64,000 bases of DNA from contig CBDCAW010000008.1 of the NCBI GenBank assembly GCA_965214025.1, forward strand, positions 4,434 to 68,433, written 5' to 3'. A program made the translations under genes and the position numbers. Origin of the DNA: Granulosicoccaceae bacterium (lineage in GTDB: Bacteria > Pseudomonadota > Gammaproteobacteria > Granulosicoccales > Granulosicoccaceae). The stretch's first letter is position 1; every line of letters begins with the position of its first letter. Positions 1 through 64,000 of this stretch are shown piece by piece. Under the pieces are notes generated by a model, which worked only from the letters and a program-made list of their open reading frames with translations, had not been told where the DNA came from and searched no databases.

Positions 1-347
1 ATGTTTTCGTGCCGATGACCGACTATCACGAACGAGTCGGTCAGCACGCACTGCGCGGCACGGGAAGGCTCGAGAATCGCACCTGATTTCAACAATAGAT
101 GAGCGCGATCGACCTCGTCCTGGCCGGCGCGAGTGGTCGGTGTCTCATCGAAACCGAGCAGGCTGGCCGCCGGTGCATCGAGATCCATGAACAGGTCGCC
201 CCCGTTGAGCATGACGGCTACTACAGGTTCTGCGGATTGCGCCGCACTGGCAGGCTGTTGCCCGCCGGCGCTTGCCCATATCGCGCCCACCGCATAGGAG
301 GCGGAAAGGATCGCTGCCGCCATGATCGCCAGAAAAACTGTTTGCAT
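1..347 (-). CDS. hypothetical exported/membrane-anchored protein, 3' end beyond the window start
   Basis: Own translation from ATG at 347: MQTVFLAIMAAAILSASYAVGAIWASAGG..., with a hydrophobic N-terminus and no stop before base 1. Absent from the ORF track, probably because it has no stop in the window. Confidence 0.5.
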   Translation of the reverse strand, partial: MQTVFLAIMAAAILSASYAVGAIWASAGGQQPASAAQSAEPVVAVMLNGGDLFMDLDAPAASLLGFDETPTTRAGQDEVDRAHLLLKSGAILEPSRAAQCVLTDSFVIVGHRHEN

Positions 348-412
348 GTTGAATCCGTCCCTGTTCGCGCATCAGATCATGATCTGAAGTGGTTGTTCCG
401 GCACAGATTGGC

Positions 413-967
413 CTACTCACTGCGCTGGTCGAGCACCGCTCGCATCTCATCCGAACCTGCCGGTGGTGTCGGCGCACGGTAACAGGCCTCGAGCATTGCA
501 AACAAGACCTCGCCGGATAGACCCCCATGCCAGCGTCGCCACTGGCTGAAACACAAGGTGAGTATTTCCAGGCGCTTGGCACCGGTGAGCAGAAAACGAA
601 AATGGCCCTGCCCGCCCCCTGACATATCGAGCGCCAGCCCGGCGGGGCCATGATTCAGCGTAAGGAACTTGTTCTTCTGCGGACCATGATTTTTCAGCTC
701 GCACCGCGACTGCCAGGCACATAGTGTTGCCATGACGTCACTCATCTCACGCGTGCTCACCTGCAGGGTCAGGACCTGTCCGGCATCGAAGTTGTATACA
801 TGCCCTGCCCGTGCCGCCGGGGGATACTCGCGGCCGGCCTGGAAACTGACGGTGTGCATCACACCGACGGTCTTGCCACTGGTTCTGTCAATCGTGCCTC
901 GAGTCTCGCTCAGAACGGCCTTCAACGCCGACTTGCGACCGTAGACCCAGACTGCTGATGCTGCCAT
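413..967 (-). CDS. hypothetical protein resembling, from memory, conserved plasmid/ICE hypotheticals (VYG-K-AL ... CE-KNHGP motifs)
   Basis: 184-aa ORF divergent from the tus-like gene. Motifs VYGRKSAL and CELKNHGPQKNK. The family link is recalled, not searched. Confidence 0.6.
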   Translation of the reverse strand: MAASAVWVYGRKSALKAVLSETRGTIDRTSGKTVGVMHTVSFQAGREYPPAARAGHVYNFDAGQVLTLQVSTREMSDVMATLCAWQSRCELKNHGPQKNKFLTLNHGPAGLALDMSGGGQGHFRFLLTGAKRLEILTLCFSQWRRWHGGLSGEVLFAMLEACYRAPTPPAGSDEMRAVLDQRSE

Positions 968-1038
968 GCCGTGATTTTCAGTTTCGGACGTGTCCAGAGC
1001 TTAACCCTGCACCCATGCTATCGGCGTTGATTCGTATT

Positions 1039-1297
1039 TTTATACCATCGTGGCAAGCTTATCTATCTTTAAACCAGGCTCGTCCTGACCACTCGGCGGC
1101 GTCGGGGGAAATGGGGGGAAAAAAGGGAAAAAAACAAGCAACATGCGGGTGAAGAAACTTTGGTTCCTTCAAGATCTCCCGCGTATTACAGTAACTGTAA
1201 GTATATTTATGCAGCGATGGTATAAACAAGCTAGGGCGAGCTTATCGCAGCCTTTTGCCTGCATCGATGCGTACTATCGCAGCCACGATGGTATAAA
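1039..1297. repeat. 16-bp perfect inverted repeat (GCCACGATGGTATAAA) plus a third 12-bp copy (CGATGGTATAAA)
   Basis: tttataccatcgtggc at 1039-1054 is the reverse complement of gccacgatggtataaa at 1282-1297. cgatggtataaa also occurs at 1215-1226. Confidence 0.95.
1186..1200. promoter_or_regulatory. palindromic operator-like site TTACAGT-A-ACTGTAA
   Basis: Perfect 7-bp arms with a 1-nt spacer in the AT-rich divergent intergenic region. The regulator is unknown. Confidence 0.5.
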
Positions 1298-1302
1298 GAA
1301 GT

Positions 1303-2190
1303 ATGGATACTCTAGACCGCATGGGCGTGCTCGAACGGTTCGCAGCTCTTCGTGAGGCTGTGGCCACTTTGAATAACTGGTTGCCGGCACACACACAGGC
1401 AGGCGCCGTTTACCCACTACCGGTGCTCAGCGAAGCTGAAGTGCCGCCGTTGATCAGCCCGGGGCTGGAGAGCGATGCCGAAGCCGCACGTCTCGGCGGC
1501 ATCGCCTTTGCCCAGTTCGAACGGCTCGACGAGCAACATCCCTCAACCGTTGCGCGTGTGCCGGGGTGGCTGCAACTCGATACCGACCCTGCTGCCTTCG
1601 TAGACCCCATCAACGAGCTGAAGCAGCACATCCAGGACACGCTGCGCGCAGCGTTCAGCTCCACGTCAAAGCGGGCCAAGGCGTGCAGAACCCTTTTTCC
1701 ACGGGTAGCGATGAACCAGCTCTATCGGCAGATCCATGTCGTCGATGCCAGCGTGGGCCGCATCAGCTTCATCTGGCAGCCGACCACCGTCGCCCGACGC
1801 AAGCTCAGCGTCGATGAGGCGCTGGCCTTACTGGCTCAGGCCGAACAGGATCCGTTGCTGATGGCCCGGCCGGGTGCCGCCGACGCGGTGGCCATCGCGC
1901 GCAGGCAAGTCGGAACACTCACCGAATCGTCACACTACCAACTCATCCTGAGCACACCGGTAGCGCCCCATCCACGGGTGGCCTTGTTCAATGTCAATGA
2001 ATCCAGGGCACGAAAGACCCATCATGCCAACCTGCCCCTGCTGCTGGCACCGCGAGACAAACCGCTGCGGGTACGTGCTCTACCGGATTTCGATGCCGGC
2101 AGGCGTAAGAAACCTCGCGGCCAACCCAAGCGTGTCCTGGACCCGCTCTGCGAACTGGTTCACCTGTATGGTTTCCACAAGGCACCGTAA
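1303..2190 (+). CDS. tus: Tus-like DNA replication terminus site-binding protein
   Basis: Colinear motif matches to E. coli Tus: VARVPGWL~AVRLPGVL, INELKQH~INKLKTT, PRVAMNQLYRQI~PGLITLNAYRTL, ISFIWQ~LRFGWA, PVAPHP~PVKVQP, HANLPLL~HACPTPLI, LPDFDA~LLNYDA, VHLY~LHLY. Length (295 aa) is similar. Confidence 0.8.
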   Translation: MDTLDRMGVLERFAALREAVATLNNWLPAHTQAGAVYPLPVLSEAEVPPLISPGLESDAEAARLGGIAFAQFERLDEQHPSTVARVPGWLQLDTDPAAFVDPINELKQHIQDTLRAAFSSTSKRAKACRTLFPRVAMNQLYRQIHVVDASVGRISFIWQPTTVARRKLSVDEALALLAQAEQDPLLMARPGAADAVAIARRQVGTLTESSHYQLILSTPVAPHPRVALFNVNESRARKTHHANLPLLLAPRDKPLRVRALPDFDAGRRKKPRGQPKRVLDPLCELVHLYGFHKAP

Positions 2191-2217
2191 TCTTGTCAAC
2201 CGCGGAGAACGACGATC

Positions 2218-2442
2218 GTGAGCGCGAAGGTCAATCGCAGAGGTTCACCACTGGCCAGCACCGGCGACATCATGCTGGTACAGGAATCCATGAAGGTGGC
2301 AGGCCTGTATCATGGCGAAATCGATGGCCAACCCGGCATACAGACCCTGAGCGCCGTGCGCACCTACAAGAAGCGCCACGGCATGCCGGCGAACAACACG
2401 CTGGACGATGACTTCATCGCGCATCTTCGGTATGAAACCTGA
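2218..2442 (+). CDS. small peptidoglycan-binding-domain protein (PGBD only)
   Basis: VQESMKVAGLYHGEIDGQPGIQTLSAVRTYKKRHGM fits the PG_binding_1 pattern Q..L...G.Y.G.IDG..G..T..A...FQ...GL. Confidence 0.75.
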   Translation: MSAKVNRRGSPLASTGDIMLVQESMKVAGLYHGEIDGQPGIQTLSAVRTYKKRHGMPANNTLDDDFIAHLRYET

Positions 2443-2635
2443 GCCGAGCTCTGACGGTGCGTTCGGCCAAACGTACCGGACAAGCGCAATCGCACACCGG
2501 CATTCGCCTTACCGGTGGAAGCTCAGTGCCGTATCGCCCAGACTGCATAGACCAGACTGCATAGAGCGGATCTCCCGCAACCATCGGATTGCGGTGCTGC
2601 ACGATCGGCTCGCCGAATCCGGCGGTCGATCAGTC

Positions 2636-2746
2636 ATGGGTCGGCAACAACATTGGCGGCGTACTCTACCATCGGCCATCCTGACCATGCTCATCGGACG
2701 ACTGGCGCTGTTCACCTCATCGCCCCTGTTCTTACGTGCCCTCTGA
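2636..2746 (+). pseudogene. possible remnant of a TrkH-type K+ transporter C-terminus
   Basis: ...LTMLIGRLALFT... resembles the TrkH terminal MLxGRLExFT motif. The match is short. A 14-bp tandem duplication (ccagactgcataga x2, 2538-2565) lies just upstream. Confidence 0.3.
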
Positions 2747-2838
2747 CCTGACCGGCGCGCCTGCTGATCGTGCCGATGTTCCAGGTGAGGATCTCCTTCG
2801 TATAGGGGCTGCGAACAAGCTGAACGGATGGGTTGTCG

Positions 2839-3234
2839 ATGACTACCGATAGTGCTGATGCGACCCGGAGCGCTCCCCGGACCGGGAGTGCGCCACTGAC
2901 GGTCTACTACGACGGTGCCTGCCCGATCTGCAGCCGTGAGATAGCGACCTACCGGCGCGCCGAGGGTGCCAACCGGCTAGACTGGATCGATGTTTCGACC
3001 AGCGAATCGGCAGCGCTCGGCGATGACCTGACAGCCGAGCAGGCGATGGCACGCATGCATGTGCGCGAAGCGGATGGGACGCTGGTGGATGGAGCAGCCG
3101 CGTTTGCCGCAATCTGGCAGCATCTGCCACGCACGCGCTGGCTGGGCAAGCTGACGAGCTCACGGCCGGTACTGTGGGTGCTCGAGCCCGCCTATCGATT
3201 GTTCCTGAAAATACGGCCCCTGTGGCGGCGGTAG
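2839..3234 (+). CDS. DCC1-like thiol-disulfide oxidoreductase (DUF393)
   Basis: VYYDGACPICSREI (DxxCxxC) plus MHV...G....GA.AF..IW..LP pattern. Confidence 0.9.
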   Translation: MTTDSADATRSAPRTGSAPLTVYYDGACPICSREIATYRRAEGANRLDWIDVSTSESAALGDDLTAEQAMARMHVREADGTLVDGAAAFAAIWQHLPRTRWLGKLTSSRPVLWVLEPAYRLFLKIRPLWRR

Positions 3235-3314
3235 CCTTTCCAGTATCGATGGCGCATTCGCCGCGCTCCTCAACCTCGCTACACCCGAATCCAGCAACTA
3301 CGGACACCTTACCC

Positions 3315-3701
3315 ATGTCAGAAGAGACCCTACGCAAGAACCCCATGATGGCCCACCTGCTCGACTCGTTGGATGAGGGCAAGGACATCGGCCACTATGG
3401 CCGGCTGGTCTTCACGATCGTCGCACGGCATTTTCTCGACGAGGACGAGCTCGTCACCTGGATGACGAAAGACAAGGATGTGGATGAAACCAAGGCTCGC
3501 GGCTTGCTGCATCAGGTGGCAGAAGCCGATTACAGCCCGCCAAAGGCGGATACCATCCGCGGCTACGAGAAGAAGCAGGAATTCCCCATCCTGGCCAATC
3601 CCGACGACCCGGACGCGGGCAACGTCTACCAGGATCTGGAATTCCCCGAGTCGGTGTACAACAGCATCTCGGAATATCACGAGGAAAAGTCGGACACCTG
3701 A
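3315..3701 (+). CDS. conserved hypothetical protein resembling the primase large-subunit C-terminal domain (PriL-CTD/PriX-like), lacking the Fe-S cysteines
   Basis: 128 aa from ATG 3315. NPMMAHLLDSLDEGKDIGHYGRLVF ... DVDETKARGLLHQVAEADYSPPKADTI aligns by eye with PriL PPC..LL....G..L.H.GR ... DFDE.KTRY.V.H....YSPPSC.T. Confidence 0.65.
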   Translation: MSEETLRKNPMMAHLLDSLDEGKDIGHYGRLVFTIVARHFLDEDELVTWMTKDKDVDETKARGLLHQVAEADYSPPKADTIRGYEKKQEFPILANPDDPDAGNVYQDLEFPESVYNSISEYHEEKSDT

Positions 3702-3800
3702 GCGCCCCCTTTCACCGTCCGGTGACGGATTCGGCGTCGCTATCGAGTAAGAGAACGTCGCAAGGAGGAATCGCTCACGGGGCAGGCCCATCGCCAGCCT

Positions 3801-4079
3801 CTATCGGTCACGTGTGATTCGACCCTCGCGGGCGGCATCGACCACCTCGCGGTGCCGGCGTTCTTCGGCGCGAGCGCCGCGATTATGCCGGGCCACCGTG
3901 ATGAACCCGAAGACCAGCACGAAGGGGTACACCAGGAACCAGCCCACACCGAACAGCCCCACGCTCAAACCCACGGCGATCAGCGTGAACACCACACCGG
4001 CGGCCATGCTGGAGTAGAACAGCCCGAGCGGGCCGAACAGCACGTTGAGGATGAACTGCAGAATCTGAGATTTCTTCAT
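3801..4079 (-). CDS. small membrane protein (2-3 TM) with a charged C-terminal tail
   Basis: 92 aa, LNVLFGPLGLFY motif, hydrophobic core, Arg/Glu-rich tail. Confidence 0.7.
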   Translation of the reverse strand: MKKSQILQFILNVLFGPLGLFYSSMAAGVVFTLIAVGLSVGLFGVGWFLVYPFVLVFGFITVARHNRGARAEERRHREVVDAAREGRITRDR

Positions 4080-4199
4080 GCGACTAGCAGCTCCCCGGCG
4101 TCAGCGGTCGATGGTTCAGGGTATTAAGATGGGACGCCGGATCGCGCAAGTCAATTCGGCGCGCGCCGGAACATGGCTCGTCTCACCTGGAGATACCCG

Positions 4200-5264
4200 A
4201 TGAATACACCGAGTGGTCTGCCCGGGCTGCCCCCGATGATGAATTCGCTGGTGAAGGCGCAGCCGACGGAAGGCCTTTGGATGCAGCGCAGCCCGGTGCC
4301 GGCGATAGGTCCGGACGATGTTTTGATCCGGGTGAACAAGACCGGCATCTGCGGCACCGACATCCACATCTGGAACTGGGATGCCTGGGCGCGCGATACG
4401 GTACCGGTACCGATGATCACCGGTCACGAGTTCGCCGGTGTGATCGTCGAGCTCGGCAGCGGTGTCACCGACCTGGCCATCGGCCAGCGCTGCTCGGGCG
4501 AAGGCCATCTGATCGGCCGCAACAGCCGCCAGTCGCGTGCCGGCAAGTTTCATCTGGACCCGGGTACACGCGGCATCGGTGTCAACGAGCCCGGTGCCTT
4601 CGCCGAGTACCTGCGCCTGCCCGCGTTCAATGTGGTGCTGCTGCCGGACGAGATTTCCGACGATATCGGTGCGATCCTCGACCCGCTCGGCAACGCGGTG
4701 CACACCGCCCTGTCGTTCGACCTGATCGGCGAGGATGTGCTGATCACCGGTGCTGGCCCGATCGGCATCATGGCGGCTGCCGTAGCGCGTCATGCCGGTG
4801 CCCGCAACGTGGTGATCACCGACGTCAACGCCGACCGTCTGGCGCTGGCGCAGACGGTGACCGATGTGGTGCCGGTGAACGTGGCAACGGAAGACCTGCG
4901 CGAGGTGATCTCACGCCTGAGGATGAAGCAGGGCTTCGATGTCGGCCTGGAGATGTCGGGTAGCCAGGTGGCGCTCGACCAGATGGTCGAGGCATTGGTC
5001 ATGGGCGGGCGGATCGCTCTGTTGGGCATTCCGCCAGGCAAGTCACCGGTGGACTGGTCTCGCATCGTCTTCAAGGCGATTACCCTGAAAGGCGTCTACG
5101 GGCGCGAGATATTCGAGACCTGGTACAAGATGATCGCCATGCTGCAGAACGGCCTGGACGTGAGCCGCGTGATCACCCACCATTTTCCGGTGCAGGAGTT
5201 TCGCGAGGGGTTCGGAATAATGAAAGGCGGATCCAGTGGCAAGGTGGTGCTGGCCTGGCGTTGA
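4200..5264 (+). CDS. tdh: L-threonine 3-dehydrogenase
   Basis: [44 protein letters not shown]-like [19 protein letters not shown]. Start placed at ATG 4200 behind GGAG. Confidence 0.95.
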
Positions 5265-5531
5265 CGCCGGTACGTCACCGGTTTCCACCCCCCGGTACTT
5301 GCCGGCCGGGACGTGCACTACGCACAAGGAAAAACGAAGAACGCGAACGCTGATCGTCGCTACCGATCAGATCAACACCGGAACTGCGTCACATCCTGTT
5401 CCCGGTCGATTGAATTTTCCTGACGCCTTACAACCTTTGCGCGCACAGCACAGAAGAAGACTGGTGTGCCGTGCCGATAGTCAATTAGCGCGAACGGCCC
5501 GGACTGATTCTCCAACTGATCACGACGCTCT

Positions 5532-5999
5532 ATGACTGAGAAGCTCTGGCGGCTGCTATACCTGAGTCGTAACGAAATCGAAGGCTCTTCTGCTGAAGTC
5601 CTGCAGGAGCTCGAGCAGATTCTCGCCACTGCTCGACGGCATAATGCGGCAATGGACATCTGCGGTGCTCTGATGTTCAACCGTGAAGTATTCGCGCAGG
5701 CGCTGGAGGGGCCTCAGCGAGCCGTGCTGGCCTTGTTCGATTCCATCCAGCAGGATCGACGTCATTCGAACGTGGTCGTGCTCGGTTCCGCCGCCATCGA
5801 TAAACGCACGTTCAAGGCATGGTCGATGGGGTATGTCGGCGTGGATCTCTCTGTGGATGAGCTGTTCGGCGTGATCGGTGCCGAGTCAGGTTTCACGCTG
5901 GACGATCTGCCGGCGGAGCATGTGTTCGAAATCCTGCGCTCGCACCTGTTCAAGGCCGAGATGAAGCGTTTGCGCTGGAAGGCACTTCGGGCCGCCTGA
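5532..5999 (+). CDS. stand-alone BLUF blue-light photoreceptor
   Basis: LLYLS (Tyr), ARRHNAAMDICGALM, FAQALEG (Gln), DRRH, WSMG (Met). Confidence 0.92.
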   Translation: MTEKLWRLLYLSRNEIEGSSAEVLQELEQILATARRHNAAMDICGALMFNREVFAQALEGPQRAVLALFDSIQQDRRHSNVVVLGSAAIDKRTFKAWSMGYVGVDLSVDELFGVIGAESGFTLDDLPAEHVFEILRSHLFKAEMKRLRWKALRAA

Positions 6000-6382
6000 G
6001 CGCGTTGCAGCCCCCCCGTTCCCACCGGGTATCGATACACGCAGGCTTTGCGCGACCCCACCAGGCTTGCAGATGCACAGTCGCACCGCGTGCGATCCCT
6101 CAGTTCACAGGTGCTTGTGGAGTAACTGACGGCGGCACAGGGTGTTGCGAAATGTCCGGAAGCATTTCAAGAACATAGCGCTCGATCTATCAGGCATGTT
6201 CCGGGCAAGCGGACGCACCTGGCCCCTCCGTACCTGCTCCTTTGTCTTGCTCGCCGTGCACGTCAAAGGTATTCTGATCTCGAGTGCGTGGATTCGCACG
6301 TGCCATCTGACGCCGTCACAGTGGCCAGCAAGCGTATATCTCGAATGCGTCCAAACAACCTGACATAAGGTAGAGAACACCG

Positions 6383-7876
6383 ATGGAGTTGCTGCAAGGT
6401 TTTTTCGGGATCATCAACGATCTGACATGGGGCTGGGCGCTGGTACCCTTCCTCGTCGTACTGGGCCTGTTCTTCACGGTGCTCTCGGGTTTCGTTCAGT
6501 TCCGCTACTTCAAGCGCATGTTCCGGGTGCTGAACGGCAAGATCGCCACGGACGACCCGAAGGGCATCTCCGGGCGAGAAGCTCTACTGGTCTCGGTCGG
6601 CGGACGGGTCGGCGGGGGCAACATTGCAGGCGTCGCCGTAGCGATCTCCCTCGGGGGGCCCGGCGCGGTGTTCTGGATGTGGGCTATCGCGCTGGTCGGC
6701 ATGGGCACCAGCGTGATCGAGTGCTCACTCGCCCAGCTTTACAAGGAACGCGCACCCGACGGCTCTTTCCGTGGCGGCCCGGCACGCTCGATCATCCACG
6801 GGCTCGGCCAAGACTACCGCTGGCTCGCGGTGATCTACGCAGTGTGCCTGCTGTGTGCGTTCTCGATCGGCTTCAACGCCTTCCAGGGCAACACCGTGGC
6901 AGGTGCCGCACAGGACAGCCTGGGCATCGAGCGCCTCTATACCGGTATCGGGCTTGCCATTCTGACCCTGATCATCATCTATGGTGGCATTCGCCGTATC
7001 GCCAAGGTAGCCGATGTCGTCGTGCCGGTCATGGCCTTCGGCTACCTGCTGATGGCGGCGATCGTCATCGTCATCAATATCGCTGACGTACCCGGTGTCT
7101 TCGTCTCGATCGTCCGGGGTGCATTCGGGCTCGAGGAAGCGCTGGCCGGCGGCATGGGGGCGGCGCTCGCTCAGGGGCTTCAGCGTGGTCTGTTCTCCAA
7201 CGAGGCTGGGCTGGGTTCGGTACCCAACGTGGCGGCGACGGCCGATGTCCGCCATCCTGTCAGCCAGGGCATCACGCAGTCGCTATCGGTGTTCATCGAC
7301 ACGATCCTGATCTGCACCTGCACCGCCTTGGTCATCATGCTCGGTGATGTCTACGTGCCTGGAGCAGAGGCCATCGACGGGGTCAAGCTGACACAACAGT
7401 CGCTCGTGGGGCACGTCGGCGAGTGGGCGGGCTACTTCCTGACCGGCGCCATCCTGCTGTTCGCTCTGAGTTCGATCATCGTCAACTACTATCTTGGGGA
7501 GAACGCCCTGTCGGTGCTCACCAAGAACCCGGCGTCGTTGCATGTGCTGCGCTTCGTCATCGTTGGCATCGTGTTCCTGGGCGCGGTCGCACCGGGGGCG
7601 ACGGCGGTGTTCTTCTTCTCGGATCCTATGATGGGTATCCTGGCGGTCATCAACCTGCTTGCGATAATGATGCTGTTTCCGATCGCCAAGCGCCTTATCG
7701 ACGACTTCGGTGCTCAGGTAAAGGCAGGGGTCGAACGCCCCGTGCTGGACCCGGCGAAGTTCGCCGATCTCGACATAGACCCCAAGGTATGGACCGGTGA
7801 GGTGAAGACGGGGTCGGTTCCCCCGCCCGATGCCGCTCCCGGTACAAGCCCTGCCCCGACGCCAGTGCCTGGTTAG
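6383..7876 (+). CDS. alanine/glycine:cation symporter (AGCS family)
   Basis: GGRVGGGNIAGVA, GGPGAVFWMW, RGLFSNEAGLGS, FIDTILICTCTA. Pro-rich C-terminal tail. Confidence 0.95.
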   Translation: MELLQGFFGIINDLTWGWALVPFLVVLGLFFTVLSGFVQFRYFKRMFRVLNGKIATDDPKGISGREALLVSVGGRVGGGNIAGVAVAISLGGPGAVFWMWAIALVGMGTSVIECSLAQLYKERAPDGSFRGGPARSIIHGLGQDYRWLAVIYAVCLLCAFSIGFNAFQGNTVAGAAQDSLGIERLYTGIGLAILTLIIIYGGIRRIAKVADVVVPVMAFGYLLMAAIVIVINIADVPGVFVSIVRGAFGLEEALAGGMGAALAQGLQRGLFSNEAGLGSVPNVAATADVRHPVSQGITQSLSVFIDTILICTCTALVIMLGDVYVPGAEAIDGVKLTQQSLVGHVGEWAGYFLTGAILLFALSSIIVNYYLGENALSVLTKNPASLHVLRFVIVGIVFLGAVAPGATAVFFFSDPMMGILAVINLLAIMMLFPIAKRLIDDFGAQVKAGVERPVLDPAKFADLDIDPKVWTGEVKTGSVPPPDAAPGTSPAPTPVPG

Positions 7877-7887
7877 GCACAGGGAAC

Positions 7888-8073
7888 TTCGGAGAAAGGG
7901 GCCCGTTCACGGGCGAGCCGGTCTTGCATGAGGTTGCCACCCACCTTGGCGCCTCACTGCTACCGGCAGGGGCCTCACCTGTACTACCTCTGGTGATAGC
8001 CCTGCCCCCCGGCGCCTTCGCAAGGCGGGCGCCGGGCGGTAAGGTGGATTCCGCCTTGCTGGTGTTCTCCGGA
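7888..8073. ncRNA. candidate structured RNA or mobile-element remnant (unassigned)
   Basis: Nested pairings read directly: 7890-7896/8065-8071, 7941-7947/8041-8047, and hairpins 7901-7914, 7965-8006 and 8008-8036. No family recognised. Confidence 0.35.
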
Positions 8074-8274
8074 TATCGCGACACGCCGGGCCGATCGCGC
8101 CATCGAACTGCGCTGACGGTACCGAGCAGGAACCTCCCGGCTCACGACTCTCCGCCAGTGTCGGTGTCGGTATTCGTTGTCGTCGTGGGCGAGAGTCGAG
8201 ATCCGTTCGAATCTGCCCATTCCGATTCTGGCCTGGGACGACCGAGCCCAGCATTCGTCACCCGCCATCACTGC

Positions 8275-8293
8275 GTTAATGAGAATCATTCGT
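8275..8293. promoter_or_regulatory. Fur box
   Basis: GTTAATGAGAATCATTCGT matches GATAATGATAATCATTATC at 14/19 and lies upstream of haem-related genes. Confidence 0.75.
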
Positions 8294-8384
8294 GTTATTA
8301 TTTTCAGACGATCAATCGCTCTCTCGCTGATTAGCCGTCTACGTTGGCGCAGCCAAGAGTGCGCTACCGAAATCGGTAACTCTT

Positions 8385-9410
8385 ATGCGTCCATCGCAAC
8401 GGCCTCACGGCGGCGCTCTGCCAAGAGATCGCTCGCCGGCTGACATCAACGACCTGTCGATCTCAGCTCGCCTGCTACTGGCGATTCTCCGAACCCACGG
8501 AACACAGCCGGTTCGCGAACAGAGCTGTCTCCTGCAGCTTTCCTGCCTGAGCTGGATTATCGGCGCCGCATGCAAGCGCCAGGTCATGCTGACCTGCTTG
8601 CGTGACATCGTCGACACCACCATCGTGGCATCGCGCTTCCCCTTGCGCCTGAATCGGCAAGCACAGTCGAGACTGTCAGGCGATGAACAGATCATGTTGT
8701 GCGACTTCGATGCCCTGTTGAACGATGACTGCGCCCGGCATCAGATGGCGCCTGACGACAGAGATCGATTGGATCGACTGGTGGCAGCCTTGCGCATGCT
8801 TCGTGACCACGCCTGTGGCGGACGGAACGGGAACCACATGTTCAAGGCGTGCGGCAACGTGCAGCATGACAATGATCTGCTTGAAAGTGTCGACGCACCA
8901 GAGATCTTCCCAGAGACCTTCGTCGTCGAGGAACTGACAGTTGCGGAGGCCATGGTGCTGTTCACGGTGCGACTGTGGACAGTCGCTGCTGATCATGGCG
9001 AAGACAGCCGTCTGGTACTCATGCAGATGCACGCTCAACTGGCCAGCCGACGTATCGCCACCTGCATCGATAGCATCCTGCAGACGGTACGGTCCTTTGG
9101 CACCTGTGCGCTGGCAACCGGCTGCTTCTGCAATGCGAACATGACGGCCGATGAGGCCAGGCTGCTCGCCCTGTTCGCCGCCTTTCAGCAACAGCGCCCT
9201 GCGGACGCGCTGACCATCAGTAGTAGCTGGCTGCCTGCACCGATTGCCACAGCCCTGAACCAACGAGCGTCAATGTTTACCGAGGGTTTTGGTGACATGC
9301 AGCTCCGTGTTCCTGACCGGCACTGGAACCTGCCGCGTCTGTCGGCCATTGCCGCCGCCGAACGACGTGCTCAATATGATCAGGTGACCAACGACGCACA
9401 CTTGCATTGA
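8385..9410 (+). CDS. hypothetical protein with two tandem copies of an uncharacterised helical domain; start uncertain
   Basis: 341-aa ORF. Internal similarity: LSISARLLLAILR...TCLRDIVDT...LSGDEQIML vs LTVAEAMVLFTVR...TCIDSILQT...MTADEARLL. Confidence 0.6.
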   Translation: MRPSQRPHGGALPRDRSPADINDLSISARLLLAILRTHGTQPVREQSCLLQLSCLSWIIGAACKRQVMLTCLRDIVDTTIVASRFPLRLNRQAQSRLSGDEQIMLCDFDALLNDDCARHQMAPDDRDRLDRLVAALRMLRDHACGGRNGNHMFKACGNVQHDNDLLESVDAPEIFPETFVVEELTVAEAMVLFTVRLWTVAADHGEDSRLVLMQMHAQLASRRIATCIDSILQTVRSFGTCALATGCFCNANMTADEARLLALFAAFQQQRPADALTISSSWLPAPIATALNQRASMFTEGFGDMQLRVPDRHWNLPRLSAIAAAERRAQYDQVTNDAHLH

Positions 9411-9417
9411 TTCAGCA

Positions 9418-9621
9418 TTCAACAGCAACGTGGCATCGGCGCGTACCCGGGGTGCCGACATTCGCACCGGTTGTTCGATCTCGAAGGCGCTCGAAGTCGA
9501 CCTCGGCTATACCTGGCTGGAAACCGAGGATAGCGACACCGGCAATCAGCTGGCTCGCCGCCCGGAACACCAATGGCAGGCCAGCATCGATTGGACTGCG
9601 CCACAACGACGATGGTACTGA
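9418..9621 (+). pseudogene. internal fragment of a TonB-dependent receptor (BtuB-like barrel strands)
   Basis: NVASARTRG...LGYTWLETEDSDTGNQLARRPEHQWQASIDW matches the TBDR pattern NV..AR..G...YT.L...D..TG..L.RRP.H. No N- or C-terminus is present. Confidence 0.7.
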
Positions 9622-9716
9622 GCCATCCCGGGCGATCCCGTTGTCCGCTCGTCATTGCCGGATTGCAGACACAGGTCAGCTCACCTGATACCCACAAAAA
9701 GGAAAATCCCCTGACT

Positions 9717-10040
9717 ATGTTTATCGCCATGAACCGATTCAAGATCCGCCTGGGCCAGGAAACTGCATTCGAGCAAATCTGGCGCTCACGAGACAGTCAC
9801 CTACAGGGGATGCCCGGGTTTCGTGACTTTCACCTGCTGAAAGGACCGATCTTCGAAGACTACGCCCTGTACTCATCGCACACGGTCTGGGAAAGTCGGC
9901 AGCATTTCGAAGAATGGACCCGATCCGAAGCTTTCCGCAAGGCGCATCGTGGCGCGGGCAGTCATGGGGACCTCTACCTTGGTCATCCGGAATTCGAAGG
10001 CTTCGAGGCCGTGGTCTCGTTGCAGTGTGACAAGGCCTGA
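9717..10040 (+). CDS. ABM-family haem-degrading monooxygenase (HmuQ/IsdG-like)
   Basis: MFIAMNRFKI...FE..W..R...L..MPGF..FHLL....YSSHTVWES...FEEWTRSEAFRKAH. Confidence 0.88.
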   Translation: MFIAMNRFKIRLGQETAFEQIWRSRDSHLQGMPGFRDFHLLKGPIFEDYALYSSHTVWESRQHFEEWTRSEAFRKAHRGAGSHGDLYLGHPEFEGFEAVVSLQCDKA

Positions 10041-10220
10041 CGTGCAATGATGCCGGGACGGTCGAGTTTTGACGACCACCTCGGTGTGACCACGTACTGC
10101 AATTTCTTGGTGAGTCAGGTATCGAGATGTGCCCGACTTTCTACTAACAGATAACGGCAGAGTCTCGACGAGCCTCGTTCGCGTGATCCGGTCAACGCCG
10201 GATTCGGCTATCTTAATGCG

Positions 10221-12320
10221 ATGGATATCGCACTCGCCACCACGGTCATCGCATCGCTGTTTCTCGTCATCGGACTGGCCGAACCGTTGGCGGCACGGTT
10301 GTCGCTGCCTTATGTCGTGCTGCTCGCATTGCTCGGCATCCTGATCGGCACCGGAGCAATCTTCTTCCTGCGCACCGACCTGACCGATGCGCTCAATCCG
10401 GTCGCGAAGGCCATCCTGGCACTGCCGATTCGTTCGAACATCTTTCTCTACGTCTTCTTGCCAACGCTACTGTTCCAGGCCACGCTCGGTATGAACCTGC
10501 GTCGCATGCTCGAAGACTGGGCGTCGATCCTGGTGCTGGCGGTGGTGGCTGTGGTCGTGGCGACACTAGCCGTGGGCTATGCCCTGTTCTGGGTCAGCGG
10601 CTTGTCGCTCGCGGCCTGTCTGTTGATCGGAGCGATCGTATCGACGACTGACCCCTCGGTCGTGGTCGGCATCTTTCGGTCGATCTCGGCACCGCGACGA
10701 CTGAGCCGACTCATCGAGGGTGAGAGTCTGTTGAACGATGCGGCCGCCATTGCATTATTCGGCCTGTTCATGGGTTTCGTGATGGAAGGCGTACCGAACC
10801 CGTCGCTGCTGGGTGCACTGGCCCATTTCCCCACGCTCATCGCCGGTGGCGTACTGGTCGGCTGGCTCGGCGCACACATCGCGGTGATGACCATGGCGCT
10901 GTTCAATCGATTCGAGTTGGCGCAGTTGTCGATATCGGTGGCCCTGCCCTATCTGACCTATATCATCGCCGAGCACAGTATCGGCGCTTCGGGCGTGATC
11001 GCTGTGGTCACGGCCGGGCTGACGTTGAACCTGATCTCGCCGGGGCGCCTGTCACCGCAAGCAGGGCAGAACCTGCGTGAGGTCTGGAATCTGCTCGCTC
11101 ACTGGGCCGGTGCACTGATTTTCATCCTCGCGGCGCTGTTGGTCCCACGCATGCTGGAGGAACTTCGCCACAGCGACATCCTCTTGCTCGGTGTGGTGAT
11201 CGGTGCGGCTGTGACCGCCAGGGTGTTGATCCTTTTCGGTTTGATGCCGCTGCTCTTCAAGCTGCGGATATCACGCGCGATCGATCGACCCTACCGCATC
11301 GCGATCCTCTGGGGTGGATTGCGTGGTGCAGTGACACTGGCACTGGCACTGGCTGTGACTGAGAGCGCTCTCGTGCCGGCGGAGATCAAGCGGCTGGTCG
11401 CGATCCTCGCCACCGGTTTTACCCTGTTCACACTGCTTGTGCAGGGCTCGACACTCCGATGGGTCATCCGGTGGCTGGGGCTCAATCAATTTTCCGCATT
11501 GCAGCTTGCGCTGACGAACCAGGTGATCGCGGTGACCTTGCAGACGGTGCGGGAAGATGCCGCGAAAGCGACCAAGAACTACGATCTGACACGGGAAACG
11601 GTGCGTTCCGAAGCCAAACGCTTTGCCGAACGTCTCGACACGGCTGTGCAGAATGCCGATGAACATGCGGATGTTCTCGATCGCGACCGTCTCAACCTGG
11701 GACTGATCGCACTCGCCACCGCAGAGCGCGACACGATTCTCCTGCGCTTTCGTGAGCGCGTGATCTCTTCGCGTCTTGCCGAACGCATTCTTGTCGATGT
11801 CGATCGACTGATCGAAGCAACACGTTCGACGGGCCGAATCGGCTACCGAAAGGCGGCGCGGCAGAGCCTCGGCTCACATCGATTCCTGAGGCTGGCCACT
11901 TTGCTGCACGATCGGGCGGGAGTGTCGGCGCCACTGGCACGGCTATCGGCAGATCGCTTCGAATGGTTGTTGTCGCAGCGATTGATCCTGCGCGACCTGC
12001 ACAACTTTATCGACGGGCGCATCCGACGGATCCATTCTGTCCGGGTTGCGGGTCTGCTGCACGAACTGCTGAACCAGCGCCAGGAGGCGATCGATCAGGC
12101 TCTCGACACGTTGCGCCAGGAGTATCCGGGCTATGCCGAACAGTTGGAACGCCACTTCATTCGACGCATCGTCCTGCGGTTGGAAGAACGCGAGTACGAC
12201 ACCATGCGAGATGACGGGCTGATCGGAACCGAAGTGCATACGAGCTTGACGAAAGACATCGAGGCACGTCGTCACACGCGACGACCGAGACTTGACCTGC
12301 GCGAACGCCAGTCCAGGTAA
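10221..12320 (+). CDS. CPA1 cation:proton antiporter, apparently lacking the usual C-terminal cNMP-binding domain
   Basis: LPTLLFQ, STTDPSVV, IEGESLLNDAAAI, WGGLRGAVTLALAL, ATGFTLFTLLVQG. Ends at ...RPRLDLRERQSR*. Confidence 0.88.
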   Translation: MDIALATTVIASLFLVIGLAEPLAARLSLPYVVLLALLGILIGTGAIFFLRTDLTDALNPVAKAILALPIRSNIFLYVFLPTLLFQATLGMNLRRMLEDWASILVLAVVAVVVATLAVGYALFWVSGLSLAACLLIGAIVSTTDPSVVVGIFRSISAPRRLSRLIEGESLLNDAAAIALFGLFMGFVMEGVPNPSLLGALAHFPTLIAGGVLVGWLGAHIAVMTMALFNRFELAQLSISVALPYLTYIIAEHSIGASGVIAVVTAGLTLNLISPGRLSPQAGQNLREVWNLLAHWAGALIFILAALLVPRMLEELRHSDILLLGVVIGAAVTARVLILFGLMPLLFKLRISRAIDRPYRIAILWGGLRGAVTLALALAVTESALVPAEIKRLVAILATGFTLFTLLVQGSTLRWVIRWLGLNQFSALQLALTNQVIAVTLQTVREDAAKATKNYDLTRETVRSEAKRFAERLDTAVQNADEHADVLDRDRLNLGLIALATAERDTILLRFRERVISSRLAERILVDVDRLIEATRSTGRIGYRKAARQSLGSHRFLRLATLLHDRAGVSAPLARLSADRFEWLLSQRLILRDLHNFIDGRIRRIHSVRVAGLLHELLNQRQEAIDQALDTLRQEYPGYAEQLERHFIRRIVLRLEEREYDTMRDDGLIGTEVHTSLTKDIEARRHTRRPRLDLRERQSR

Positions 12321-12387
12321 TACAGCACTGGAGAACGTACACTCGATAGTGAGACAATCATGCTCTACAGAGCCGGGAGGGTCAGGC

Positions 12388-13503
12388 ATGAGCACCAAAA
12401 CGATTCCGAAGACGATGCAGGCCATGGTGTTGGTCGGCCATGGCGGCCTCGACCAGCTCGTGTTGCATGATGACTGGCCGGTACCGGAACCGGCATCGAA
12501 CGAGGTGCTGATACAGGTGTCAGCCTGTGGGCTGAACAACACCGACGTCAACACGCGCTCGGGCTGGTACTCGAAGACCGTCACCGACGCGACCACCGGC
12601 AATGCCTACACAGACGTCGACGAAAGCGACCCGAGCTGGGGCGGTGCACCGATCACTTTCCCACGGATCCAGGGAGCGGATGTCTGCGGAACGGTAACAG
12701 CCGTGGGCGAAGGTGTCGATCCTGCGTTGATCGGCAAGCGCGTCATCACCGACAACTGGCTGCGTGACTGGAGCGAGCCGATGAATCGTGACCGCACAGG
12801 CTACTTCGGCTCCGAACGTAACGGGGGTTTCGCCGAGTACACGACAATCGACCATCGCAATGTCGGCGTGGTCGACAATGATCTCACCGATGCCGAGCTC
12901 GCCACCTTTTCGTGCTCGTACTCGACCGCCGAGGGCATGCTTGCGCGTGCACAGGTGAACGACAGTGATACGGTATTGGTCACCGGCGCCTCAGGTGGGG
13001 TGGGCTCGGCACTCGTGCAGCTCGCCAGGCGACGCGGCGCGACGGTCGTCGCGCTTGCCTCGGAAGCCAAGCACGACGCACTCGCGTCTCTCGGTGCCGA
13101 TGCGCTGTTGCCGCGTGCCCCTGCCAACCTGAAGCAGGTACTGCAACAGGCGCTCGGGCGCGATACGGTGTCAGTCGTCGCCGATATCGTCGGTGGTCCT
13201 GCTTTCCCGATACTGATCGACCGGCTGGAACGTGGCGGACGCTACACCTGCTCCGGTGCGATCGCGGGCCCGATTGTCGAACTCGACTTGCGAACGTTCT
13301 ATCTGCGCGATCTGACGTTCACCGGCTCGACAGTCATTGCACCGCACGTCTTCACGGATCTGGTCGGGTATATCGAACGCGGTGAGATCCGGCCGTTGCT
13401 CGCAGCGACCTGGCCGCTTGCCGAGCTGCACGCCGCACAGCAAGCCCTCATCGACAAACGCCACGTGGGCAACATCGTCGTCACGATGGCCGGTCAGCAT
13501 TGA
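12388..13503 (+). CDS. zinc-binding alcohol dehydrogenase / MDR-family oxidoreductase
   Basis: ACGLNNTDVNTRSGWY, PRIQGADVCG, TGASGGVG, GAIAGPIVELDLRTFYLRDL. Start at ATG 12388 after GGAGG. Confidence 0.9.
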   Translation: MSTKTIPKTMQAMVLVGHGGLDQLVLHDDWPVPEPASNEVLIQVSACGLNNTDVNTRSGWYSKTVTDATTGNAYTDVDESDPSWGGAPITFPRIQGADVCGTVTAVGEGVDPALIGKRVITDNWLRDWSEPMNRDRTGYFGSERNGGFAEYTTIDHRNVGVVDNDLTDAELATFSCSYSTAEGMLARAQVNDSDTVLVTGASGGVGSALVQLARRRGATVVALASEAKHDALASLGADALLPRAPANLKQVLQQALGRDTVSVVADIVGGPAFPILIDRLERGGRYTCSGAIAGPIVELDLRTFYLRDLTFTGSTVIAPHVFTDLVGYIERGEIRPLLAATWPLAELHAAQQALIDKRHVGNIVVTMAGQH

Positions 13504-13626
13504 TGCACGGTAGGTTGGACCAGGCTTGGATAAACGTGACGGTTGTCTGGTTGGGCCCGGATGGCTAAGCTTGGCCCGCGAGTCGAGGCAGGCCCCTACT
13601 GCCAACTGTTGCCGAGAAACAATGTC

Positions 13627-15078
13627 ATGGAATCACGTTTGCGAGAAACGCAAGCATTGCGCTCGTCGCCCATCACGGTGCGGCGAAAGAAATTCACGTG
13701 GATCGTCTCGCTGGCCGTGCTGCTCGGTGTGCCAGGCACCGCTCTCGCACAAGAGACGAGGATCATGCCGCTGGGCGATTCGATCACCCAAGGTGTCAAC
13801 GGTCAATGCAGCTACCGCAAGCCACTGTCGCAGACGTTGAGCAATACGCCAGGTTGTCGTATCGAGTTTGTCGGCCCGGTCTCGACGGCGGGCGGAAATC
13901 CCGTTGCCTGCCGACCCACGAACACGAATCACGCCGGTAGAGCTACCCGTCGTGCCGACGAGGTCAACGCCGTGACCGGCCCTTCGGGTCTGCCCTTCAT
14001 CACCGATCTGATGAACAACCATTCGCCAGACGTGGTGCTCGTACATCTCGGTTCGAACGACCTCTTCCAGGGCCAGCCGCTCGGCGATGCATCGGTGACT
14101 GAAACACTGGTCGATATCGAGGAGCTACTGGACAATATCTTCGCCACCAATCCTTCGGCACAGGTGATGCTTGCAAACGTGGTGCCCTGGAACGGCGCTT
14201 CGACCGCCGATCCGACCGTGTCGTCGAATCCACTCAAGGATCGCTTCGTACAGCTCGGCGCAGGTATCGCGACGATCGCCACCACCCGCGATCGGGTCAC
14301 GCTCGTGGAGGTACAGAACGGTTTTGATCCGGCCGAGTTCAGCTACGACAGGGTGCATCCCAACGACGATGGCGAGGCGTTCATCGCCGACCGTTTCGCC
14401 CGGGCCCTGATAGCCGATGGCCTGTGCGATGAGCCTCCCGTGCTACCACCACTGACGCTGAGGAACGATCGCTGGGCGCAGATCGGGCTACCTGCCGACC
14501 CCGGCTCTGCCTCCACCGTAGGCGATATCTTCGATGAACTGCCGGCCTCCGATTACTCGCAATCCTGGATCGTGTTTCGCTTCCTGAGCATAGCCAACCG
14601 GTACGAACGTCTTGACTGGAATAGCGAGATGCAGCAAGGCGAGGCCTACTGGATCGTGCAGCGCACCGGCCAGGACGTGATCGTGAACCTGCCGGCAACC
14701 AGCATCCCGGCCCCACTGACCCCTTCTTCACCCTGCCCTTCGGACGACGGTTGCTTCGAGATCCCACTGGTCGAGTCCGATCAGCAGACCACGCGTACCT
14801 GGAACATGGTGGCATTTCCATTTGCCGGGTCACTGGCAGCTTCAGCCACACGCTTCGCCACGCCAGGCGGCGACTGCGTGAACGGCTGCACTCAGGCAGA
14901 GGCAACGAGTGCGGGTTCTATAAACTCACCCATGTTCCACTTCACCGGTGCAGATAACGGCGAGCCCTACTCGCGCATCTCCGGCGATGTCGCGCTCAAT
15001 CCGTGGGAAGGTTACTGGGTAGCCGTGCCGAGAAGCGCAGCCGGCAACAGCCCAAGGTGGCTCCTGCCTGCACGTTGA
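13627..15078 (+). CDS. secreted SGNH/GDSL hydrolase with an unassigned C-terminal domain
   Basis: Signal peptide (..TALA|QE), blocks GDSIT, HAG, GSND and DRVHPN, then about 200 aa of Trp/Cys-patterned domain. Start is approximate. Confidence 0.85.
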   Translation: MESRLRETQALRSSPITVRRKKFTWIVSLAVLLGVPGTALAQETRIMPLGDSITQGVNGQCSYRKPLSQTLSNTPGCRIEFVGPVSTAGGNPVACRPTNTNHAGRATRRADEVNAVTGPSGLPFITDLMNNHSPDVVLVHLGSNDLFQGQPLGDASVTETLVDIEELLDNIFATNPSAQVMLANVVPWNGASTADPTVSSNPLKDRFVQLGAGIATIATTRDRVTLVEVQNGFDPAEFSYDRVHPNDDGEAFIADRFARALIADGLCDEPPVLPPLTLRNDRWAQIGLPADPGSASTVGDIFDELPASDYSQSWIVFRFLSIANRYERLDWNSEMQQGEAYWIVQRTGQDVIVNLPATSIPAPLTPSSPCPSDDGCFEIPLVESDQQTTRTWNMVAFPFAGSLAASATRFATPGGDCVNGCTQAEATSAGSINSPMFHFTGADNGEPYSRISGDVALNPWEGYWVAVPRSAAGNSPRWLLPAR

Positions 15079-15104
15079 TTCCGCTTCGGAACCGAACTTC
15101 GACC

Positions 15105-15221
15105 GATCGTACATTCACGAGCAACCTGCCGAACGGTACCTCGTTTCACGCCACGATCGTGGAACGTCCGTTCCACGACCCGCGCAAGACGCTCACGTCC
15201 GCCTGGAAATCCGCATCGTGA
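15105..15221 (+). pseudogene. possible C-terminal remnant of a GcvT-family aminomethyltransferase
   Basis: ...GTSFHATIVERPFHDPRKTL* resembles the GcvT_C ending A.V...PF.DP.K. The match is short. Confidence 0.35.
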
Positions 15222-15314
15222 GTTCCTGACCGCGAACGCACGGGCTCCCGCCTACAGTGTGACAATCAACGGTTTATAGTTGCCCTGAGAACGCTGACCA
15301 AAGAGGGACAACCC

Positions 15315-16115
15315 ATGCATGAGAGCGAAATCCTGCTGCGAGATCTGGACGGCGACGGTATCCTGCGCCTGACGTTGAACGATGTTGCGCGGCGTAATGC
15401 GCTGTCTGTGGCAATGCTGGCGGCATTGGCCGAAGCTGTCGCCGTGGCCGGGTCAGATCCCGCAACGCGAGTCGTCATCCTGGCTGCCAACGGACCAGCC
15501 TTCAGCGCCGGCCATGATCTGAAGGAGATGAACGCCGCCCGATCTGCCGACGATCGCGGTAGGGCCTGTTTCAGCGAGATGATGGCCACCTGTGCCGGCG
15601 TCATGCAGGCCATCGTGCATTGTCCGAAACCCATCATCGCCGAGGTCACCGGGGTTGCGACGGCTGCGGGTTGTCAACTGGTGGCGAGCTGTGATCTGGC
15701 CCTCGCTGCGGACACCGCGAGGTTCAGCACGCCCGGCGTGCATATCGGGTTGTTCTGCTCCACACCGATGGTCGCCTTGTCACGCAACGTCGGCGACAAG
15801 CACGCGATGGAGATGCTGCTGACAGGGAACATGATTTCGGCGGATCGCGCAGCCGAGATCGGACTCGTCAATCGTAGCGTTGCTGCTGATCAGCTACGCG
15901 AAACCACATTGGAGATGGCCCGCACGATCGCGTCCAAGTCCGGCACCACGGTCGCTACCGGCAAGCAGGCGTACTATCGGCAACGCGAGATGTCCCTGTC
16001 CGATGCCTACGACTACGCCTCCAACATCATGGTCGAGAATATACTGGCTCACGACGCGGAAGAAGGCATCGGTGCCTTCATCGAGAAAAGGACGCCGCGA
16101 TGGCAGGGTCGCTGA
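15315..16115 (+). CDS. enoyl-CoA hydratase/isomerase
   Basis: AFSAGHDLKEM, ATAAGCQLVASCDL, FSTPGVHIGLFCSTP, EEGIGAFIEKR. Confidence 0.95.
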   Translation: MHESEILLRDLDGDGILRLTLNDVARRNALSVAMLAALAEAVAVAGSDPATRVVILAANGPAFSAGHDLKEMNAARSADDRGRACFSEMMATCAGVMQAIVHCPKPIIAEVTGVATAAGCQLVASCDLALAADTARFSTPGVHIGLFCSTPMVALSRNVGDKHAMEMLLTGNMISADRAAEIGLVNRSVAADQLRETTLEMARTIASKSGTTVATGKQAYYRQREMSLSDAYDYASNIMVENILAHDAEEGIGAFIEKRTPRWQGR

Positions 16116-16135
16116 CGCACTGCACGATCAGAAGA

Positions 16136-18061
16136 TCACGACGGCCCCTGATCTGATGGCGCCTCTCGCGGCTTATCAGTTTCATCATCGAGCGCGTCGG
16201 CGATGAAGCCGCCGGACTGACGGTTCCATAGGCCGGCGTAGAGGCCATCGGCGGCGATCAACGCTTCGTGAGTGCCGTGCTCGACGATGCGACCACCCGC
16301 CATCACCACCAGTCGGTCCATGGCGGAGATCGTCGAGAGCCGATGCGCGATCGCGATCGTGGTCTTGCCTTCCATCAGTTCGATGAGGTTTTGCTGTATC
16401 TCGGCTTCGGCCTCCGAATCGAGTGCCGAGGTGGCCTCGTCGAGTACCAGAATCGGTGCATTCTTCAGGATGACCCGCGCAATGGTGATGCGCTGACGCT
16501 GACCGCCGGAAAGTTTCACGCCCTTGTCGCCGACGAAGGCATCCAGTCCGGCACGCCCATCCTTGTCGCGCAGTTGCTCGATGAAGATACCGGCTTCAGC
16601 GAGTTCGACTGCGTGTTCGATCTCGCTATCACTGGCCTCGGGTGCACCGTAGCGAATGTTGTCGCGCACCGATCGGTGGAACAAGGCAACATCCTGGGTC
16701 ACGACGCCGATCTGGCGGCGAAGGGATGCCTGGCTCACGTCGCGCACATCCTGGCCATCGATAGTGATCGCACCGCCGTCGACATCGCGCAGCCGTAACA
16801 GCAACGAAACGAGAGTAGACTTGCCCGCACCCGACAGGCCGACCACACCGACCCGCTCGCCGGGCGCGAGGTTCAACGACAGATCCTTGATGACCGGCCC
16901 ACTGAGCGTCTTGTCCAGGTTGCGCGGATCATGATACGAAAAGGTCACATCGCTGAACTCGATGCGACCCTCGTGCACGACCAACTCGGCGGCCTCCGCC
17001 TTGTCGTTTATCTTCGGTGAACTGGTCATGACCGGCATGGCATCACTGATGGTGCCGATCGCACCGGAGATGGACTGCCCCAGGCCGATGAAGGCGAACG
17101 CGGAGTTCGACAGCGAACGCGTGATGGTGGCCGCGGCGACGAACTCGCCGACCGTGACGAAACCTGCAAGCATGCCCCACAGGCTCAGTGCGAACACGCT
17201 GACCATCAGCGCGGCATTGATCAGTTCCACCACCAGGCTGGAGACGATCTGATAGCGTCGCTCACGATGCTGGGTGGTGATCGTTCTGTCGATCGCGCTT
17301 CGAATCGAGCCTGCCTCGGAATCCTCGGCGGCATGCAGCTTCACCATGCTGATGTTGCTGTAGATATCGGTCATCGCACCGGTCGAATAGGAGTTCGCCT
17401 GCGCCACTTTCGACGACCGTTGGATATAGGTCGGCACGACCTTCCAGGCCAACAGCGCATTGGCGAGAATCCAGCAGAACACCGGGATGGCCAGCGGCCA
17501 TGCCAGTACCGCCAGCAATGCGAACGAGCCGATCAACTGAATGCTGAAGCGTGGAACCGCTTCGATGGCCAGCATCATCTGCCGCTGCACGGCGCTGGTG
17601 ACCTGCGAGATGCGCGAGGCGACCTGGCCGGAGAACATGTCTTCGAAGAAGGCCACGTCCTGGCTCTCGACGATCTTGTGCGCCTGCCAGCGCATGGCTG
17701 CCGGTAGCAGTGTCTGTACGGACTGGGACAGGAAGGTACGGCTGACGAACGAGATCACAGGGCTGACCACCGCGATCAGCAGGGCGAACAGCAGCAGCAG
17801 TACCAGGTGATCTTCGAGGAATGTAGCGGCTCCCTTCGCCACCACGCCGTCGACCACGAAGGCGACCGCCCAGACCACCGACAGGTTGATGCAGGCGGTG
17901 AGCACGGACAGCAGGCCGACCACGACCAGGATGTGCCGGAACATGCGGGCGAAATGCCAGACCAGGCCCAGCGGGCCGCCCTCCGGTATCGGCCTGATCG
18001 GCAGGTCGAGCGGCTGGATAAGCGTTTCGAACGGCCGAAAGACAGTATCTGCAAGTCGCAT
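16136..18061 (-). CDS. ABC exporter (fused TMD + NBD)
   Basis: GLSGAGKS, LSGGQRQR, LVLDEATSALD, IAHRLSTI, with an N-terminal TM domain. Confidence 0.95.
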   Translation of the reverse strand: MRLADTVFRPFETLIQPLDLPIRPIPEGGPLGLVWHFARMFRHILVVVGLLSVLTACINLSVVWAVAFVVDGVVAKGAATFLEDHLVLLLLFALLIAVVSPVISFVSRTFLSQSVQTLLPAAMRWQAHKIVESQDVAFFEDMFSGQVASRISQVTSAVQRQMMLAIEAVPRFSIQLIGSFALLAVLAWPLAIPVFCWILANALLAWKVVPTYIQRSSKVAQANSYSTGAMTDIYSNISMVKLHAAEDSEAGSIRSAIDRTITTQHRERRYQIVSSLVVELINAALMVSVFALSLWGMLAGFVTVGEFVAAATITRSLSNSAFAFIGLGQSISGAIGTISDAMPVMTSSPKINDKAEAAELVVHEGRIEFSDVTFSYHDPRNLDKTLSGPVIKDLSLNLAPGERVGVVGLSGAGKSTLVSLLLRLRDVDGGAITIDGQDVRDVSQASLRRQIGVVTQDVALFHRSVRDNIRYGAPEASDSEIEHAVELAEAGIFIEQLRDKDGRAGLDAFVGDKGVKLSGGQRQRITIARVILKNAPILVLDEATSALDSEAEAEIQQNLIELMEGKTTIAIAHRLSTISAMDRLVVMAGGRIVEHGTHEALIAADGLYAGLWNRQSGGFIADALDDETDKPREAPSDQGPS

Positions 18062-18243
18062 GTTGCGGGGACTCGATGGTCGTGTCGCGAGACTCTAACC
18101 GATTTAATGCAGTTCGCTCCTTCGACATGACGTAGATCTCGCACGAAAACCGACAAGTCCTTGCGCAGCGAGCCGTGCGCCCACATCTCCTCCCGGATCT
18201 GTGAAGTCACAGCCTCACCCACAGCCCACGGAGGAGCTCTCCC

Positions 18244-19005
18244 ATGCTGAAATCTGTCGTCCTCGTCGCCGCCCTGGCGTCAGCCCTGTCTGCAGGTGCC
18301 TCTGCGCAAAGCACAGAGACGTTGCGCGTCGGAATGTCCGGCGGTTACTTTCCTTTCACCTTCGTCCGCCAGGACAAGCTTCAGGGCTTCGAGGTCGATG
18401 TCATGAATGCCGTCGGCAAGGAGACCGGTCTCGACATCGATTTTGAAACGATGAGCTTCTCCGGCCTCGTGGGTGCACTGGAATCCGGCCGGATCGACAC
18501 GATCGCGAACCAGATCACCATCACACCGGAGCGCGAGGCGAAATTCGCCTTCACGCAGCCCTACGTCTTCGATGGTGCGCAGGTGGTTGTGAAGAAGGGG
18601 CAGGAGGGCGCGATCAAGGGCCCGGAAGATCTGAAGGGCCGAACGGTGGCCGTCAATCTCGGTTCGAACTTCGAGCAGTTGCTGGAGGAGCTGCCCTATG
18701 CCGACGAAATCAAGATCAAGACCTATGAGAACAATATCGCGCAGGACGTGGCGCTGGGCCGGGTCGACGCCTTCGTAATGGATCGCGTCTCCTCGGTACA
18801 ACTGATCGCGAAAAGTCCGTTGCCACTGGCACTGGCCGGTAAGCCTTTCAACAGTATTCGCAACGCACTGCCGTTTCGAGACGACGAAGCAGGCCGCGCG
18901 TTACGCGACAAGGTCGATGACGCGATGAGCACGCTGCACGAGAACGGAACATTGGCGAAGATATCCGACGAATGGTTCGACAGTGACATCACGGTTGCGG
19001 AGTAG
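18244..19005 (+). CDS. polar amino-acid ABC transporter substrate-binding protein (FliY/TcyA-like)
   Basis: Signal peptide, GFEVDV, GRIDTIANQITITPERE.KF.FTQPY. Confidence 0.92.
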   Translation: MLKSVVLVAALASALSAGASAQSTETLRVGMSGGYFPFTFVRQDKLQGFEVDVMNAVGKETGLDIDFETMSFSGLVGALESGRIDTIANQITITPEREAKFAFTQPYVFDGAQVVVKKGQEGAIKGPEDLKGRTVAVNLGSNFEQLLEELPYADEIKIKTYENNIAQDVALGRVDAFVMDRVSSVQLIAKSPLPLALAGKPFNSIRNALPFRDDEAGRALRDKVDDAMSTLHENGTLAKISDEWFDSDITVAE

Positions 19006-19011
19006 CCGTTG

Positions 19012-19686
19012 ATGCAAGGCCTGGACCTTGAGTACATGCTCGGCCTCGTGCCGGTGCTGTTGGGTTACGTTCCCCTGACGCTCGGCATGGCAGTTGCCAG
19101 CATGGTGCTGGCGCTGATTCTCGGCTCGCTCCTGGCAGTCGAGCGAGTGATTCGCGTGCCGGTCCTCGATCTGCTGGTCATGCTGTTCATCAGCTTCTTT
19201 CGCGGCACACCGCTTCTGGTTCAGCTCTTCCTGTTCTACTACGGGTTGCCTCAGGTGCTGTCGTTCCTCACGCAGATCAACGGCGTGACAGCGGCGATCA
19301 TGGGGCTGACATTGCACTTCTCCGCCTACATGGCCGAAAGCATTCGTGCCTCGATCGTCGGCGTCGATCGTAGCCAGTGGGAAGCCGCTCAGTCGATCGG
19401 CATGACGCAGGCGCAGATGATGCAGCGGATCATCCTGCCGCAGGCAGCCAGGGTCGCCGCACCGACGCTGGTCAACTATTTCATCGACATCATCAAGAGC
19501 ACATCCCTTGCGTTCACGCTCGGCGTGACCGAGATGATGGGCGCCGCGCAGAAGGAGGCTGCCGGCAGCTTTCTGTACTTCGAGGCCTTTCTGGTGGTTG
19601 CCATCATCTACTGGTTCATCGTGGAAGCTCTCTCACAAGTGCAGAAGCTGCTCGAAAAGCGGCTCAACCGAGCGTTCGCACGATGA
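19012..19686 (+). CDS. polar amino-acid ABC permease
   Basis: SFFRGTPLLVQLF, SAYMAESIR, GQWEAA-like SQWEAAQSIGM, IKSTSLAF. Confidence 0.95.
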   Translation: MQGLDLEYMLGLVPVLLGYVPLTLGMAVASMVLALILGSLLAVERVIRVPVLDLLVMLFISFFRGTPLLVQLFLFYYGLPQVLSFLTQINGVTAAIMGLTLHFSAYMAESIRASIVGVDRSQWEAAQSIGMTQAQMMQRIILPQAARVAAPTLVNYFIDIIKSTSLAFTLGVTEMMGAAQKEAAGSFLYFEAFLVVAIIYWFIVEALSQVQKLLEKRLNRAFAR

Positions 19687-20414
19687 TATCGATTCAAGGT
19701 CTCGACAAGCGGTTCGGGAACACGGTCGTTCTTCAGGGTATCGATCTCGAAATCGCCGATGGCGAACGGATCGTGGTGATCGGCCCATCGGGCACCGGCA
19801 AATCGACGTTGCTACGCTGCCTGAACTTTCTCGACCGCCCGGAAGCAGGACGCATCCGCATCGGTGATCTCGATGTGGATGTGGCGAAGGCCGGTAAGGC
19901 CGACATTCTCGCCTTGCGGCGCCGAACCGCCTTCGTGTTCCAGAACTATGCGCTGTTCGCCAACCGGACAGCTCGGCAGAACATTACCGAGGCGTTGACA
20001 GTCGTGCAGAAAAGGTCACGGACCGATGCCGAGGCTCGCGCCGACGACATTCTTCGCGATACCGGCCTGTCCGACAAGGCCGACGCCTATCCAGCCGCAC
20101 TCTCGGGCGGCCAACAGCAGCGAGTCGGCATCGGACGCGCCATGGCTCTCGACGCCGAGCTCATGCTGTTCGATGAGCCGACCTCGGCTCTCGACCCCGA
20201 ATGGGTCGGCGAGGTTCTGGATCTCATGCGTCGCGTTGCCGAACGTCGGCAGACCATGCTGATCGTCACCCACGAAATGCAATTCGCTCGCGAAATCGCC
20301 GATCGGATCATCTTCATGGAGGGCGGGCGCATTGTCGAACAGGGACCACCGCAACAACTCTTCGATGCCCCTCAGGATCCACGAACCCGGGAATTTCTCA
20401 AAAGGGTCGGTTAG
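19683..20414 (+). CDS. polar amino-acid ABC ATP-binding protein
   Basis: [34 protein letters not shown]. Start at ATG 19683 overlaps the permease stop. Confidence 0.95.
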   Translation: MISIQGLDKRFGNTVVLQGIDLEIADGERIVVIGPSGTGKSTLLRCLNFLDRPEAGRIRIGDLDVDVAKAGKADILALRRRTAFVFQNYALFANRTARQNITEALTVVQKRSRTDAEARADDILRDTGLSDKADAYPAALSGGQQQRVGIGRAMALDAELMLFDEPTSALDPEWVGEVLDLMRRVAERRQTMLIVTHEMQFAREIADRIIFMEGGRIVEQGPPQQLFDAPQDPRTREFLKRVG

Positions 20415-21389
20415 ATGGCGGACCCTGCGAAACAGCTACACTCTCCCCGTGCGCTCGAGATATTCTCACTCGTCGCTCAGACCGGCAGTTTGCAGGAAAC
20501 GGCCCGGGCTCTGGGCCTGAGCGCCTCGGCGGCTTCCCAGCAACTGAGGAGGCTCGAGGAGACCCTCGGCCATGCACTGATCGATCACGATCACCGACCA
20601 TTGAGCCTGACGCGCGCCGGGCACACGTATCTGGTGCATGCGCGCGAGGCACTCCGGCAGCTTCGCCAGGGCGAGATCGCGCTGGCACTGATCGACCTTA
20701 CGCGGCTACGTTCTCTGCGGCTCGGTGTCATCGACGACTTCGACAGCGATGTAACGCCACGACTTGCAGTATCGCTGGCCAGCGTACTGACTCAGTGCGA
20801 GTTCTCACTGAAGACAGCACCAAGCCATCAGATTCTCGAGGCGCTGGCTGCGGGCAGGCTGGATTTCGGTATTGCCACGCGCCCGTCCGAGCTCGCTGCC
20901 GGCTTGCAGGAGACCACGTTGCTACGCGATCCATTCGTACTGGCCGTGCCACATGGTCTGTTGTCAGAACCGCCCGCCACGTTGTCGGCGATGAGCTTCC
21001 TGCCGTTTCTGCGCTACGACGAAGCTCAGCTCATCGGTCGCCAGATTGCCGCGGAACTCGCCTGGCGGCGGCTGGACTTGCCAGGCAGAATGACGCTGGA
21101 CAGCAACCAGGTGCTGTTCGGTCTGATTGCCGCCGGTGAGGGTTGGGCCATCACCACCCCGCTAGGGTTTCAACGCGCACAGCGTTTTCGCACGCAGGTT
21201 GACCTGCACCCGCTGCCGTTCGTCGGCTTCTCGCGCCTCATATCACTGTTTCGGCTCGATGAGTGGCCGGACGAAGTGCCGGATATCATCGCCGGCACCT
21301 TGCGCGAGACACTGCGCGAACAGCTTGTCGGGCCAGTCGTTGCCCGCCTGCCCTGGCTCGCGGATCATCTGTCGATCTTGCCAGAGTGA
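20415..21389 (+). CDS. LysR-family transcriptional regulator
   Basis: N-terminal HTH (GSL..TARALGLSASAASQQLRRLEE.LG) plus substrate-binding domain. Confidence 0.93.
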   Translation: MADPAKQLHSPRALEIFSLVAQTGSLQETARALGLSASAASQQLRRLEETLGHALIDHDHRPLSLTRAGHTYLVHAREALRQLRQGEIALALIDLTRLRSLRLGVIDDFDSDVTPRLAVSLASVLTQCEFSLKTAPSHQILEALAAGRLDFGIATRPSELAAGLQETTLLRDPFVLAVPHGLLSEPPATLSAMSFLPFLRYDEAQLIGRQIAAELAWRRLDLPGRMTLDSNQVLFGLIAAGEGWAITTPLGFQRAQRFRTQVDLHPLPFVGFSRLISLFRLDEWPDEVPDIIAGTLRETLREQLVGPVVARLPWLADHLSILPE

Positions 21390-21449
21390 ACCGCGAGCCA
21401 GGCCGCGACTTTGGGCTGATCGATGACAGACCCTAGAGCAAACAGACCC

Positions 21450-22988
21450 CTAGAGCAAAATGTTGAACTCACCCCGAATACGCGCTTCAGCCTCACCCGT
21501 CAGGTAGGTCGGGTGATGGGTGTCGAGGGTCGTCCGGGCAATGTCGCGCGCACGCTCCTGCGCGGTCGGGCGGCCTTTCTCCGTCCAAGTCACCGGTGCA
21601 TCCCGGTCGGCGACTCGCGGATAGAAATAGTCGCGTTGCATGGCAGCGACGGTATGTGCCTCACCGAGAAAGTGCCCTTCGCCCAGTACGGCATCACGAA
21701 TGGCTTCGAAACCGAGCGTGTCTTCATCGACCTCGATGCCACGCAAGGTACGGTAGATCAGCGAGTGCATTTCATCGTCGAGCACGAACCCCTCGAAGGA
21801 GACGCCCAGTAGTGAGGCTGTCATGCCAGAGGATTCGTAGACGAGGTTGCCGCCGGCGAGACCGGCGGCCAGTGCGCTCAACCCCTTCTCCATGCCGTAC
21901 TGAGCATCGATGGCCTTCGCGTCGGTCATCGATGCCGCGATGCCTGAGGGCAAACCGAGCCAGTTGGATAGCTGCGCCGAGGCGGCGTTCATGACGGCTA
22001 TCTCCCCCCCACCTCCCACGAAGGAGCCGGTTCGCAAGTCGATTACCAATGGCCAGTTGGAGAACACCATCGGATAACCAGGCTCGAAGACGTTCACCAT
22101 CATGAGGCTGGCGAGTGTCTCGGCAAATGACTGCGCCAAAAAACCCGCAAGCGTGGCTGGTGCTGTGGCACCGGCCTGTGCGGCCGTGATGCAGGAGATG
22201 GGCAGCCCGTAGCGCATGCATTCGAGCGTTACCGCCACGGCATCCTCGCCGAAGCGCATGGGCGAGATCACCGGGCTGATGTGCGCCTTCAGAAATGGCC
22301 GTTCACGGAACAGCTCATTCGTGGACGTGCCCTCGCCACCGAGCGCGACGTCCACCATGCGCATGATCGGCGCCACGTGTTCGGCCACCGTGAACGAGGT
22401 GGCCACCGGCTTGGTCGTACCCTTCAGCAGCGCGAAGACAGTGTTGATATCGAGATCGAGAATATCCGGGCAATCGGTGGCCACACAGCAACGGGTAAAC
22501 CAGCTGACATTGCTCAGCGTGTCCTGCAGACGAGTGAAGTCGTAGAGGTCGCGCAGCGTCGAGGGACGATAGTGCCCGCTGTCGAGATCCAGAGTTTGTA
22601 CCGCCGCCCCACCCGTGCCGAAATACACGCGCCTGCCGCCAACTTCGATCGTTCGGTCCGCCTCACGACCGTGGAAGAAGAAGGACTTGGCAGCATTCCG
22701 GATGTTGTGTTCGACCATTTCCCTCGGAAACACAAGCCGATCCCCGGCCCGGCTGGCGCCCTGCGCAATGAAGCGCCGTTCGAGCACCTCGGGCACCTCG
22801 CCCATGCCCAGCTCCCCGAGTAGTCGCAGTGCACACGCGTAGATGGCCTGCAGGTCACCCTCACCCAGCGGACGATAGGCACCACCCGGTTGCCCGGGTG
22901 GACAGGGATCGATCGTGGGGGGCGCTGCGCGGGCAGCGAGCTTGGCAGCCCGCCCACCCCCACGGCGTGATCGCGGCTTCTGTGACAT
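21450..22988 (-). CDS. trimethylamine methyltransferase (MttB) family protein, non-pyrrolysine type
   Basis: FGTGGAAV, ISPVISPMRF, AGATAPATLAG, DAKAIDAQYGMEK, AGGNLVYESSGM. No in-frame TAG. Confidence 0.9.
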   Translation of the reverse strand: MSQKPRSRRGGGRAAKLAARAAPPTIDPCPPGQPGGAYRPLGEGDLQAIYACALRLLGELGMGEVPEVLERRFIAQGASRAGDRLVFPREMVEHNIRNAAKSFFFHGREADRTIEVGGRRVYFGTGGAAVQTLDLDSGHYRPSTLRDLYDFTRLQDTLSNVSWFTRCCVATDCPDILDLDINTVFALLKGTTKPVATSFTVAEHVAPIMRMVDVALGGEGTSTNELFRERPFLKAHISPVISPMRFGEDAVAVTLECMRYGLPISCITAAQAGATAPATLAGFLAQSFAETLASLMMVNVFEPGYPMVFSNWPLVIDLRTGSFVGGGGEIAVMNAASAQLSNWLGLPSGIAASMTDAKAIDAQYGMEKGLSALAAGLAGGNLVYESSGMTASLLGVSFEGFVLDDEMHSLIYRTLRGIEVDEDTLGFEAIRDAVLGEGHFLGEAHTVAAMQRDYFYPRVADRDAPVTWTEKGRPTAQERARDIARTTLDTHHPTYLTGEAEARIRGEFNILL

Positions 22989-23330
22989 CTGGTGCGCGTG
23001 CTCTGTAGTTCGTGTGCCTTGCGGTTTTACTGCATGCTAAGCGCAGCTCATCCGGGGGTACAAGCACGACACGTAGGTTCAATGCTCGTATTCGGAAATC
23101 GTGTGACGCGAATGTGGATTGTCGAAATCGGCTGTCCGCCGATTGACCGTTGGCGAGCCATGAGCAAGAGTGAGTCCAGTGGTTCTTCCTCACGATAATG
23201 ACGGGTTCAGCGTGGTTATCGTGGGAAGGACCATAGAGAGTGTGCGCGGGAATATCCAGCGGGAAGTGTTCGCGCAAGTCATTCGCGGCAGAGGTGCGCA
23301 CACCGAGTGAGCGGGGAATTCGTGGGGAGA

Positions 23331-25754
23331 ATGATGAAGAGTCAGACGCGTGTCGTGGTGATCGGTGGCGGAATCGCCGGGTGCTCGACGCTCTATCACC
23401 TGACGCGGGAGGGTTGGGCCGACGTGGTGCTGATCGAGCGTGATGAACTCACCTCGGGCACGACATGGCATTCGGCGGCGCAGGTCACCAACTTCGGCAT
23501 GAACCAGACGATGATCGGCCTGAAGAGCCATTCCATCGCACTGTACCGCGAACTCGCGGCAGACCCGGAACACCCGATCAACTATCACCACGGTGACGGT
23601 GGCATACGGCTCGCCAACGACGAGCGTCAGATGGACGCATACCGACACTTCGCCAGTGTCGCGAAGGGTATGGGGGTGGAGCTGGAAGTGATCGATGCCG
23701 CCGAGTGCGCGCGTCGTCACCCACTGATCTCCACCACCGATCTGCTCGGTGGTCTTTGGGACCCGATGGACGGCGATATCGATCCGGCGCAACTGTGCCA
23801 GGCCCTGGCGCGTCGCGCACGAGCTGCTGGTGCCGAGATCTATCGTCATACGCCGGTGACCGCACTGACGCAGCAGCCGGACGCTAGCTGGATCGTTCAC
23901 ACCGACCAGGGCGATATCACCTGCGAGATCGTCGTGAACGCCGGTGGCTATCGGGTCAATGAGGTCGGGGCGATGATGGGAGTGCAGCATCCGGTGACGT
24001 CGATGGAGCATCAGTACTTCCTGACCGATCCGATCGAGTCGTTGCAGCAGCGCGACACGCGCGTGCCACTGTTGCGCTGCCCGATCTCGGACTTCTACTC
24101 CCGCCAGGAAAAGGACGGCCTGCTGATCGGATTCTACGAGCAGGACTGTCGCACCTGGGGCATGGATGGCATCGATCCGAACTTCGTCAACGCCCTGTGC
24201 CCGGATGACCTCGACCGTGTCAGCGATGTGCTCGAAGGCGTGTTCGAACGCATGCCGTTACTGATGGATGTGGGCATCCGGTCGATCGTCAACGGCCCGA
24301 TTACCTACACGATAGACGGCGCACCACTGGTCGGCCCCATCCCCGGAAAGCGCAACGCCTTCTGCATCATCGGCCTGCGTGCCGGGCTTGGCGAAGGCGG
24401 TGGTCATGGTTGGCTGCTGGCGCAGCAGATCGTCCACGGTGAGGCGACGCTGGACACGTGGGCGGTCGATCCGCGGCGTTTCGCCGGGCATGCCAATGTC
24501 GAACTCTGCGCACTGAAGGCCATCGAAGACTACCAGAACGAGTTCAGGTTCCACTACCCACACGAACATCGTCCTGCCGGTCGTCCGATGAAGACCACAG
24601 CGCTGACTCCACTGCTCGAGAGTGCCGGCGCGGAGTTCGGGGTGGTCAACGGTTGGGAACGCGTCGCTTACATCAAGCCAGACCCCGACTTCCGCGAAAC
24701 TCACACTTTTCGCTTCAACGAAACCTTCGATGTCGTCGCCGCCGAGGTGAAGGTCGTGCAGAGCGCAGTCGGCATCAGTGAGATCAATGGCTTCAACCGC
24801 TTCGAGATCACCGGCCGGGGCGCCCACGACTGGCTCGATACTCTGATCTGCGGGTCGGTCCCCCGCCGTCAGGGATCGATGGGGCTGGGCTATCTGCTGA
24901 ACCACCACGGCAACGTCAAGGCCGAGGCCACACTCGCCAACCTGGATGAAGACACACTCTGGTATGGCTCGGCAGCGACGGCCGAACTGCACGACATGGA
25001 CTGGCTGCAGTCGCATGCACCGACCGATGGCTCTATTCGTATCCGATCGCTGACCAACGAGTGGACCATCATTCTGCTGGCCGGCCCCAGATCACGCGAG
25101 GTGTTGTCCGCCGTATCGCGTGACGACTGGAGTGCAAGCGGATTCCCCTGGCTGCAGGTGCGGAGTGCGTTCATCGGCATCGCACCGGCGGTGGTCATGG
25201 CGGTCAGTTTTTCAGGGGAGCTGGCCTACGAGGTTCACGTGCCGAACAACCAGTTGCAGGCCGCCTGGCACGCACTGCAAGCCGCGGGCAAACCCCTCGG
25301 AATGCGCTTGTTCGGCGCTCACGCCATCGATTCGATGCGGCTGGAGAAAGGCTATCGCCACTGGAAGGCCGATCTGGTCACCGAATACAACCCCTTCGAA
25401 TCATCCCTCGAGCGCTTCGTTCGTCTGGACAAGGGCGAGTTCATCGGTCGGCAGGCGTTGCAGGCAATGCACAAGCGTGGCCCTCGGCGGCGGTTCGTGT
25501 CGCTGGCGATTGACTGTACCCATGCACCTTCGCACGGTGGCGCCAGCATCCGGGTCGACGGCCGCGTCGTCGGTACGGTGACATCGGCCGGCTGGGGATA
25601 CCGCACCGGGCTGAATCTCTGCATGGGTTTCGTGGAACCTAAGCTGGCGAACCCGGGTAACCACTTGAGCGTGGATGTACTGGGCAGGGCTGAAAGCGCC
25701 GAAGTCGTCGAGTCTTGCCTGTACGATCCGGACAACCTTCGCGTACGGAGCTGA
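23331..25754 (+). CDS. dimethylglycine dehydrogenase-like FAD/THF oxidoreductase (GcvT family)
   Basis: IGGGIAG, ELTSGTTWHSA, NGPITYTIDG, SMRLEKGY, VTSAGWGYR. DAO + GcvT architecture. Confidence 0.92.
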   Translation: MMKSQTRVVVIGGGIAGCSTLYHLTREGWADVVLIERDELTSGTTWHSAAQVTNFGMNQTMIGLKSHSIALYRELAADPEHPINYHHGDGGIRLANDERQMDAYRHFASVAKGMGVELEVIDAAECARRHPLISTTDLLGGLWDPMDGDIDPAQLCQALARRARAAGAEIYRHTPVTALTQQPDASWIVHTDQGDITCEIVVNAGGYRVNEVGAMMGVQHPVTSMEHQYFLTDPIESLQQRDTRVPLLRCPISDFYSRQEKDGLLIGFYEQDCRTWGMDGIDPNFVNALCPDDLDRVSDVLEGVFERMPLLMDVGIRSIVNGPITYTIDGAPLVGPIPGKRNAFCIIGLRAGLGEGGGHGWLLAQQIVHGEATLDTWAVDPRRFAGHANVELCALKAIEDYQNEFRFHYPHEHRPAGRPMKTTALTPLLESAGAEFGVVNGWERVAYIKPDPDFRETHTFRFNETFDVVAAEVKVVQSAVGISEINGFNRFEITGRGAHDWLDTLICGSVPRRQGSMGLGYLLNHHGNVKAEATLANLDEDTLWYGSAATAELHDMDWLQSHAPTDGSIRIRSLTNEWTIILLAGPRSREVLSAVSRDDWSASGFPWLQVRSAFIGIAPAVVMAVSFSGELAYEVHVPNNQLQAAWHALQAAGKPLGMRLFGAHAIDSMRLEKGYRHWKADLVTEYNPFESSLERFVRLDKGEFIGRQALQAMHKRGPRRRFVSLAIDCTHAPSHGGASIRVDGRVVGTVTSAGWGYRTGLNLCMGFVEPKLANPGNHLSVDVLGRAESAEVVESCLYDPDNLRVRS

Positions 25755-25866
25755 GCGCGGCTGAGCACGATGGAATCAACAACACCATGGAATCAGCCTC
25801 GTAGCAATCGTTGCAGAACTGGCTATCGTGTGTTTCGATCTTCGGCTTTCCTCGGAGATTCGGCAC

Positions 25867-26820
25867 ATGAACCAGCGAGCCATCGGCCAAAGCGGCCTGT
25901 CCACCCCACCGCTCGTACTCGGTGGCAATGTCTTCGGTTGGACCGCGGACAAAGCCATGAGCTTCCGATTGCTGGATGCCTTCGTCGACGGTGGCGGCAC
26001 GATGATCGATACGGCGCAGATGTACTCCCACTGGGTGCCAGGCCACAGCGGTGGTGAATCTGAAACGGTAATCGGCCAATGGCTTGCCGATCGCGGTTCG
26101 CGCGACAAGGTACAGATCGCGACCAAGGCCAGCGGCCGCAAGGGGGAGTCCGGTGGCTTCCTGCAGCCAGATCGCATCCGCAGCGGGCTCGACGACTCGT
26201 TGCGACGACTGCAAAGCGATCACGTCGATCTGTTCTACGCCCATTTCGATGATCCGGACACACCACTGGTCGACACGCTTGCCACCTTCGATGAGCTGGT
26301 GAACAGCGGCAAGGTGCGCGCGATAGCCGCCTCCAACTACAGCGCCGAGCGGCTTGCCGCCGCACTGGCCATCAGCGATGAGCGTGGCTACGCTCGCTTC
26401 GAGGCCATGCAACCGTTGTACAGCCTGGTCGAGCGTACCGAGTTCGAAGGTGACCTGCAGCAGCTCTGCCAATCCGAAGCACTGGGTGTGTTTACCTACT
26501 TCTCGCTGGCCAGCGGGTACCTGACGGGCAAGTACCGCAACGCTGGCGACCTGGATGGCGCGAGCCGGGGCAGCATGGTCAAGGACTATCTGAACGGATC
26601 GGGTCCGGACATCCTTGCCGTCATGGACAGTATTGCGAACGAGAGCGGCGCCAGCCACTCACAGATCGCGCTCGCCTGGCTGATGGCTCGGCCCGGCGTC
26701 ACCGCACCGATCGCCAGTGCGACCAGGCTGTCGCACATCGAGGACATGCTTGCGGCGATGAATCTGACGTTGAGCGACGAGCAACTCACCAGGCTCACCG
26801 AGATCAGCAGGCCCACGTAA
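25867..26820 (+). CDS. aldo/keto reductase
   Basis: LGGNVFGWT, IDTAQMY, SETVIG, IATK, DLFYAH, IAASNY, PIASAT. Confidence 0.93.
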   Translation: MNQRAIGQSGLSTPPLVLGGNVFGWTADKAMSFRLLDAFVDGGGTMIDTAQMYSHWVPGHSGGESETVIGQWLADRGSRDKVQIATKASGRKGESGGFLQPDRIRSGLDDSLRRLQSDHVDLFYAHFDDPDTPLVDTLATFDELVNSGKVRAIAASNYSAERLAAALAISDERGYARFEAMQPLYSLVERTEFEGDLQQLCQSEALGVFTYFSLASGYLTGKYRNAGDLDGASRGSMVKDYLNGSGPDILAVMDSIANESGASHSQIALAWLMARPGVTAPIASATRLSHIEDMLAAMNLTLSDEQLTRLTEISRPT

Positions 26821-26883
26821 TGCGGCCTGCGCTGCGATCGCACTCGATGGTTGGCTGAATGCGCTGAATGGCTGAATCGCACT

Positions 26884-26941
26884 CGAATGGTTGAATGACT
26901 GAATGACTGAATGACTGAATGGTTGAATGGTTGAATGACTG
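26884..26941. repeat. 8-bp unit tandem repeat (TGAATGAC/TGAATGGT) x7
   Basis: cgaatggt (tgaatgac)3 (tgaatggt)2 tgaatgac. Degenerate copies extend back to about 26855. Confidence 0.95.
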
Positions 26942-26953
26942 GTCAGTTCAACA

Positions 26954-29479
<2,526 letters not shown>

Positions 29480-29489
29480 CACGACTGAT

Positions 29490-29514
29490 GCGGTGTCGGC
29501 ACTGCCGACACCGC
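29490..29514. terminator. GC hairpin between convergent katG and ggt
   Basis: gcggtgtcggc-act-gccgacaccgc, an 11-bp perfect stem with no clear U-tract. Confidence 0.5.
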
Positions 29515-29653
29515 CGTGCCGCACGACGACTCCTCCAGAATCGAGCTCGCAGCAACGCGAAACTGTCGCTCAGTTTCGCGGCCTATCGGTACTGAACCTC
29601 ACTTACCCGTCCTATTGCTACCAAACCTCGCTGCAGCAACAGGCAGGCGAAAC

Positions 29654-31612
29654 TCATTGGCTCGCGGGCAGACCCTGAACGGTACCGGCCCGGCGCAGGT
29701 CCGCACCACCGTATTGCAAGCCGGTAGTCGGATCGACCACGACCGCCTGCACCGAGCCAATCTCGTCGCTGGGTTCCTCGTCGAGCTCATGGCCCAGATC
29801 ACGCAATGCCTGCACGACCGTATCGTCGAACCCCGCTTCAAAGGATACCGCCTCGCCCGAGGTGCTCACCCGTGGCAGATCGATGGCCTCCTGCACTGCC
29901 AGACCATGATCGATGAGATCCGATGTGATATTGACGACGGAGTTGATGATCGTGGGACCGCCGGGTGATCCGTACGCTGCCAGGAAGGTATCGCCCTCGA
30001 ACACCAGCGTGGGAGCCATGGAGCTGCGTGGACGCTTGCCGGGTGCCGCATCGTTGGCGCCGGGCATGAAGTCCGCTTCGTCCATCGGTTCGGTATTCGC
30101 TTGCGGGAAGAAGTTGAAGTCCGTCATCTCGTTGTTCAGGATGAAACCGTAGCCGGGCACGATGATGCCCGTACCCCAGGTGCCTTCGATGGTGGACGTC
30201 CAGGTGACCACGTTGCCGTTCGCGTCGATCACCGTGAAATGGGTGGTATCGACGCCGGACTCGCCCGCGGGTGCTTCGCCGATAGCCATGGGCGCTTCGA
30301 CCGCGAAGGCCGGGTCGAAGGCGCGTGGATCGCCCGGTACGACCTCCTCGTCAGCGATGCGCGCATCGGCTGTGATCTGTGCGCAGCGAGGTGCAAGATA
30401 GTCGTCGGCAAGCAGGCCCTCGATCGGCAGATCGACGAAGTCTGTATCGCCCATCCATACCGAACGGCTGGAGAAGGCAAGGCGCATCGATTCGATCATG
30501 ACGTTCAGTGCCTGCGTCGAGCCGAATCCGAAGCCGGCCTCCTCGTTGCCCATGTCGAACGGCTCCATGCATTCGAGGATCTGCGCGACGGTGAGCCCAC
30601 CTGATGAGGGCGGTGGCATGCCGTTGATGGTGTAGCCACGGTAGTCCGAAACGATCGGGTCACGCTCATCGACGCCGCTGGCAAGATAGGAGGCAAGGTC
30701 GTCCGTGGTCATTCGTCCCGCACCCATCGGTGCGGTGTCGCGTGTATTCAGTTGTGCGCTGACGATCGCTTCGGCCATGGCGCCTTCGTAGAAAACGCTG
30801 GGCCCCTGATCCGAAATCAACTGGAGTGTATTGGCCAGGTCGGGCTGTACCAGCAGGTAGCCGACCGGGCGTGGATCTCCGTTTTCATCGCGGAACAGCT
30901 CGCGCAGTTCCGGCCAGAAGGTCGTTCTCGGGTTGTCGATCTGCGAGAACAGACGCTCGTTGATCTCGAAGCCGTCGCGTGCCAGTGGAATGGCAGGGGC
31001 GATCGCGTCAGCGAGTGTCAGGTTGCCATACTGTTCGACCGCGTACGCCGCCCCCAGAAGCGTACCCGGTACACCGACCGCGATGCCGCTGGTGGCCACA
31101 TCGGTGAACTCCGGCCCGATCAGGTCCGGCTCTTCGATACTGCCGCAGTCCGGGTCACAGGCGAGGAACTGAGTGGGCGTCGTGGCGGCCGGTGCCTTCT
31201 CCCGCGAATCGATGTAGAAGGTGCGACCTTCCTCGGCCAGATGGACACCCATGAAACCGCCTCCGCCAATACCTGAGGATGTCGGCTCGACCACGTTCAG
31301 CACGAATTGCACGGCGACCGCCGCATCGATCGCATTGCCGCCGTTCTGAAGTGCTTGGATACCGGCTGCCGCCGCGAGTGGATTGGCTGCCGTGACCACA
31401 CCTTCGCTGAAACCGTCTGCATCATCGGAGGGAATGCCGATGGCCATGCTTCCCTCGGCTCCGGGTTCCATGCCATCCGGATTGCCGGTCGGCATTTCAC
31501 TGTCGTCGTCATCACTCGAGCAGCCCGCCGCCATCGCTCCGGCGAGCAGCAGGACAGCAAGAGTAGCCGGCCGTCGGACACGGCAGGGTCTGGGTAACCT
31601 GTGTCTGAACAT
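29654..31612 (-). CDS. ggt: gamma-glutamyltransferase, lipoprotein
   Basis: Lipobox AAGC, GGNAIDAAVA, SGIGGGGF, DTTHFTVID (catalytic Thr), PGKRPRSSMAPT, GSPGG. Confidence 0.95.
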   Translation of the reverse strand: MFRHRLPRPCRVRRPATLAVLLLAGAMAAGCSSDDDDSEMPTGNPDGMEPGAEGSMAIGIPSDDADGFSEGVVTAANPLAAAAGIQALQNGGNAIDAAVAVQFVLNVVEPTSSGIGGGGFMGVHLAEEGRTFYIDSREKAPAATTPTQFLACDPDCGSIEEPDLIGPEFTDVATSGIAVGVPGTLLGAAYAVEQYGNLTLADAIAPAIPLARDGFEINERLFSQIDNPRTTFWPELRELFRDENGDPRPVGYLLVQPDLANTLQLISDQGPSVFYEGAMAEAIVSAQLNTRDTAPMGAGRMTTDDLASYLASGVDERDPIVSDYRGYTINGMPPPSSGGLTVAQILECMEPFDMGNEEAGFGFGSTQALNVMIESMRLAFSSRSVWMGDTDFVDLPIEGLLADDYLAPRCAQITADARIADEEVVPGDPRAFDPAFAVEAPMAIGEAPAGESGVDTTHFTVIDANGNVVTWTSTIEGTWGTGIIVPGYGFILNNEMTDFNFFPQANTEPMDEADFMPGANDAAPGKRPRSSMAPTLVFEGDTFLAAYGSPGGPTIINSVVNITSDLIDHGLAVQEAIDLPRVSTSGEAVSFEAGFDDTVVQALRDLGHELDEEPSDEIGSVQAVVVDPTTGLQYGGADLRRAGTVQGLPASQ

Positions 31613-31770
31613 CTCTCTCATCTCCTATTGCTTTACCGGGATCGGTGGAAGGATGTGATCCTCGAAAAACTATATCATGAGCGATGCGGCGACACGCTTG
31701 CATTCGGCGTGCTATGGCAGGCACCACCGTCGACGATGGGTCGACCGGTGCAGCAGATCGACCACAGCCA

Positions 31771-32205
31771 TCAACTCCACGTAGGCAAGCTGAAAAGTAT
31801 CCAGGACCAGGCGGCAATCAGGATCAACGGAACCCCGAGCGCACCCACGACCCCCAGGGCGGGTAGCACGGGCGAGCTGGGCATGATGCCGGAGAACTCC
31901 CCGGGCGTCTGCTCATCGGCGTAGCCGGTACCGCTAAGCTTCGAACGCCACTGTGCCAAGCGTAGAAGAGCGGCCATGATCGACACTGTGAGCACCAGGC
32001 AGAGCCCCAGGCCGATCAGAGGGATGTGAGGAACCAGCGGGTTCTGGGCGAGCGGTTGCCCCTCCGACCCGATGGCAAGGGGCACGAACAGGAACGACTG
32101 GCTGCTCAGAAGCCAGTTCACTCTGGCACTCATCAGCTCCAGCTCGAATCTGATTCCTGTGAGAATACGGTCGTAAGTCTTGTCGCTGGCTTCGCTGCGT
32201 TCCAT
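31771..32205 (-). CDS. small 3-TM hypothetical membrane protein
   Basis: 144 aa, RVNWLLSSQSFLF motif, three hydrophobic segments. Confidence 0.65.
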   Translation of the reverse strand: MERSEASDKTYDRILTGIRFELELMSARVNWLLSSQSFLFVPLAIGSEGQPLAQNPLVPHIPLIGLGLCLVLTVSIMAALLRLAQWRSKLSGTGYADEQTPGEFSGIMPSSPVLPALGVVGALGVPLILIAAWSWILFSLPTWS

Positions 32206-32260
32206 GACGGGCCTGTGTGTATCTGGAGAGTTTCGTTTCGGGATAGTGTGCAGTTACTGT

Positions 32261-32893
32261 TCAGGCACGTAGCGTGAACGCCAGCAACAGGATCGCGACG
32301 GCGCACAACCACGAACTCGCCACTCGAAAGCCGATGACGATCCACGCCTGTGTCCAGCGTCCGCAGACCAGTGTGATGACGTTGTTCACCACGATGATGC
32401 ATAGGAAGATGCCGACCAGACTGCCGGCCAACGTTGCCAGCGGTACCTCACCTCCGGCATGGTCCACGAAGGGGTATCCGGCGCACAAACCGGTGGCGGC
32501 AAAGGTAGAGATGCCTGTCAACCACAATGACCAGGGTTGCGCGGCGATGGCAAGTCCCGCGATGCCGATGCTCGTTGTCAACAACAACCAGCTGATGGAG
32601 GCAGGATTCACAGGCGTCGGCCACAACGTGGACACAATCAGACCAGACACCGTACCGAACGCCATGAACGGGAACACGCGCCCGAGGCCGCCACCGGGCC
32701 AGAGCCCGATCATCGCTCCGGTGCTCAGCAACAGCAGCAGGCTCGATGGCGCGGTCCACGGTATGGCCAGACCCTGAATGAGCTGATCATAGGCACCGCC
32801 GTCACTGAAACTATGCGCGTTTGCAGGCCCTGCGCCTGCCAGAAAAAGAGCAACGGCCAGGCACCGGACGCCAGGCCGATGACGACGGCTCAC
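32261..32893 (-). CDS. HupE/UreJ-like membrane protein (divergent paralogue)
   Basis: Signal peptide ending ANA|HS, multi-TM. Start overlaps the stop of the upstream HupE/UreJ gene. Confidence 0.7.
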   Translation of the reverse strand: MSRRHRPGVRCLAVALFLAGAGPANAHSFSDGGAYDQLIQGLAIPWTAPSSLLLLLSTGAMIGLWPGGGLGRVFPFMAFGTVSGLIVSTLWPTPVNPASISWLLLTTSIGIAGLAIAAQPWSLWLTGISTFAATGLCAGYPFVDHAGGEVPLATLAGSLVGIFLCIIVVNNVITLVCGRWTQAWIVIGFRVASSWLCAVAILLLAFTLRA

Positions 32894-33495
32894 GCCATGC
32901 CGGTCAGGAATGCGGTGCCGGCCAGTGCGATCAACGCGCCCGCACCGCGGACGATATATTCACCGTACTTCGCGCGCGTCAGGTAACCCAGCGCGATACC
33001 GAGAAGATGCAGACCGCCGGTAGCGATGACGAAGCCGGCTGCGTAGGCCACGGGGCTTGCCGCTTCTGGCAGCTCGGTACCGTGGGCATGGCCATGAAAG
33101 ACGGCGAAGATGCCGACCAGCACGGCCGCGATTGCCAGCGGCGGCTTGACGGCGAATGCCACCATCAGACCCAGCACCAGACCGGACAGCGCGATGCCGA
33201 CTTCCACGGCAGGTAGCGACACGCCTGCGATTCCCAGGGCGCCGCCCATTGCCATGACCAACGGAAACACCATCGGCAGTACCCAGAGGGCGGGTCGACC
33301 GAGAAAGGCGCCCCAGAGCCCGACAGCCACCATGGCCACGACGTGATCCCAGCCGAATACCGGGTGTGCGAGGCCGCTGAGAAACCCACCGACCGAGCCG
33401 GTGCCAGTATGGGCGAGCGCTGCCGAGCTGATCATGAACAGCAGAACGAACGCGGTTATTCTGCCCGCCGTCGCAGGAAGGGAGAGTTGCTTCAT
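32890..33495 (-). CDS. HupE/UreJ family Ni/Co transporter
   Basis: ALAHTG, GLAHPVFGWDHVVAMVAVGLW, FAVFHGHAHGTELP, GFVIATGGLH. Start at ATG 33495. Confidence 0.93.
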   Translation of the reverse strand: MKQLSLPATAGRITAFVLLFMISSAALAHTGTGSVGGFLSGLAHPVFGWDHVVAMVAVGLWGAFLGRPALWVLPMVFPLVMAMGGALGIAGVSLPAVEVGIALSGLVLGLMVAFAVKPPLAIAAVLVGIFAVFHGHAHGTELPEAASPVAYAAGFVIATGGLHLLGIALGYLTRAKYGEYIVRGAGALIALAGTAFLTGMA

Positions 33496-33616
33496 CTTGG
33501 CTACCTTGTTTAGCTTGCAAACCGGCGATGGTATCACCCAGATTGCCGGCCCTGCCATGCTTCGCAGGTTATAGCACTCGACCTTCAGAGGCCGTACGCG
33601 CAGTGAAGCGGTAGCG

Positions 33617-33718
33617 GACTGACCGACGACGATGTTCATGCCGGGTGCTGGGGCGCGTCTGCCCGACGACTGACCGACGACGATGTTCATGCCGGGTACA
33701 GAGACGCGCCTGCTCGAC
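33617..33718. repeat. 51-bp tandem duplication (first 30 bp identical)
   Basis: gactgaccgacgacgatgttcatgccgggt at 33617-33646 and 33668-33697. The following 21-mers are also similar to each other. Confidence 0.9.
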
Positions 33719-33783
33719 GATGGACAGTGGCATCGGAAGCTGATCGAATGGGCTACCGAAACGATCAGAGGATGAACTACGCC

Positions 33784-34080
33784 ATGCACACACCACTACT
33801 GGCCGACCTGGAACGAGCCTCCAGCCTGTTGCAGCAGGTTGACGAGGACAGCCTGGATTTCGAGCCCGACCCGAACGTCTCACCCGATGTTCGCAAGCTC
33901 ACGGAGTTTTCAAGCTACCCGACGAAGTCCCACCGGGCGAATCTGCAGGCAAGGATCGAGGCCGTGCTTCAGGCCGGAGACGCGCTGGAGTCGCGTGCCG
34001 CTTCGGATTACGTCTCGAAACTTATCGTCGCCTGCGTGAAACTGGCCCCGCCGAGCGACGACTGGCGTGCACGACAGTGA
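33784..34080 (+). CDS. conserved hypothetical protein
   Basis: 98 aa, MHTPLLADLE...HRANLQARIEAV...YVSKLIVAC..LAPPSDD, with gene-like codon pattern. Confidence 0.65.
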   Translation: MHTPLLADLERASSLLQQVDEDSLDFEPDPNVSPDVRKLTEFSSYPTKSHRANLQARIEAVLQAGDALESRAASDYVSKLIVACVKLAPPSDDWRARQ

Positions 34081-34149
34081 TACCGCGTACCTCGACGGCA
34101 CGCCGCCCACCCGCCACGGAGACACTCACGAGGGGCGGGCCCGCAGGCA

Positions 34150-34764
34150 TCATTTGCAGTTGGACTCCATTGGCAGTTCAAGATCGATCAACAACCCGCT
34201 GGTACGGGTAGTGCCCTGGTAGGCCACGTAGTCTCGTCGCTGCTCCCCTGTAATTCTGTCGGTCACGAAATCATAGAAGATATGCATTCCACCATCGTGA
34301 GCGGCGGCGAACGTTAGCCGCTTGATCTGAAGATCCGCCCGAACATCTCCCAGCGTGTATCCGTCCGCATTGAACTGGCCATGTTTGACATCCCAGCACT
34401 GAGTGCCGGTCACGCTCTGAACGCCGGCATCGTTGTAGAACGTGATATCGGTGTTGTAGATCTCAACGACCTGGTTGAATTCCTCAGCACCGACTACCAC
34501 AGGACGAACCCACCAACCGTCGGCAAGACTACGCTGCTCTGCGTTGATGACAGTCGTGTTATCGACGACGACCGCAACGCCCTGGTTGTCCACGATCGGT
34601 TTGCCTTGGGAGTCATATGAGGTACCGGGATTATCCGCAGGATTTGAACTACCCCGGTTTGGAGGGGCGCCACCCGCCGGGGCACTGCCTGCAGAATCAC
34701 CACCCGAACATGCACCGAGGGCAAGACCGATAACGACCGCCGATACTGTGAAAAGGTTTCTCAT
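34150..34764 (-). CDS. hypothetical lipoprotein
   Basis: MRNLFTVSAVVIGLALGA|C lipobox, Ser/Gly/Pro linker, beta-rich domain. Confidence 0.75.
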   Translation of the reverse strand: MRNLFTVSAVVIGLALGACSGGDSAGSAPAGGAPPNRGSSNPADNPGTSYDSQGKPIVDNQGVAVVVDNTTVINAEQRSLADGWWVRPVVVGAEEFNQVVEIYNTDITFYNDAGVQSVTGTQCWDVKHGQFNADGYTLGDVRADLQIKRLTFAAAHDGGMHIFYDFVTDRITGEQRRDYVAYQGTTRTSGLLIDLELPMESNCK

Positions 34765-34902
34765 AACCTGTTCCATACCGAATCGCATGTTGTCGGTTCT
34801 GGCTCATTCGGTACCGTTGTAAATCCTTTTTCCAGTTCCCCGCTCTTCAATTCATGACTCCTGCCCGGTAGTTCTGCTCCAGGTATCGATGGCCGTGTCC
34901 CA

Positions 34903-34946
<44 letters not shown>

Positions 34947-35277
34947 CTCATCATCTTATTGCGATGTACCCGGTACATAAGCTGCACAGGCCACCGCTGT
35001 TGCGTTGGTATCGACCTGAGCGTGAAAAGTATTATCTTCGTCATGGTTAACTGCTTCACAACAGTATGGTTGTCGCCAGCCGATAGGAGCTTTACCGTTC
35101 ACGGTAAGTGCAACTGCTGTCATGCATCCGTTATCACCGAATGTAAACGCCTTTCTCCCACGGCCGAAAAGGGAGCTTCAGGGTGGGGATATGTCAAGTG
35201 TCAGATACCCCGATTCGTGAGTGACAAAATGCAACATCGCAGTTGACCGGATGCTCACCAGCCTCCACTATCCGGCC

Positions 35278-36663
35278 ATGAATCTCGACTCACAAATACA
35301 CGACGTGGCCGTCATCGGTGCCGGGGCGGTCGGCTGCGCCGTGGCTCACGCACTCGCCGTCCGTGGGCTTGACGTCGTCGTGCTCGAACGCGGTGCAGAG
35401 CCGCTGTCCGGCGCCAGCAAGGCCAACAGCGCCATCCTGCATACCGGTTTCGATGCACCACCCGGCACGCTCGAGGCGCGTCTGGTCGCACGCGGCCACG
35501 CGCTGTACCTCCAACGAGCCGAACGCCACGGGCTGTCGGTGCTGAGAACCGGTGCGCTCGTCGTCGCCTGGAACGAAGACCAGGCCGAGCGGCTGCCGGC
35601 ACTGCTCGAACAGGCGCACACGAATGGCGTGCACGACGCGCTGCTGCTCGATGCGCGGGAGGTCGCCACTCGCGAGCCAAGCCTGGCACCGGGTCAGCAC
35701 GGAGCGTTGTACGTGCCGCGCGAGCACGTGATCGATCCGTGGAGTCCATTCCACCACTATGCGAGTGAAGCACGACGACGCGGTGCGAGGTTCGTCTTCG
35801 ATGCCGCACTCGAGTCCGGCACGTTCGACGGGCACACCTGGACGCTGGGAGTCGAGGGTGGCCAGACGGTACGCGCCGGGCGCACGGTCAACTGCGCGGG
35901 GCTTCACGGCGATACGGTCGAACGGGCATGCCTCGGTGCCAGCCACTTCGAAGTTCGCCCGCGCGCCGGTCAGTTCGTCGTCTTCGACAAGGCGGCCGCG
36001 CGCCATGTCGGCGCGATTCTGCTGCCGGTACCGAACAAGATCACCAAGGGTGTCGTATTGACGCGTACTGCGTTCGGCAACGTACTCGTCGGCCCCACCG
36101 CAGAGGAGCAGACCGACCGGGAGCGTGCACGCACCACTCGCAAGGGGCTCCGGGCGCTCGTCGCGGAGGCCGAGCGCCTCGTGCCGGCACTCGCCGGTAT
36201 TCCGGTCACGGCCACCTACGCGGGGCTGCGCCCGGGTTCCGACGACAAGGGTTACCGGATGCGCCACGAGCCCGATCTCGGCTGGCTCACCGTGGGAGGC
36301 ATCCGCTCGACCGGCATGACATCCTCGCTCGGGCTCGCCGAGCACGTCGTCCAGTTGCTGCTCGGCGAACTGGCCGAAACACCTGTCGACGACACCCCGC
36401 TCAGCCACCCGATCGTGCTGTCCGAGCACGAGCACCGCGACTGGCGAACGCCGGGCTACGGTGAGATCGTGTGCCACTGCGAGATGGTGACGCGGCGCGA
36501 GATCGAGGCGGCGCTGGACGGGCCGTTGCCGGCGCGCAGCCTCGCAGGCGTACGGCGCCGCACGCGCTGTGGCCTCGGCCGTTGTCAGGGCTTCAACTGC
36601 GCGGGGCGCCTGGCCGAACTGACCGACGGTCGGCTTGTACACCCGGTGCCGGGCGCGACGTGA
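35278..36663 (+). CDS. FAD-dependent oxidoreductase (LhgO/GlpA-like) with a C-terminal BFD-like [2Fe-2S] domain
   Basis: IGAGAVG, SKANSAILHTG, YAGLRP, GIRSTGMTSS, VCHCE.V...RRRTR.GLGRCQGFNC. Confidence 0.9.
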   Translation: MNLDSQIHDVAVIGAGAVGCAVAHALAVRGLDVVVLERGAEPLSGASKANSAILHTGFDAPPGTLEARLVARGHALYLQRAERHGLSVLRTGALVVAWNEDQAERLPALLEQAHTNGVHDALLLDAREVATREPSLAPGQHGALYVPREHVIDPWSPFHHYASEARRRGARFVFDAALESGTFDGHTWTLGVEGGQTVRAGRTVNCAGLHGDTVERACLGASHFEVRPRAGQFVVFDKAAARHVGAILLPVPNKITKGVVLTRTAFGNVLVGPTAEEQTDRERARTTRKGLRALVAEAERLVPALAGIPVTATYAGLRPGSDDKGYRMRHEPDLGWLTVGGIRSTGMTSSLGLAEHVVQLLLGELAETPVDDTPLSHPIVLSEHEHRDWRTPGYGEIVCHCEMVTRREIEAALDGPLPARSLAGVRRRTRCGLGRCQGFNCAGRLAELTDGRLVHPVPGAT

Positions 36664-36726
36664 AATACCGCTGCGCGTTCTCGGACAAGGCGCCGGTATT
36701 GCCGTGTTACCAACGCGGACGTCGAC

Positions 36727-38022
36727 ATGACGGGTGATTCGCCGATCGATATCGTCGTGGTGGGGGCCGGCCCTGCCGGCCTCGCGGCGGCCACGGCGGC
36801 GCGGCGCGGCGGAGCCGGTCGGGTCGTACTGCTGGAACGGCAGCCGGAGCCCGGTGGCGTGCCCCGCCAGTGCGGACATTCGCCGTACGGCATGCGGGAG
36901 TTCCACCGCGTGATGAGTGGCCGCACCTACGCCCGGCGGCTCGCCGCGGATGCGTACGCGGCCGGCGTCGAGCTGTTGCTCGGCCGCTCGGTCGTCACGC
37001 TCGACAGCTCCCGCGACCAGGATTCCCCCAACAGGGGCCCCACGCTCCATACCCTGTCGTCCGAGGGGGCCACGACGATCACAGCGCGCGCGGTGATCGT
37101 CGCGACCGGCGTGCGCGAGACCACGCGCGCCGCAGCGTTGTTGCCGGGCCAGCGCCCTGGCGGGATCATGAATACCGGTGCGTTGCAGGATCTCGTGTAC
37201 CTGCGCGGTCGCGTGCCGTTCCGGCACCCGATCGTGATCGGCAGCGAGCTTGTGACGATGTCGGCGCTGATCACGTGTGCGACGCACGGCATCCGGCCGG
37301 TGGCGGTCATCGAATCCGCGGTACAGCCGATCTTGCGCGCCCCGTTCGCCTGGTTGCCGCGCGCTCTCCGTCTTCCCTGGCACTTCGGTGCCGAAGTGAT
37401 CGACGTCGAGGGCGAGGATCGGGTACGGAGCGTGCAGGTGCGATTCGCCGACGGGACCGAGCATACGTTCGACTGCGACGGCCTGTTGCTTACGGGTCAC
37501 TTCGTGCCCGAGGCGTCACTGCTGCGCGCTGCCGGCGCCAGGATGGATTTGCATACACAGGGTCCTTGCATCGACGCCTGGGGGCGCACCTCACTGCCCG
37601 GCGTGTACGCGGTCGGCAACGTGTTGCGCGGCGTCGAGACTGCGGGCTGGTCGTGGGCCGAGGGCGCGCGTGTGGCTCAGGCGGTCATCGACGATCTGCA
37701 AGCACGGCCCGACGATGTCGAATCTGACCGGTGCCGCGGCCGGAACGGCGGCATCGAACTGGTCGCCGGTCCCGGTATCGCGCGCCTGGTTCCGCAGCGA
37801 CTGGCACTCGTCCCGACGGTGAATTCCGCCCTCGCCTTCCCCGACGTGCAGCTGCGCCTGCTGGAGCGCGCCTCCGGCCGTGTCGTCGCGCGCCAGGACG
37901 ACAAGGTCATCCTGACGCGACGCGTACACTCGGGCCCGGAGCGACGCGTGCTCGTGCCGGTACGCGATGTGCTGCGCAACGTCCGCACAGGTACGGTGGA
38001 GTTCAGCGTGGAGGCAGCTTGA
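36727..38022 (+). CDS. NAD(P)/FAD-dependent pyridine nucleotide-disulfide oxidoreductase
   Basis: VGAGPAG, GGVPRQCGH, ATGVRE, GIMNTGALQ, YAVGNVL. Confidence 0.9.
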   Translation: MTGDSPIDIVVVGAGPAGLAAATAARRGGAGRVVLLERQPEPGGVPRQCGHSPYGMREFHRVMSGRTYARRLAADAYAAGVELLLGRSVVTLDSSRDQDSPNRGPTLHTLSSEGATTITARAVIVATGVRETTRAAALLPGQRPGGIMNTGALQDLVYLRGRVPFRHPIVIGSELVTMSALITCATHGIRPVAVIESAVQPILRAPFAWLPRALRLPWHFGAEVIDVEGEDRVRSVQVRFADGTEHTFDCDGLLLTGHFVPEASLLRAAGARMDLHTQGPCIDAWGRTSLPGVYAVGNVLRGVETAGWSWAEGARVAQAVIDDLQARPDDVESDRCRGRNGGIELVAGPGIARLVPQRLALVPTVNSALAFPDVQLRLLERASGRVVARQDDKVILTRRVHSGPERRVLVPVRDVLRNVRTGTVEFSVEAA

Positions 38023-39507
38023 GCGACACGGACGCGCATCCGGGCCCAAGCGGCGGGGGGTCGCTACTTCGGGGCGATCGATCAGGGCACCACGTCCACG
38101 CGGGCCATGCGGTTCGGGCCTGACAGGCAGCTGCGCACCGTGTTGCAGCTGAGTCACGCGATGTACCGACCCGCACCGGACCGTGTCGAGATGGATGCCG
38201 CCGAGCTTGCGCGAAACGTCGCCGCCTGCGCCGATGCGCTCGGCGGCGTCGAAGCTGTCGGTCTCGCAAACCAGGGCGAGAGCTGTCTGGCGTGGGATGC
38301 GCGCACCGGCGAGCCGCTCTCCCCGGTGGTGTCCTGGCAGGACGGACGCACGGCGGATACGCTCAGGCAAATGGCTGCCGACGGACTGGCCACTGAAGTG
38401 CTGGCCCGCTCGGGGTTACCGCTCGATCCCTACTTCTCGGCCGCGAAGCTTGGCTGGCTACTGGCCGAGCTACCGGCTGTCGCCGCCGCCCACGCCGGCG
38501 GGCGGCTGCGGCTGGGTACCAGCGATGCGTTCCTGCTCGACACGCTCGCCGGACGCTTCGCGACCGACGTGGCCACAGCTTCGCGCACCGGTCTGACAAG
38601 CCTTGCGACCGGCAATTGGGACCCCGAGCTGTGCGCGCTGTTCGGCGTGCCGATCGAGACTCTGCCACCGATCCTGCCGACCTTGGGTGACTTCGGCACG
38701 CTCGCAGGCCGTCCCGTACGTGCGGCGATCGTCGACCAGCAGGCGGCGCTGTACGGTCACGGCTGCCGGCTGCCGGGGGAGCTCAAGCTCACGCTCGGCA
38801 CCGGCGGCTTCGCACTTGCTCCGTGCGAGACGGCCCAGCGCTTGCGCGCCGCGGCCGTGGGACTCGTACCGACCGTCGCATGGGACCTGGGCGACGGCCC
38901 GGTACACGCGCTCGACGCGGCGGTGCCGGACGTGGCCACCGCGCTCGACTGGAGCGTGCACTGCGGGTTCGCGGCGAACGTCGGTGCGTGCGATCCCGAG
39001 GCGCCACTGATCGCCACGACCGGGCTGGTCGCACTACCGCTCTTCACGGGCCTCGGGTGCCCGGACTGGGAACGTGGAGCGCCGCCGTTGATACTTGGCT
39101 ACAACCCCGACACCTCGGGGGCAGACCTCGCCCGCGCAACGCTTGAGGGGGTGGCCTGGCTATGCGCCCGCGCGCTTGCCGCGATCGCCTCTGTCGTCAA
39201 GCCGAGCGGACCGGTGCGGGTCGATGGCGGCGTGTCGCGCGATGGCGCATTCCTGCAGGCGCTCAGCGATCTGTCCGGACGCGAGCTGGCACCCGCACCC
39301 GAGGCCGAGCGCACCGGCCTGGGCGCGGCCCTGCTCGCCGCGCGCGCGTGCGGCGCGCCCGAGCATGATATCGAGACCACCGCGCCAATGCACGTCCGTC
39401 CCCGTCCGGTACCGGACGCCGCGCACGAAGCGCTTGCTCGTGCCCTTACCCTTGCGCGCCATGCGGCGCAGACCCCACCCGACGTCCCGGAGACCGCACA
39501 TGGCTGA
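38019..39507 (+). pseudogene. FGGY/glycerol-kinase-like carbohydrate kinase, frameshifted near the 5' end (G6 tract)
   Basis: AIDQGTTSTR lies in frame with ATG 38107 but upstream of it. The likely start TTG 38019 (GGAGG RBS, TTGA overlap) is one base out of frame across G6 at 38055-38060. Also GLANQGE, SWQD.R, DPYFSA.K, VDQQAALYGH, TLGTG. Confidence 0.8.
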
Positions 39508-39561
39508 GTCGTGTCTCTTGTACGTTGATCCTGATATTCGACGCCCGATGAGGACCGAACC

Positions 39562-40554
39562 ATGAAAGGCTTCGCCCCGCACTTCGCGGACCTGCCCGAC
39601 TACATTCTCCAGATGACCAAGGAGGTATGGGAGGATCGCGGCATATCCACGCTGCACCACTACTACGCCAAGGAGATGATACTGCGCTCCACGAGCGGGC
39701 TGATTCGCGGCAGCGACGGGGTCATCGCCGACACGCTGGCGACGCTCTCGGAGGCACCCGATCGACGCATCCTCGGCGAGGACGTGATCTGGTCCGGCGA
39801 TGAGTATTCGGGCTTCATGTCTTCGCATCGCGCGATGACGCTCGGCACGCATACCGGCCACGGAGTCCACGGTCCGGCCACCAACCGGCGCTTCGCGTAC
39901 CGTGCGATCGCCGACTGCGTCTGCCGCGATGACGTCATTCACGAGGAATGGCTGGTACGCGACAGTTCCGCGATCGCAATTCAGCTCGGTCTCGACCCCG
40001 TCGAAGAGGCACGTGCGCAGATCGTGCGCCAGGGCGGCCCCGAGAGCGCTATCCGCCCGCTCGACGCCGCCAACGACGTCGCCGAAGAAGTCTATACCGG
40101 TCGTGGCAACGACAACGAATGGGGCGAGCGGCTCGAGGATATTCTCGTGCGGCTCATGGCAGCCGACGTCACGGTCATCAGGAAGACCTACGACCGCGCC
40201 GCCGCGATCGCCCACCCCGGCACGCGTGACGGCTGGTCCTTCGACTTCGCAGAGACCGAGTGGATGCGGCTACGATCGGCGTTCCCATCGGCCCGCTTCA
40301 AGGTCGATCACCGTATCGGTCGCAGCGATCCAGGCCAACCGAACCGCGCGGCGGTGCGCTGGACCTTGACCGGCAGCCATGACGGTCTCGGCGCGTTCGG
40401 GCCCCCGTCCGGTGCACCGGTGCACATCATGGGCATCACCCACGTGGAGTTCGGTCCGTACGGCGAATACGGCTGGGGTGTGCGCCGCGAGTGGACGGTG
40501 TTCGACGAGGTGGCGGTGTGGAAGCAGATCCTGTTGCACGGCGGGCGGGTGTAG
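39562..40554 (+). CDS. ester cyclase / tandem SnoaL-like (NTF2-fold) protein
   Basis: DLPDYIL..T..VWE.R, EDVIWSG, G.H.GHG, EEWLVRD, RW.L.G.H.G...FG, REWTVFDE. Confidence 0.8.
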   Translation: MKGFAPHFADLPDYILQMTKEVWEDRGISTLHHYYAKEMILRSTSGLIRGSDGVIADTLATLSEAPDRRILGEDVIWSGDEYSGFMSSHRAMTLGTHTGHGVHGPATNRRFAYRAIADCVCRDDVIHEEWLVRDSSAIAIQLGLDPVEEARAQIVRQGGPESAIRPLDAANDVAEEVYTGRGNDNEWGERLEDILVRLMAADVTVIRKTYDRAAAIAHPGTRDGWSFDFAETEWMRLRSAFPSARFKVDHRIGRSDPGQPNRAAVRWTLTGSHDGLGAFGPPSGAPVHIMGITHVEFGPYGEYGWGVRREWTVFDEVAVWKQILLHGGRV

Positions 40555-40854
40555 CGGTCTTCCGCCCCGTGTAGTACCCAGCGGGTTACCGAGACCGCAT
40601 TGCGTTCGCGCTGCCACACAGCGAGGCGCCTTGCGGTCGTTCGATCGGCGCTCTCCATGCCAATGGGTCCATGGCCAAGCGTTTCGAGCTCTTATGCTCG
40701 CCTCTCGATAAGTCCTATGACTGCATTGAAACCGTGATCTAGTTCACAACACACGACTTTGCACTTATAGTTCAGGTGCTCGTCATCTGCGTGGTGAATG
40801 TCAACAAAGATGCGGGCCAGCCCTCTCCAGTCTTCGACCCACGAGAAAATCCGC

Positions 40855-41889
40855 ATGATCAAGTCCTTCGCAGGCATGGCCCGCGTAGCGCTCGCCGCGT
40901 CGTTCACGCTGGGCACCGCGCACGCCGAGACGCTGACGATGCAGAGTGTCTACCCCTCCTCATTGCCTTTGCTCGGCGATAGCGGTATACGGTTGGTCGA
41001 ACAGGTCTCGAAGCTGACAGGCGGAAAGCTCGAGCTTGAGTTCAACGAGCCCGGGGCGATCGTCGGCGGCAACGAGATGTGGGACGCGATCTCCACCGGT
41101 GCGGTCGATGCGGGTTGGTACAGCCCCGGCTTCGCTCAGGGGATCATCCCTTCGGCCGCGATCTTCACTGCCGTCCCGTTCGGTCCGGACATCAGGGCCT
41201 ACACCGCGTGGTGGTACGAAGGTGGTGGTAGCCAGATCTGGGCCGAGATCAGCGAGCCTTACGACATTCATACCGAATTGTGCGGGGTGCTTGTGCCCGA
41301 GGCCTCGGGCTGGTTCGCCAAGGAGATCAACACACCGGCGGACCTCAAGGGCGTCAAGATGCGGGTGTTCGGGCTAGGAGCCAATGTCATGGGGAAGCTC
41401 GGCGTGGAGGCGCAGTCGATGCCGGTGGCGGACACGCTCACCGCGCTGCGCCTCGGTACCGTCGATGCGGCCGAGGTCTCCTTTCCGCTGATCGACAAGC
41501 AGGTCGGCATGGATGAATACGCGAGCCACTACTACTTCCCGGGCTGGCACCAGCAGACATCGTTGATCACGTTCATTGCCAACCAGAAGGTGTGGGACGG
41601 CCTCGAGGAACAGGAGCGCTTCGCCATCGAGACGGCCTGCGCGGCCAACGTCACGTACATGATGGCCGAAGGCGAGGCCGGGCAGCTCGAACCGCTGGCC
41701 GAGCTGCAGGCGGCCGGGGTGACCGTGCACACGTGGAACGAAGAGATGATGACGGCCTTTCGGGACGCCTGGGATGCCGTGGTCGAGGAACAGACCGAGG
41801 CCGATCCGGATTTCGCCCGAGCCTGGAAAAGCCTGTCCGACTTTCGCGGACAGTTCGCCAAATGGTCGGATCTATCCTATCTCAAGTGA
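40855..41889 (+). CDS. dctP: TRAP transporter substrate-binding protein
   Basis: Signal peptide, EPGAIV, ASGWFAKEINT..DLKGVKMRVFG, YYFPGWHQ. Confidence 0.93.
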   Translation: MIKSFAGMARVALAASFTLGTAHAETLTMQSVYPSSLPLLGDSGIRLVEQVSKLTGGKLELEFNEPGAIVGGNEMWDAISTGAVDAGWYSPGFAQGIIPSAAIFTAVPFGPDIRAYTAWWYEGGGSQIWAEISEPYDIHTELCGVLVPEASGWFAKEINTPADLKGVKMRVFGLGANVMGKLGVEAQSMPVADTLTALRLGTVDAAEVSFPLIDKQVGMDEYASHYYFPGWHQQTSLITFIANQKVWDGLEEQERFAIETACAANVTYMMAEGEAGQLEPLAELQAAGVTVHTWNEEMMTAFRDAWDAVVEEQTEADPDFARAWKSLSDFRGQFAKWSDLSYLK

Positions 41890-41901
41890 TCGACGGGTGA
41901 G

Positions 41902-42492
41902 ATGCCTGCCACGGGCGACCACACCGCACGGACGCCGAAGACTGGCCCGGTGACGAGGCTGGACACGGTGGCCGACGCCCTGGCGCAACCCTGCCGCATC
42001 GCGGCGGCGCTTTGCGGGTGGCTCCTCATCGTGCTCATGGGGGTCATCTTGTACGACGTGATCGGTCGCCGGTTCATGTCGACCGGGTCGTTCAAGCTCC
42101 AGGAGTTGGAGTGGCACCTGCACGGCGCGATCGCTGTATCGTGCTTCGGCTACACCTACATCGAGAACGCTCATGTCCGCATCGACGTGCTCTCCCAGCG
42201 CCTGCGGGAGCGCACACGGCTATGGATAGAGATCGCCGCCATTGTGCTCTTCCTGCTGCCATTCATGGCGCTGCTGACCTGGTACGGCACCGACTTCGCC
42301 TGGCGCTCCTTCGAGCGCGGCGAAGGTAGTGCTGGAGGCGTAGGGCTGGAGCACCGCTGGATCATCAAGTCGACCATCCCGCTTGGGGCGGTGCTGACGA
42401 TGCTGGGGGGGTTGTCGGTGCTGCTGAGAAGCGTTTCGATGCTGCGCACACCGCTCGACTCCGCCGGCACTGCCGTAGATCGTGCCTCGTGA
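41902..42492 (+). CDS. dctQ: TRAP small permease
   Basis: LQELEWHLHG, HVRIDVL, 4 TM. Confidence 0.92.
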   Translation: MPATGDHTARTPKTGPVTRLDTVADALAQPCRIAAALCGWLLIVLMGVILYDVIGRRFMSTGSFKLQELEWHLHGAIAVSCFGYTYIENAHVRIDVLSQRLRERTRLWIEIAAIVLFLLPFMALLTWYGTDFAWRSFERGEGSAGGVGLEHRWIIKSTIPLGAVLTMLGGLSVLLRSVSMLRTPLDSAGTAVDRAS

Positions 42493-43856
42493 TCGAGATC
42501 GTCTCCGCGGCGCTACCGGGCGCGATGTTCCTGACGCTTGTCGTGGCACTGTTCTCCGGCGCCCCGGTCGCGATCATGCTGATGGGCACGAGCCTCGTCT
42601 TCGGGTTACTGGCGCTGTGGACCGGCGACATGCGGGCAGCACACGCCACGCTGCTGCCCAACAGGATCTTCTCGGGCACCATCGAGAATGGGGTGCTGGT
42701 GGCCGCGCCGATGTTCATATTCATGGGCTTCATCATGGAGAAGGCGCGCATCGCCGAGGATCTGCTGCTCACGTTGCAACGCCTGATGCGCGCGATCCCC
42801 GGAGGCCTGGCGCTAGCGGTGGTGCTCATGGGCACCATCCTGGCCGCAGCCACGGGCATCATCGGCGCGTCGGTCGTGGTGCTGACCATGCTCGCCGTGC
42901 CCACGATGATCGAGCGCGGCTACGACCGCGGGCTCGCCGCCGGTACGGTGGCCTCGGCCGGGACCCTCGGCATCCTGATCCCACCGTCGGTGATGCTTGT
43001 CTTCATGGGGGACCTGCTGAGCATTTCGCTCGGGCGGCTGTTCGTCGCCGCGCTGCTGCCAGGCCTGGTGCTGTCGGTGCTCTACGTGATCTACATCGTG
43101 GCACGCAGCGCGCTGCAGCCGTCGATGGCTCCGAAGGTCCCGCGCGAGAGTGCGGACGAGCGCCGCGGTCTGTGGCTCGAATCGATCAAGTCCGTCGCGG
43201 CACCGCTGACGATGATCATCGCCGTGCTCGGCTCGATTCTGGCCGGCGTGGCAACGCCGACAGAGGCGTCCGGTGTGGGAGTATTCGCCGCCCTCCTCCT
43301 GAGCGCCCTGCGCGGTCGTCTCGACAGGTTCATGCTGGCGGCCAGCATGGACGGCGCCGTCAAGTCGCTCGGCATGCTGTTCTTCATATTCGTTGGTGCG
43401 ACCGCCTTTGCCTACATCTTCCGAAAGGTGGGCGGCGAGCACTTCATCGTCGAGACCGCAAGCGCTCTGCCGTTCGGTGACTGGGGACTGCTGTTTGCGA
43501 TCATGGGGTTGATCTTCGTGATGGGGTTCTTCTTCGACTGGATCGAGATCACGCTGATCATGCTGCCCATCTTCGCGCCGATCGTGGCGGTCATGGACCT
43601 GGGCGGCCACGTCCCGCAGGAGCAGATGATCTACTGGTTCGCCATTCTGGTCTCGCTCAACCTGCAGACCTCCTTTCTGACCCCGCCGTTCGGTTTCGCC
43701 CTGTTCTACCTGAAGGGTGCTGCCGGATCACTGCTGTCGATGGCGGACATCTATCGAGGCATCATCCCGTTCGTGCTGCTTCAACTCATGCTGCTGGGTC
43801 TCACGATGCGCTACCCCGGTGTAGCGCTCTGGCTCCCGAACAAGCTGTTCGAGTGA
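42489..43856 (+). CDS. dctM: TRAP large permease
   Basis: LVAAPMFIFMG, GTLGILIPPS, ATPTEA, LQTSFLTPPFGFALFYL. Confidence 0.95.
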   Translation: MIEIVSAALPGAMFLTLVVALFSGAPVAIMLMGTSLVFGLLALWTGDMRAAHATLLPNRIFSGTIENGVLVAAPMFIFMGFIMEKARIAEDLLLTLQRLMRAIPGGLALAVVLMGTILAAATGIIGASVVVLTMLAVPTMIERGYDRGLAAGTVASAGTLGILIPPSVMLVFMGDLLSISLGRLFVAALLPGLVLSVLYVIYIVARSALQPSMAPKVPRESADERRGLWLESIKSVAAPLTMIIAVLGSILAGVATPTEASGVGVFAALLLSALRGRLDRFMLAASMDGAVKSLGMLFFIFVGATAFAYIFRKVGGEHFIVETASALPFGDWGLLFAIMGLIFVMGFFFDWIEITLIMLPIFAPIVAVMDLGGHVPQEQMIYWFAILVSLNLQTSFLTPPFGFALFYLKGAAGSLLSMADIYRGIIPFVLLQLMLLGLTMRYPGVALWLPNKLFE

Positions 43857-44003
43857 TGCGTGCCGACCCAGCGTTCCAGCGATATGTCGGGACAGGAAGT
43901 ACTAATTTCGAAAAAAATTCGGTAGCGTTTCTACTACGACCGATAATAAATCCATAAGTTTTCCCCGTTCATATGCATGTCCCACCCTGTTTCTGAGCCT
44001 TAC

Positions 44004-44975
44004 TTAACGAGGTTGGGTTGGGATGTCTGCGCCAGCAATGTACCGTTCTCCCTTGAACCAGCGAATCACGTCCCAATAGTCGAATCCGAGACAGATTCCA
44101 ATCGTCACAAGGAGTACCACTACATATGACCAGAGCAAGGGAGTTGCCGAATAGCTGATCTCAGCTCCCAGTGCCGTAGACGCGGTCATACGGAAAACGA
44201 GATAAACAAACAGCGGACTCCAGGGCAAAATGTGCGCAAGGCCAAGCAGCCTGGATAGCCCTCGTTGTTGCACCATGAAGATCGTGAGAAAGGGGCCGGT
44301 CAGTACGTACAGAAGGAGTGTCCATACTGCGAACTCATCCTGCCCGACGAACGCGATCGCGCCTAGAAACACCAGATTAAGCAATATCAACCAAACCTTG
44401 ATCCATAGATCAAGCGCCATCCAGGAAACGACCACATCGTTGAAAACTGTCGTGTGCTCCTCGCTAACCGCCCCTGACTTGCCATCGGTCGCCGGCTGGT
44501 GTCGCCGTAGCCCGATGCACTGAAACAGAGCGAAAAGCGCCACTACGGCAGCTAGCGCAATCAGGACCAAACGGCCAAACTGGTTGATTTCCGGAAGCAC
44601 TAGCAGAAGTACCCCGCTCAAGACAACCCACAGTATGTCGAGAACTAGAACTATCCAAACAAGTCGTGCCGGGGGTGTTCTCTGCATGCCAAGCAGACAT
44701 AAAACCAGAGAATACCCAACCAGCACGGAACCCAGTATAGTCAGCGACATCGTGACTACTTCAACAGAAAGACCGGTATGTCTACCGAGTAATGGTGCGA
44801 AAAGGAGAAAAACGAAACCGCACAACCCGCTGAAACAAGCGTTGCCAACCAGCGCGAGTTGAAGGAGCTCAAGCTTTGGTCGCGGTTCATGTGCAGAAAA
44901 ACCAGACTGATCATGAAGAACAGCCGGGCTGCTAGGTTCAGCTGCCTGATCGGTACCGAAAAATTTTATACTCAT
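44004..44975 (-). CDS. multi-pass membrane protein, apparently two fused membrane domains; visibly more AT-rich than its neighbours
   Basis: Two ~4-TM halves (GNACFSG...FQCIGLRR and WIKVWL...GLSRLLGLAHI...FDYWDVIRW) joined by a polar linker. Start uncertain (44975 or 45011). Confidence 0.7.
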   Translation of the reverse strand: MSIKFFGTDQAAEPSSPAVLHDQSGFSAHEPRPKLELLQLALVGNACFSGLCGFVFLLFAPLLGRHTGLSVEVVTMSLTILGSVLVGYSLVLCLLGMQRTPPARLVWIVLVLDILWVVLSGVLLLVLPEINQFGRLVLIALAAVVALFALFQCIGLRRHQPATDGKSGAVSEEHTTVFNDVVVSWMALDLWIKVWLILLNLVFLGAIAFVGQDEFAVWTLLLYVLTGPFLTIFMVQQRGLSRLLGLAHILPWSPLFVYLVFRMTASTALGAEISYSATPLLWSYVVVLLVTIGICLGFDYWDVIRWFKGERYIAGADIPTQPR

Positions 44976-45229
44976 AACTGCGTATCCAATTGACGTTAGA
45001 GAACAGATCATCCTCTCATTTCGGTTACAGCTGACTCAGAATCATCCTCGGTCGTTCACTAGGTAACCGACTAGAATCTTCATCGACGTTACAAAATGTC
45101 GTCATACACTTCAGCCCGTCAGACCGGGCATTGGTTCATTGCATAAACGTCTCGGCAAAGCCGAGAGAAATCGAACTACGGTCCGTGCAACACGGTTGCG
45201 GAGTCGTATCGCGATCCCTCTTCGTTCCG

Positions 45230-45410
45230 GGCACGCCATGACGGTCAAAGTACGCCGGGCTGCCGCAGGTGACGATATTCACCTCGCCCAGCTTTCTGCA
45301 GATGATATCGGAATCCTGCAAAGCGCCCACGCGGATGACACAATCGACGCCCTCGGAAATCAGGTCGACCATCCTGTCCGTCGTACTGACAGCGAGTGGA
45401 CGAGGTCCGG
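45230..45410 (-). pseudogene. LysR substrate-binding-domain fragment
   Basis: DRMVDLISEGVDCVIRVGALQDS.I..R.LG....VTCGSPAY, with no HTH and an abrupt end. Boundaries approximate. Confidence 0.75.
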
Positions 45411-45462
45411 GTCGGTGGAGTCAGCTTCCTTCGGCTCCCTACTTTGGCTTCAGGATCATCCC

Positions 45463-45717
45463 ATGCACGTTCTGACACTTATCGTTGCAGGTCTGGTACT
45501 ACTCTCACTGGTTTATGGCGTTGCCCGGAGCACCGGGCGCCGCTTTCGCAACCTCCTGCCTTACTATCTCGCCGTCTGGTTCGTGGCCTCGCTCGCGAAC
45601 CTGTGGATCGGCGTAACGCGTGCGGGCTATTCGGTTGCCGAGGAAGCGCTGGTACTCATTCCCGTTTTCGGAATTCCCGCGCTCGCAGCCTTCCTGCTTG
45701 CCAGACGGGCTCTATGA
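45463..45717 (+). CDS. small membrane protein
   Basis: 84 aa, 3 TM, NLWIGVTRAGYSVAEE motif. Confidence 0.75.
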   Translation: MHVLTLIVAGLVLLSLVYGVARSTGRRFRNLLPYYLAVWFVASLANLWIGVTRAGYSVAEEALVLIPVFGIPALAAFLLARRAL

Positions 45718-45819
45718 TGCTGATGGTGGCCGGTGCCATTGTCGACGTTTCAAATGGCCGGCCTAACCCGAAAACGGGTAGCCTGATTCGAGTGAGAACT
45801 GACATCCGGAGCCTTCTCC

Positions 45820-45928
45820 ATGACCCCCACCATCACCGCATTCCAACAGTCACCCGATCGAGGTAAGGGGTTGGCCCGTGACATTCGCGTCCGTTGGGCG
45901 CTCGAAGAAGTGAACCGACCCTACGACG
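45820..45928 (+). pseudogene. glutathione S-transferase N-terminal fragment
   Basis: MTPTITAFQQSPDRGKGLARDIRVRWALEEVNRPYD, after which similarity is lost. Confidence 0.75.
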
Positions 45929-46006
45929 GTAGAGCGCCTCATGCGGGAACACGTTCGCTTTTAAGAATCGGGTCATGGGATATACAACACCCGGCACCCG
46001 ACCCTG

Positions 46007-47374
46007 TCAAGGGTTTGCATTCGCATTACCAGTCAACCTCTTACGCAGGCGGCTTGAAAACGAATCGAACACGTAGACGACGATCAGAATCAGGAGCACC
46101 ATGTAGAACACGTTTTCCCAATCCGAATTGGTGCGCATCGCCTCCCACAGCTTCAGGCCGATGCCTCCGGCACCCACCGCGCCGATGATCGTAGCGGAGC
46201 GGGTGTTGGATTCCCAGAAGTACAAGGCCTGGCTGGCAAAGATCGGCAATACCTGCGGCAGCACACCGAAACGCTGCACCGCCACGCTAGAGGCACCGGT
46301 GGATGCCACGCCCTCACGCTGCCGGTCGTCGATATTCTCCAGCGCCTCCGCGTAGAGCTTGCCAAAGGTGCCGGTCTCGGTGAAGAAGATCGCCGAAATA
46401 CCGGCCAGTGGGCCCGGGCCGAATGCACGGGTGAAGAACAGCGCCCAGATCAGCATGTCCACCGAGCGCAGGAAGTCGAAGCTGCGTTTGGTGGCGGTAT
46501 TGATCAATCGATTGCGGGTGATATTGCGCGCAGCAAGGAACGACAACGGAAAGGCCAGGAGCACCGCCAGCAAGGTACCGACGAACGCCATCACGATGGT
46601 CTGCAGGAGCTTCGTCCATACGTCCAGATGCTGCCATTCCGCATTGTAGAGAATGTTGTTCCAGGCCAGCGACAGGTTGGAGCGATCCGGATCGAGCCGC
46701 TCGGAGGAGAACAGGCGTACGAATCGCTCTGACCAGGACATGCCATGGAACGGAGAGTCGGTGTCGAACAGGAAATTCTCCCAACCGAGAAAGCGATGTC
46801 GCACCTTGACCTCGTCATCATCGACCTCTACCCGCCCGGCAAAGCCGAAGTAGGCCACCACCTTTCGATTCTCGCGCTTCTGTTCGGCCCACGCGGGCAG
46901 CTCGCCCACCGGTTCGACGTGTTCATCAAGCAAGACGTGGATCGTGAGCGACTGCTGGCCACGGGTCAGCACCACGCGTTCAGCGGATACTTCGACGCGG
47001 CCGGCAGTACCCATCGTGATCGTCACCTGGTCGAGCGAATCGGCACGGCCCTGGCGTGTCATCCATGAGTGTTCGCTCTGCAGCCCCTGCGGATCGAAAC
47101 GGGGAAAGTCTATCGACAGGCTTGTAATGCGGGTTGATCCGTCGTCATTGGAGAACTCTATATCCGGTCGGCTCTCATAGCTGACCCAGTCGGCGAGGTA
47201 AGCGCCGGCTATCGACCAGTTGGCCGACACCAGCATGGAGGTGATGCCGAAGAGCGCATTGCAGAATACGAAGTACAGCAGCACGACGGTCGTGATGAGC
47301 AGACCGCGATGACGTTCGGTGAACGGGCGGTGAAAGATCTCCGGGTATCGATCCACGAGGGCTTGCTGCGACAT
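46007..47374 (-). CDS. phnE: phosphonate ABC permease (long form)
   Basis: LQTIVMAFVGT, RSVDMLIWALFF..AFGPGPLAG, GKLYAEALE, ESNTRSATIIGAVGAGGIG. Confidence 0.93.
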   Translation of the reverse strand: MSQQALVDRYPEIFHRPFTERHRGLLITTVVLLYFVFCNALFGITSMLVSANWSIAGAYLADWVSYESRPDIEFSNDDGSTRITSLSIDFPRFDPQGLQSEHSWMTRQGRADSLDQVTITMGTAGRVEVSAERVVLTRGQQSLTIHVLLDEHVEPVGELPAWAEQKRENRKVVAYFGFAGRVEVDDDEVKVRHRFLGWENFLFDTDSPFHGMSWSERFVRLFSSERLDPDRSNLSLAWNNILYNAEWQHLDVWTKLLQTIVMAFVGTLLAVLLAFPLSFLAARNITRNRLINTATKRSFDFLRSVDMLIWALFFTRAFGPGPLAGISAIFFTETGTFGKLYAEALENIDDRQREGVASTGASSVAVQRFGVLPQVLPIFASQALYFWESNTRSATIIGAVGAGGIGLKLWEAMRTNSDWENVFYMVLLILIVVYVFDSFSSRLRKRLTGNANANP

Positions 47375-47377
47375 GCG

Positions 47378-48313
47378 CTACGACGTCCAGCCAGCACTGC
47401 CGGTCAGCCGCTTGCGACAATGCGCCGACAGATGATCGACCAGCACGATGGTGGAAAACAGCAACAGAATGATGGCCAGCGTCTTGGCTTCATGCCCGCG
47501 ACTGATGGACAGGCGCAGTGCCTCACCGATACCACCCCCGCCCACGGCCCCGATGATGGTCGAGGCTCTTACATTGATCTCGAGCCGCAACAGCGTATAG
47601 CTGACGATGTTCGGCATGATCTGCGGTACCACGGCGAAACGCACCTGCTCCATCCATCCGGCACCCGATGCCTGCAGACCTTCCACCGGTTGCATATCGG
47701 CGTTTTCCACGACTTCGAAGAACAGCTTGCCCAGGGCGCCAATCGTGTGGATGGCGATCGCGATCATCGCGGGAATCGGCCCGAGCGAGAGGATGGCTAC
47801 GAAGAACCCCGCGATCACGATCTCCGGAAAGGCACGTGTGATCTCCAGAAACCGACGTACCGTGCCACGCACCCAGCGGTTGCTGTTCAGATTGCCGGCC
47901 GCGAGAAAACACAGCAGGAAACCCAGCACCGTACCGATCAGCGTGGCAAGGATGGCCACGTTGATCGTCTCCAGCATCTTGAAGACATACTCCGGCAGGT
48001 AGAACGACTCAGTGAGATACACACGACCCACCTCATAGTCGTACTTGAAGCTGCCATCGGCATAGGGCGACGGTCGATCGAACAAGGCTCGCCAGACCTC
48101 CCAGCCATCGCGCGGTACGAAGTCGCCGAGGAAATCGAAGAAATACGGCAGGCGATCGAAGAACTTGCCGGCGCTGGCCTCATTGGCAAACTGCACCGAG
48201 GCCAGGAAAGCGAGCAGCAACAGGCCGAGGCACAGGGCGGTATACCAGCGTCGCCGTGCGACCTGGGCCTGCCAGTGGCGTTCCATGCCGAGGCCGGCGA
48301 CGCTTACCGACAT
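47378..48313 (-). CDS. phnE: phosphonate ABC permease
   Basis: RAFPEIVIA, GALGKLFFE..EN, LRLEINVRASTIIGAVGGGGIG. Confidence 0.93.
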   Translation of the reverse strand: MSVSVAGLGMERHWQAQVARRRWYTALCLGLLLLAFLASVQFANEASAGKFFDRLPYFFDFLGDFVPRDGWEVWRALFDRPSPYADGSFKYDYEVGRVYLTESFYLPEYVFKMLETINVAILATLIGTVLGFLLCFLAAGNLNSNRWVRGTVRRFLEITRAFPEIVIAGFFVAILSLGPIPAMIAIAIHTIGALGKLFFEVVENADMQPVEGLQASGAGWMEQVRFAVVPQIMPNIVSYTLLRLEINVRASTIIGAVGGGGIGEALRLSISRGHEAKTLAIILLLFSTIVLVDHLSAHCRKRLTGSAGWTS

Positions 48314-48365
48314 GGCAACACCTGGGAGCCCACCACCGGATACCGGCGTTCCGATGGATACCGGA

Positions 48366-49274
48366 TCAACCGCCGATCAAGGCCTTCCGCGCATCGATGA
48401 CAGGCTGATAGAACTCGGTGGTGATGTCTGTATAGCCCTTGAAATCGCCGCCCTGGATGGCGGAGAAGCAATCCGGATCTTTCTCTGGCAGCGCCATCAT
48501 GAATTCCACGAGTTTCTCCTTGACGCCTTCCTCCAGATCGGTACGGGCGACCATCGGTCCATTCGGGATCTGTGGTGACTTCCAGACTTCGACCAGATCG
48601 TCCATATCGAGAATGCCCTTCTCGACCATCTTGGCAAGATTCCCCGAAGTGTAACCATCCTCGAATTCACCCACACCAGACGCCCAGGTGGTACCGGCAT
48701 CGAAGTTGCCCTTCACCACTTCGAGCACCAGGTTCTCGTGCCCACCGCCGAAGCCGGTTTCTCCGAAGTACTCATCAACGCCCATGCCCACCTGTTCGGG
48801 CAGCAGGCTGTTCGGAATCAGATAGCCTGAGGTGGAATCCGGATCGGCGAAGCCGAGCTTCTTGCCTTTCAGGTCTTCCAGGGATTCGATACCGGAATCG
48901 GAGCGCACGACCATCACCGAGTGATAGCCGGTGGCACCGTCGGTCTGTACGGTGGTGAACAGCGGCTCTACCGCATTCTCATCCTCCAGGTATATCTTGG
49001 CAAAACCCGAGGCTCCCAGTTCGGCATAGTCGAGCGTGCCGCCGAGAAAGCCCTGCACGACGCCGTCGTAGTCAGCGGCGGGAAATAGCGATACTTTCTC
49101 CACACCGATGGCTTCCGGCAATGTATCGACCAGGCACTGATAGTTGCGCAACCGATCGGCCTCGTTTTCACCGCCGAGGATGCCGATGCGAAAATCGGTC
49201 ATGTCTTGAGCCGTGGTGGCGGATGATGCCACCACCGTGAACACCGCTGCACAGAGAATGCTCTTCTTGATCAT
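48366..49274 (-). CDS. phnD: phosphonate ABC substrate-binding protein
   Basis: GILGGENEADR, DYAELGAS, DPDSTSGY, GGGHE, WKSPQIPNGP. Confidence 0.95.
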   Translation of the reverse strand: MIKKSILCAAVFTVVASSATTAQDMTDFRIGILGGENEADRLRNYQCLVDTLPEAIGVEKVSLFPAADYDGVVQGFLGGTLDYAELGASGFAKIYLEDENAVEPLFTTVQTDGATGYHSVMVVRSDSGIESLEDLKGKKLGFADPDSTSGYLIPNSLLPEQVGMGVDEYFGETGFGGGHENLVLEVVKGNFDAGTTWASGVGEFEDGYTSGNLAKMVEKGILDMDDLVEVWKSPQIPNGPMVARTDLEEGVKEKLVEFMMALPEKDPDCFSAIQGGDFKGYTDITTEFYQPVIDARKALIGG

Positions 49275-49386
49275 GTCGTTTGGCCTTTGAGGGTAGGGGT
49301 TGTGTTGTGGTCGGAACCGTCAGCTCGGATGACTCGGTCGAACGTCCCTATGGATTGCATGGGTTTCCTGCACACGGTTGCCACCG

Positions 49387-50283
49387 TCAGGCAATTCCAA
49401 TGTCCTGATTGGACTCGCGATGTGCAGGGGCCTTGTGCATCAGTACTGCTACACCGTCTGTCGCGGGCAATGGGCTGGTCTTTGCGTCAGTATGATCAGG
49501 CACCGCATCCAGCCCGCTCTCGGTAGCCGCCTCATCGAAGGCCTCACCTTCATCCACGCCATACAGGGTTAGTGCAGCCTCACGGGTCAACTCATCACCG
49601 GTGCCATCGAACACCACTCGACCGTGCGCCATGCCGATGATCCGATCGCAGTAGCGTCGTGCGGTATCGAGCGTGTGCAGATTGGTGATTACCGTGATGC
49701 CATCATTCCGATTGATGTCGCGCAGCGCCTGCATGACGACTTGTGCGTTGCGAGGGTCCAGCGAGGCAATCGGTTCGTCAGCCAGTATCAACCTCGGGTC
49801 TTGAAGAAGTGCACGTGCGATAGCCACCCGCTGCTGCTGCCCACCCGACAGCGTGCCGGCCGGTTGCAATGCCGTCTGCACGATGTCCAGGCGCTCCAGC
49901 GCACCCACTGCCATGATGCGTTCACGGCGACCAAACTGATTGAGCAGATTCATCAGAGTGGAACGATGATCAAGCCGCCCCAGCATCACGTTGGTGAGCA
50001 CATCCAGACGTGGCACCAGGTTGAATTGCTGGAAGATCATCGCGCAATCGCGCCGCCAGTGACGCAGCGCCGCCCCCCTCAATGAAGAGACTTCGACATC
50101 GTTCCACAGAATCAGCCCGCTACTGGGCGTCACCAAACGGTTGAGCATACGCAGCAGTGTGGACTTGCCGGCGCCCGAGCGACCGATGATGCCGACCATC
50201 TGACCGGTGGGCACGTTCAGCGAAACACTATCCACAGCGACGGTGTCGCCGAACCGCCGCGTCAAGTTCTGCAGTTGCAACAT
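49387..50283 (-). CDS. phnC: phosphonate ABC ATP-binding protein
   Basis: [49 protein letters not shown]. Confidence 0.95.
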
Positions 50284-50328
50284 GGTGAGCAGGCATCCTT
50301 GATGACAGTTGCACTGTAGTGTTTGCGT

Positions 50329-50357
50329 GTGACGTGGCGGTTTAAGGCATGTGTCAG
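50329..50357 (-). promoter_or_regulatory. putative Pho box upstream of phnC
   Basis: Minus strand CTGACAC-atgc-CTTAAAC-cgcc-ACGTCAC: three CTGTCAY-like half-sites at an 11-bp period. A further CTGTCAT lies at 50302-50308. Confidence 0.5.
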
Positions 50358-50516
50358 GGGTGTGAAGGAAGAATCGAAAACGGACGAAAGCAGTTATCGG
50401 TAGCGACCTACCCGGCTGGCGGAGGGGTGAGGCCGCACCCGCTCATGCCGTATCGCGCAGCCACTTCACGATTCCGCAGCCGGGTTCCCGGGACGCCGAT
50501 CTTCAGGCTATCGGCC

Positions 50517-51380
50517 TCAGGGGCGCAACGCCGGTGTCGAGCCGTCCAGTGTCAACAGCGGGCCGTAGGCGTCGGGTCGACGGTCCCGGAAGACACCCCA
50601 GTTCGCTCGCATCTCGCGGATCGCCTCTATGTCAAAGCTCGCCGTGATGAAACTGTCGCTCACCTGGTCCGCCTCGGCCACGATCTCCCCCTGTGGGCCT
50701 GTGACAAAGGCACGACCCCAGAATGTCGTCTCGCCGAATTCGCCCGCTTCGGTGCCGACACGGTTGGAGGCGACGAGCGGTGTCAGGTTGGCACCCGCAT
50801 GCCCCTGCATGACGCGCTGCCAGTGGTCGTGACAGTCGCTGCCGATACCGGTGGGGTAGAACAGCACATCGGCACCCTTCAGACACATGATACGCGCGGC
50901 CTCCGGAAACCACTGATCCCAGCAGACACCGACGCCAATCCGGCCGTAGGCGGTGTCCCAGACTTGAAATCCCGTGTCACCTGGACTCGTATAGACCTTT
51001 TCGAAGCAGCCCGGTGGGCCGTTGGGTATGTGCGCCTTGCGGTAGATACCCAGCAGAGTACCGTCGGCATCGACTGTAGCGACAGTGTTGTAGTACGCGT
51101 TGTTCGCCCGCTCGAAGAAATTGACCGGGATGACGACGCCGAGCTCTTTGGCAAGCCTCGCCATATGGCTGACCGTCGGCCCGTCGACGGGCTCGGCGTA
51201 GGAGAAACATTCGCTCTTCCAGTCCATGAAGGCGAAGAAGTGCATTGCGAACATTTCCTGCGGCAGGATTATCTGTGCGCCCGCCGCAGCCGCGGCGCGG
51301 ACCAGACCGGTGATCTTCTCAAGGTTCTCCTCTCGCTCCCAGCTACAGCTCATCTGGGTGGCGGCGACGGTGACGGTCAT
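50517..51380 (-). CDS. carbon-nitrogen hydrolase, N-carbamoylputrescine amidase (AguB)-like
   Basis: Triad PQEMF / YRKAHIP / VCWDQWFPE, plus HWQRVMQGHAGAN..P.VASNR.G. Confidence 0.88.
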   Translation of the reverse strand: MTVTVAATQMSCSWEREENLEKITGLVRAAAAAGAQIILPQEMFAMHFFAFMDWKSECFSYAEPVDGPTVSHMARLAKELGVVIPVNFFERANNAYYNTVATVDADGTLLGIYRKAHIPNGPPGCFEKVYTSPGDTGFQVWDTAYGRIGVGVCWDQWFPEAARIMCLKGADVLFYPTGIGSDCHDHWQRVMQGHAGANLTPLVASNRVGTEAGEFGETTFWGRAFVTGPQGEIVAEADQVSDSFITASFDIEAIREMRANWGVFRDRRPDAYGPLLTLDGSTPALRP

Positions 51381-51382
51381 GG

Positions 51383-52729
51383 TCAGGATGCTCCGGTGGC
51401 GATGGCCGTGTGGCCGAATGAAGTCGGTTGAGCAGCAACGCTTGCGATGCACTCCAACAGAGTGCCGGACAGCCGCTCGATCTCGGCGGGTGATACGATC
51501 AATGGCGGGCTGATCGCGAGGGTATCGCCGATGACGCGGAACAGCACACCACGACGGCGCGCCTCCTCGCCGACTGCGCGCCCGAAGGCACCCACCTCGC
51601 CGAAGCGTCCATCGAGCTCGACCCCTGCGATGAGCCCGACCTGACGGACGTCATCCACGCCCTCCAGTGCACGGATCGGCTCGAGCCCGGTGGCAAGCTG
51701 CGCGCCAAGCCGCTGCACATGGTGCGGAAGGTTCAGCTCTTCGTAGACGCGCAACGCCTCGAGCGCGACTGCTGCCCCGACCGGATGCCCGCCGTAGGTG
51801 TAGCCATGGCCGAAGGTGCCCAGCTCGTGTGCATGAGTGGCGATGACATCGTGCACACGGTCCGCGACCGCGAGCGCGGAGATCGGAAAATGCGCGCCCG
51901 ACAGTTGCTTGGCGAGCGTCATCATGTCCGGCTCGATAGCATAGGTCTCGGCGCCGAACCATTCGCCGGTACGCCCGAACCCGGTGATGATCTCATCGGC
52001 GATCAAGAGTATGTCGTGACGGCGCAACACGTTGGAAATAGCTGCCCAGTAGCCCTCGGGCGGCAACATGACACCACCGGAGCCGATCACCGGCTCACCG
52101 ATGAAGGCGGCAACGGTGTCCGGCCCTGCCGCGATGATCAGTTCGTCGAGTTCGCGCGCCCGGCGTTGCGAGAAGTCCCGCTCGCTCTCGCCGGGTTCCG
52201 CGTCGCGCAGGTAATGAGGGCGGCCCGTACGCAACACCGAAGCTTCGGGCAGGTCGAACCCATCATGGCAATAGGCCATCGACGTCAGCGAGCCGCTCAT
52301 GATACCCGAGCCGTGGTAGCCACCCTCGCGGGCGATGACGCGCTTCTTTCGGGGCTTGCCACGTGCGTTCTGGTAGAAACGTGCAAGCTTGACGGCGCTG
52401 TCGACCGCATCCGATCCCGTGCAGCCGAAAAAGACGTGAGAAAGCGGTGCGGGCAACCGCGAGACAAGGCACTCGGCCAGCTGCTCGGCGACCTCGCTCG
52501 TTCTGCCCATGAAGCTGTGATAGTAGGCGAGCGTGTTCAACTGCGCGCTCGCCGCGGCAACTAGACGCGCGTTGCTGAAGCCGAGCGAGGCGCACCACAG
52601 CCCTGCGACCGCATCGAGATACGTGTTGCCGTCGGAGTCGGTCACCTGGCAACCGCTGCCCGAAACCATGCGCATGGGTGGCGAACGTGCCGCGTCAACG
52701 GGGTCGGTGAACGGATAGAGTTGCGCCAT
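51383..52729 (-). CDS. class-III PLP aminotransferase (omega-amine/SpuC-like)
   Basis: LDAVAGLWC..LG, GYHG, FIGEPV.GSGG, DEIITGFGRTG, AKQLS (Schiff-base Lys), HGYTYGGHP. Confidence 0.92.
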   Translation of the reverse strand: MAQLYPFTDPVDAARSPPMRMVSGSGCQVTDSDGNTYLDAVAGLWCASLGFSNARLVAAASAQLNTLAYYHSFMGRTSEVAEQLAECLVSRLPAPLSHVFFGCTGSDAVDSAVKLARFYQNARGKPRKKRVIAREGGYHGSGIMSGSLTSMAYCHDGFDLPEASVLRTGRPHYLRDAEPGESERDFSQRRARELDELIIAAGPDTVAAFIGEPVIGSGGVMLPPEGYWAAISNVLRRHDILLIADEIITGFGRTGEWFGAETYAIEPDMMTLAKQLSGAHFPISALAVADRVHDVIATHAHELGTFGHGYTYGGHPVGAAVALEALRVYEELNLPHHVQRLGAQLATGLEPIRALEGVDDVRQVGLIAGVELDGRFGEVGAFGRAVGEEARRRGVLFRVIGDTLAISPPLIVSPAEIERLSGTLLECIASVAAQPTSFGHTAIATGAS

Positions 52730-52839
52730 GAGGGAATCTCCGATTCAGGATGGAGCTGTGCCACAGCGGATGACGAACGGCAATGCCAGCGATTGTGATC
52801 GCCAAGCGGTGCGGGCGCAATAGCAACAGGGCACCGCGC

Positions 52840-53547
52840 TCAACTACCCGCAAATGCCCGCACATCAACCACGCTATCGGCGATGGCATCACGCACCGGC
52901 GCATCATGGCAGATCGCCAGCAAGGCCGTGCCGGCCTGCTTCTTCTCCCTGATGAGCTCCATCACCACTTCACCGTTTCGCACATCGAGCGAGGCGGTGG
53001 GCTCGTCGAGCAGCAACGCCGGGTAGGGTGAAATGAAACCGCGAGCTATATTCACGCGCTGTTGCTCGCCACCGGAGAAAGTGGCAGGTGGCAGCGCCCA
53101 CAGAGCGGCTGGCAGATTCAGTCGCTCCAGCAAGGCCGCTGCCCGTTCGCGTGCCAGGCCTGCATCGATACCCTGCCCCAACAATGGCTCTGCCACGATG
53201 TCCAGCGCTGCAACACGTGGCACCGCGCGCAGGAACTGGCTGACATAGCCGAGGGTGCGCTTGCGAACCGCCAACACGGTGCGTGGGCCGGCACTCACGA
53301 GATTCACCCATTGCCCGTCATGGCAGATACGTATCTCGCCACCGGTGGTGTGGTAGTTGCCATAGACCATCTTCAGCAGCGAGCTCTTGCCACTGCCGGA
53401 GTCCCCGTCGAGCACGGCACACTCACCGCGGCTCACGGTAAAGCTGGCATTCCTGATCACGGGCAACACCACGCCTTCCCGCAGGTGCAGCGTGAACTGC
53501 TTGCTGACCGAATCGACATCGATCATGAATTCAGTGTCTCCGTTCAT
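52840..53547 (-). CDS. phnL: C-P lyase system ATPase PhnL
   Basis: KQFTLHL, GSGKSSLLKMVYGNY, VSQFLRAVPR, PATFSGGEQQRVNIARG. Confidence 0.95.
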   Translation of the reverse strand: MNGDTEFMIDVDSVSKQFTLHLREGVVLPVIRNASFTVSRGECAVLDGDSGSGKSSLLKMVYGNYHTTGGEIRICHDGQWVNLVSAGPRTVLAVRKRTLGYVSQFLRAVPRVAALDIVAEPLLGQGIDAGLARERAAALLERLNLPAALWALPPATFSGGEQQRVNIARGFISPYPALLLDEPTASLDVRNGEVVMELIREKKQAGTALLAICHDAPVRDAIADSVVDVRAFAGS

Positions 53548-53559
53548 CGTGCGCGTCGA

Positions 53560-54411
53560 TCAGGCCGACAGGATCGAAGACACCAGCAATTGCGTGTACG
53601 GTGCCTGCGGGTCGTCGAGGATGCGGTCTGTCAAGCCCTGTTCGATGACCTCCCCGTTCTTCATGACCATCATCCGGTGCGAAAGCAGGCGGGCGACGGC
53701 AAGATCGTGTGTAACCACGATGACCGCCACACCCAGATCGTTCACCAGCTGCCTGAGCAGGTCGAGCAACCGTGCCTGTACCGACACATCCAGACCACCG
53801 GTGGGTTCGTCCATGAAGATGAGCCGTGGGGAGGTCACCAGATTGCGCGCGATCTGCAACCGTTGACGCATGCCGCCGGAAAAGGTGCGGGGCAGATCAT
53901 CGATTCGATCAGCGTCGATCTCGACGCGTGCCAGCCAGTGTTCGGCCGTTTCTCGAATACGCCCGTAGTGCCGATCGCCCACGGCCATCAGGCGCTCACC
54001 CACATTGGCACCGGCCGATACGTTCATGCGCAGGCCGTCTGCCGCATTCTGGTGTACGAACCCCCACTCGGTGCGCATGATCCGGCGCCGCTGCGCTTCG
54101 GATACGGTGGCCAGATTACACCACCGACCCTCATGCAACCGGTAGTGGACACTGCCATGCGACGGCTCCAGCTGCCGGGATACGCCATTGAGCAAGGTAG
54201 TCTTGCCCGAGCCCGATTCACCGACGACGGCAAGCACTTCACCGGGCCAGAGATCGAAGCTCACACCGTGACAGCCTATTCGGTTGCCATACCGACGCCC
54301 CAGTTCACTGACCTGAAGCAGCGGCTCTTCGTCGTTCGGCACCGACCATGCGGTCGTTACTGCAACCGACCGCACGGCATTCGTTGCCGGTGAGATGCCT
54401 GCATTTCTCAT
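53560..54411 (-). CDS. phnK: C-P lyase system ATPase PhnK
   Basis: GESGSGKTT, RTEWGFVHQ, FSGGMRQRLQIARNL, DEPTGGLDVSVQARLLD, LDDPQ.PYTQLLVSS. Confidence 0.96.
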   Translation of the reverse strand: MRNAGISPATNAVRSVAVTTAWSVPNDEEPLLQVSELGRRYGNRIGCHGVSFDLWPGEVLAVVGESGSGKTTLLNGVSRQLEPSHGSVHYRLHEGRWCNLATVSEAQRRRIMRTEWGFVHQNAADGLRMNVSAGANVGERLMAVGDRHYGRIRETAEHWLARVEIDADRIDDLPRTFSGGMRQRLQIARNLVTSPRLIFMDEPTGGLDVSVQARLLDLLRQLVNDLGVAVIVVTHDLAVARLLSHRMMVMKNGEVIEQGLTDRILDDPQAPYTQLLVSSILSA

Positions 54412-55313
54412 GAAGATGCTGCCTGCACTGACGTGCTGGTCGCGCTCGTTTCGCCAGCCTCACGCCGAGTCTCGCAGTAGTCCGTATCGGAGCACACATG
54501 CATGCGCCCACCCTGATCATCGAGTACCACTTCATCCAGGTACACACCGGTGGCGCCACACAGTGCACACGGGTGTGTGAACTGCTGGACCGAGAAAGGA
54601 TGGTCGTCGAAGTCGAGGCTCACCACATCGGTGTGCGGTGGAATTGCATAGATGCGATTCTCGCGCCCGGCGCCGTACAGTTGCAGCGCCTCGCAGCGGT
54701 GCATCTTGGGGTTGTCGAACTTCGGTGTCGGTGAGGGATCCATCACGTAGCGCTCGGCGACCTTCACCGGGTACGCGTAGGTGGTCGCGATGTGGCCGTG
54801 GCGAGCGATGTCTTCATACAGCTTTACCTGCATGAGCCCGTACTCTTCGAGTGCGTGCAGGGTGCGGGTTTCGGTTTCTCTGGGCTCGAGGAAACGCAGC
54901 GGCTCGGGGATCGGCACCTGATACACCAGCACCTGATTCTTCGTCAGTGCTTGTTCGGGAATACGGTGCCGGGTTTGTATCACAGTGGCGGCGCCGGTGG
55001 AGGTCGTGACACCCACACCGGTGACCTTGTGGAAGAACGAGCGAATCGACACGGCATTCGTGGTGTCGTCCGCCCCCTGGTCGATGACCTTCAGCACATC
55101 GTCAGGGCCGATGATCGAGGCGGTGACCTGGATGCCGCCCGTACCCCAGCCGTAGGGCATGGGCATCTCGCGGCTGACAAACGGCACCTGGTAGCCGGGA
55201 ATCGCAATGGCTTTCAGGATGGCCCGGCGTATCATTCGTTTGGTCTGTTCGTCGAGGTAGGCGAAGTTGTAGCCTTCGATGGTTGGGGTGGTTTCATCCC
55301 CGTGCCCACTCAT
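54408..55313 (-). CDS. phnJ: C-P lyase PhnJ (radical SAM)
   Basis: GYNFAYLDEQTKRMIRRAILKA.AIPGYQ (Gly32 equivalent), CALC-x21-C and DYC (Cys272 equivalent) all intact. Confidence 0.98.
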   Translation of the reverse strand: MSGHGDETTPTIEGYNFAYLDEQTKRMIRRAILKAIAIPGYQVPFVSREMPMPYGWGTGGIQVTASIIGPDDVLKVIDQGADDTTNAVSIRSFFHKVTGVGVTTSTGAATVIQTRHRIPEQALTKNQVLVYQVPIPEPLRFLEPRETETRTLHALEEYGLMQVKLYEDIARHGHIATTYAYPVKVAERYVMDPSPTPKFDNPKMHRCEALQLYGAGRENRIYAIPPHTDVVSLDFDDHPFSVQQFTHPCALCGATGVYLDEVVLDDQGGRMHVCSDTDYCETRREAGETSATSTSVQAASS

Positions 55314-56539
55314 GCGCCCTGCTCTCCGCACTTACCCGACCTGCTCGGCTCCTCGATGGCGAGTTGCGACTGTGGACCACGTGATTCACTGCTGGCAGGA
55401 ACAGCCTTGGCCTTCGCGACTTCCTCTCCGGTCGATGGGGTTTCGGTCGGTGTCGCGCCCGCTGCAGTCTGTGCATGCGCCACGCGCAGCTTGCGCAGCA
55501 ACTCCAGCTCCGCCTGAAAGTCCACGTAGTGCGGTAGCTTCAAGTGCTCGACGAAACCGCTGGCCTGCACATTGTCGCAATGCGAGATCACGAACTCTTC
55601 ATCCTGTGCGGGCGCTACCTGATCTTCCTCGAACTCCTTCGAGCGCAGTGACCGATCGACCAGGGCCATGGCCATGGCCTTGCGCTCACTCTGGCCGAAC
55701 ACCAGGCCATAACCACGAGTGAATTGCGGTGCGCGGGTGGTCGAACCCTGGAACTGGTTGATCATCTGGCATTCGGTCACTTGAATGCGGCCGATGGTCA
55801 CGCTGAAACCCAGCTCCGGGACGTCGATCTCGACGTTCACCAGCCCGATGCGAATCTCGCCGGCAAACGGATGGGTGCGGGCATAGCCACGCTGTGTCGA
55901 ATAGCCGAGGCTGAGCAGGAAACCCTCATCGCCGCGCGCCAGTGCCTGCAAGCGTTGCTCACGGGTCAGCGGGTAGCTCAGAGGTTCGCGGGTAAGATCA
56001 CCCGGCGGCTCGGCAGGATCGGGATCGCCATCACCTTCCATCAGGCCCTCAGCCGCCAGCAGGTCGGCCACCCGCACCTGGCTTGTTTCCGGCGCTCGCG
56101 CATCACGCGCCGGCGCTTCAACGGCTTGCCCGCCGGAGTCGAGTTCCGGGTCCAGCAGGCGATGCGTGTAGTCGAAGGTCGGCCCGAGTACCTGCCCGCC
56201 CGGCAGATCCTTGTAGGTGGCCGATACCCGCCGCTCGATGATCATCGCACGGGTATCGATCGGGCGCGAATGGCCGAACCGTGGCAGGGTCGTGCGATAG
56301 GCACGCAGCAGGAAAATCGCCTCGATGGTATCGCCGCGCGCCTGCTTGATGGCCAGAGCTGCCAGTGCCGGGTCGTACAGCGACGCCTCGGCCATCACGC
56401 GTGCCACCCCGAGCGCGAGTTGTTCCGCGATCTGGGTAGAATCGATGGGGGGCAACTCGCGGGCCCCGCGCCGTCGGTCGGCAAGCAGGCGATGTGCGTT
56501 GCGGATGGCTTGCTCACCGCCCTTGACCGCTACGTACAT
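55310..56539 (-). CDS. phnI: C-P lyase complex subunit PhnI
   Basis: MYVAVKGGEQAI, RR.SATYKDLPGGQ.LGPTFDYTHRLLD, HLKLPHYVDFQAEL. Confidence 0.97.
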   Translation of the reverse strand: MYVAVKGGEQAIRNAHRLLADRRRGARELPPIDSTQIAEQLALGVARVMAEASLYDPALAALAIKQARGDTIEAIFLLRAYRTTLPRFGHSRPIDTRAMIIERRVSATYKDLPGGQVLGPTFDYTHRLLDPELDSGGQAVEAPARDARAPETSQVRVADLLAAEGLMEGDGDPDPAEPPGDLTREPLSYPLTREQRLQALARGDEGFLLSLGYSTQRGYARTHPFAGEIRIGLVNVEIDVPELGFSVTIGRIQVTECQMINQFQGSTTRAPQFTRGYGLVFGQSERKAMAMALVDRSLRSKEFEEDQVAPAQDEEFVISHCDNVQASGFVEHLKLPHYVDFQAELELLRKLRVAHAQTAAGATPTETPSTGEEVAKAKAVPASSESRGPQSQLAIEEPSRSGKCGEQGA

Positions 56540-56600
56540 GTGACGCTCAGCCTTGTTCCCATGAAACGCATCGCTCTGTCGGGTTTGTCGCATCGGTGCA

Positions 56601-57215
56601 TCACGGTATCGCCTCGCTGACGACGCGTGTGGTGCGAGGCAGGCAGACAAACTCGTGTTCGCTGAGCAGGATCAGGTCGATGCCGCAGGGGAAGATGGCG
56701 CCGTTCGCTTGCCAGCGAGACAGGAAATCGTCGGGTATCGGGTGGGGTGCGATCATTCGAGTCTCGGCGATACCGGGGCCCGACAATATCAGGGGTGACC
56801 CCCCGTCAAATCCGTCCACCGGTGCCAGCAGCATCGCTGATCGATCGGGGTACTCGTCGCTGCCTTGCGCCAGCGAGGTGAAAGCCGGCCATTCGTCCTG
56901 CAGTGAGACGATGACGAATCGGGCAGCGACGATGTCCGGCACTACCGGGCTGCCGGTGTGGAACCGCAGCCATCGGCCAACCGCGTCGGTATGTCTCAGC
57001 GACTCGGACAACCCGATGGGCGTATCGGCGTCACACAGCGTCAGGGCTACTACAGCACTGACCCTGGGAAGATCTGCCGGCGCCTCCGTATCGATGCTCA
57101 CCTTCTGACGGGTGCCCGGCCGCGACATGCCGCTCATCAGCTGACGAAACGCCACCTGCGCCTGGAACACCGGATCGCGCAGGCCGCCGGCTACTGCCCC
57201 CGCATCGATGCTCAC
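56601..57215 (-). CDS. phnH: C-P lyase complex subunit PhnH
   Basis: AQ..FR.LM..MSRPG, LTLCDADTP, WLRFHTG.P, GSDEYPDRSA, L.GPGI, PRTT. Start (GTG) approximate. Confidence 0.93.
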   Translation of the reverse strand: MSIDAGAVAGGLRDPVFQAQVAFRQLMSGMSRPGTRQKVSIDTEAPADLPRVSAVVALTLCDADTPIGLSESLRHTDAVGRWLRFHTGSPVVPDIVAARFVIVSLQDEWPAFTSLAQGSDEYPDRSAMLLAPVDGFDGGSPLILSGPGIAETRMIAPHPIPDDFLSRWQANGAIFPCGIDLILLSEHEFVCLPRTTRVVSEAIP

Positions 57216-57255
57216 AGGTAGCCGATCCAGACATTGACTGCAGGCAATCGAATCA

Positions 57256-57744
57256 TCAGTCCTCCCCTCGGGCCACGGTGAAGAAATCAACCCGGGTGGC
57301 GGCGGTCTCCTCACTGCGCTGCCGGTCATCAGAGCGCAGGCGATTCTCTACCTGCGCCACCAGTCGATGAGCGGGGCCGGTGAAATCGAATTCTTCCTGC
57401 CAGAGTGCATCGAAGATCGCACCGAGCCTGGCGTGCTGCCGGTCACGCCCCAGCACGTTGGCGATACCGATGGTGCCGGAATCCAGCCTTATCAGCGCCC
57501 GGGTAACGCTGACTTCTCCGAGGTTGAATGGGGAACCACCACCGCCTGCCCGGCCACGCACCATGACGAGCCCGACTTCGGGCTGGCGAATCGCATGAAC
57601 CTCCGGGCGTGCCGGCAGGGCGTGCCAGGCTGCATCCACCTCCGCGCGAGTTGCCTGTGCGAGCACTTCGAGCACATGCCTGTGCCGCGACTCGAACGAA
57701 TCGGAATCAGTACTACCCGAACCCTGGGCGGCGTGTTGCGTCAT
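57256..57744 (-). CDS. phnG: C-P lyase complex subunit PhnG
   Basis: RQPEVGLVMVRGR.GG.G.PFNLGEVSVTR, GRD, TAATRVDFFT..RGED. Confidence 0.96.
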   Translation of the reverse strand: MTQHAAQGSGSTDSDSFESRHRHVLEVLAQATRAEVDAAWHALPARPEVHAIRQPEVGLVMVRGRAGGGGSPFNLGEVSVTRALIRLDSGTIGIANVLGRDRQHARLGAIFDALWQEEFDFTGPAHRLVAQVENRLRSDDRQRSEETAATRVDFFTVARGED

Positions 57745-57814
57745 GGATGCATTGGCAGCAGACGGGGCCTGAAGGAATCATCAGACCGTTACTGCCCAAG
57801 AGTGCCGACGGCCC

Positions 57815-57850
57815 GTGACAACGGATGACAGGATGACAGGATGACAGGAT
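57815..57850 (-). repeat. (GGATGACA)3 SSR forming three CTGTCAT Pho-type half-sites plus TTGTCAC, upstream of phnG
   Basis: atgacag at 57825, 57833 and 57841 (8-bp period). gtgacaa at 57815. Confidence 0.85.
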
Positions 57851-57933
57851 GCTCTCGGCACGGCTGCAAGCCGGCAAGCACCGGCCGGCACGGGTCGGTG
57901 ATTTCGCCTGGCGCATCGACTGCAACCCCGGAT

Positions 57934-59325
57934 CTAGGCGGCTCGCGGTAGGTCGAGAGGAGCGCGCGGCACCACTTCATCGGCGCGATTGGGAAACGTG
58001 AGCGCGAAGCTTGAGCCATCAGACAAGGGTGTGTAGTCAATCGAGCCTTCCATTTCCGATGCGCTTCGCGCGACGAGATACAGGCCCAGTCCACTACCCG
58101 CCGCCAGTGCCGGATGAAACCGCTTGAACATGCCGAAGAGGTCATCGCGTTGCCTTTCAGGGATGCCAGCCCCGTCGTCTCGAACCTCGATCGTGATCTC
58201 GTTCCGTGCGTTTGACCTTGCAAGGATGGTGATGGTCGTTTCCGCCTTGGTCGGATCTCCGTATTTCACAGCATTGGAAACCAAGTTCTGAACGATCTGT
58301 CGAAGCAGGATCGGTTGAGCACCGACCGGTTGGTCGAGTTCCAGATCGGTACGAAGCACGACCCGTTCAAACCCGTCCATATACGACAGTTTCGACACGA
58401 CATCATCGACCAACTCGGCAATGGCGACCAGGTCCGGTTCTTCCTGTGTGCTTTCAGTACGAATGATCGATACCAATTCCTCGATGAAGGTGTCCAGGTT
58501 CGCCATCGCCCTGCGAACGAGTGCGACCACTTCGAGTGAGTCTGCCTTGTCGTCCGCCTGGATTGATTCATCCAGCAAACTGACCAGTCCGCGTGCCGAG
58601 GAAACCGGTGCCTTGATATCGTGTGTGATTCGGTAGCTGAATGCCGTGAGATGTTCATTCGCCCGCTTCAGAGCATCCTGTGCGCTGATCACTTTCGCTA
58701 CAGTTGGACGAAAGCTGAGCAGGTATTCGAGCAAGATGACAAGCAGTCCGAACGCGAGCAAGGCCTTCTCCAAACCACGATACTCGAACAGGCTGGTCGT
58801 GTTGTCGTCCTCCAGTGAGTGGACGACGCGATCCAGTGTATCGAGGAGGCCACCGGTGGCAATGGTGATAACCCGATCGGACGCCTCACCGGAGCGAATC
58901 GCATCGATACCTCCCGCTTCGAATTCTTCGATGAAACGACGGGCAGTGGCCAGATACCCCACTACCTGGTCGTCAACGCTGCCGCTGGCGAGATAGTCAG
59001 TGTACGGCGCTCTACCTTCAGCTGCGTGCTGTGCCCAGAACCCGGACAGCGTCCGATGATAGTCATCCATGCGATCGACGGCCTTGGCCAACTGCTTCGT
59101 CAACGGTGTTGCCGCCTGCTCCGTCTCGGCGCTCTGGACCTGCAGGGTCAGCAACGCAATTCGCTGAGACAGCATGCGCTGCAGGCCACTGGTGTTGATG
59201 AGATACGCGTCATTGGAAACCTCATCGATCCGCGCGTCGGATACCACGTAGTTCACCACCATCACGGACGCCATCAACAACAGGCAGATCCAATGATTTC
59301 GTGAGAGAAGGTGCTGGGTTGTCAT
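57934..59325 (-). CDS. sensor histidine kinase with a NarX/PilJ-like periplasmic domain
   Basis: TM, INTSGLQRMLSQRI, TM, SYRITHDIKAP (H-box), NLVSNAVKY, DDGAGI, GSGLGL. Start uncertain. Confidence 0.9.
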   Translation of the reverse strand: MTTQHLLSRNHWICLLLMASVMVVNYVVSDARIDEVSNDAYLINTSGLQRMLSQRIALLTLQVQSAETEQAATPLTKQLAKAVDRMDDYHRTLSGFWAQHAAEGRAPYTDYLASGSVDDQVVGYLATARRFIEEFEAGGIDAIRSGEASDRVITIATGGLLDTLDRVVHSLEDDNTTSLFEYRGLEKALLAFGLLVILLEYLLSFRPTVAKVISAQDALKRANEHLTAFSYRITHDIKAPVSSARGLVSLLDESIQADDKADSLEVVALVRRAMANLDTFIEELVSIIRTESTQEEPDLVAIAELVDDVVSKLSYMDGFERVVLRTDLELDQPVGAQPILLRQIVQNLVSNAVKYGDPTKAETTITILARSNARNEITIEVRDDGAGIPERQRDDLFGMFKRFHPALAAGSGLGLYLVARSASEMEGSIDYTPLSDGSSFALTFPNRADEVVPRAPLDLPRAA

Positions 59326-59398
59326 TGCGACTGTATCTGTTGCGCGGCCGTGTGATTGATCAGCGTATCGTGCGAGCACGTGTCGCAGAGCGTACGTT

Positions 59399-59872
59399 CT
59401 ATGGATCGATGAGTTTGAGGTGGCTCAAATGCTTACCGTGATCACTACCATCGACGATGCTCAATACACGATTCAGACCTTCCCCGGAAAAGGGCTTTGT
59501 CGCGTAACCACCGACGCGTGCGAACCTTCTGGCCATCTCCATGTCCTTCGGGTCGAGCGACGAGGTCAGCATGACAATCACCGTGTTCAAGTAGATCTGC
59601 GTGAATTGCCTTTTGAGAATGACAAGAAAGTCGAATCCGGACATGATCGGCATACTGATGTCCAGCAGGATGAGGTCGATCGTACGGTCCGGATCGGCAC
59701 CAAGAGTGTCGATGGCATCCTGGCCGCGTGCGAACGCTTGTATCTCGTGGAACCTTGAACAACCGTTGATGAGGCGCCTGTACAACATCAGGTCGACATC
59801 GCTGTCATCGAGCAACAGTGCGCTCAAACTTCTCACTGGCGGATCCGCGTGCTGTCGGGTGTGGCTACTCAT
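59399..59872 (-). CDS. single-domain response regulator
   Basis: LLLDDS, LILLDISMPIMSGFDF, VMLTSS, TKP. Confidence 0.93.
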   Translation of the reverse strand: MSSHTRQHADPPVRSLSALLLDDSDVDLMLYRRLINGCSRFHEIQAFARGQDAIDTLGADPDRTIDLILLDISMPIMSGFDFLVILKRQFTQIYLNTVIVMLTSSLDPKDMEMARRFARVGGYATKPFSGEGLNRVLSIVDGSDHGKHLSHLKLIDP

Positions 59873-61034
59873 GGGCAGGTTTTGGAAACTGCAGAGTGAA
59901 CGCGGTGCCCACCACCCCGTCGGATTCCACGCTGATCGTTCCTCCATGGGCGAGAACGACATGACGGATCAACGCCAGGCCGAGTCCGGAGCCCGGGTAG
60001 TCTTTGTCGAGATTCAAGCGTTTGAAGACCCTGAAGACCATCTCGTGATACTCAGGCCGAATGCCGATGCCGTCATCCGACACAATGATCTCGACGGTTT
60101 CGTCCCACTCGGTGCCTCTCACGCGGATGGTTGGCGGCTTGCCGGGCGAGTGAAATTTCATCGCGTTGGAGAGAAGGTTCTGGAAGAGCATCCGACATTG
60201 CGTCGGCCTGACACAGAGATGCGGGAGTTCGTCGACAGAGAATCGGGCACCTGTGTGAGCCTGATCTTCCTGAAGAGTGTTGATGGCGTCACCGACGAGC
60301 GAGTTCAGGTCGATCCAGACTGGTGTCTCCGCAGAGTGTAACGATTGGCTGTAAGTGGCGATGTCCACGATCAGACGATCTGCCAGGTTCAGCGTCGCAG
60401 AGGCGACCGACAGCAGCTCTCTCGTCTCGGGATCGGCATTGATGCTGCACTCGGGAATCAGCTCGTTGTGGATGTACTGCAGGGTGGCCACGGGAGATCT
60501 CAGGTCGTGCGACAAGGCATAGCAGAAATCGCTTTGCTCTCGTTGCAAGATCACTCGTTGCTGCATCTCGTATCTCAGACGAATGGCATCCGTCACACAT
60601 TCCGCCAGGCGTTCGAGCATGTCGACAGACGTCTCATTCCAGGCACGTGGCTTTGTCTCGATCACGCAAAGCGCAGCGATCGGTCTGTTGAGAGGGTCCC
60701 TGACAGGCACTCCGAGATAGGCTTCCACATTCAGATCCGTGATCGCGGGGTTATCCCGCACCAGTGCATGCTTCCGCGCATCATCAACGGCCAACGGCCG
60801 GTTTAGATAGACCACATGCTTGCAGAACGAATGGGACAGCGGTGTCTCGCGAGCCTCCGCGCAGGGCCCCGTAAAGCCCGTCATGCTCTTGAAGTACTGT
60901 CGATCCTTCTCGCGCTGCACGAAGGACAACAGCGAGATCTCGGCGTCGAGCATCTGGGATGCAAGCGCGGTCAGATTGTCGAACAGCGATTCCGAGGGGG
61001 AGTCGACCAGTTCGAGGGCCTCGAGAGAAAACAT
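59865..61034 (-). CDS. cytoplasmic GAF-domain histidine kinase
   Basis: FD.LT.LA, ETPLSHSFC.HV, AYLGVP, LSHDLRSP, NLLSNAMKF, DDGIGI, GSGLGL. Confidence 0.93.
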   Translation of the reverse strand: MFSLEALELVDSPSESLFDNLTALASQMLDAEISLLSFVQREKDRQYFKSMTGFTGPCAEARETPLSHSFCKHVVYLNRPLAVDDARKHALVRDNPAITDLNVEAYLGVPVRDPLNRPIAALCVIETKPRAWNETSVDMLERLAECVTDAIRLRYEMQQRVILQREQSDFCYALSHDLRSPVATLQYIHNELIPECSINADPETRELLSVASATLNLADRLIVDIATYSQSLHSAETPVWIDLNSLVGDAINTLQEDQAHTGARFSVDELPHLCVRPTQCRMLFQNLLSNAMKFHSPGKPPTIRVRGTEWDETVEIIVSDDGIGIRPEYHEMVFRVFKRLNLDKDYPGSGLGLALIRHVVLAHGGTISVESDGVVGTAFTLQFPKPAHE

Positions 61035-61313
61035 GCGTGTGTGCCTGTCCGTCTTGTCGAAGACCTTCTACCGAGGCCCCGAAATACTACTTGCGGCTCA
61101 AAGGTGACTATCGACTCCACAGACGTCTGCTTTAATGGTACTTCGAACATCTCGACAGGCAGGATCGGAAGATCGTGAGGTGCGTCGGCATCAATCCGCA
61201 CCTTCACGAGCGCAGTTTGAAAAAGGATCGCGGGTAGACTTGATGGAAAACCGTCGACCGCCACCCGCAGCGTGTTGTCATCATCGTGAACCTTTGCGAA
61301 CGGGCCACGCCGC

Positions 61314-63104
61314 TCAGAGCGGCGGCAGGCCGGACGTTCGATACCCACGACGCCTGCGCGATCCGCGTACGCCTTCGCGTTCAGCGGCGACCGGCACGAG
61401 CGCCGCGCCGAGCGCGTCGGCAAGCGCTACCGGCGTCATCGTCCCGGGCGCGGAGGCTGGCCCGTCGAGCGCACCACGCCCGTACAGCTGGGCGTCGAGC
61501 GCGACGAGCGCGGCGGCCAGATCACGCGATTCCAGACGGGCCGCCAGTGTCGGAAGCCCACGCGGCGGATCGCGCCGCCAGCGCAGCGCCGCCAGACGGA
61601 GGGCCGCACGGGCCAGCGCCGCCGGGGCACCCCGGCGCGCGGCTTCGCGCAGCGCGGTGCTGGCCGACGCATGGCTGGTCGCCGGCGCGTCGCGCGCCGT
61701 CGACGGCAACAGCCCGGAGAGCCTCGCCCGTTGCCGCCACATTACGACGAGCGCAACAGCCATGGCGAGCCCGCCGATCGCGACCACCGCGACCACGCGG
61801 CGCCACCGGCGGTCGTCGTCGGGCATCGCCGGGCCCGTCGCCGGCTCGACGGCATCAACGGGTCTTGCTCCGCCGCCCGGCGCACCTCCGACAGCGGGCC
61901 CGACATCTGTGGAGGATCCGACGGTCGGGCTGGGGGCCGCAAACTCGCCCGGGTCTGATCCGGATCGCCTTGAGGGTGCCACCTGCAGTGTCTCGGCCGG
62001 CAACACGGCGGTGCGCGTCACGCCGGCCGTGGTGTCAAACCAGACCACCTCGAGCGCCGGCAACTCGACAGTGCCAGGGTGCTCGGGAATGATCGACTGC
62101 GCAGTCCGATGCTCGGCGACAAAGCCGTCGCCGGTCTCGATCGATGCGCTTTCGGGCGCGTCGGCGTACACGGCTGCGCCGCCCACGTGCACGTCCGGCA
62201 GCGCCGGCAGCTGTTCGGCGCGCACGCCCTCGGCACGCAGCGTTACCGCGCGCGTCAGCGGTTCACCGGCATGTGCGACCTTGCCACCCGGCCAGTCCAC
62301 CGCAAGCGTCACCCCCCGGGCCGGCAACCACCAGCCTGCGCCACCCGGGGGGCGGGAGCGCACGTCGAGCCGGATGGGTGGCGCGCGACGCGCGACCCGG
62401 GGCGATGGCAGCTTGCGTGCGCGATCCGGATCGCTCCGTAGCTGCACCTCGAGCGTGGGCGGCTTCAACATTACCCTCCCGCTCGCCTGGGGAAAGATCG
62501 CGTACCGGCGCTCCACCACGTCGTACATCCGCCCGTCGCGCCCACGCCTTTCTCGTCGGTTGTCCCCGATAGGTTCGATCACGAGATCAGACCCCATCGG
62601 CTCACCGAGCTTCGCGTCGACCACGTCCACTCCGACCCAGGCCCACACTGTGAGCAGGGTCTGAGATTGCACCCAGGGGGCCGGTTCGTCCACCTCGGCC
62701 TCGACGAACACGTCGCGCTCGGCACCGACCTGCGCCTCGACGACCTCCAGCGTCAGGCGATCGCTCGCGATTTGCCCGATGCGAACCGGTGGCACCGTGA
62801 GCAGCCCGGTCGAGCGCGGCGCAAGCTCGAGCACGATGGTCGAGACGAGGCCGCGCCGCCCGGCGACGATCTCAAGCCGGTCTGCGCGCGAGCGCTCGGT
62901 GACCTCGAACGTGCGCTCGAGCTCCACGGTATCGAGCGGCCCCGCGACGTCGAATGCCTCGATGGTCAGAAGCACGCTCGCGTCGAGCGGCACGCTCGAC
63001 GCGCCGAGCCGAGCCCGCAATTCGGCGGCAGCCGTCGCGCCGAACGGGGCGAGCAGCAGCGCGAGCACCAGTGCTCCTGTCAAAGTCCATCGCCTACCTC
63101 GCAC
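61314..63104 (-). CDS. batD: BatD-family protein
   Basis: Signal peptide, repeated Ig-like BatD units (L.PRSTG.L.VPP, VFVEAEV....PWVQ.Q, VVERRYAIFPQ.SG, WWLPAR.V.L, GEP.TR.V.L.A.G), late TM segment. Confidence 0.82.
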   Translation of the reverse strand: MRGRRWTLTGALVLALLLAPFGATAAAELRARLGASSVPLDASVLLTIEAFDVAGPLDTVELERTFEVTERSRADRLEIVAGRRGLVSTIVLELAPRSTGLLTVPPVRIGQIASDRLTLEVVEAQVGAERDVFVEAEVDEPAPWVQSQTLLTVWAWVGVDVVDAKLGEPMGSDLVIEPIGDNRRERRGRDGRMYDVVERRYAIFPQASGRVMLKPPTLEVQLRSDPDRARKLPSPRVARRAPPIRLDVRSRPPGGAGWWLPARGVTLAVDWPGGKVAHAGEPLTRAVTLRAEGVRAEQLPALPDVHVGGAAVYADAPESASIETGDGFVAEHRTAQSIIPEHPGTVELPALEVVWFDTTAGVTRTAVLPAETLQVAPSRRSGSDPGEFAAPSPTVGSSTDVGPAVGGAPGGGARPVDAVEPATGPAMPDDDRRWRRVVAVVAIGGLAMAVALVVMWRQRARLSGLLPSTARDAPATSHASASTALREAARRGAPAALARAALRLAALRWRRDPPRGLPTLAARLESRDLAAALVALDAQLYGRGALDGPASAPGTMTPVALADALGAALVPVAAEREGVRGSRRRRGYRTSGLPPL

Positions 63105-63155
63105 CTTCGCTCTCCACGGCGGCCACTCGGCCGACGATACATCACGCCGAATTGG

Positions 63156-63170
63156 TGTTACGCTATAACA
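63156..63170. promoter_or_regulatory. Zur box
   Basis: TGTTAC-GCT-ATAACA matches the TGTTAT-N3-ATAACA core and lies upstream of a zinc chaperone gene. Confidence 0.78.
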
Positions 63171-63274
63171 TTGCTAGAGCACTACCCGAGATCAAGTCGA
63201 GACCCTGAGTCGCACCAGACACTGACAGTGCCCGCTGGCAATACCCACTCACAATAATACGAGGACTCGTTTCC

Positions 63275-64000
63275 ATGCGTCACCCCCTTCGAACCACGGC
63301 AACCATCCTGGGTTTGTCGATGCTGCACACACAGGCCCATGCCGATGACATGCAGGGTAGCTGGAGACTGTTCGTCACCGATCACGGGACGTCCAAGATA
63401 ACAGCGCTGGACCTCGAAAAACCCAGCAACACCTGGACGTTCGAGGTCGAGGGTCCGGCCAAGCTGTACCCCTCGCCAACGGGTGAGACGGTCATCGCCG
63501 TGCAGATGGACGACGACCTCGTCTCCTTCATCGACACGGGGGTCGAACTGGACAGGCATAACGATCATGGCGACTTCAGCATGAATGAGCCTACACTGAT
63601 CGACCAAGAGCTGTCCGGGGATCGCCCGTTCCACGTGATCCTCCACGATGGCATGGTGACCACCAACTTCGATCAGGGTGGCTACACCGAGACGGTGGAG
63701 CTGAGCGACTTGCAGGACGGCGAGATCACACCTGTTCGCTTCGTCCAGAATCGGCCGCACCACGGCTACGCAACGCCGATGGGCGAGTTCATCATCAGTT
63801 CGGTGGCGTCGGACGAGAAGGTGGAGGACGATGAGCTGCCGCCACGGGTCGGACTTGCCGTTCACGATCAGAACGGCGCCGTGATCGGCGACGTGGCGAC
63901 CTGCACAGATCTGCACGGCGAAGCCTTCTCGGGCGAGTACCTCGCCACGGGATGTGTGGAAGGCGTGCTGACGCTGCGCGAGACGGACGGCCCTCCGGAG
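63275..64000 (+). CDS. aztD: zinc metallochaperone AztD-like beta-propeller, 3' truncated by the window
   Basis: Own translation: signal peptide, WRLFVTDH, RHNDHGD, PHHGYA, CTDLHGEAFSG..LATGC.EGVL. Open to base 64000. Confidence 0.8.
   Translation, partial: MRHPLRTTATILGLSMLHTQAHADDMQGSWRLFVTDHGTSKITALDLEKPSNTWTFEVEGPAKLYPSPTGETVIAVQMDDDLVSFIDTGVELDRHNDHGDFSMNEPTLIDQELSGDRPFHVILHDGMVTTNFDQGGYTETVELSDLQDGEITPVRFVQNRPHHGYATPMGEFIISSVASDEKVEDDELPPRVGLAVHDQNGAVIGDVATCTDLHGEAFSGEYLATGCVEGVLTLRETDGPPE

Follow-up and report, generated by a model that had tools for sequence, protein, structure and literature searches.

The locus at the start of the window (the whole stretch of DNA that was analysed, 64 kb in length) raises the question of whether a highly diverged Tus-like protein has recognizable binding sites of its own and, if so, whether these serve to regulate its gene or to arrest replication forks. 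Tus-Ter is the textbook polar fork barrier and, to our knowledge, is characterized essentially only in the Enterobacterales. Surveys have located genes for Tus in a small number of other gamma-proteobacteria as well as on plasmids, and a search for Ter sites in Pseudoalteromonas found none (PMC6549158, PMC7858055). The features of the locus are listed in Table 1.

Table 1. Features of the tus-like locus, with positions numbered from the first nucleotide of the window.
Feature	Sequence	Position	Strand	Description
Whirly-like gene		413..967	-	184 aa, divergent from the tus-like gene; Whirly fold predicted by model
Site A	GCCACGATGGTATAAA	1039..1054	-	exact 12-mer; inverted repeat of site C, perfect over 16 nt
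Purine-only tract (one T)	GGGGGAAATGGGGGGAAAAAAGGGAAAAAAA	1104..1134	+ (tus-coding strand)	between the opposed sites; read directly
Site B	TGCAGCGATGGTATAAA	1210..1226	+	exact 12-mer; inverted relative to site A, with an 88% match across 17 nt
Site C	GCCACGATGGTATAAA	1282..1297	+	proximal, on the tus-coding strand; TGGTAT begins 14 nt before the ATG
tus-like gene		1303..2190	+	295 aa, ATG start; highly diverged member of the Tus (replication terminus site-binding) family

The tus-like gene encodes a full-length Tus-family protein, as shown by Pfam, a profile comparison with PDB sequences and the predicted fold. The protein matches Pfam Ter (PF05472) with E=1.3e-14 and 54.4 bits against a cut-off of 22, and the alignment, which places residues 12-289 on profile positions 5-296 of 296, is full length. 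The single protein gave no match when compared with PDB sequences by phmmer, and a family profile was therefore used, which matched Tus (1ECR) over its full length with E=5e-22. The AlphaFold (AF2) model has a pLDDT of 80.8, and its significant Foldseek matches are solely Tus structures (1ecr_A, E=7e-19, TM 0.63). Identity to E. coli Tus is 25% by BLASTP and about 19-25% overall. The criterion for canonical Tus is not met, as the NCBIfam equivalog NF002810 scores 48.4 bits against a cut-off of 323. A scan of GTDB genomes with the single protein found no relative; an alignment-based scan of the same genomes recovered tus-like relatives.

Upstream of the gene, the 12-mer CGATGGTATAAA occurs at 1039-1050 (-), 1215-1226 (+) and 1286-1297 (+), the final copy stopping 5 nt short of the ATG. 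There are no further copies in the 64 kb, even with one mismatch allowed; 0.01 copies are expected by chance, and three copies arose in 0 of 100 shuffles. An earlier note, made from the sequence alone, had claimed a full-length Tus-like ORF preceded by these three copies in these positions and orientations, all of which held. Its motif length of 12 did not hold, because the repeat is longer and sites A and C form a perfect 16-nt inverted pair, with which the middle copy (site B) has 15 of 17 positions in common (88%). Site A is the tus-distal copy and lies toward the Whirly-like gene. Within site C, TGGTATAAA looks like an extended -10 element, and an offset of -14 to -16 without a Shine-Dalgarno sequence, as at site C, recurs in several relatives (loci L110, L121, L124, L126, L128, L131, L157 and L158). 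Additional one-sided copies resembling site B are also present in L110, L157 and L158. Eight metagenomic variants fall in the intergenic region, all outside the three sites, a distribution that is not significant (P about 0.3). The GC skew of the window is uninformative on the position of a terminus. The best matches of one protein of the window are divided among uncultured Alphaproteobacteria, Rhodobacterales and Granulosicoccus.

The association of the motif with tus-like genes extends across the family. The comparative set comprised 71 tus-like loci, which form 40 clusters at 90% identity, 38 of them assessable. A coding-strand site with a TGGTAT core lies no more than 100 nt from the tus-like start in 32 of the 40 clusters, and in 31 of those 32 there is also an opposite-strand copy further upstream. 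The distal opposite-strand site, the counterpart of site A, is likewise present in 32 of the 40. Every opposite-strand site is upstream of every same-strand site in all 31 clusters that have both. TGGTAT occurs at 2.57/kb in the 700 nt that precede tus-like genes versus 0.21/kb elsewhere in the same loci, and the linkage is seen in genomes spanning 35% to 72% GC. Sites are incomplete in several relatives: L004, L007 and L120 are without one or both, L125 has opposite-strand copies only and L148 a same-strand copy only.

The bases that flank the core change with the protein clade. The variant GATGGTATAA is found in the window, L001, L110 and L157, TAGGGATGGTATTA in L008 and L090-092, TAGGGGTGGTATTA on IncP-7 Pseudomonas plasmids, and TAGGGCTGGTATTACG in L141, L153 and L154. 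The sequence GGGGTGGTATTA is the site of a different clade from that of GATGGTATAA. Among the relatives, the offset from site to ATG spans -7 (overlapping the ATG) to -362, and the perfect inverted repeats are 16-18 nt long and 90-270 bp apart. The spacer between the sites is unrelated in sequence across clades, with the core motif retained. A conserved spacer hairpin with a pyrimidine arm and a purine arm, considered on the basis of single-sequence folds in Pseudomonas, received no support from RNAalifold and was rejected. The linkage of motif and tus is thus family-wide, fixed in orientation and covarying with clade. The motif is very likely the binding site, not previously described, of this Tus-like family, in the absence of binding data. 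No literature on the sites of this clade was found, and searches with the motif strings returned only unrelated primers.

These results bear on three checks that the earlier note had proposed. The Pfam Ter/Tus search and the structure prediction were passed, and the comparison of homologous upstream regions showed the core to recur, inverted in the same way, in 31-32 of the 38 assessable non-redundant relatives. Comparative evidence lends good support to its suggestion that Tus and Ter have here diverged as a pair with a new specificity, binding itself being inferred. The further suggestion of an autoregulatory operator or fork trap remains inference, as neither autoregulation nor fork arrest has experimental data.

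The resemblance of the sites to Ter is modest. The earlier note had counted a 7/10 match to the Ter core, and the arithmetic held: ATGGTATAAA matches ATGTTGTAAC at 7 of 10 positions when read against TerB of E. coli MG1655. Alone, this is weak evidence. The motif of the closest relatives, ATGGTATAAC (L121, L124 and L110), reaches 8/10 and is on the coding strand like TerB; for the Pseudomonas variant, an alignment to Ter shifted by 3 nt scores equally well. The invariant core is TGGTAT, and the sites of the window do not meet the canonical (A)TGTTGTAAC(TA) Ter core criterion. E. coli Tus is autoregulated via TerB (PMC8707476). The present system shares with it the protein family and fold and an asymmetric coding-strand site just 5' of the gene, over the promoter region. 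TerB stops 10 nt before the tus ATG and site C 5 nt before it, and the Pseudomonas sites lie at -21 to -26 from the start as compared with -25 for TerB. The two systems differ in the site core (TGGTAT[A/T]A here) and in the distance to the opposed site, which is at most about 250 bp here and hundreds of kb in E. coli.

A further difference from E. coli concerns the lock. Ile79, Phe140, His144 and Gly149 of E. coli Tus reportedly form the cytosine-binding pocket for the GC(6) base pair (Mulcair et al. 2006). The tus-like protein of the window has a gap, Ala, Arg and Arg, respectively, at these positions and Leu at that of Arg198; Ile79, Phe140, His144 and Arg198 are likewise not conserved across the family. 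In the register of the earlier note, the top-strand base at position 6 of the site varies among C, T and G within the window's clade, and there is no conserved GC(6) pair. With the cytosine-lock residues, Arg198 and GC(6) all absent, any fork arrest would therefore not proceed exactly as in E. coli, and polar, locked arrest of the E. coli type is unlikely in this family. This judgement depends on an alignment at 19-25% identity.

Complete plasmids show where the sites lie within a replicon. On pCAR1, an IncP-7 plasmid of 199 kb, the 12-mer occurs exactly twice, solely as the pair upstream of tus, and the pair is about 3-4 kb from repA. The pCAR1 homologue is WP_011077913.1, and the region that it is predicted to bind lies at 66.23-66.35 kb. 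The distal site on Pseudomonas plasmids follows a co-directional gene and its terminator, and therefore there is no divergent promoter for it to serve. Because of this and of the variable offset to the ATG, the motif is not merely a promoter. On pPH2PALO502 both sites are intact despite a 4.8-kb insertion between them. The GC skew is nearly monotonic on pCAR1 and V-shaped on pPH2PALO502 and so is equivocal on an origin-proximal terminus. No part of pCAR1 carries a Whirly-like gene, and the other neighbours of tus-like genes differ between loci; the site pair is thus their sole constant partner.

The divergent neighbour in the window occupies the position that the earlier note had given as the start of its finding: 413 is the end of this separate ORF, which had not been described. 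The protein has no match in Pfam (E<=1), NCBIfam, PHROG or PADLOC. A reading of the locus as phage or defence was dropped in the absence of PHROG or PADLOC matches. One close homologue reaches E=0.088 against Whirly (PF08536), and members of the family that are more distant have scores of 20-24 bits, around the cut-off of 23. The best matches of the family profile among PDB sequences are p24 (1L3A, E=0.008) and WHY3 (E=0.036). In a Foldseek search with the AF2 model (pLDDT 84.9), the top 16 matches are all Whirly structures, from E=7.7e-7 (1l3a_A, TM 0.55-0.60) to 2.4e-4 with TM 0.5-0.6 overall, followed by MRP1/2 and PUR-alpha. The model thus predicts a Whirly fold of two beta-beta-beta-beta-alpha repeats. 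The likeness to plant Whirly proteins (PBF-2/p24, WHY1-3) lies in the fold and in weak sequence similarity; unlike these, the protein of the window is bacterial and belongs to a distinct family, without a significant Pfam match itself.

Homologues of the Whirly-like gene are divergently adjacent to tus-like genes in L110, L121, L124, L157, L158 and L159 and near them in L008, L091, L141, L153, L154 and L135. A judgement that the neighbour is not conserved, drawn from L001 and L007 only, was overturned by tblastn and HMM searches of more loci. The family forms about 850 clusters at 50% identity (E<=1e-10), and a GTDB scan with its profile returned the L110 genome only. The Whirly family binds single-stranded DNA. 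The link to tus-like genes in several clades is a new observation; single-stranded DNA binding and a tetrameric state are inferred for this protein only from the family.

The reading favoured here, as more likely than not, is that of a self-contained Tus/Ter-like cassette, with the protein repressing its own gene and probably acting as a two-way fork barrier; binding, repression, arrest and polarity are all inferred. The Tus-like protein, as a monomer, would most likely occupy the asymmetric TGGTAT-core sites A (-), B and C (+). Site C spans both a -10-like TATAAA and the transcription start that is predicted there, probably that of a leaderless message beginning at the ATG. Its occupancy is expected to repress transcription of the tus-like gene, much as E. 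coli tus is repressed through TerB. Site A may likewise repress the divergent Whirly-like gene. The fork-trap criterion of opposed sites is met in the window by one minus-strand and two plus-strand sites and, with the sites facing one another, protein bound to them would form a compact two-way barrier. If polarity is as in the Ter alignment, forks would pass the first site and stop at the second, within an interval of about 170-250 bp. That the Whirly-like partner would handle single-stranded DNA at the arrested fork is speculative.

The most serious alternative is that the Tus-like protein binds the sites solely to repress its own gene and the Whirly-like one, with no role at forks. In its favour, both divergent genes have sites over their -10-like sequences or start codons in the window's clade, the lock-pocket residues and Arg198 are not conserved, and the GC skew of pPH2PALO502 looks bidirectional. 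Against it, the full sites on pCAR1 are only at the protein's own promoter, with no Whirly-like gene on the plasmid, and a purely self-targeting repressor would be without evident function. The distal site on Pseudomonas plasmids lies after a terminator without a divergent gene, both sites are preserved across the 4.8-kb separation on pPH2PALO502, IncP-7 plasmids carry the gene about 3 kb from repA, and the sole characterized member of the protein family is a fork barrier. A repressor-only role is considered unlikely on this evidence. Another possibility is that the motif is a strong extended -10 element (TGnTATAAT-like) for RNA polymerase, duplicated for divergent genes and not bound by Tus. 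TGGTATAAA, TGGTATAAC and TGGTATTAT conform to TGnTATAAT, and a -10-like hexamer 5-7 nt before an ATG that lacks a Shine-Dalgarno sequence (window, L110, L121, L124, L126, L128, L157 and L158) has the spacing expected for leaderless mRNAs. However, the bases 5' of the TG (GA, GGGA, GGGG or GGGC) are conserved within and specific to clades and are not needed by a -10 element. The motif also lies over the ATG itself in L104, L114, L134 and L150, is followed within a few nt by a Shine-Dalgarno sequence in most Pseudomonas loci, and has its same-strand site 265-362 nt upstream in L008 and L091; the distal copy on pCAR1 faces a terminator and no gene. A generic sigma-70 and terminator scan of the window's intergenic region gave no match, and the motif is missing from all other promoters of the window and of pCAR1. 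An explanation by RNA polymerase alone is thus very unlikely. It remains possible that promoter function accounts for part of the conservation in the window's clade, because TGGTATAAA in site C looks like a good extended -10 element at the distance of a leaderless mRNA.

A different identity for the inverted repeats is also very unlikely, whether they are taken as binding sites for the Whirly-like protein or some other factor, as ends of a miniature transposable element, or as a recombination site or an origin. Their length and spacing do superficially resemble those of terminal inverted repeats, in several clades a Whirly-like gene lies alongside, and Tus is listed as a replicon marker in a plasmid-typing scheme. 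However, the site pair is kept where the entire plasmid is without a Whirly-like gene, and unrelated spacers with a retained core, one pair per replicon (pCAR1) and no dispersed copies are unlike a mobile element. No dif-like site was found in the window and no Rfam RNA in positions 1-5000. The minimal replicon of pCAR1 is repA-oriV and is not known to include tus.

The favoured Tus/Ter-like cassette has partial parallels in known terminator systems. A narrow two-site fork trap has been proposed as ancestral in the Enterobacterales on the basis of Ter1/Ter2 of Edwardsiella tarda (Toft et al. 2021, PMC8707476). That trap is likewise minimal, with two opposed Ter sites, one just 5' of tus, but these are canonical C(6) sites that lie far apart and flank dif on the chromosome, whereas the pair in the window is non-canonical and lies inside one intergenic region. 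Plasmids R6K and R1/R100 carry two close, opposed Ter sites that confine termination, and those of R1, near the origin, make replication effectively unidirectional. The site pair of pCAR1 lies similarly close to repA. R6K and R1/R100 rely on host Tus and canonical Ter, whereas the present element supplies a diverged Tus itself, from a gene beside the sites. On the Pseudoalteromonas chromid, Tus is encoded beside ori2, also near a plasmid-type origin, and E. coli-like Ter sites were not found; that Tus belongs to another clade, is described as E. coli-like and has had no cognate site proposed (PMC7858055, PMC6549158). In Bacillus subtilis, the RTP gene adjoins the opposed IRI/IRII (TerI/TerII) pair and is autoregulated through it. 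RTP is a winged-helix dimer unrelated to Tus, and the shared architecture of a gene beside opposed sites is analogy, not homology.

A concrete, conserved candidate site is now available for a whole diverged Tus clade, including the IncP-7 catabolic and resistance plasmids of Pseudomonas. This makes testable whether a non-enterobacterial Tus arrests forks, whether the C(6) lock is needed and whether an origin-proximal pair sets the mode of plasmid replication. Orthogonal pairs of Tus and site are potential programmable fork or protein-DNA locks, and the Whirly-fold linkage points to a possible partner in fork handling that had so far gone unnoticed. A bolder reading, which is less likely than not, is that of a portable terminus cassette made up of a Tus-like protein, an inverted Ter-like pair and often a Whirly-like single-stranded DNA binder. 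Such a cassette would arrest forks arriving from either side with no need of the cytosine mousetrap lock, and purine-rich single-stranded DNA exposed at the arrested fork would have the Whirly-like partner to protect it. If true, this would be fork arrest by a mechanism unlike that of E. coli Tus-Ter and would provide the first function for a free-standing bacterial Whirly protein. Purine-rich tracts like that between the opposed sites of the window are found in other spacers, with a 20/20 purine window in L008, L091, L109 and L110 and one of 19/20 in pCAR1.

The tus-like gene of the window belongs to a diverged Tus subfamily that has its own Ter-like inverted site pair and often a Whirly-like partner; the finding is regarded as real, and its function is inferred. 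The protein matches the Pfam Ter family (PF05472, E=1.3e-14) over the whole profile. As a single query it found no match among PDB sequences; a profile that included it and eight metagenomic homologues aligned end to end with E. coli Tus (1ECR, E=5e-22), and its AlphaFold model (pLDDT 80.8) matches Tus structures only (1ecr_A, E=7e-19, TM 0.63). Despite this family membership, the protein is very remote from E. coli Tus, with identities of 25% (BLASTP) and 19% (family alignment) and a score of 48 bits with the NCBI Tus equivalog model (cut-off 323 bits). The nearest relatives found anywhere are just 35-38% identical. The tus-like genes of a Lucinoma symbiont MAG (L092, in a poly-A run) and of a long-read contig (L159) are frameshifted, being either pseudogenes or assembly errors.

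According to published surveys, Tus is restricted to gamma-proteobacteria, where three clades are resident and mobile copies are scattered (PMC6549158), and Ter was sought in Pseudoalteromonas but none was found (PMC7858055). Papers on IncP-7-type plasmids merely list the tus-like gene. No description of the present sites or of the tus-like/Whirly-like pairing was found in the literature searched on IncP-7/pCAR1 Tus, Tus-like proteins, Whirly with Tus, and the motif strings.

This Tus-fold protein has three asymmetric, opposed sites (A, B and C) in its own upstream region. The 12-mer CGATGGTATAAA occurs at each of them and has no other match in 64 kb, even at one mismatch (0.01 copies expected by chance; three copies reached in 0/100 shuffles). 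An earlier note had claimed a full-length Tus-like ORF preceded by three motif copies, the last ending 5 nt before the ATG, all of which held; its repeat length was too short, as sites A and C form a 16-nt perfect inverted pair, GCCACGATGGTATAAA, and the middle copy agrees with the repeat at 15/17 positions. The spacer between the opposed sites contains, on the tus-coding strand, a purine tract of 31 nt with one T, and comparable tracts are present in the spacers of L008, L091, L109, L110 and pCAR1. Many Pseudomonas loci have a pyrimidine tract 5' of the purine tract. Several metagenome assemblies (runs X3, X4) break or lose coverage in this part of the window.

Coordinates of features and distribution of site variants (L-numbers are loci of relatives encoding tus-like genes)
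Feature	Locus	Position	Strand	Remark
Whirly-like ORF	window	413-967	-	divergent from tus-like gene
Site A	window	1039-1054	-	12-mer at 1039-1050
Assembly breaks	window	~1070-1270
Purine tract	window	1104-1134	+
Site B	window	1210-1226	+	12-mer at 1215-1226
Site C	window	1282-1297	+	12-mer at 1286-1297
tus-like ORF	window	1303-2190	+	ATG start, 295 aa
ORF without Pfam family	window	3174-3701	+	175 aa
GC-rich segment	window	36001-40000
GGGGTGGTATTA pair	pCAR1	66231-66242; 66335-66346	-; +
15-mers of pCAR1 type	pPH2PALO502 (L160)	3871; 8688
Frameshifted tus-like gene	L092	872-915
Broken tus-like gene	L159	136-1031
Two opposite-strand sites	L001	5308-6000
GATGGTATAG	L004	4387-4610
GATAGATAGCTATC-type arrays	L093; L094; L104	~2770-2870; ~2700-2820; ~2775-2800
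Variant [C/T]GATGGTATAA	window, L001, L110, L157, L158
Variant ATGGTATAAC	L121, L124			closest relatives
Variant TAGGGATGGTATTA	L008, L090-L092
Variant TAGGGGTGGTATT[A/G]	Pseudomonas IncP-7 plasmids			e.g. pCAR1
Variant TAGGGCTGGTATTACG	L141, L153, L154

Such sites are linked to tus-like genes throughout the family. Metagenome assemblies, GTDB genomes and plasmids supplied 71 loci, which formed 40 clusters at 90% protein identity, 38 of them with usable upstream DNA. The density of TGGTAT is 2.57 per kb over the 700 nt that precede tus-like genes and 0.21 per kb in the remainder of the same loci. A same-strand site lies within 100 nt of the tus-like start codon in 32 of the 38 clusters, and an opposite-strand site further upstream likewise in 32; where both orientations are present (31 clusters), all opposite-strand copies are distal to all same-strand copies (31/31). 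The linkage is seen in genomes of 35% to 72% GC. The bases flanking the core vary by protein clade, and both arms of one locus are usually identical in extended sequence, a pattern expected of a co-evolving cognate protein-site pair. The motif is very likely the cognate site of the tus-like protein, in the absence of binding data, and the earlier interpretation of a diverged Tus-Ter pair with its own sites is supported.

The arrangement is partly degenerate in the P0002-P0005 clade. L001 lacks a same-strand site. L004 has a single copy, placed upstream of the Pyr_redox_2 gene that precedes its tus-like gene; these two genes seem to be co-transcribed. Palindromic repeat arrays upstream of the site pair in the Pseudomonas loci L093, L094 and L104 resemble centromere or iteron sequences and lie directly 3' of a gene ending ...KKHYNLK.

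In the complete plasmid pCAR1 (199 kb), GGGGTGGTATTA occurs exactly twice, as an inverted pair directly upstream of a gene whose product is annotated as 'DNA replication terminus site-binding protein', at ~3 kb from repA; no further copy was found there at one mismatch. Both 15-mers are intact in pPH2PALO502 (CP075790.1; 49.6 kb) in spite of a 4.8-kb insertion between them, which encodes a recombinase and a RelE/ParE toxin-antitoxin pair; each site is thus preserved separately, as Ter-like sites would be. On the pCAR1 + strand G exceeds C nearly all the way round, which fits unidirectional replication from a barrier near the origin, but the skew of pPH2PALO502 is V-shaped and the evidence from skew is therefore equivocal.

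E. coli TerB (AATAAGTATGTTGTAACTAAAGT) is carried by the coding strand of tus, its end 10 nt short of the ATG, and its orientation relative to the gene is identical to that of the window motif. The 7/10 agreement of the window motif with the Ter core (ATGTTGTAAC), also claimed earlier, was confirmed; that of ATGGTATAAC is 8/10 (~1% chance, a rough estimate allowing for offsets and strands). The site is plausibly homologous to Ter, with an uncertain register since a 3-nt-shifted alignment of the Pseudomonas variant scores equally. Ile79, Phe140 and His144 form the cytosine pocket of E. coli Tus. In the family alignment these residues and Arg198 are not conserved, while Arg139, Arg157, His253 and Ala254 largely are, and within the window's clade no G/C pair is conserved at site position 6 (in the alignment of the earlier note). 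Because position 6, the pocket residues and Arg198 are unconserved, no mousetrap-type lock is expected.

The motif could instead be a promoter and nothing more. TGGTATAAA/C resembles an extended -10 element in the clade of the window, where TGGTAT starts at -14 to -16 with no Shine-Dalgarno sequence after it, which may suggest a leaderless mRNA. Three observations argue against this reading. Family-wide, the motif lies at -7 (the ATG then being part of it), -21 to -26 (directly followed by a Shine-Dalgarno sequence), -40 to -46, -86 to -99, -265 or -362. The distal copy of pCAR1 has no promoter to serve because it follows a co-directional gene and that gene's terminator, and the motif is absent from other promoters of the window or pCAR1. 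An operator overlapping the promoter, start site or ribosome-binding site is inferred to be the better reading, much as TerB serves as an operator overlapping the E. coli tus control region (PMC8707476).

Under the operator reading, each site would be bound by a monomer of the tus-like protein, an inference without binding data. A Tus-sized footprint on site C would span ~1283-1303, covering the -10-like hexamer together with the start at 1303; autoregulation of the tus-like gene is thus inferred and considered likely, and site A may control the divergent Whirly-like gene. The opposed sites may also form a two-way replication fork barrier. If polarity is Ter-like, with the 5' end of the motif strand as the non-permissive face, forks moving rightward would get past A and then halt at B or C, and forks moving leftward would get past C and B and then halt at A; with the reverse polarity, forks would halt at the first site met. 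Either polarity would limit termination to this locus, and in IncP-7 plasmids, where the barrier would stand ~3-4 kb from the origin, replication would in effect run in one direction only. B. subtilis rtp has the IRI/IRII pair, and R6K and R1 have Ter pairs; by analogy, their architecture is similar to that of the tus-like locus. Fork arrest remains an inference, judged even to slightly more likely than not, and the combined explanation is favored with moderate confidence.

The Whirly-like gene lay within the coordinates of the earlier note but was not mentioned there. Its protein has no family match of its own in Pfam, NCBIfam, PHROG or PADLOC. A 16-sequence profile best matched plant Whirly p24 (1L3A, E=0.008) and WHY3 in the PDB, and the top 16 Foldseek matches of the AlphaFold model (pLDDT 84.9) are all Whirly (E down to 7.7e-7, TM 0.55-0.60), followed by MRP1/2 and PUR-alpha. 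An exhaustive profile search returned 846 cluster representatives (50% identity) at E<=1e-10, many of them longer proteins in which the Whirly-like domain is C-terminal, and those sampled score only around the Pfam Whirly threshold. The lack of a family match, the Whirly fold and the borderline scores thus point to a distinct, uncharacterised Whirly-like family. Homologues are divergent beside the tus-like genes of L110, L121, L124, L157, L158 and L159 and a few kb away in L008, L091, L141, L153, L154 and L135; in these loci the distal sites are just upstream of the Whirly-like gene. This genetic linkage spans several deep clades. The whole of pCAR1 lacks a Whirly-like gene, which leaves the tus-like protein as the sites' sole constant partner. 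Folds of the Whirly/PC4 type bind single-stranded nucleic acids. It is an attractive but speculative possibility that the Whirly-like protein acts on single-stranded DNA of an arrested fork, with the purine tract between the sites as one conceivable target.

The genes around the locus in the window are those of ordinary metabolism and transport, with no replication or mobility genes among them. The ORF without a Pfam family has a weak NCBIfam match to PriL, an archaeal/eukaryotic primase subunit (E=6e-5, 22.8 bits versus a cut-off of 339), perhaps by chance. The GC-rich segment (0.70 versus ~0.60-0.62 elsewhere in the window) carries genes of the oxidoreductase and FGGY kinase types; a foreign origin is possible.
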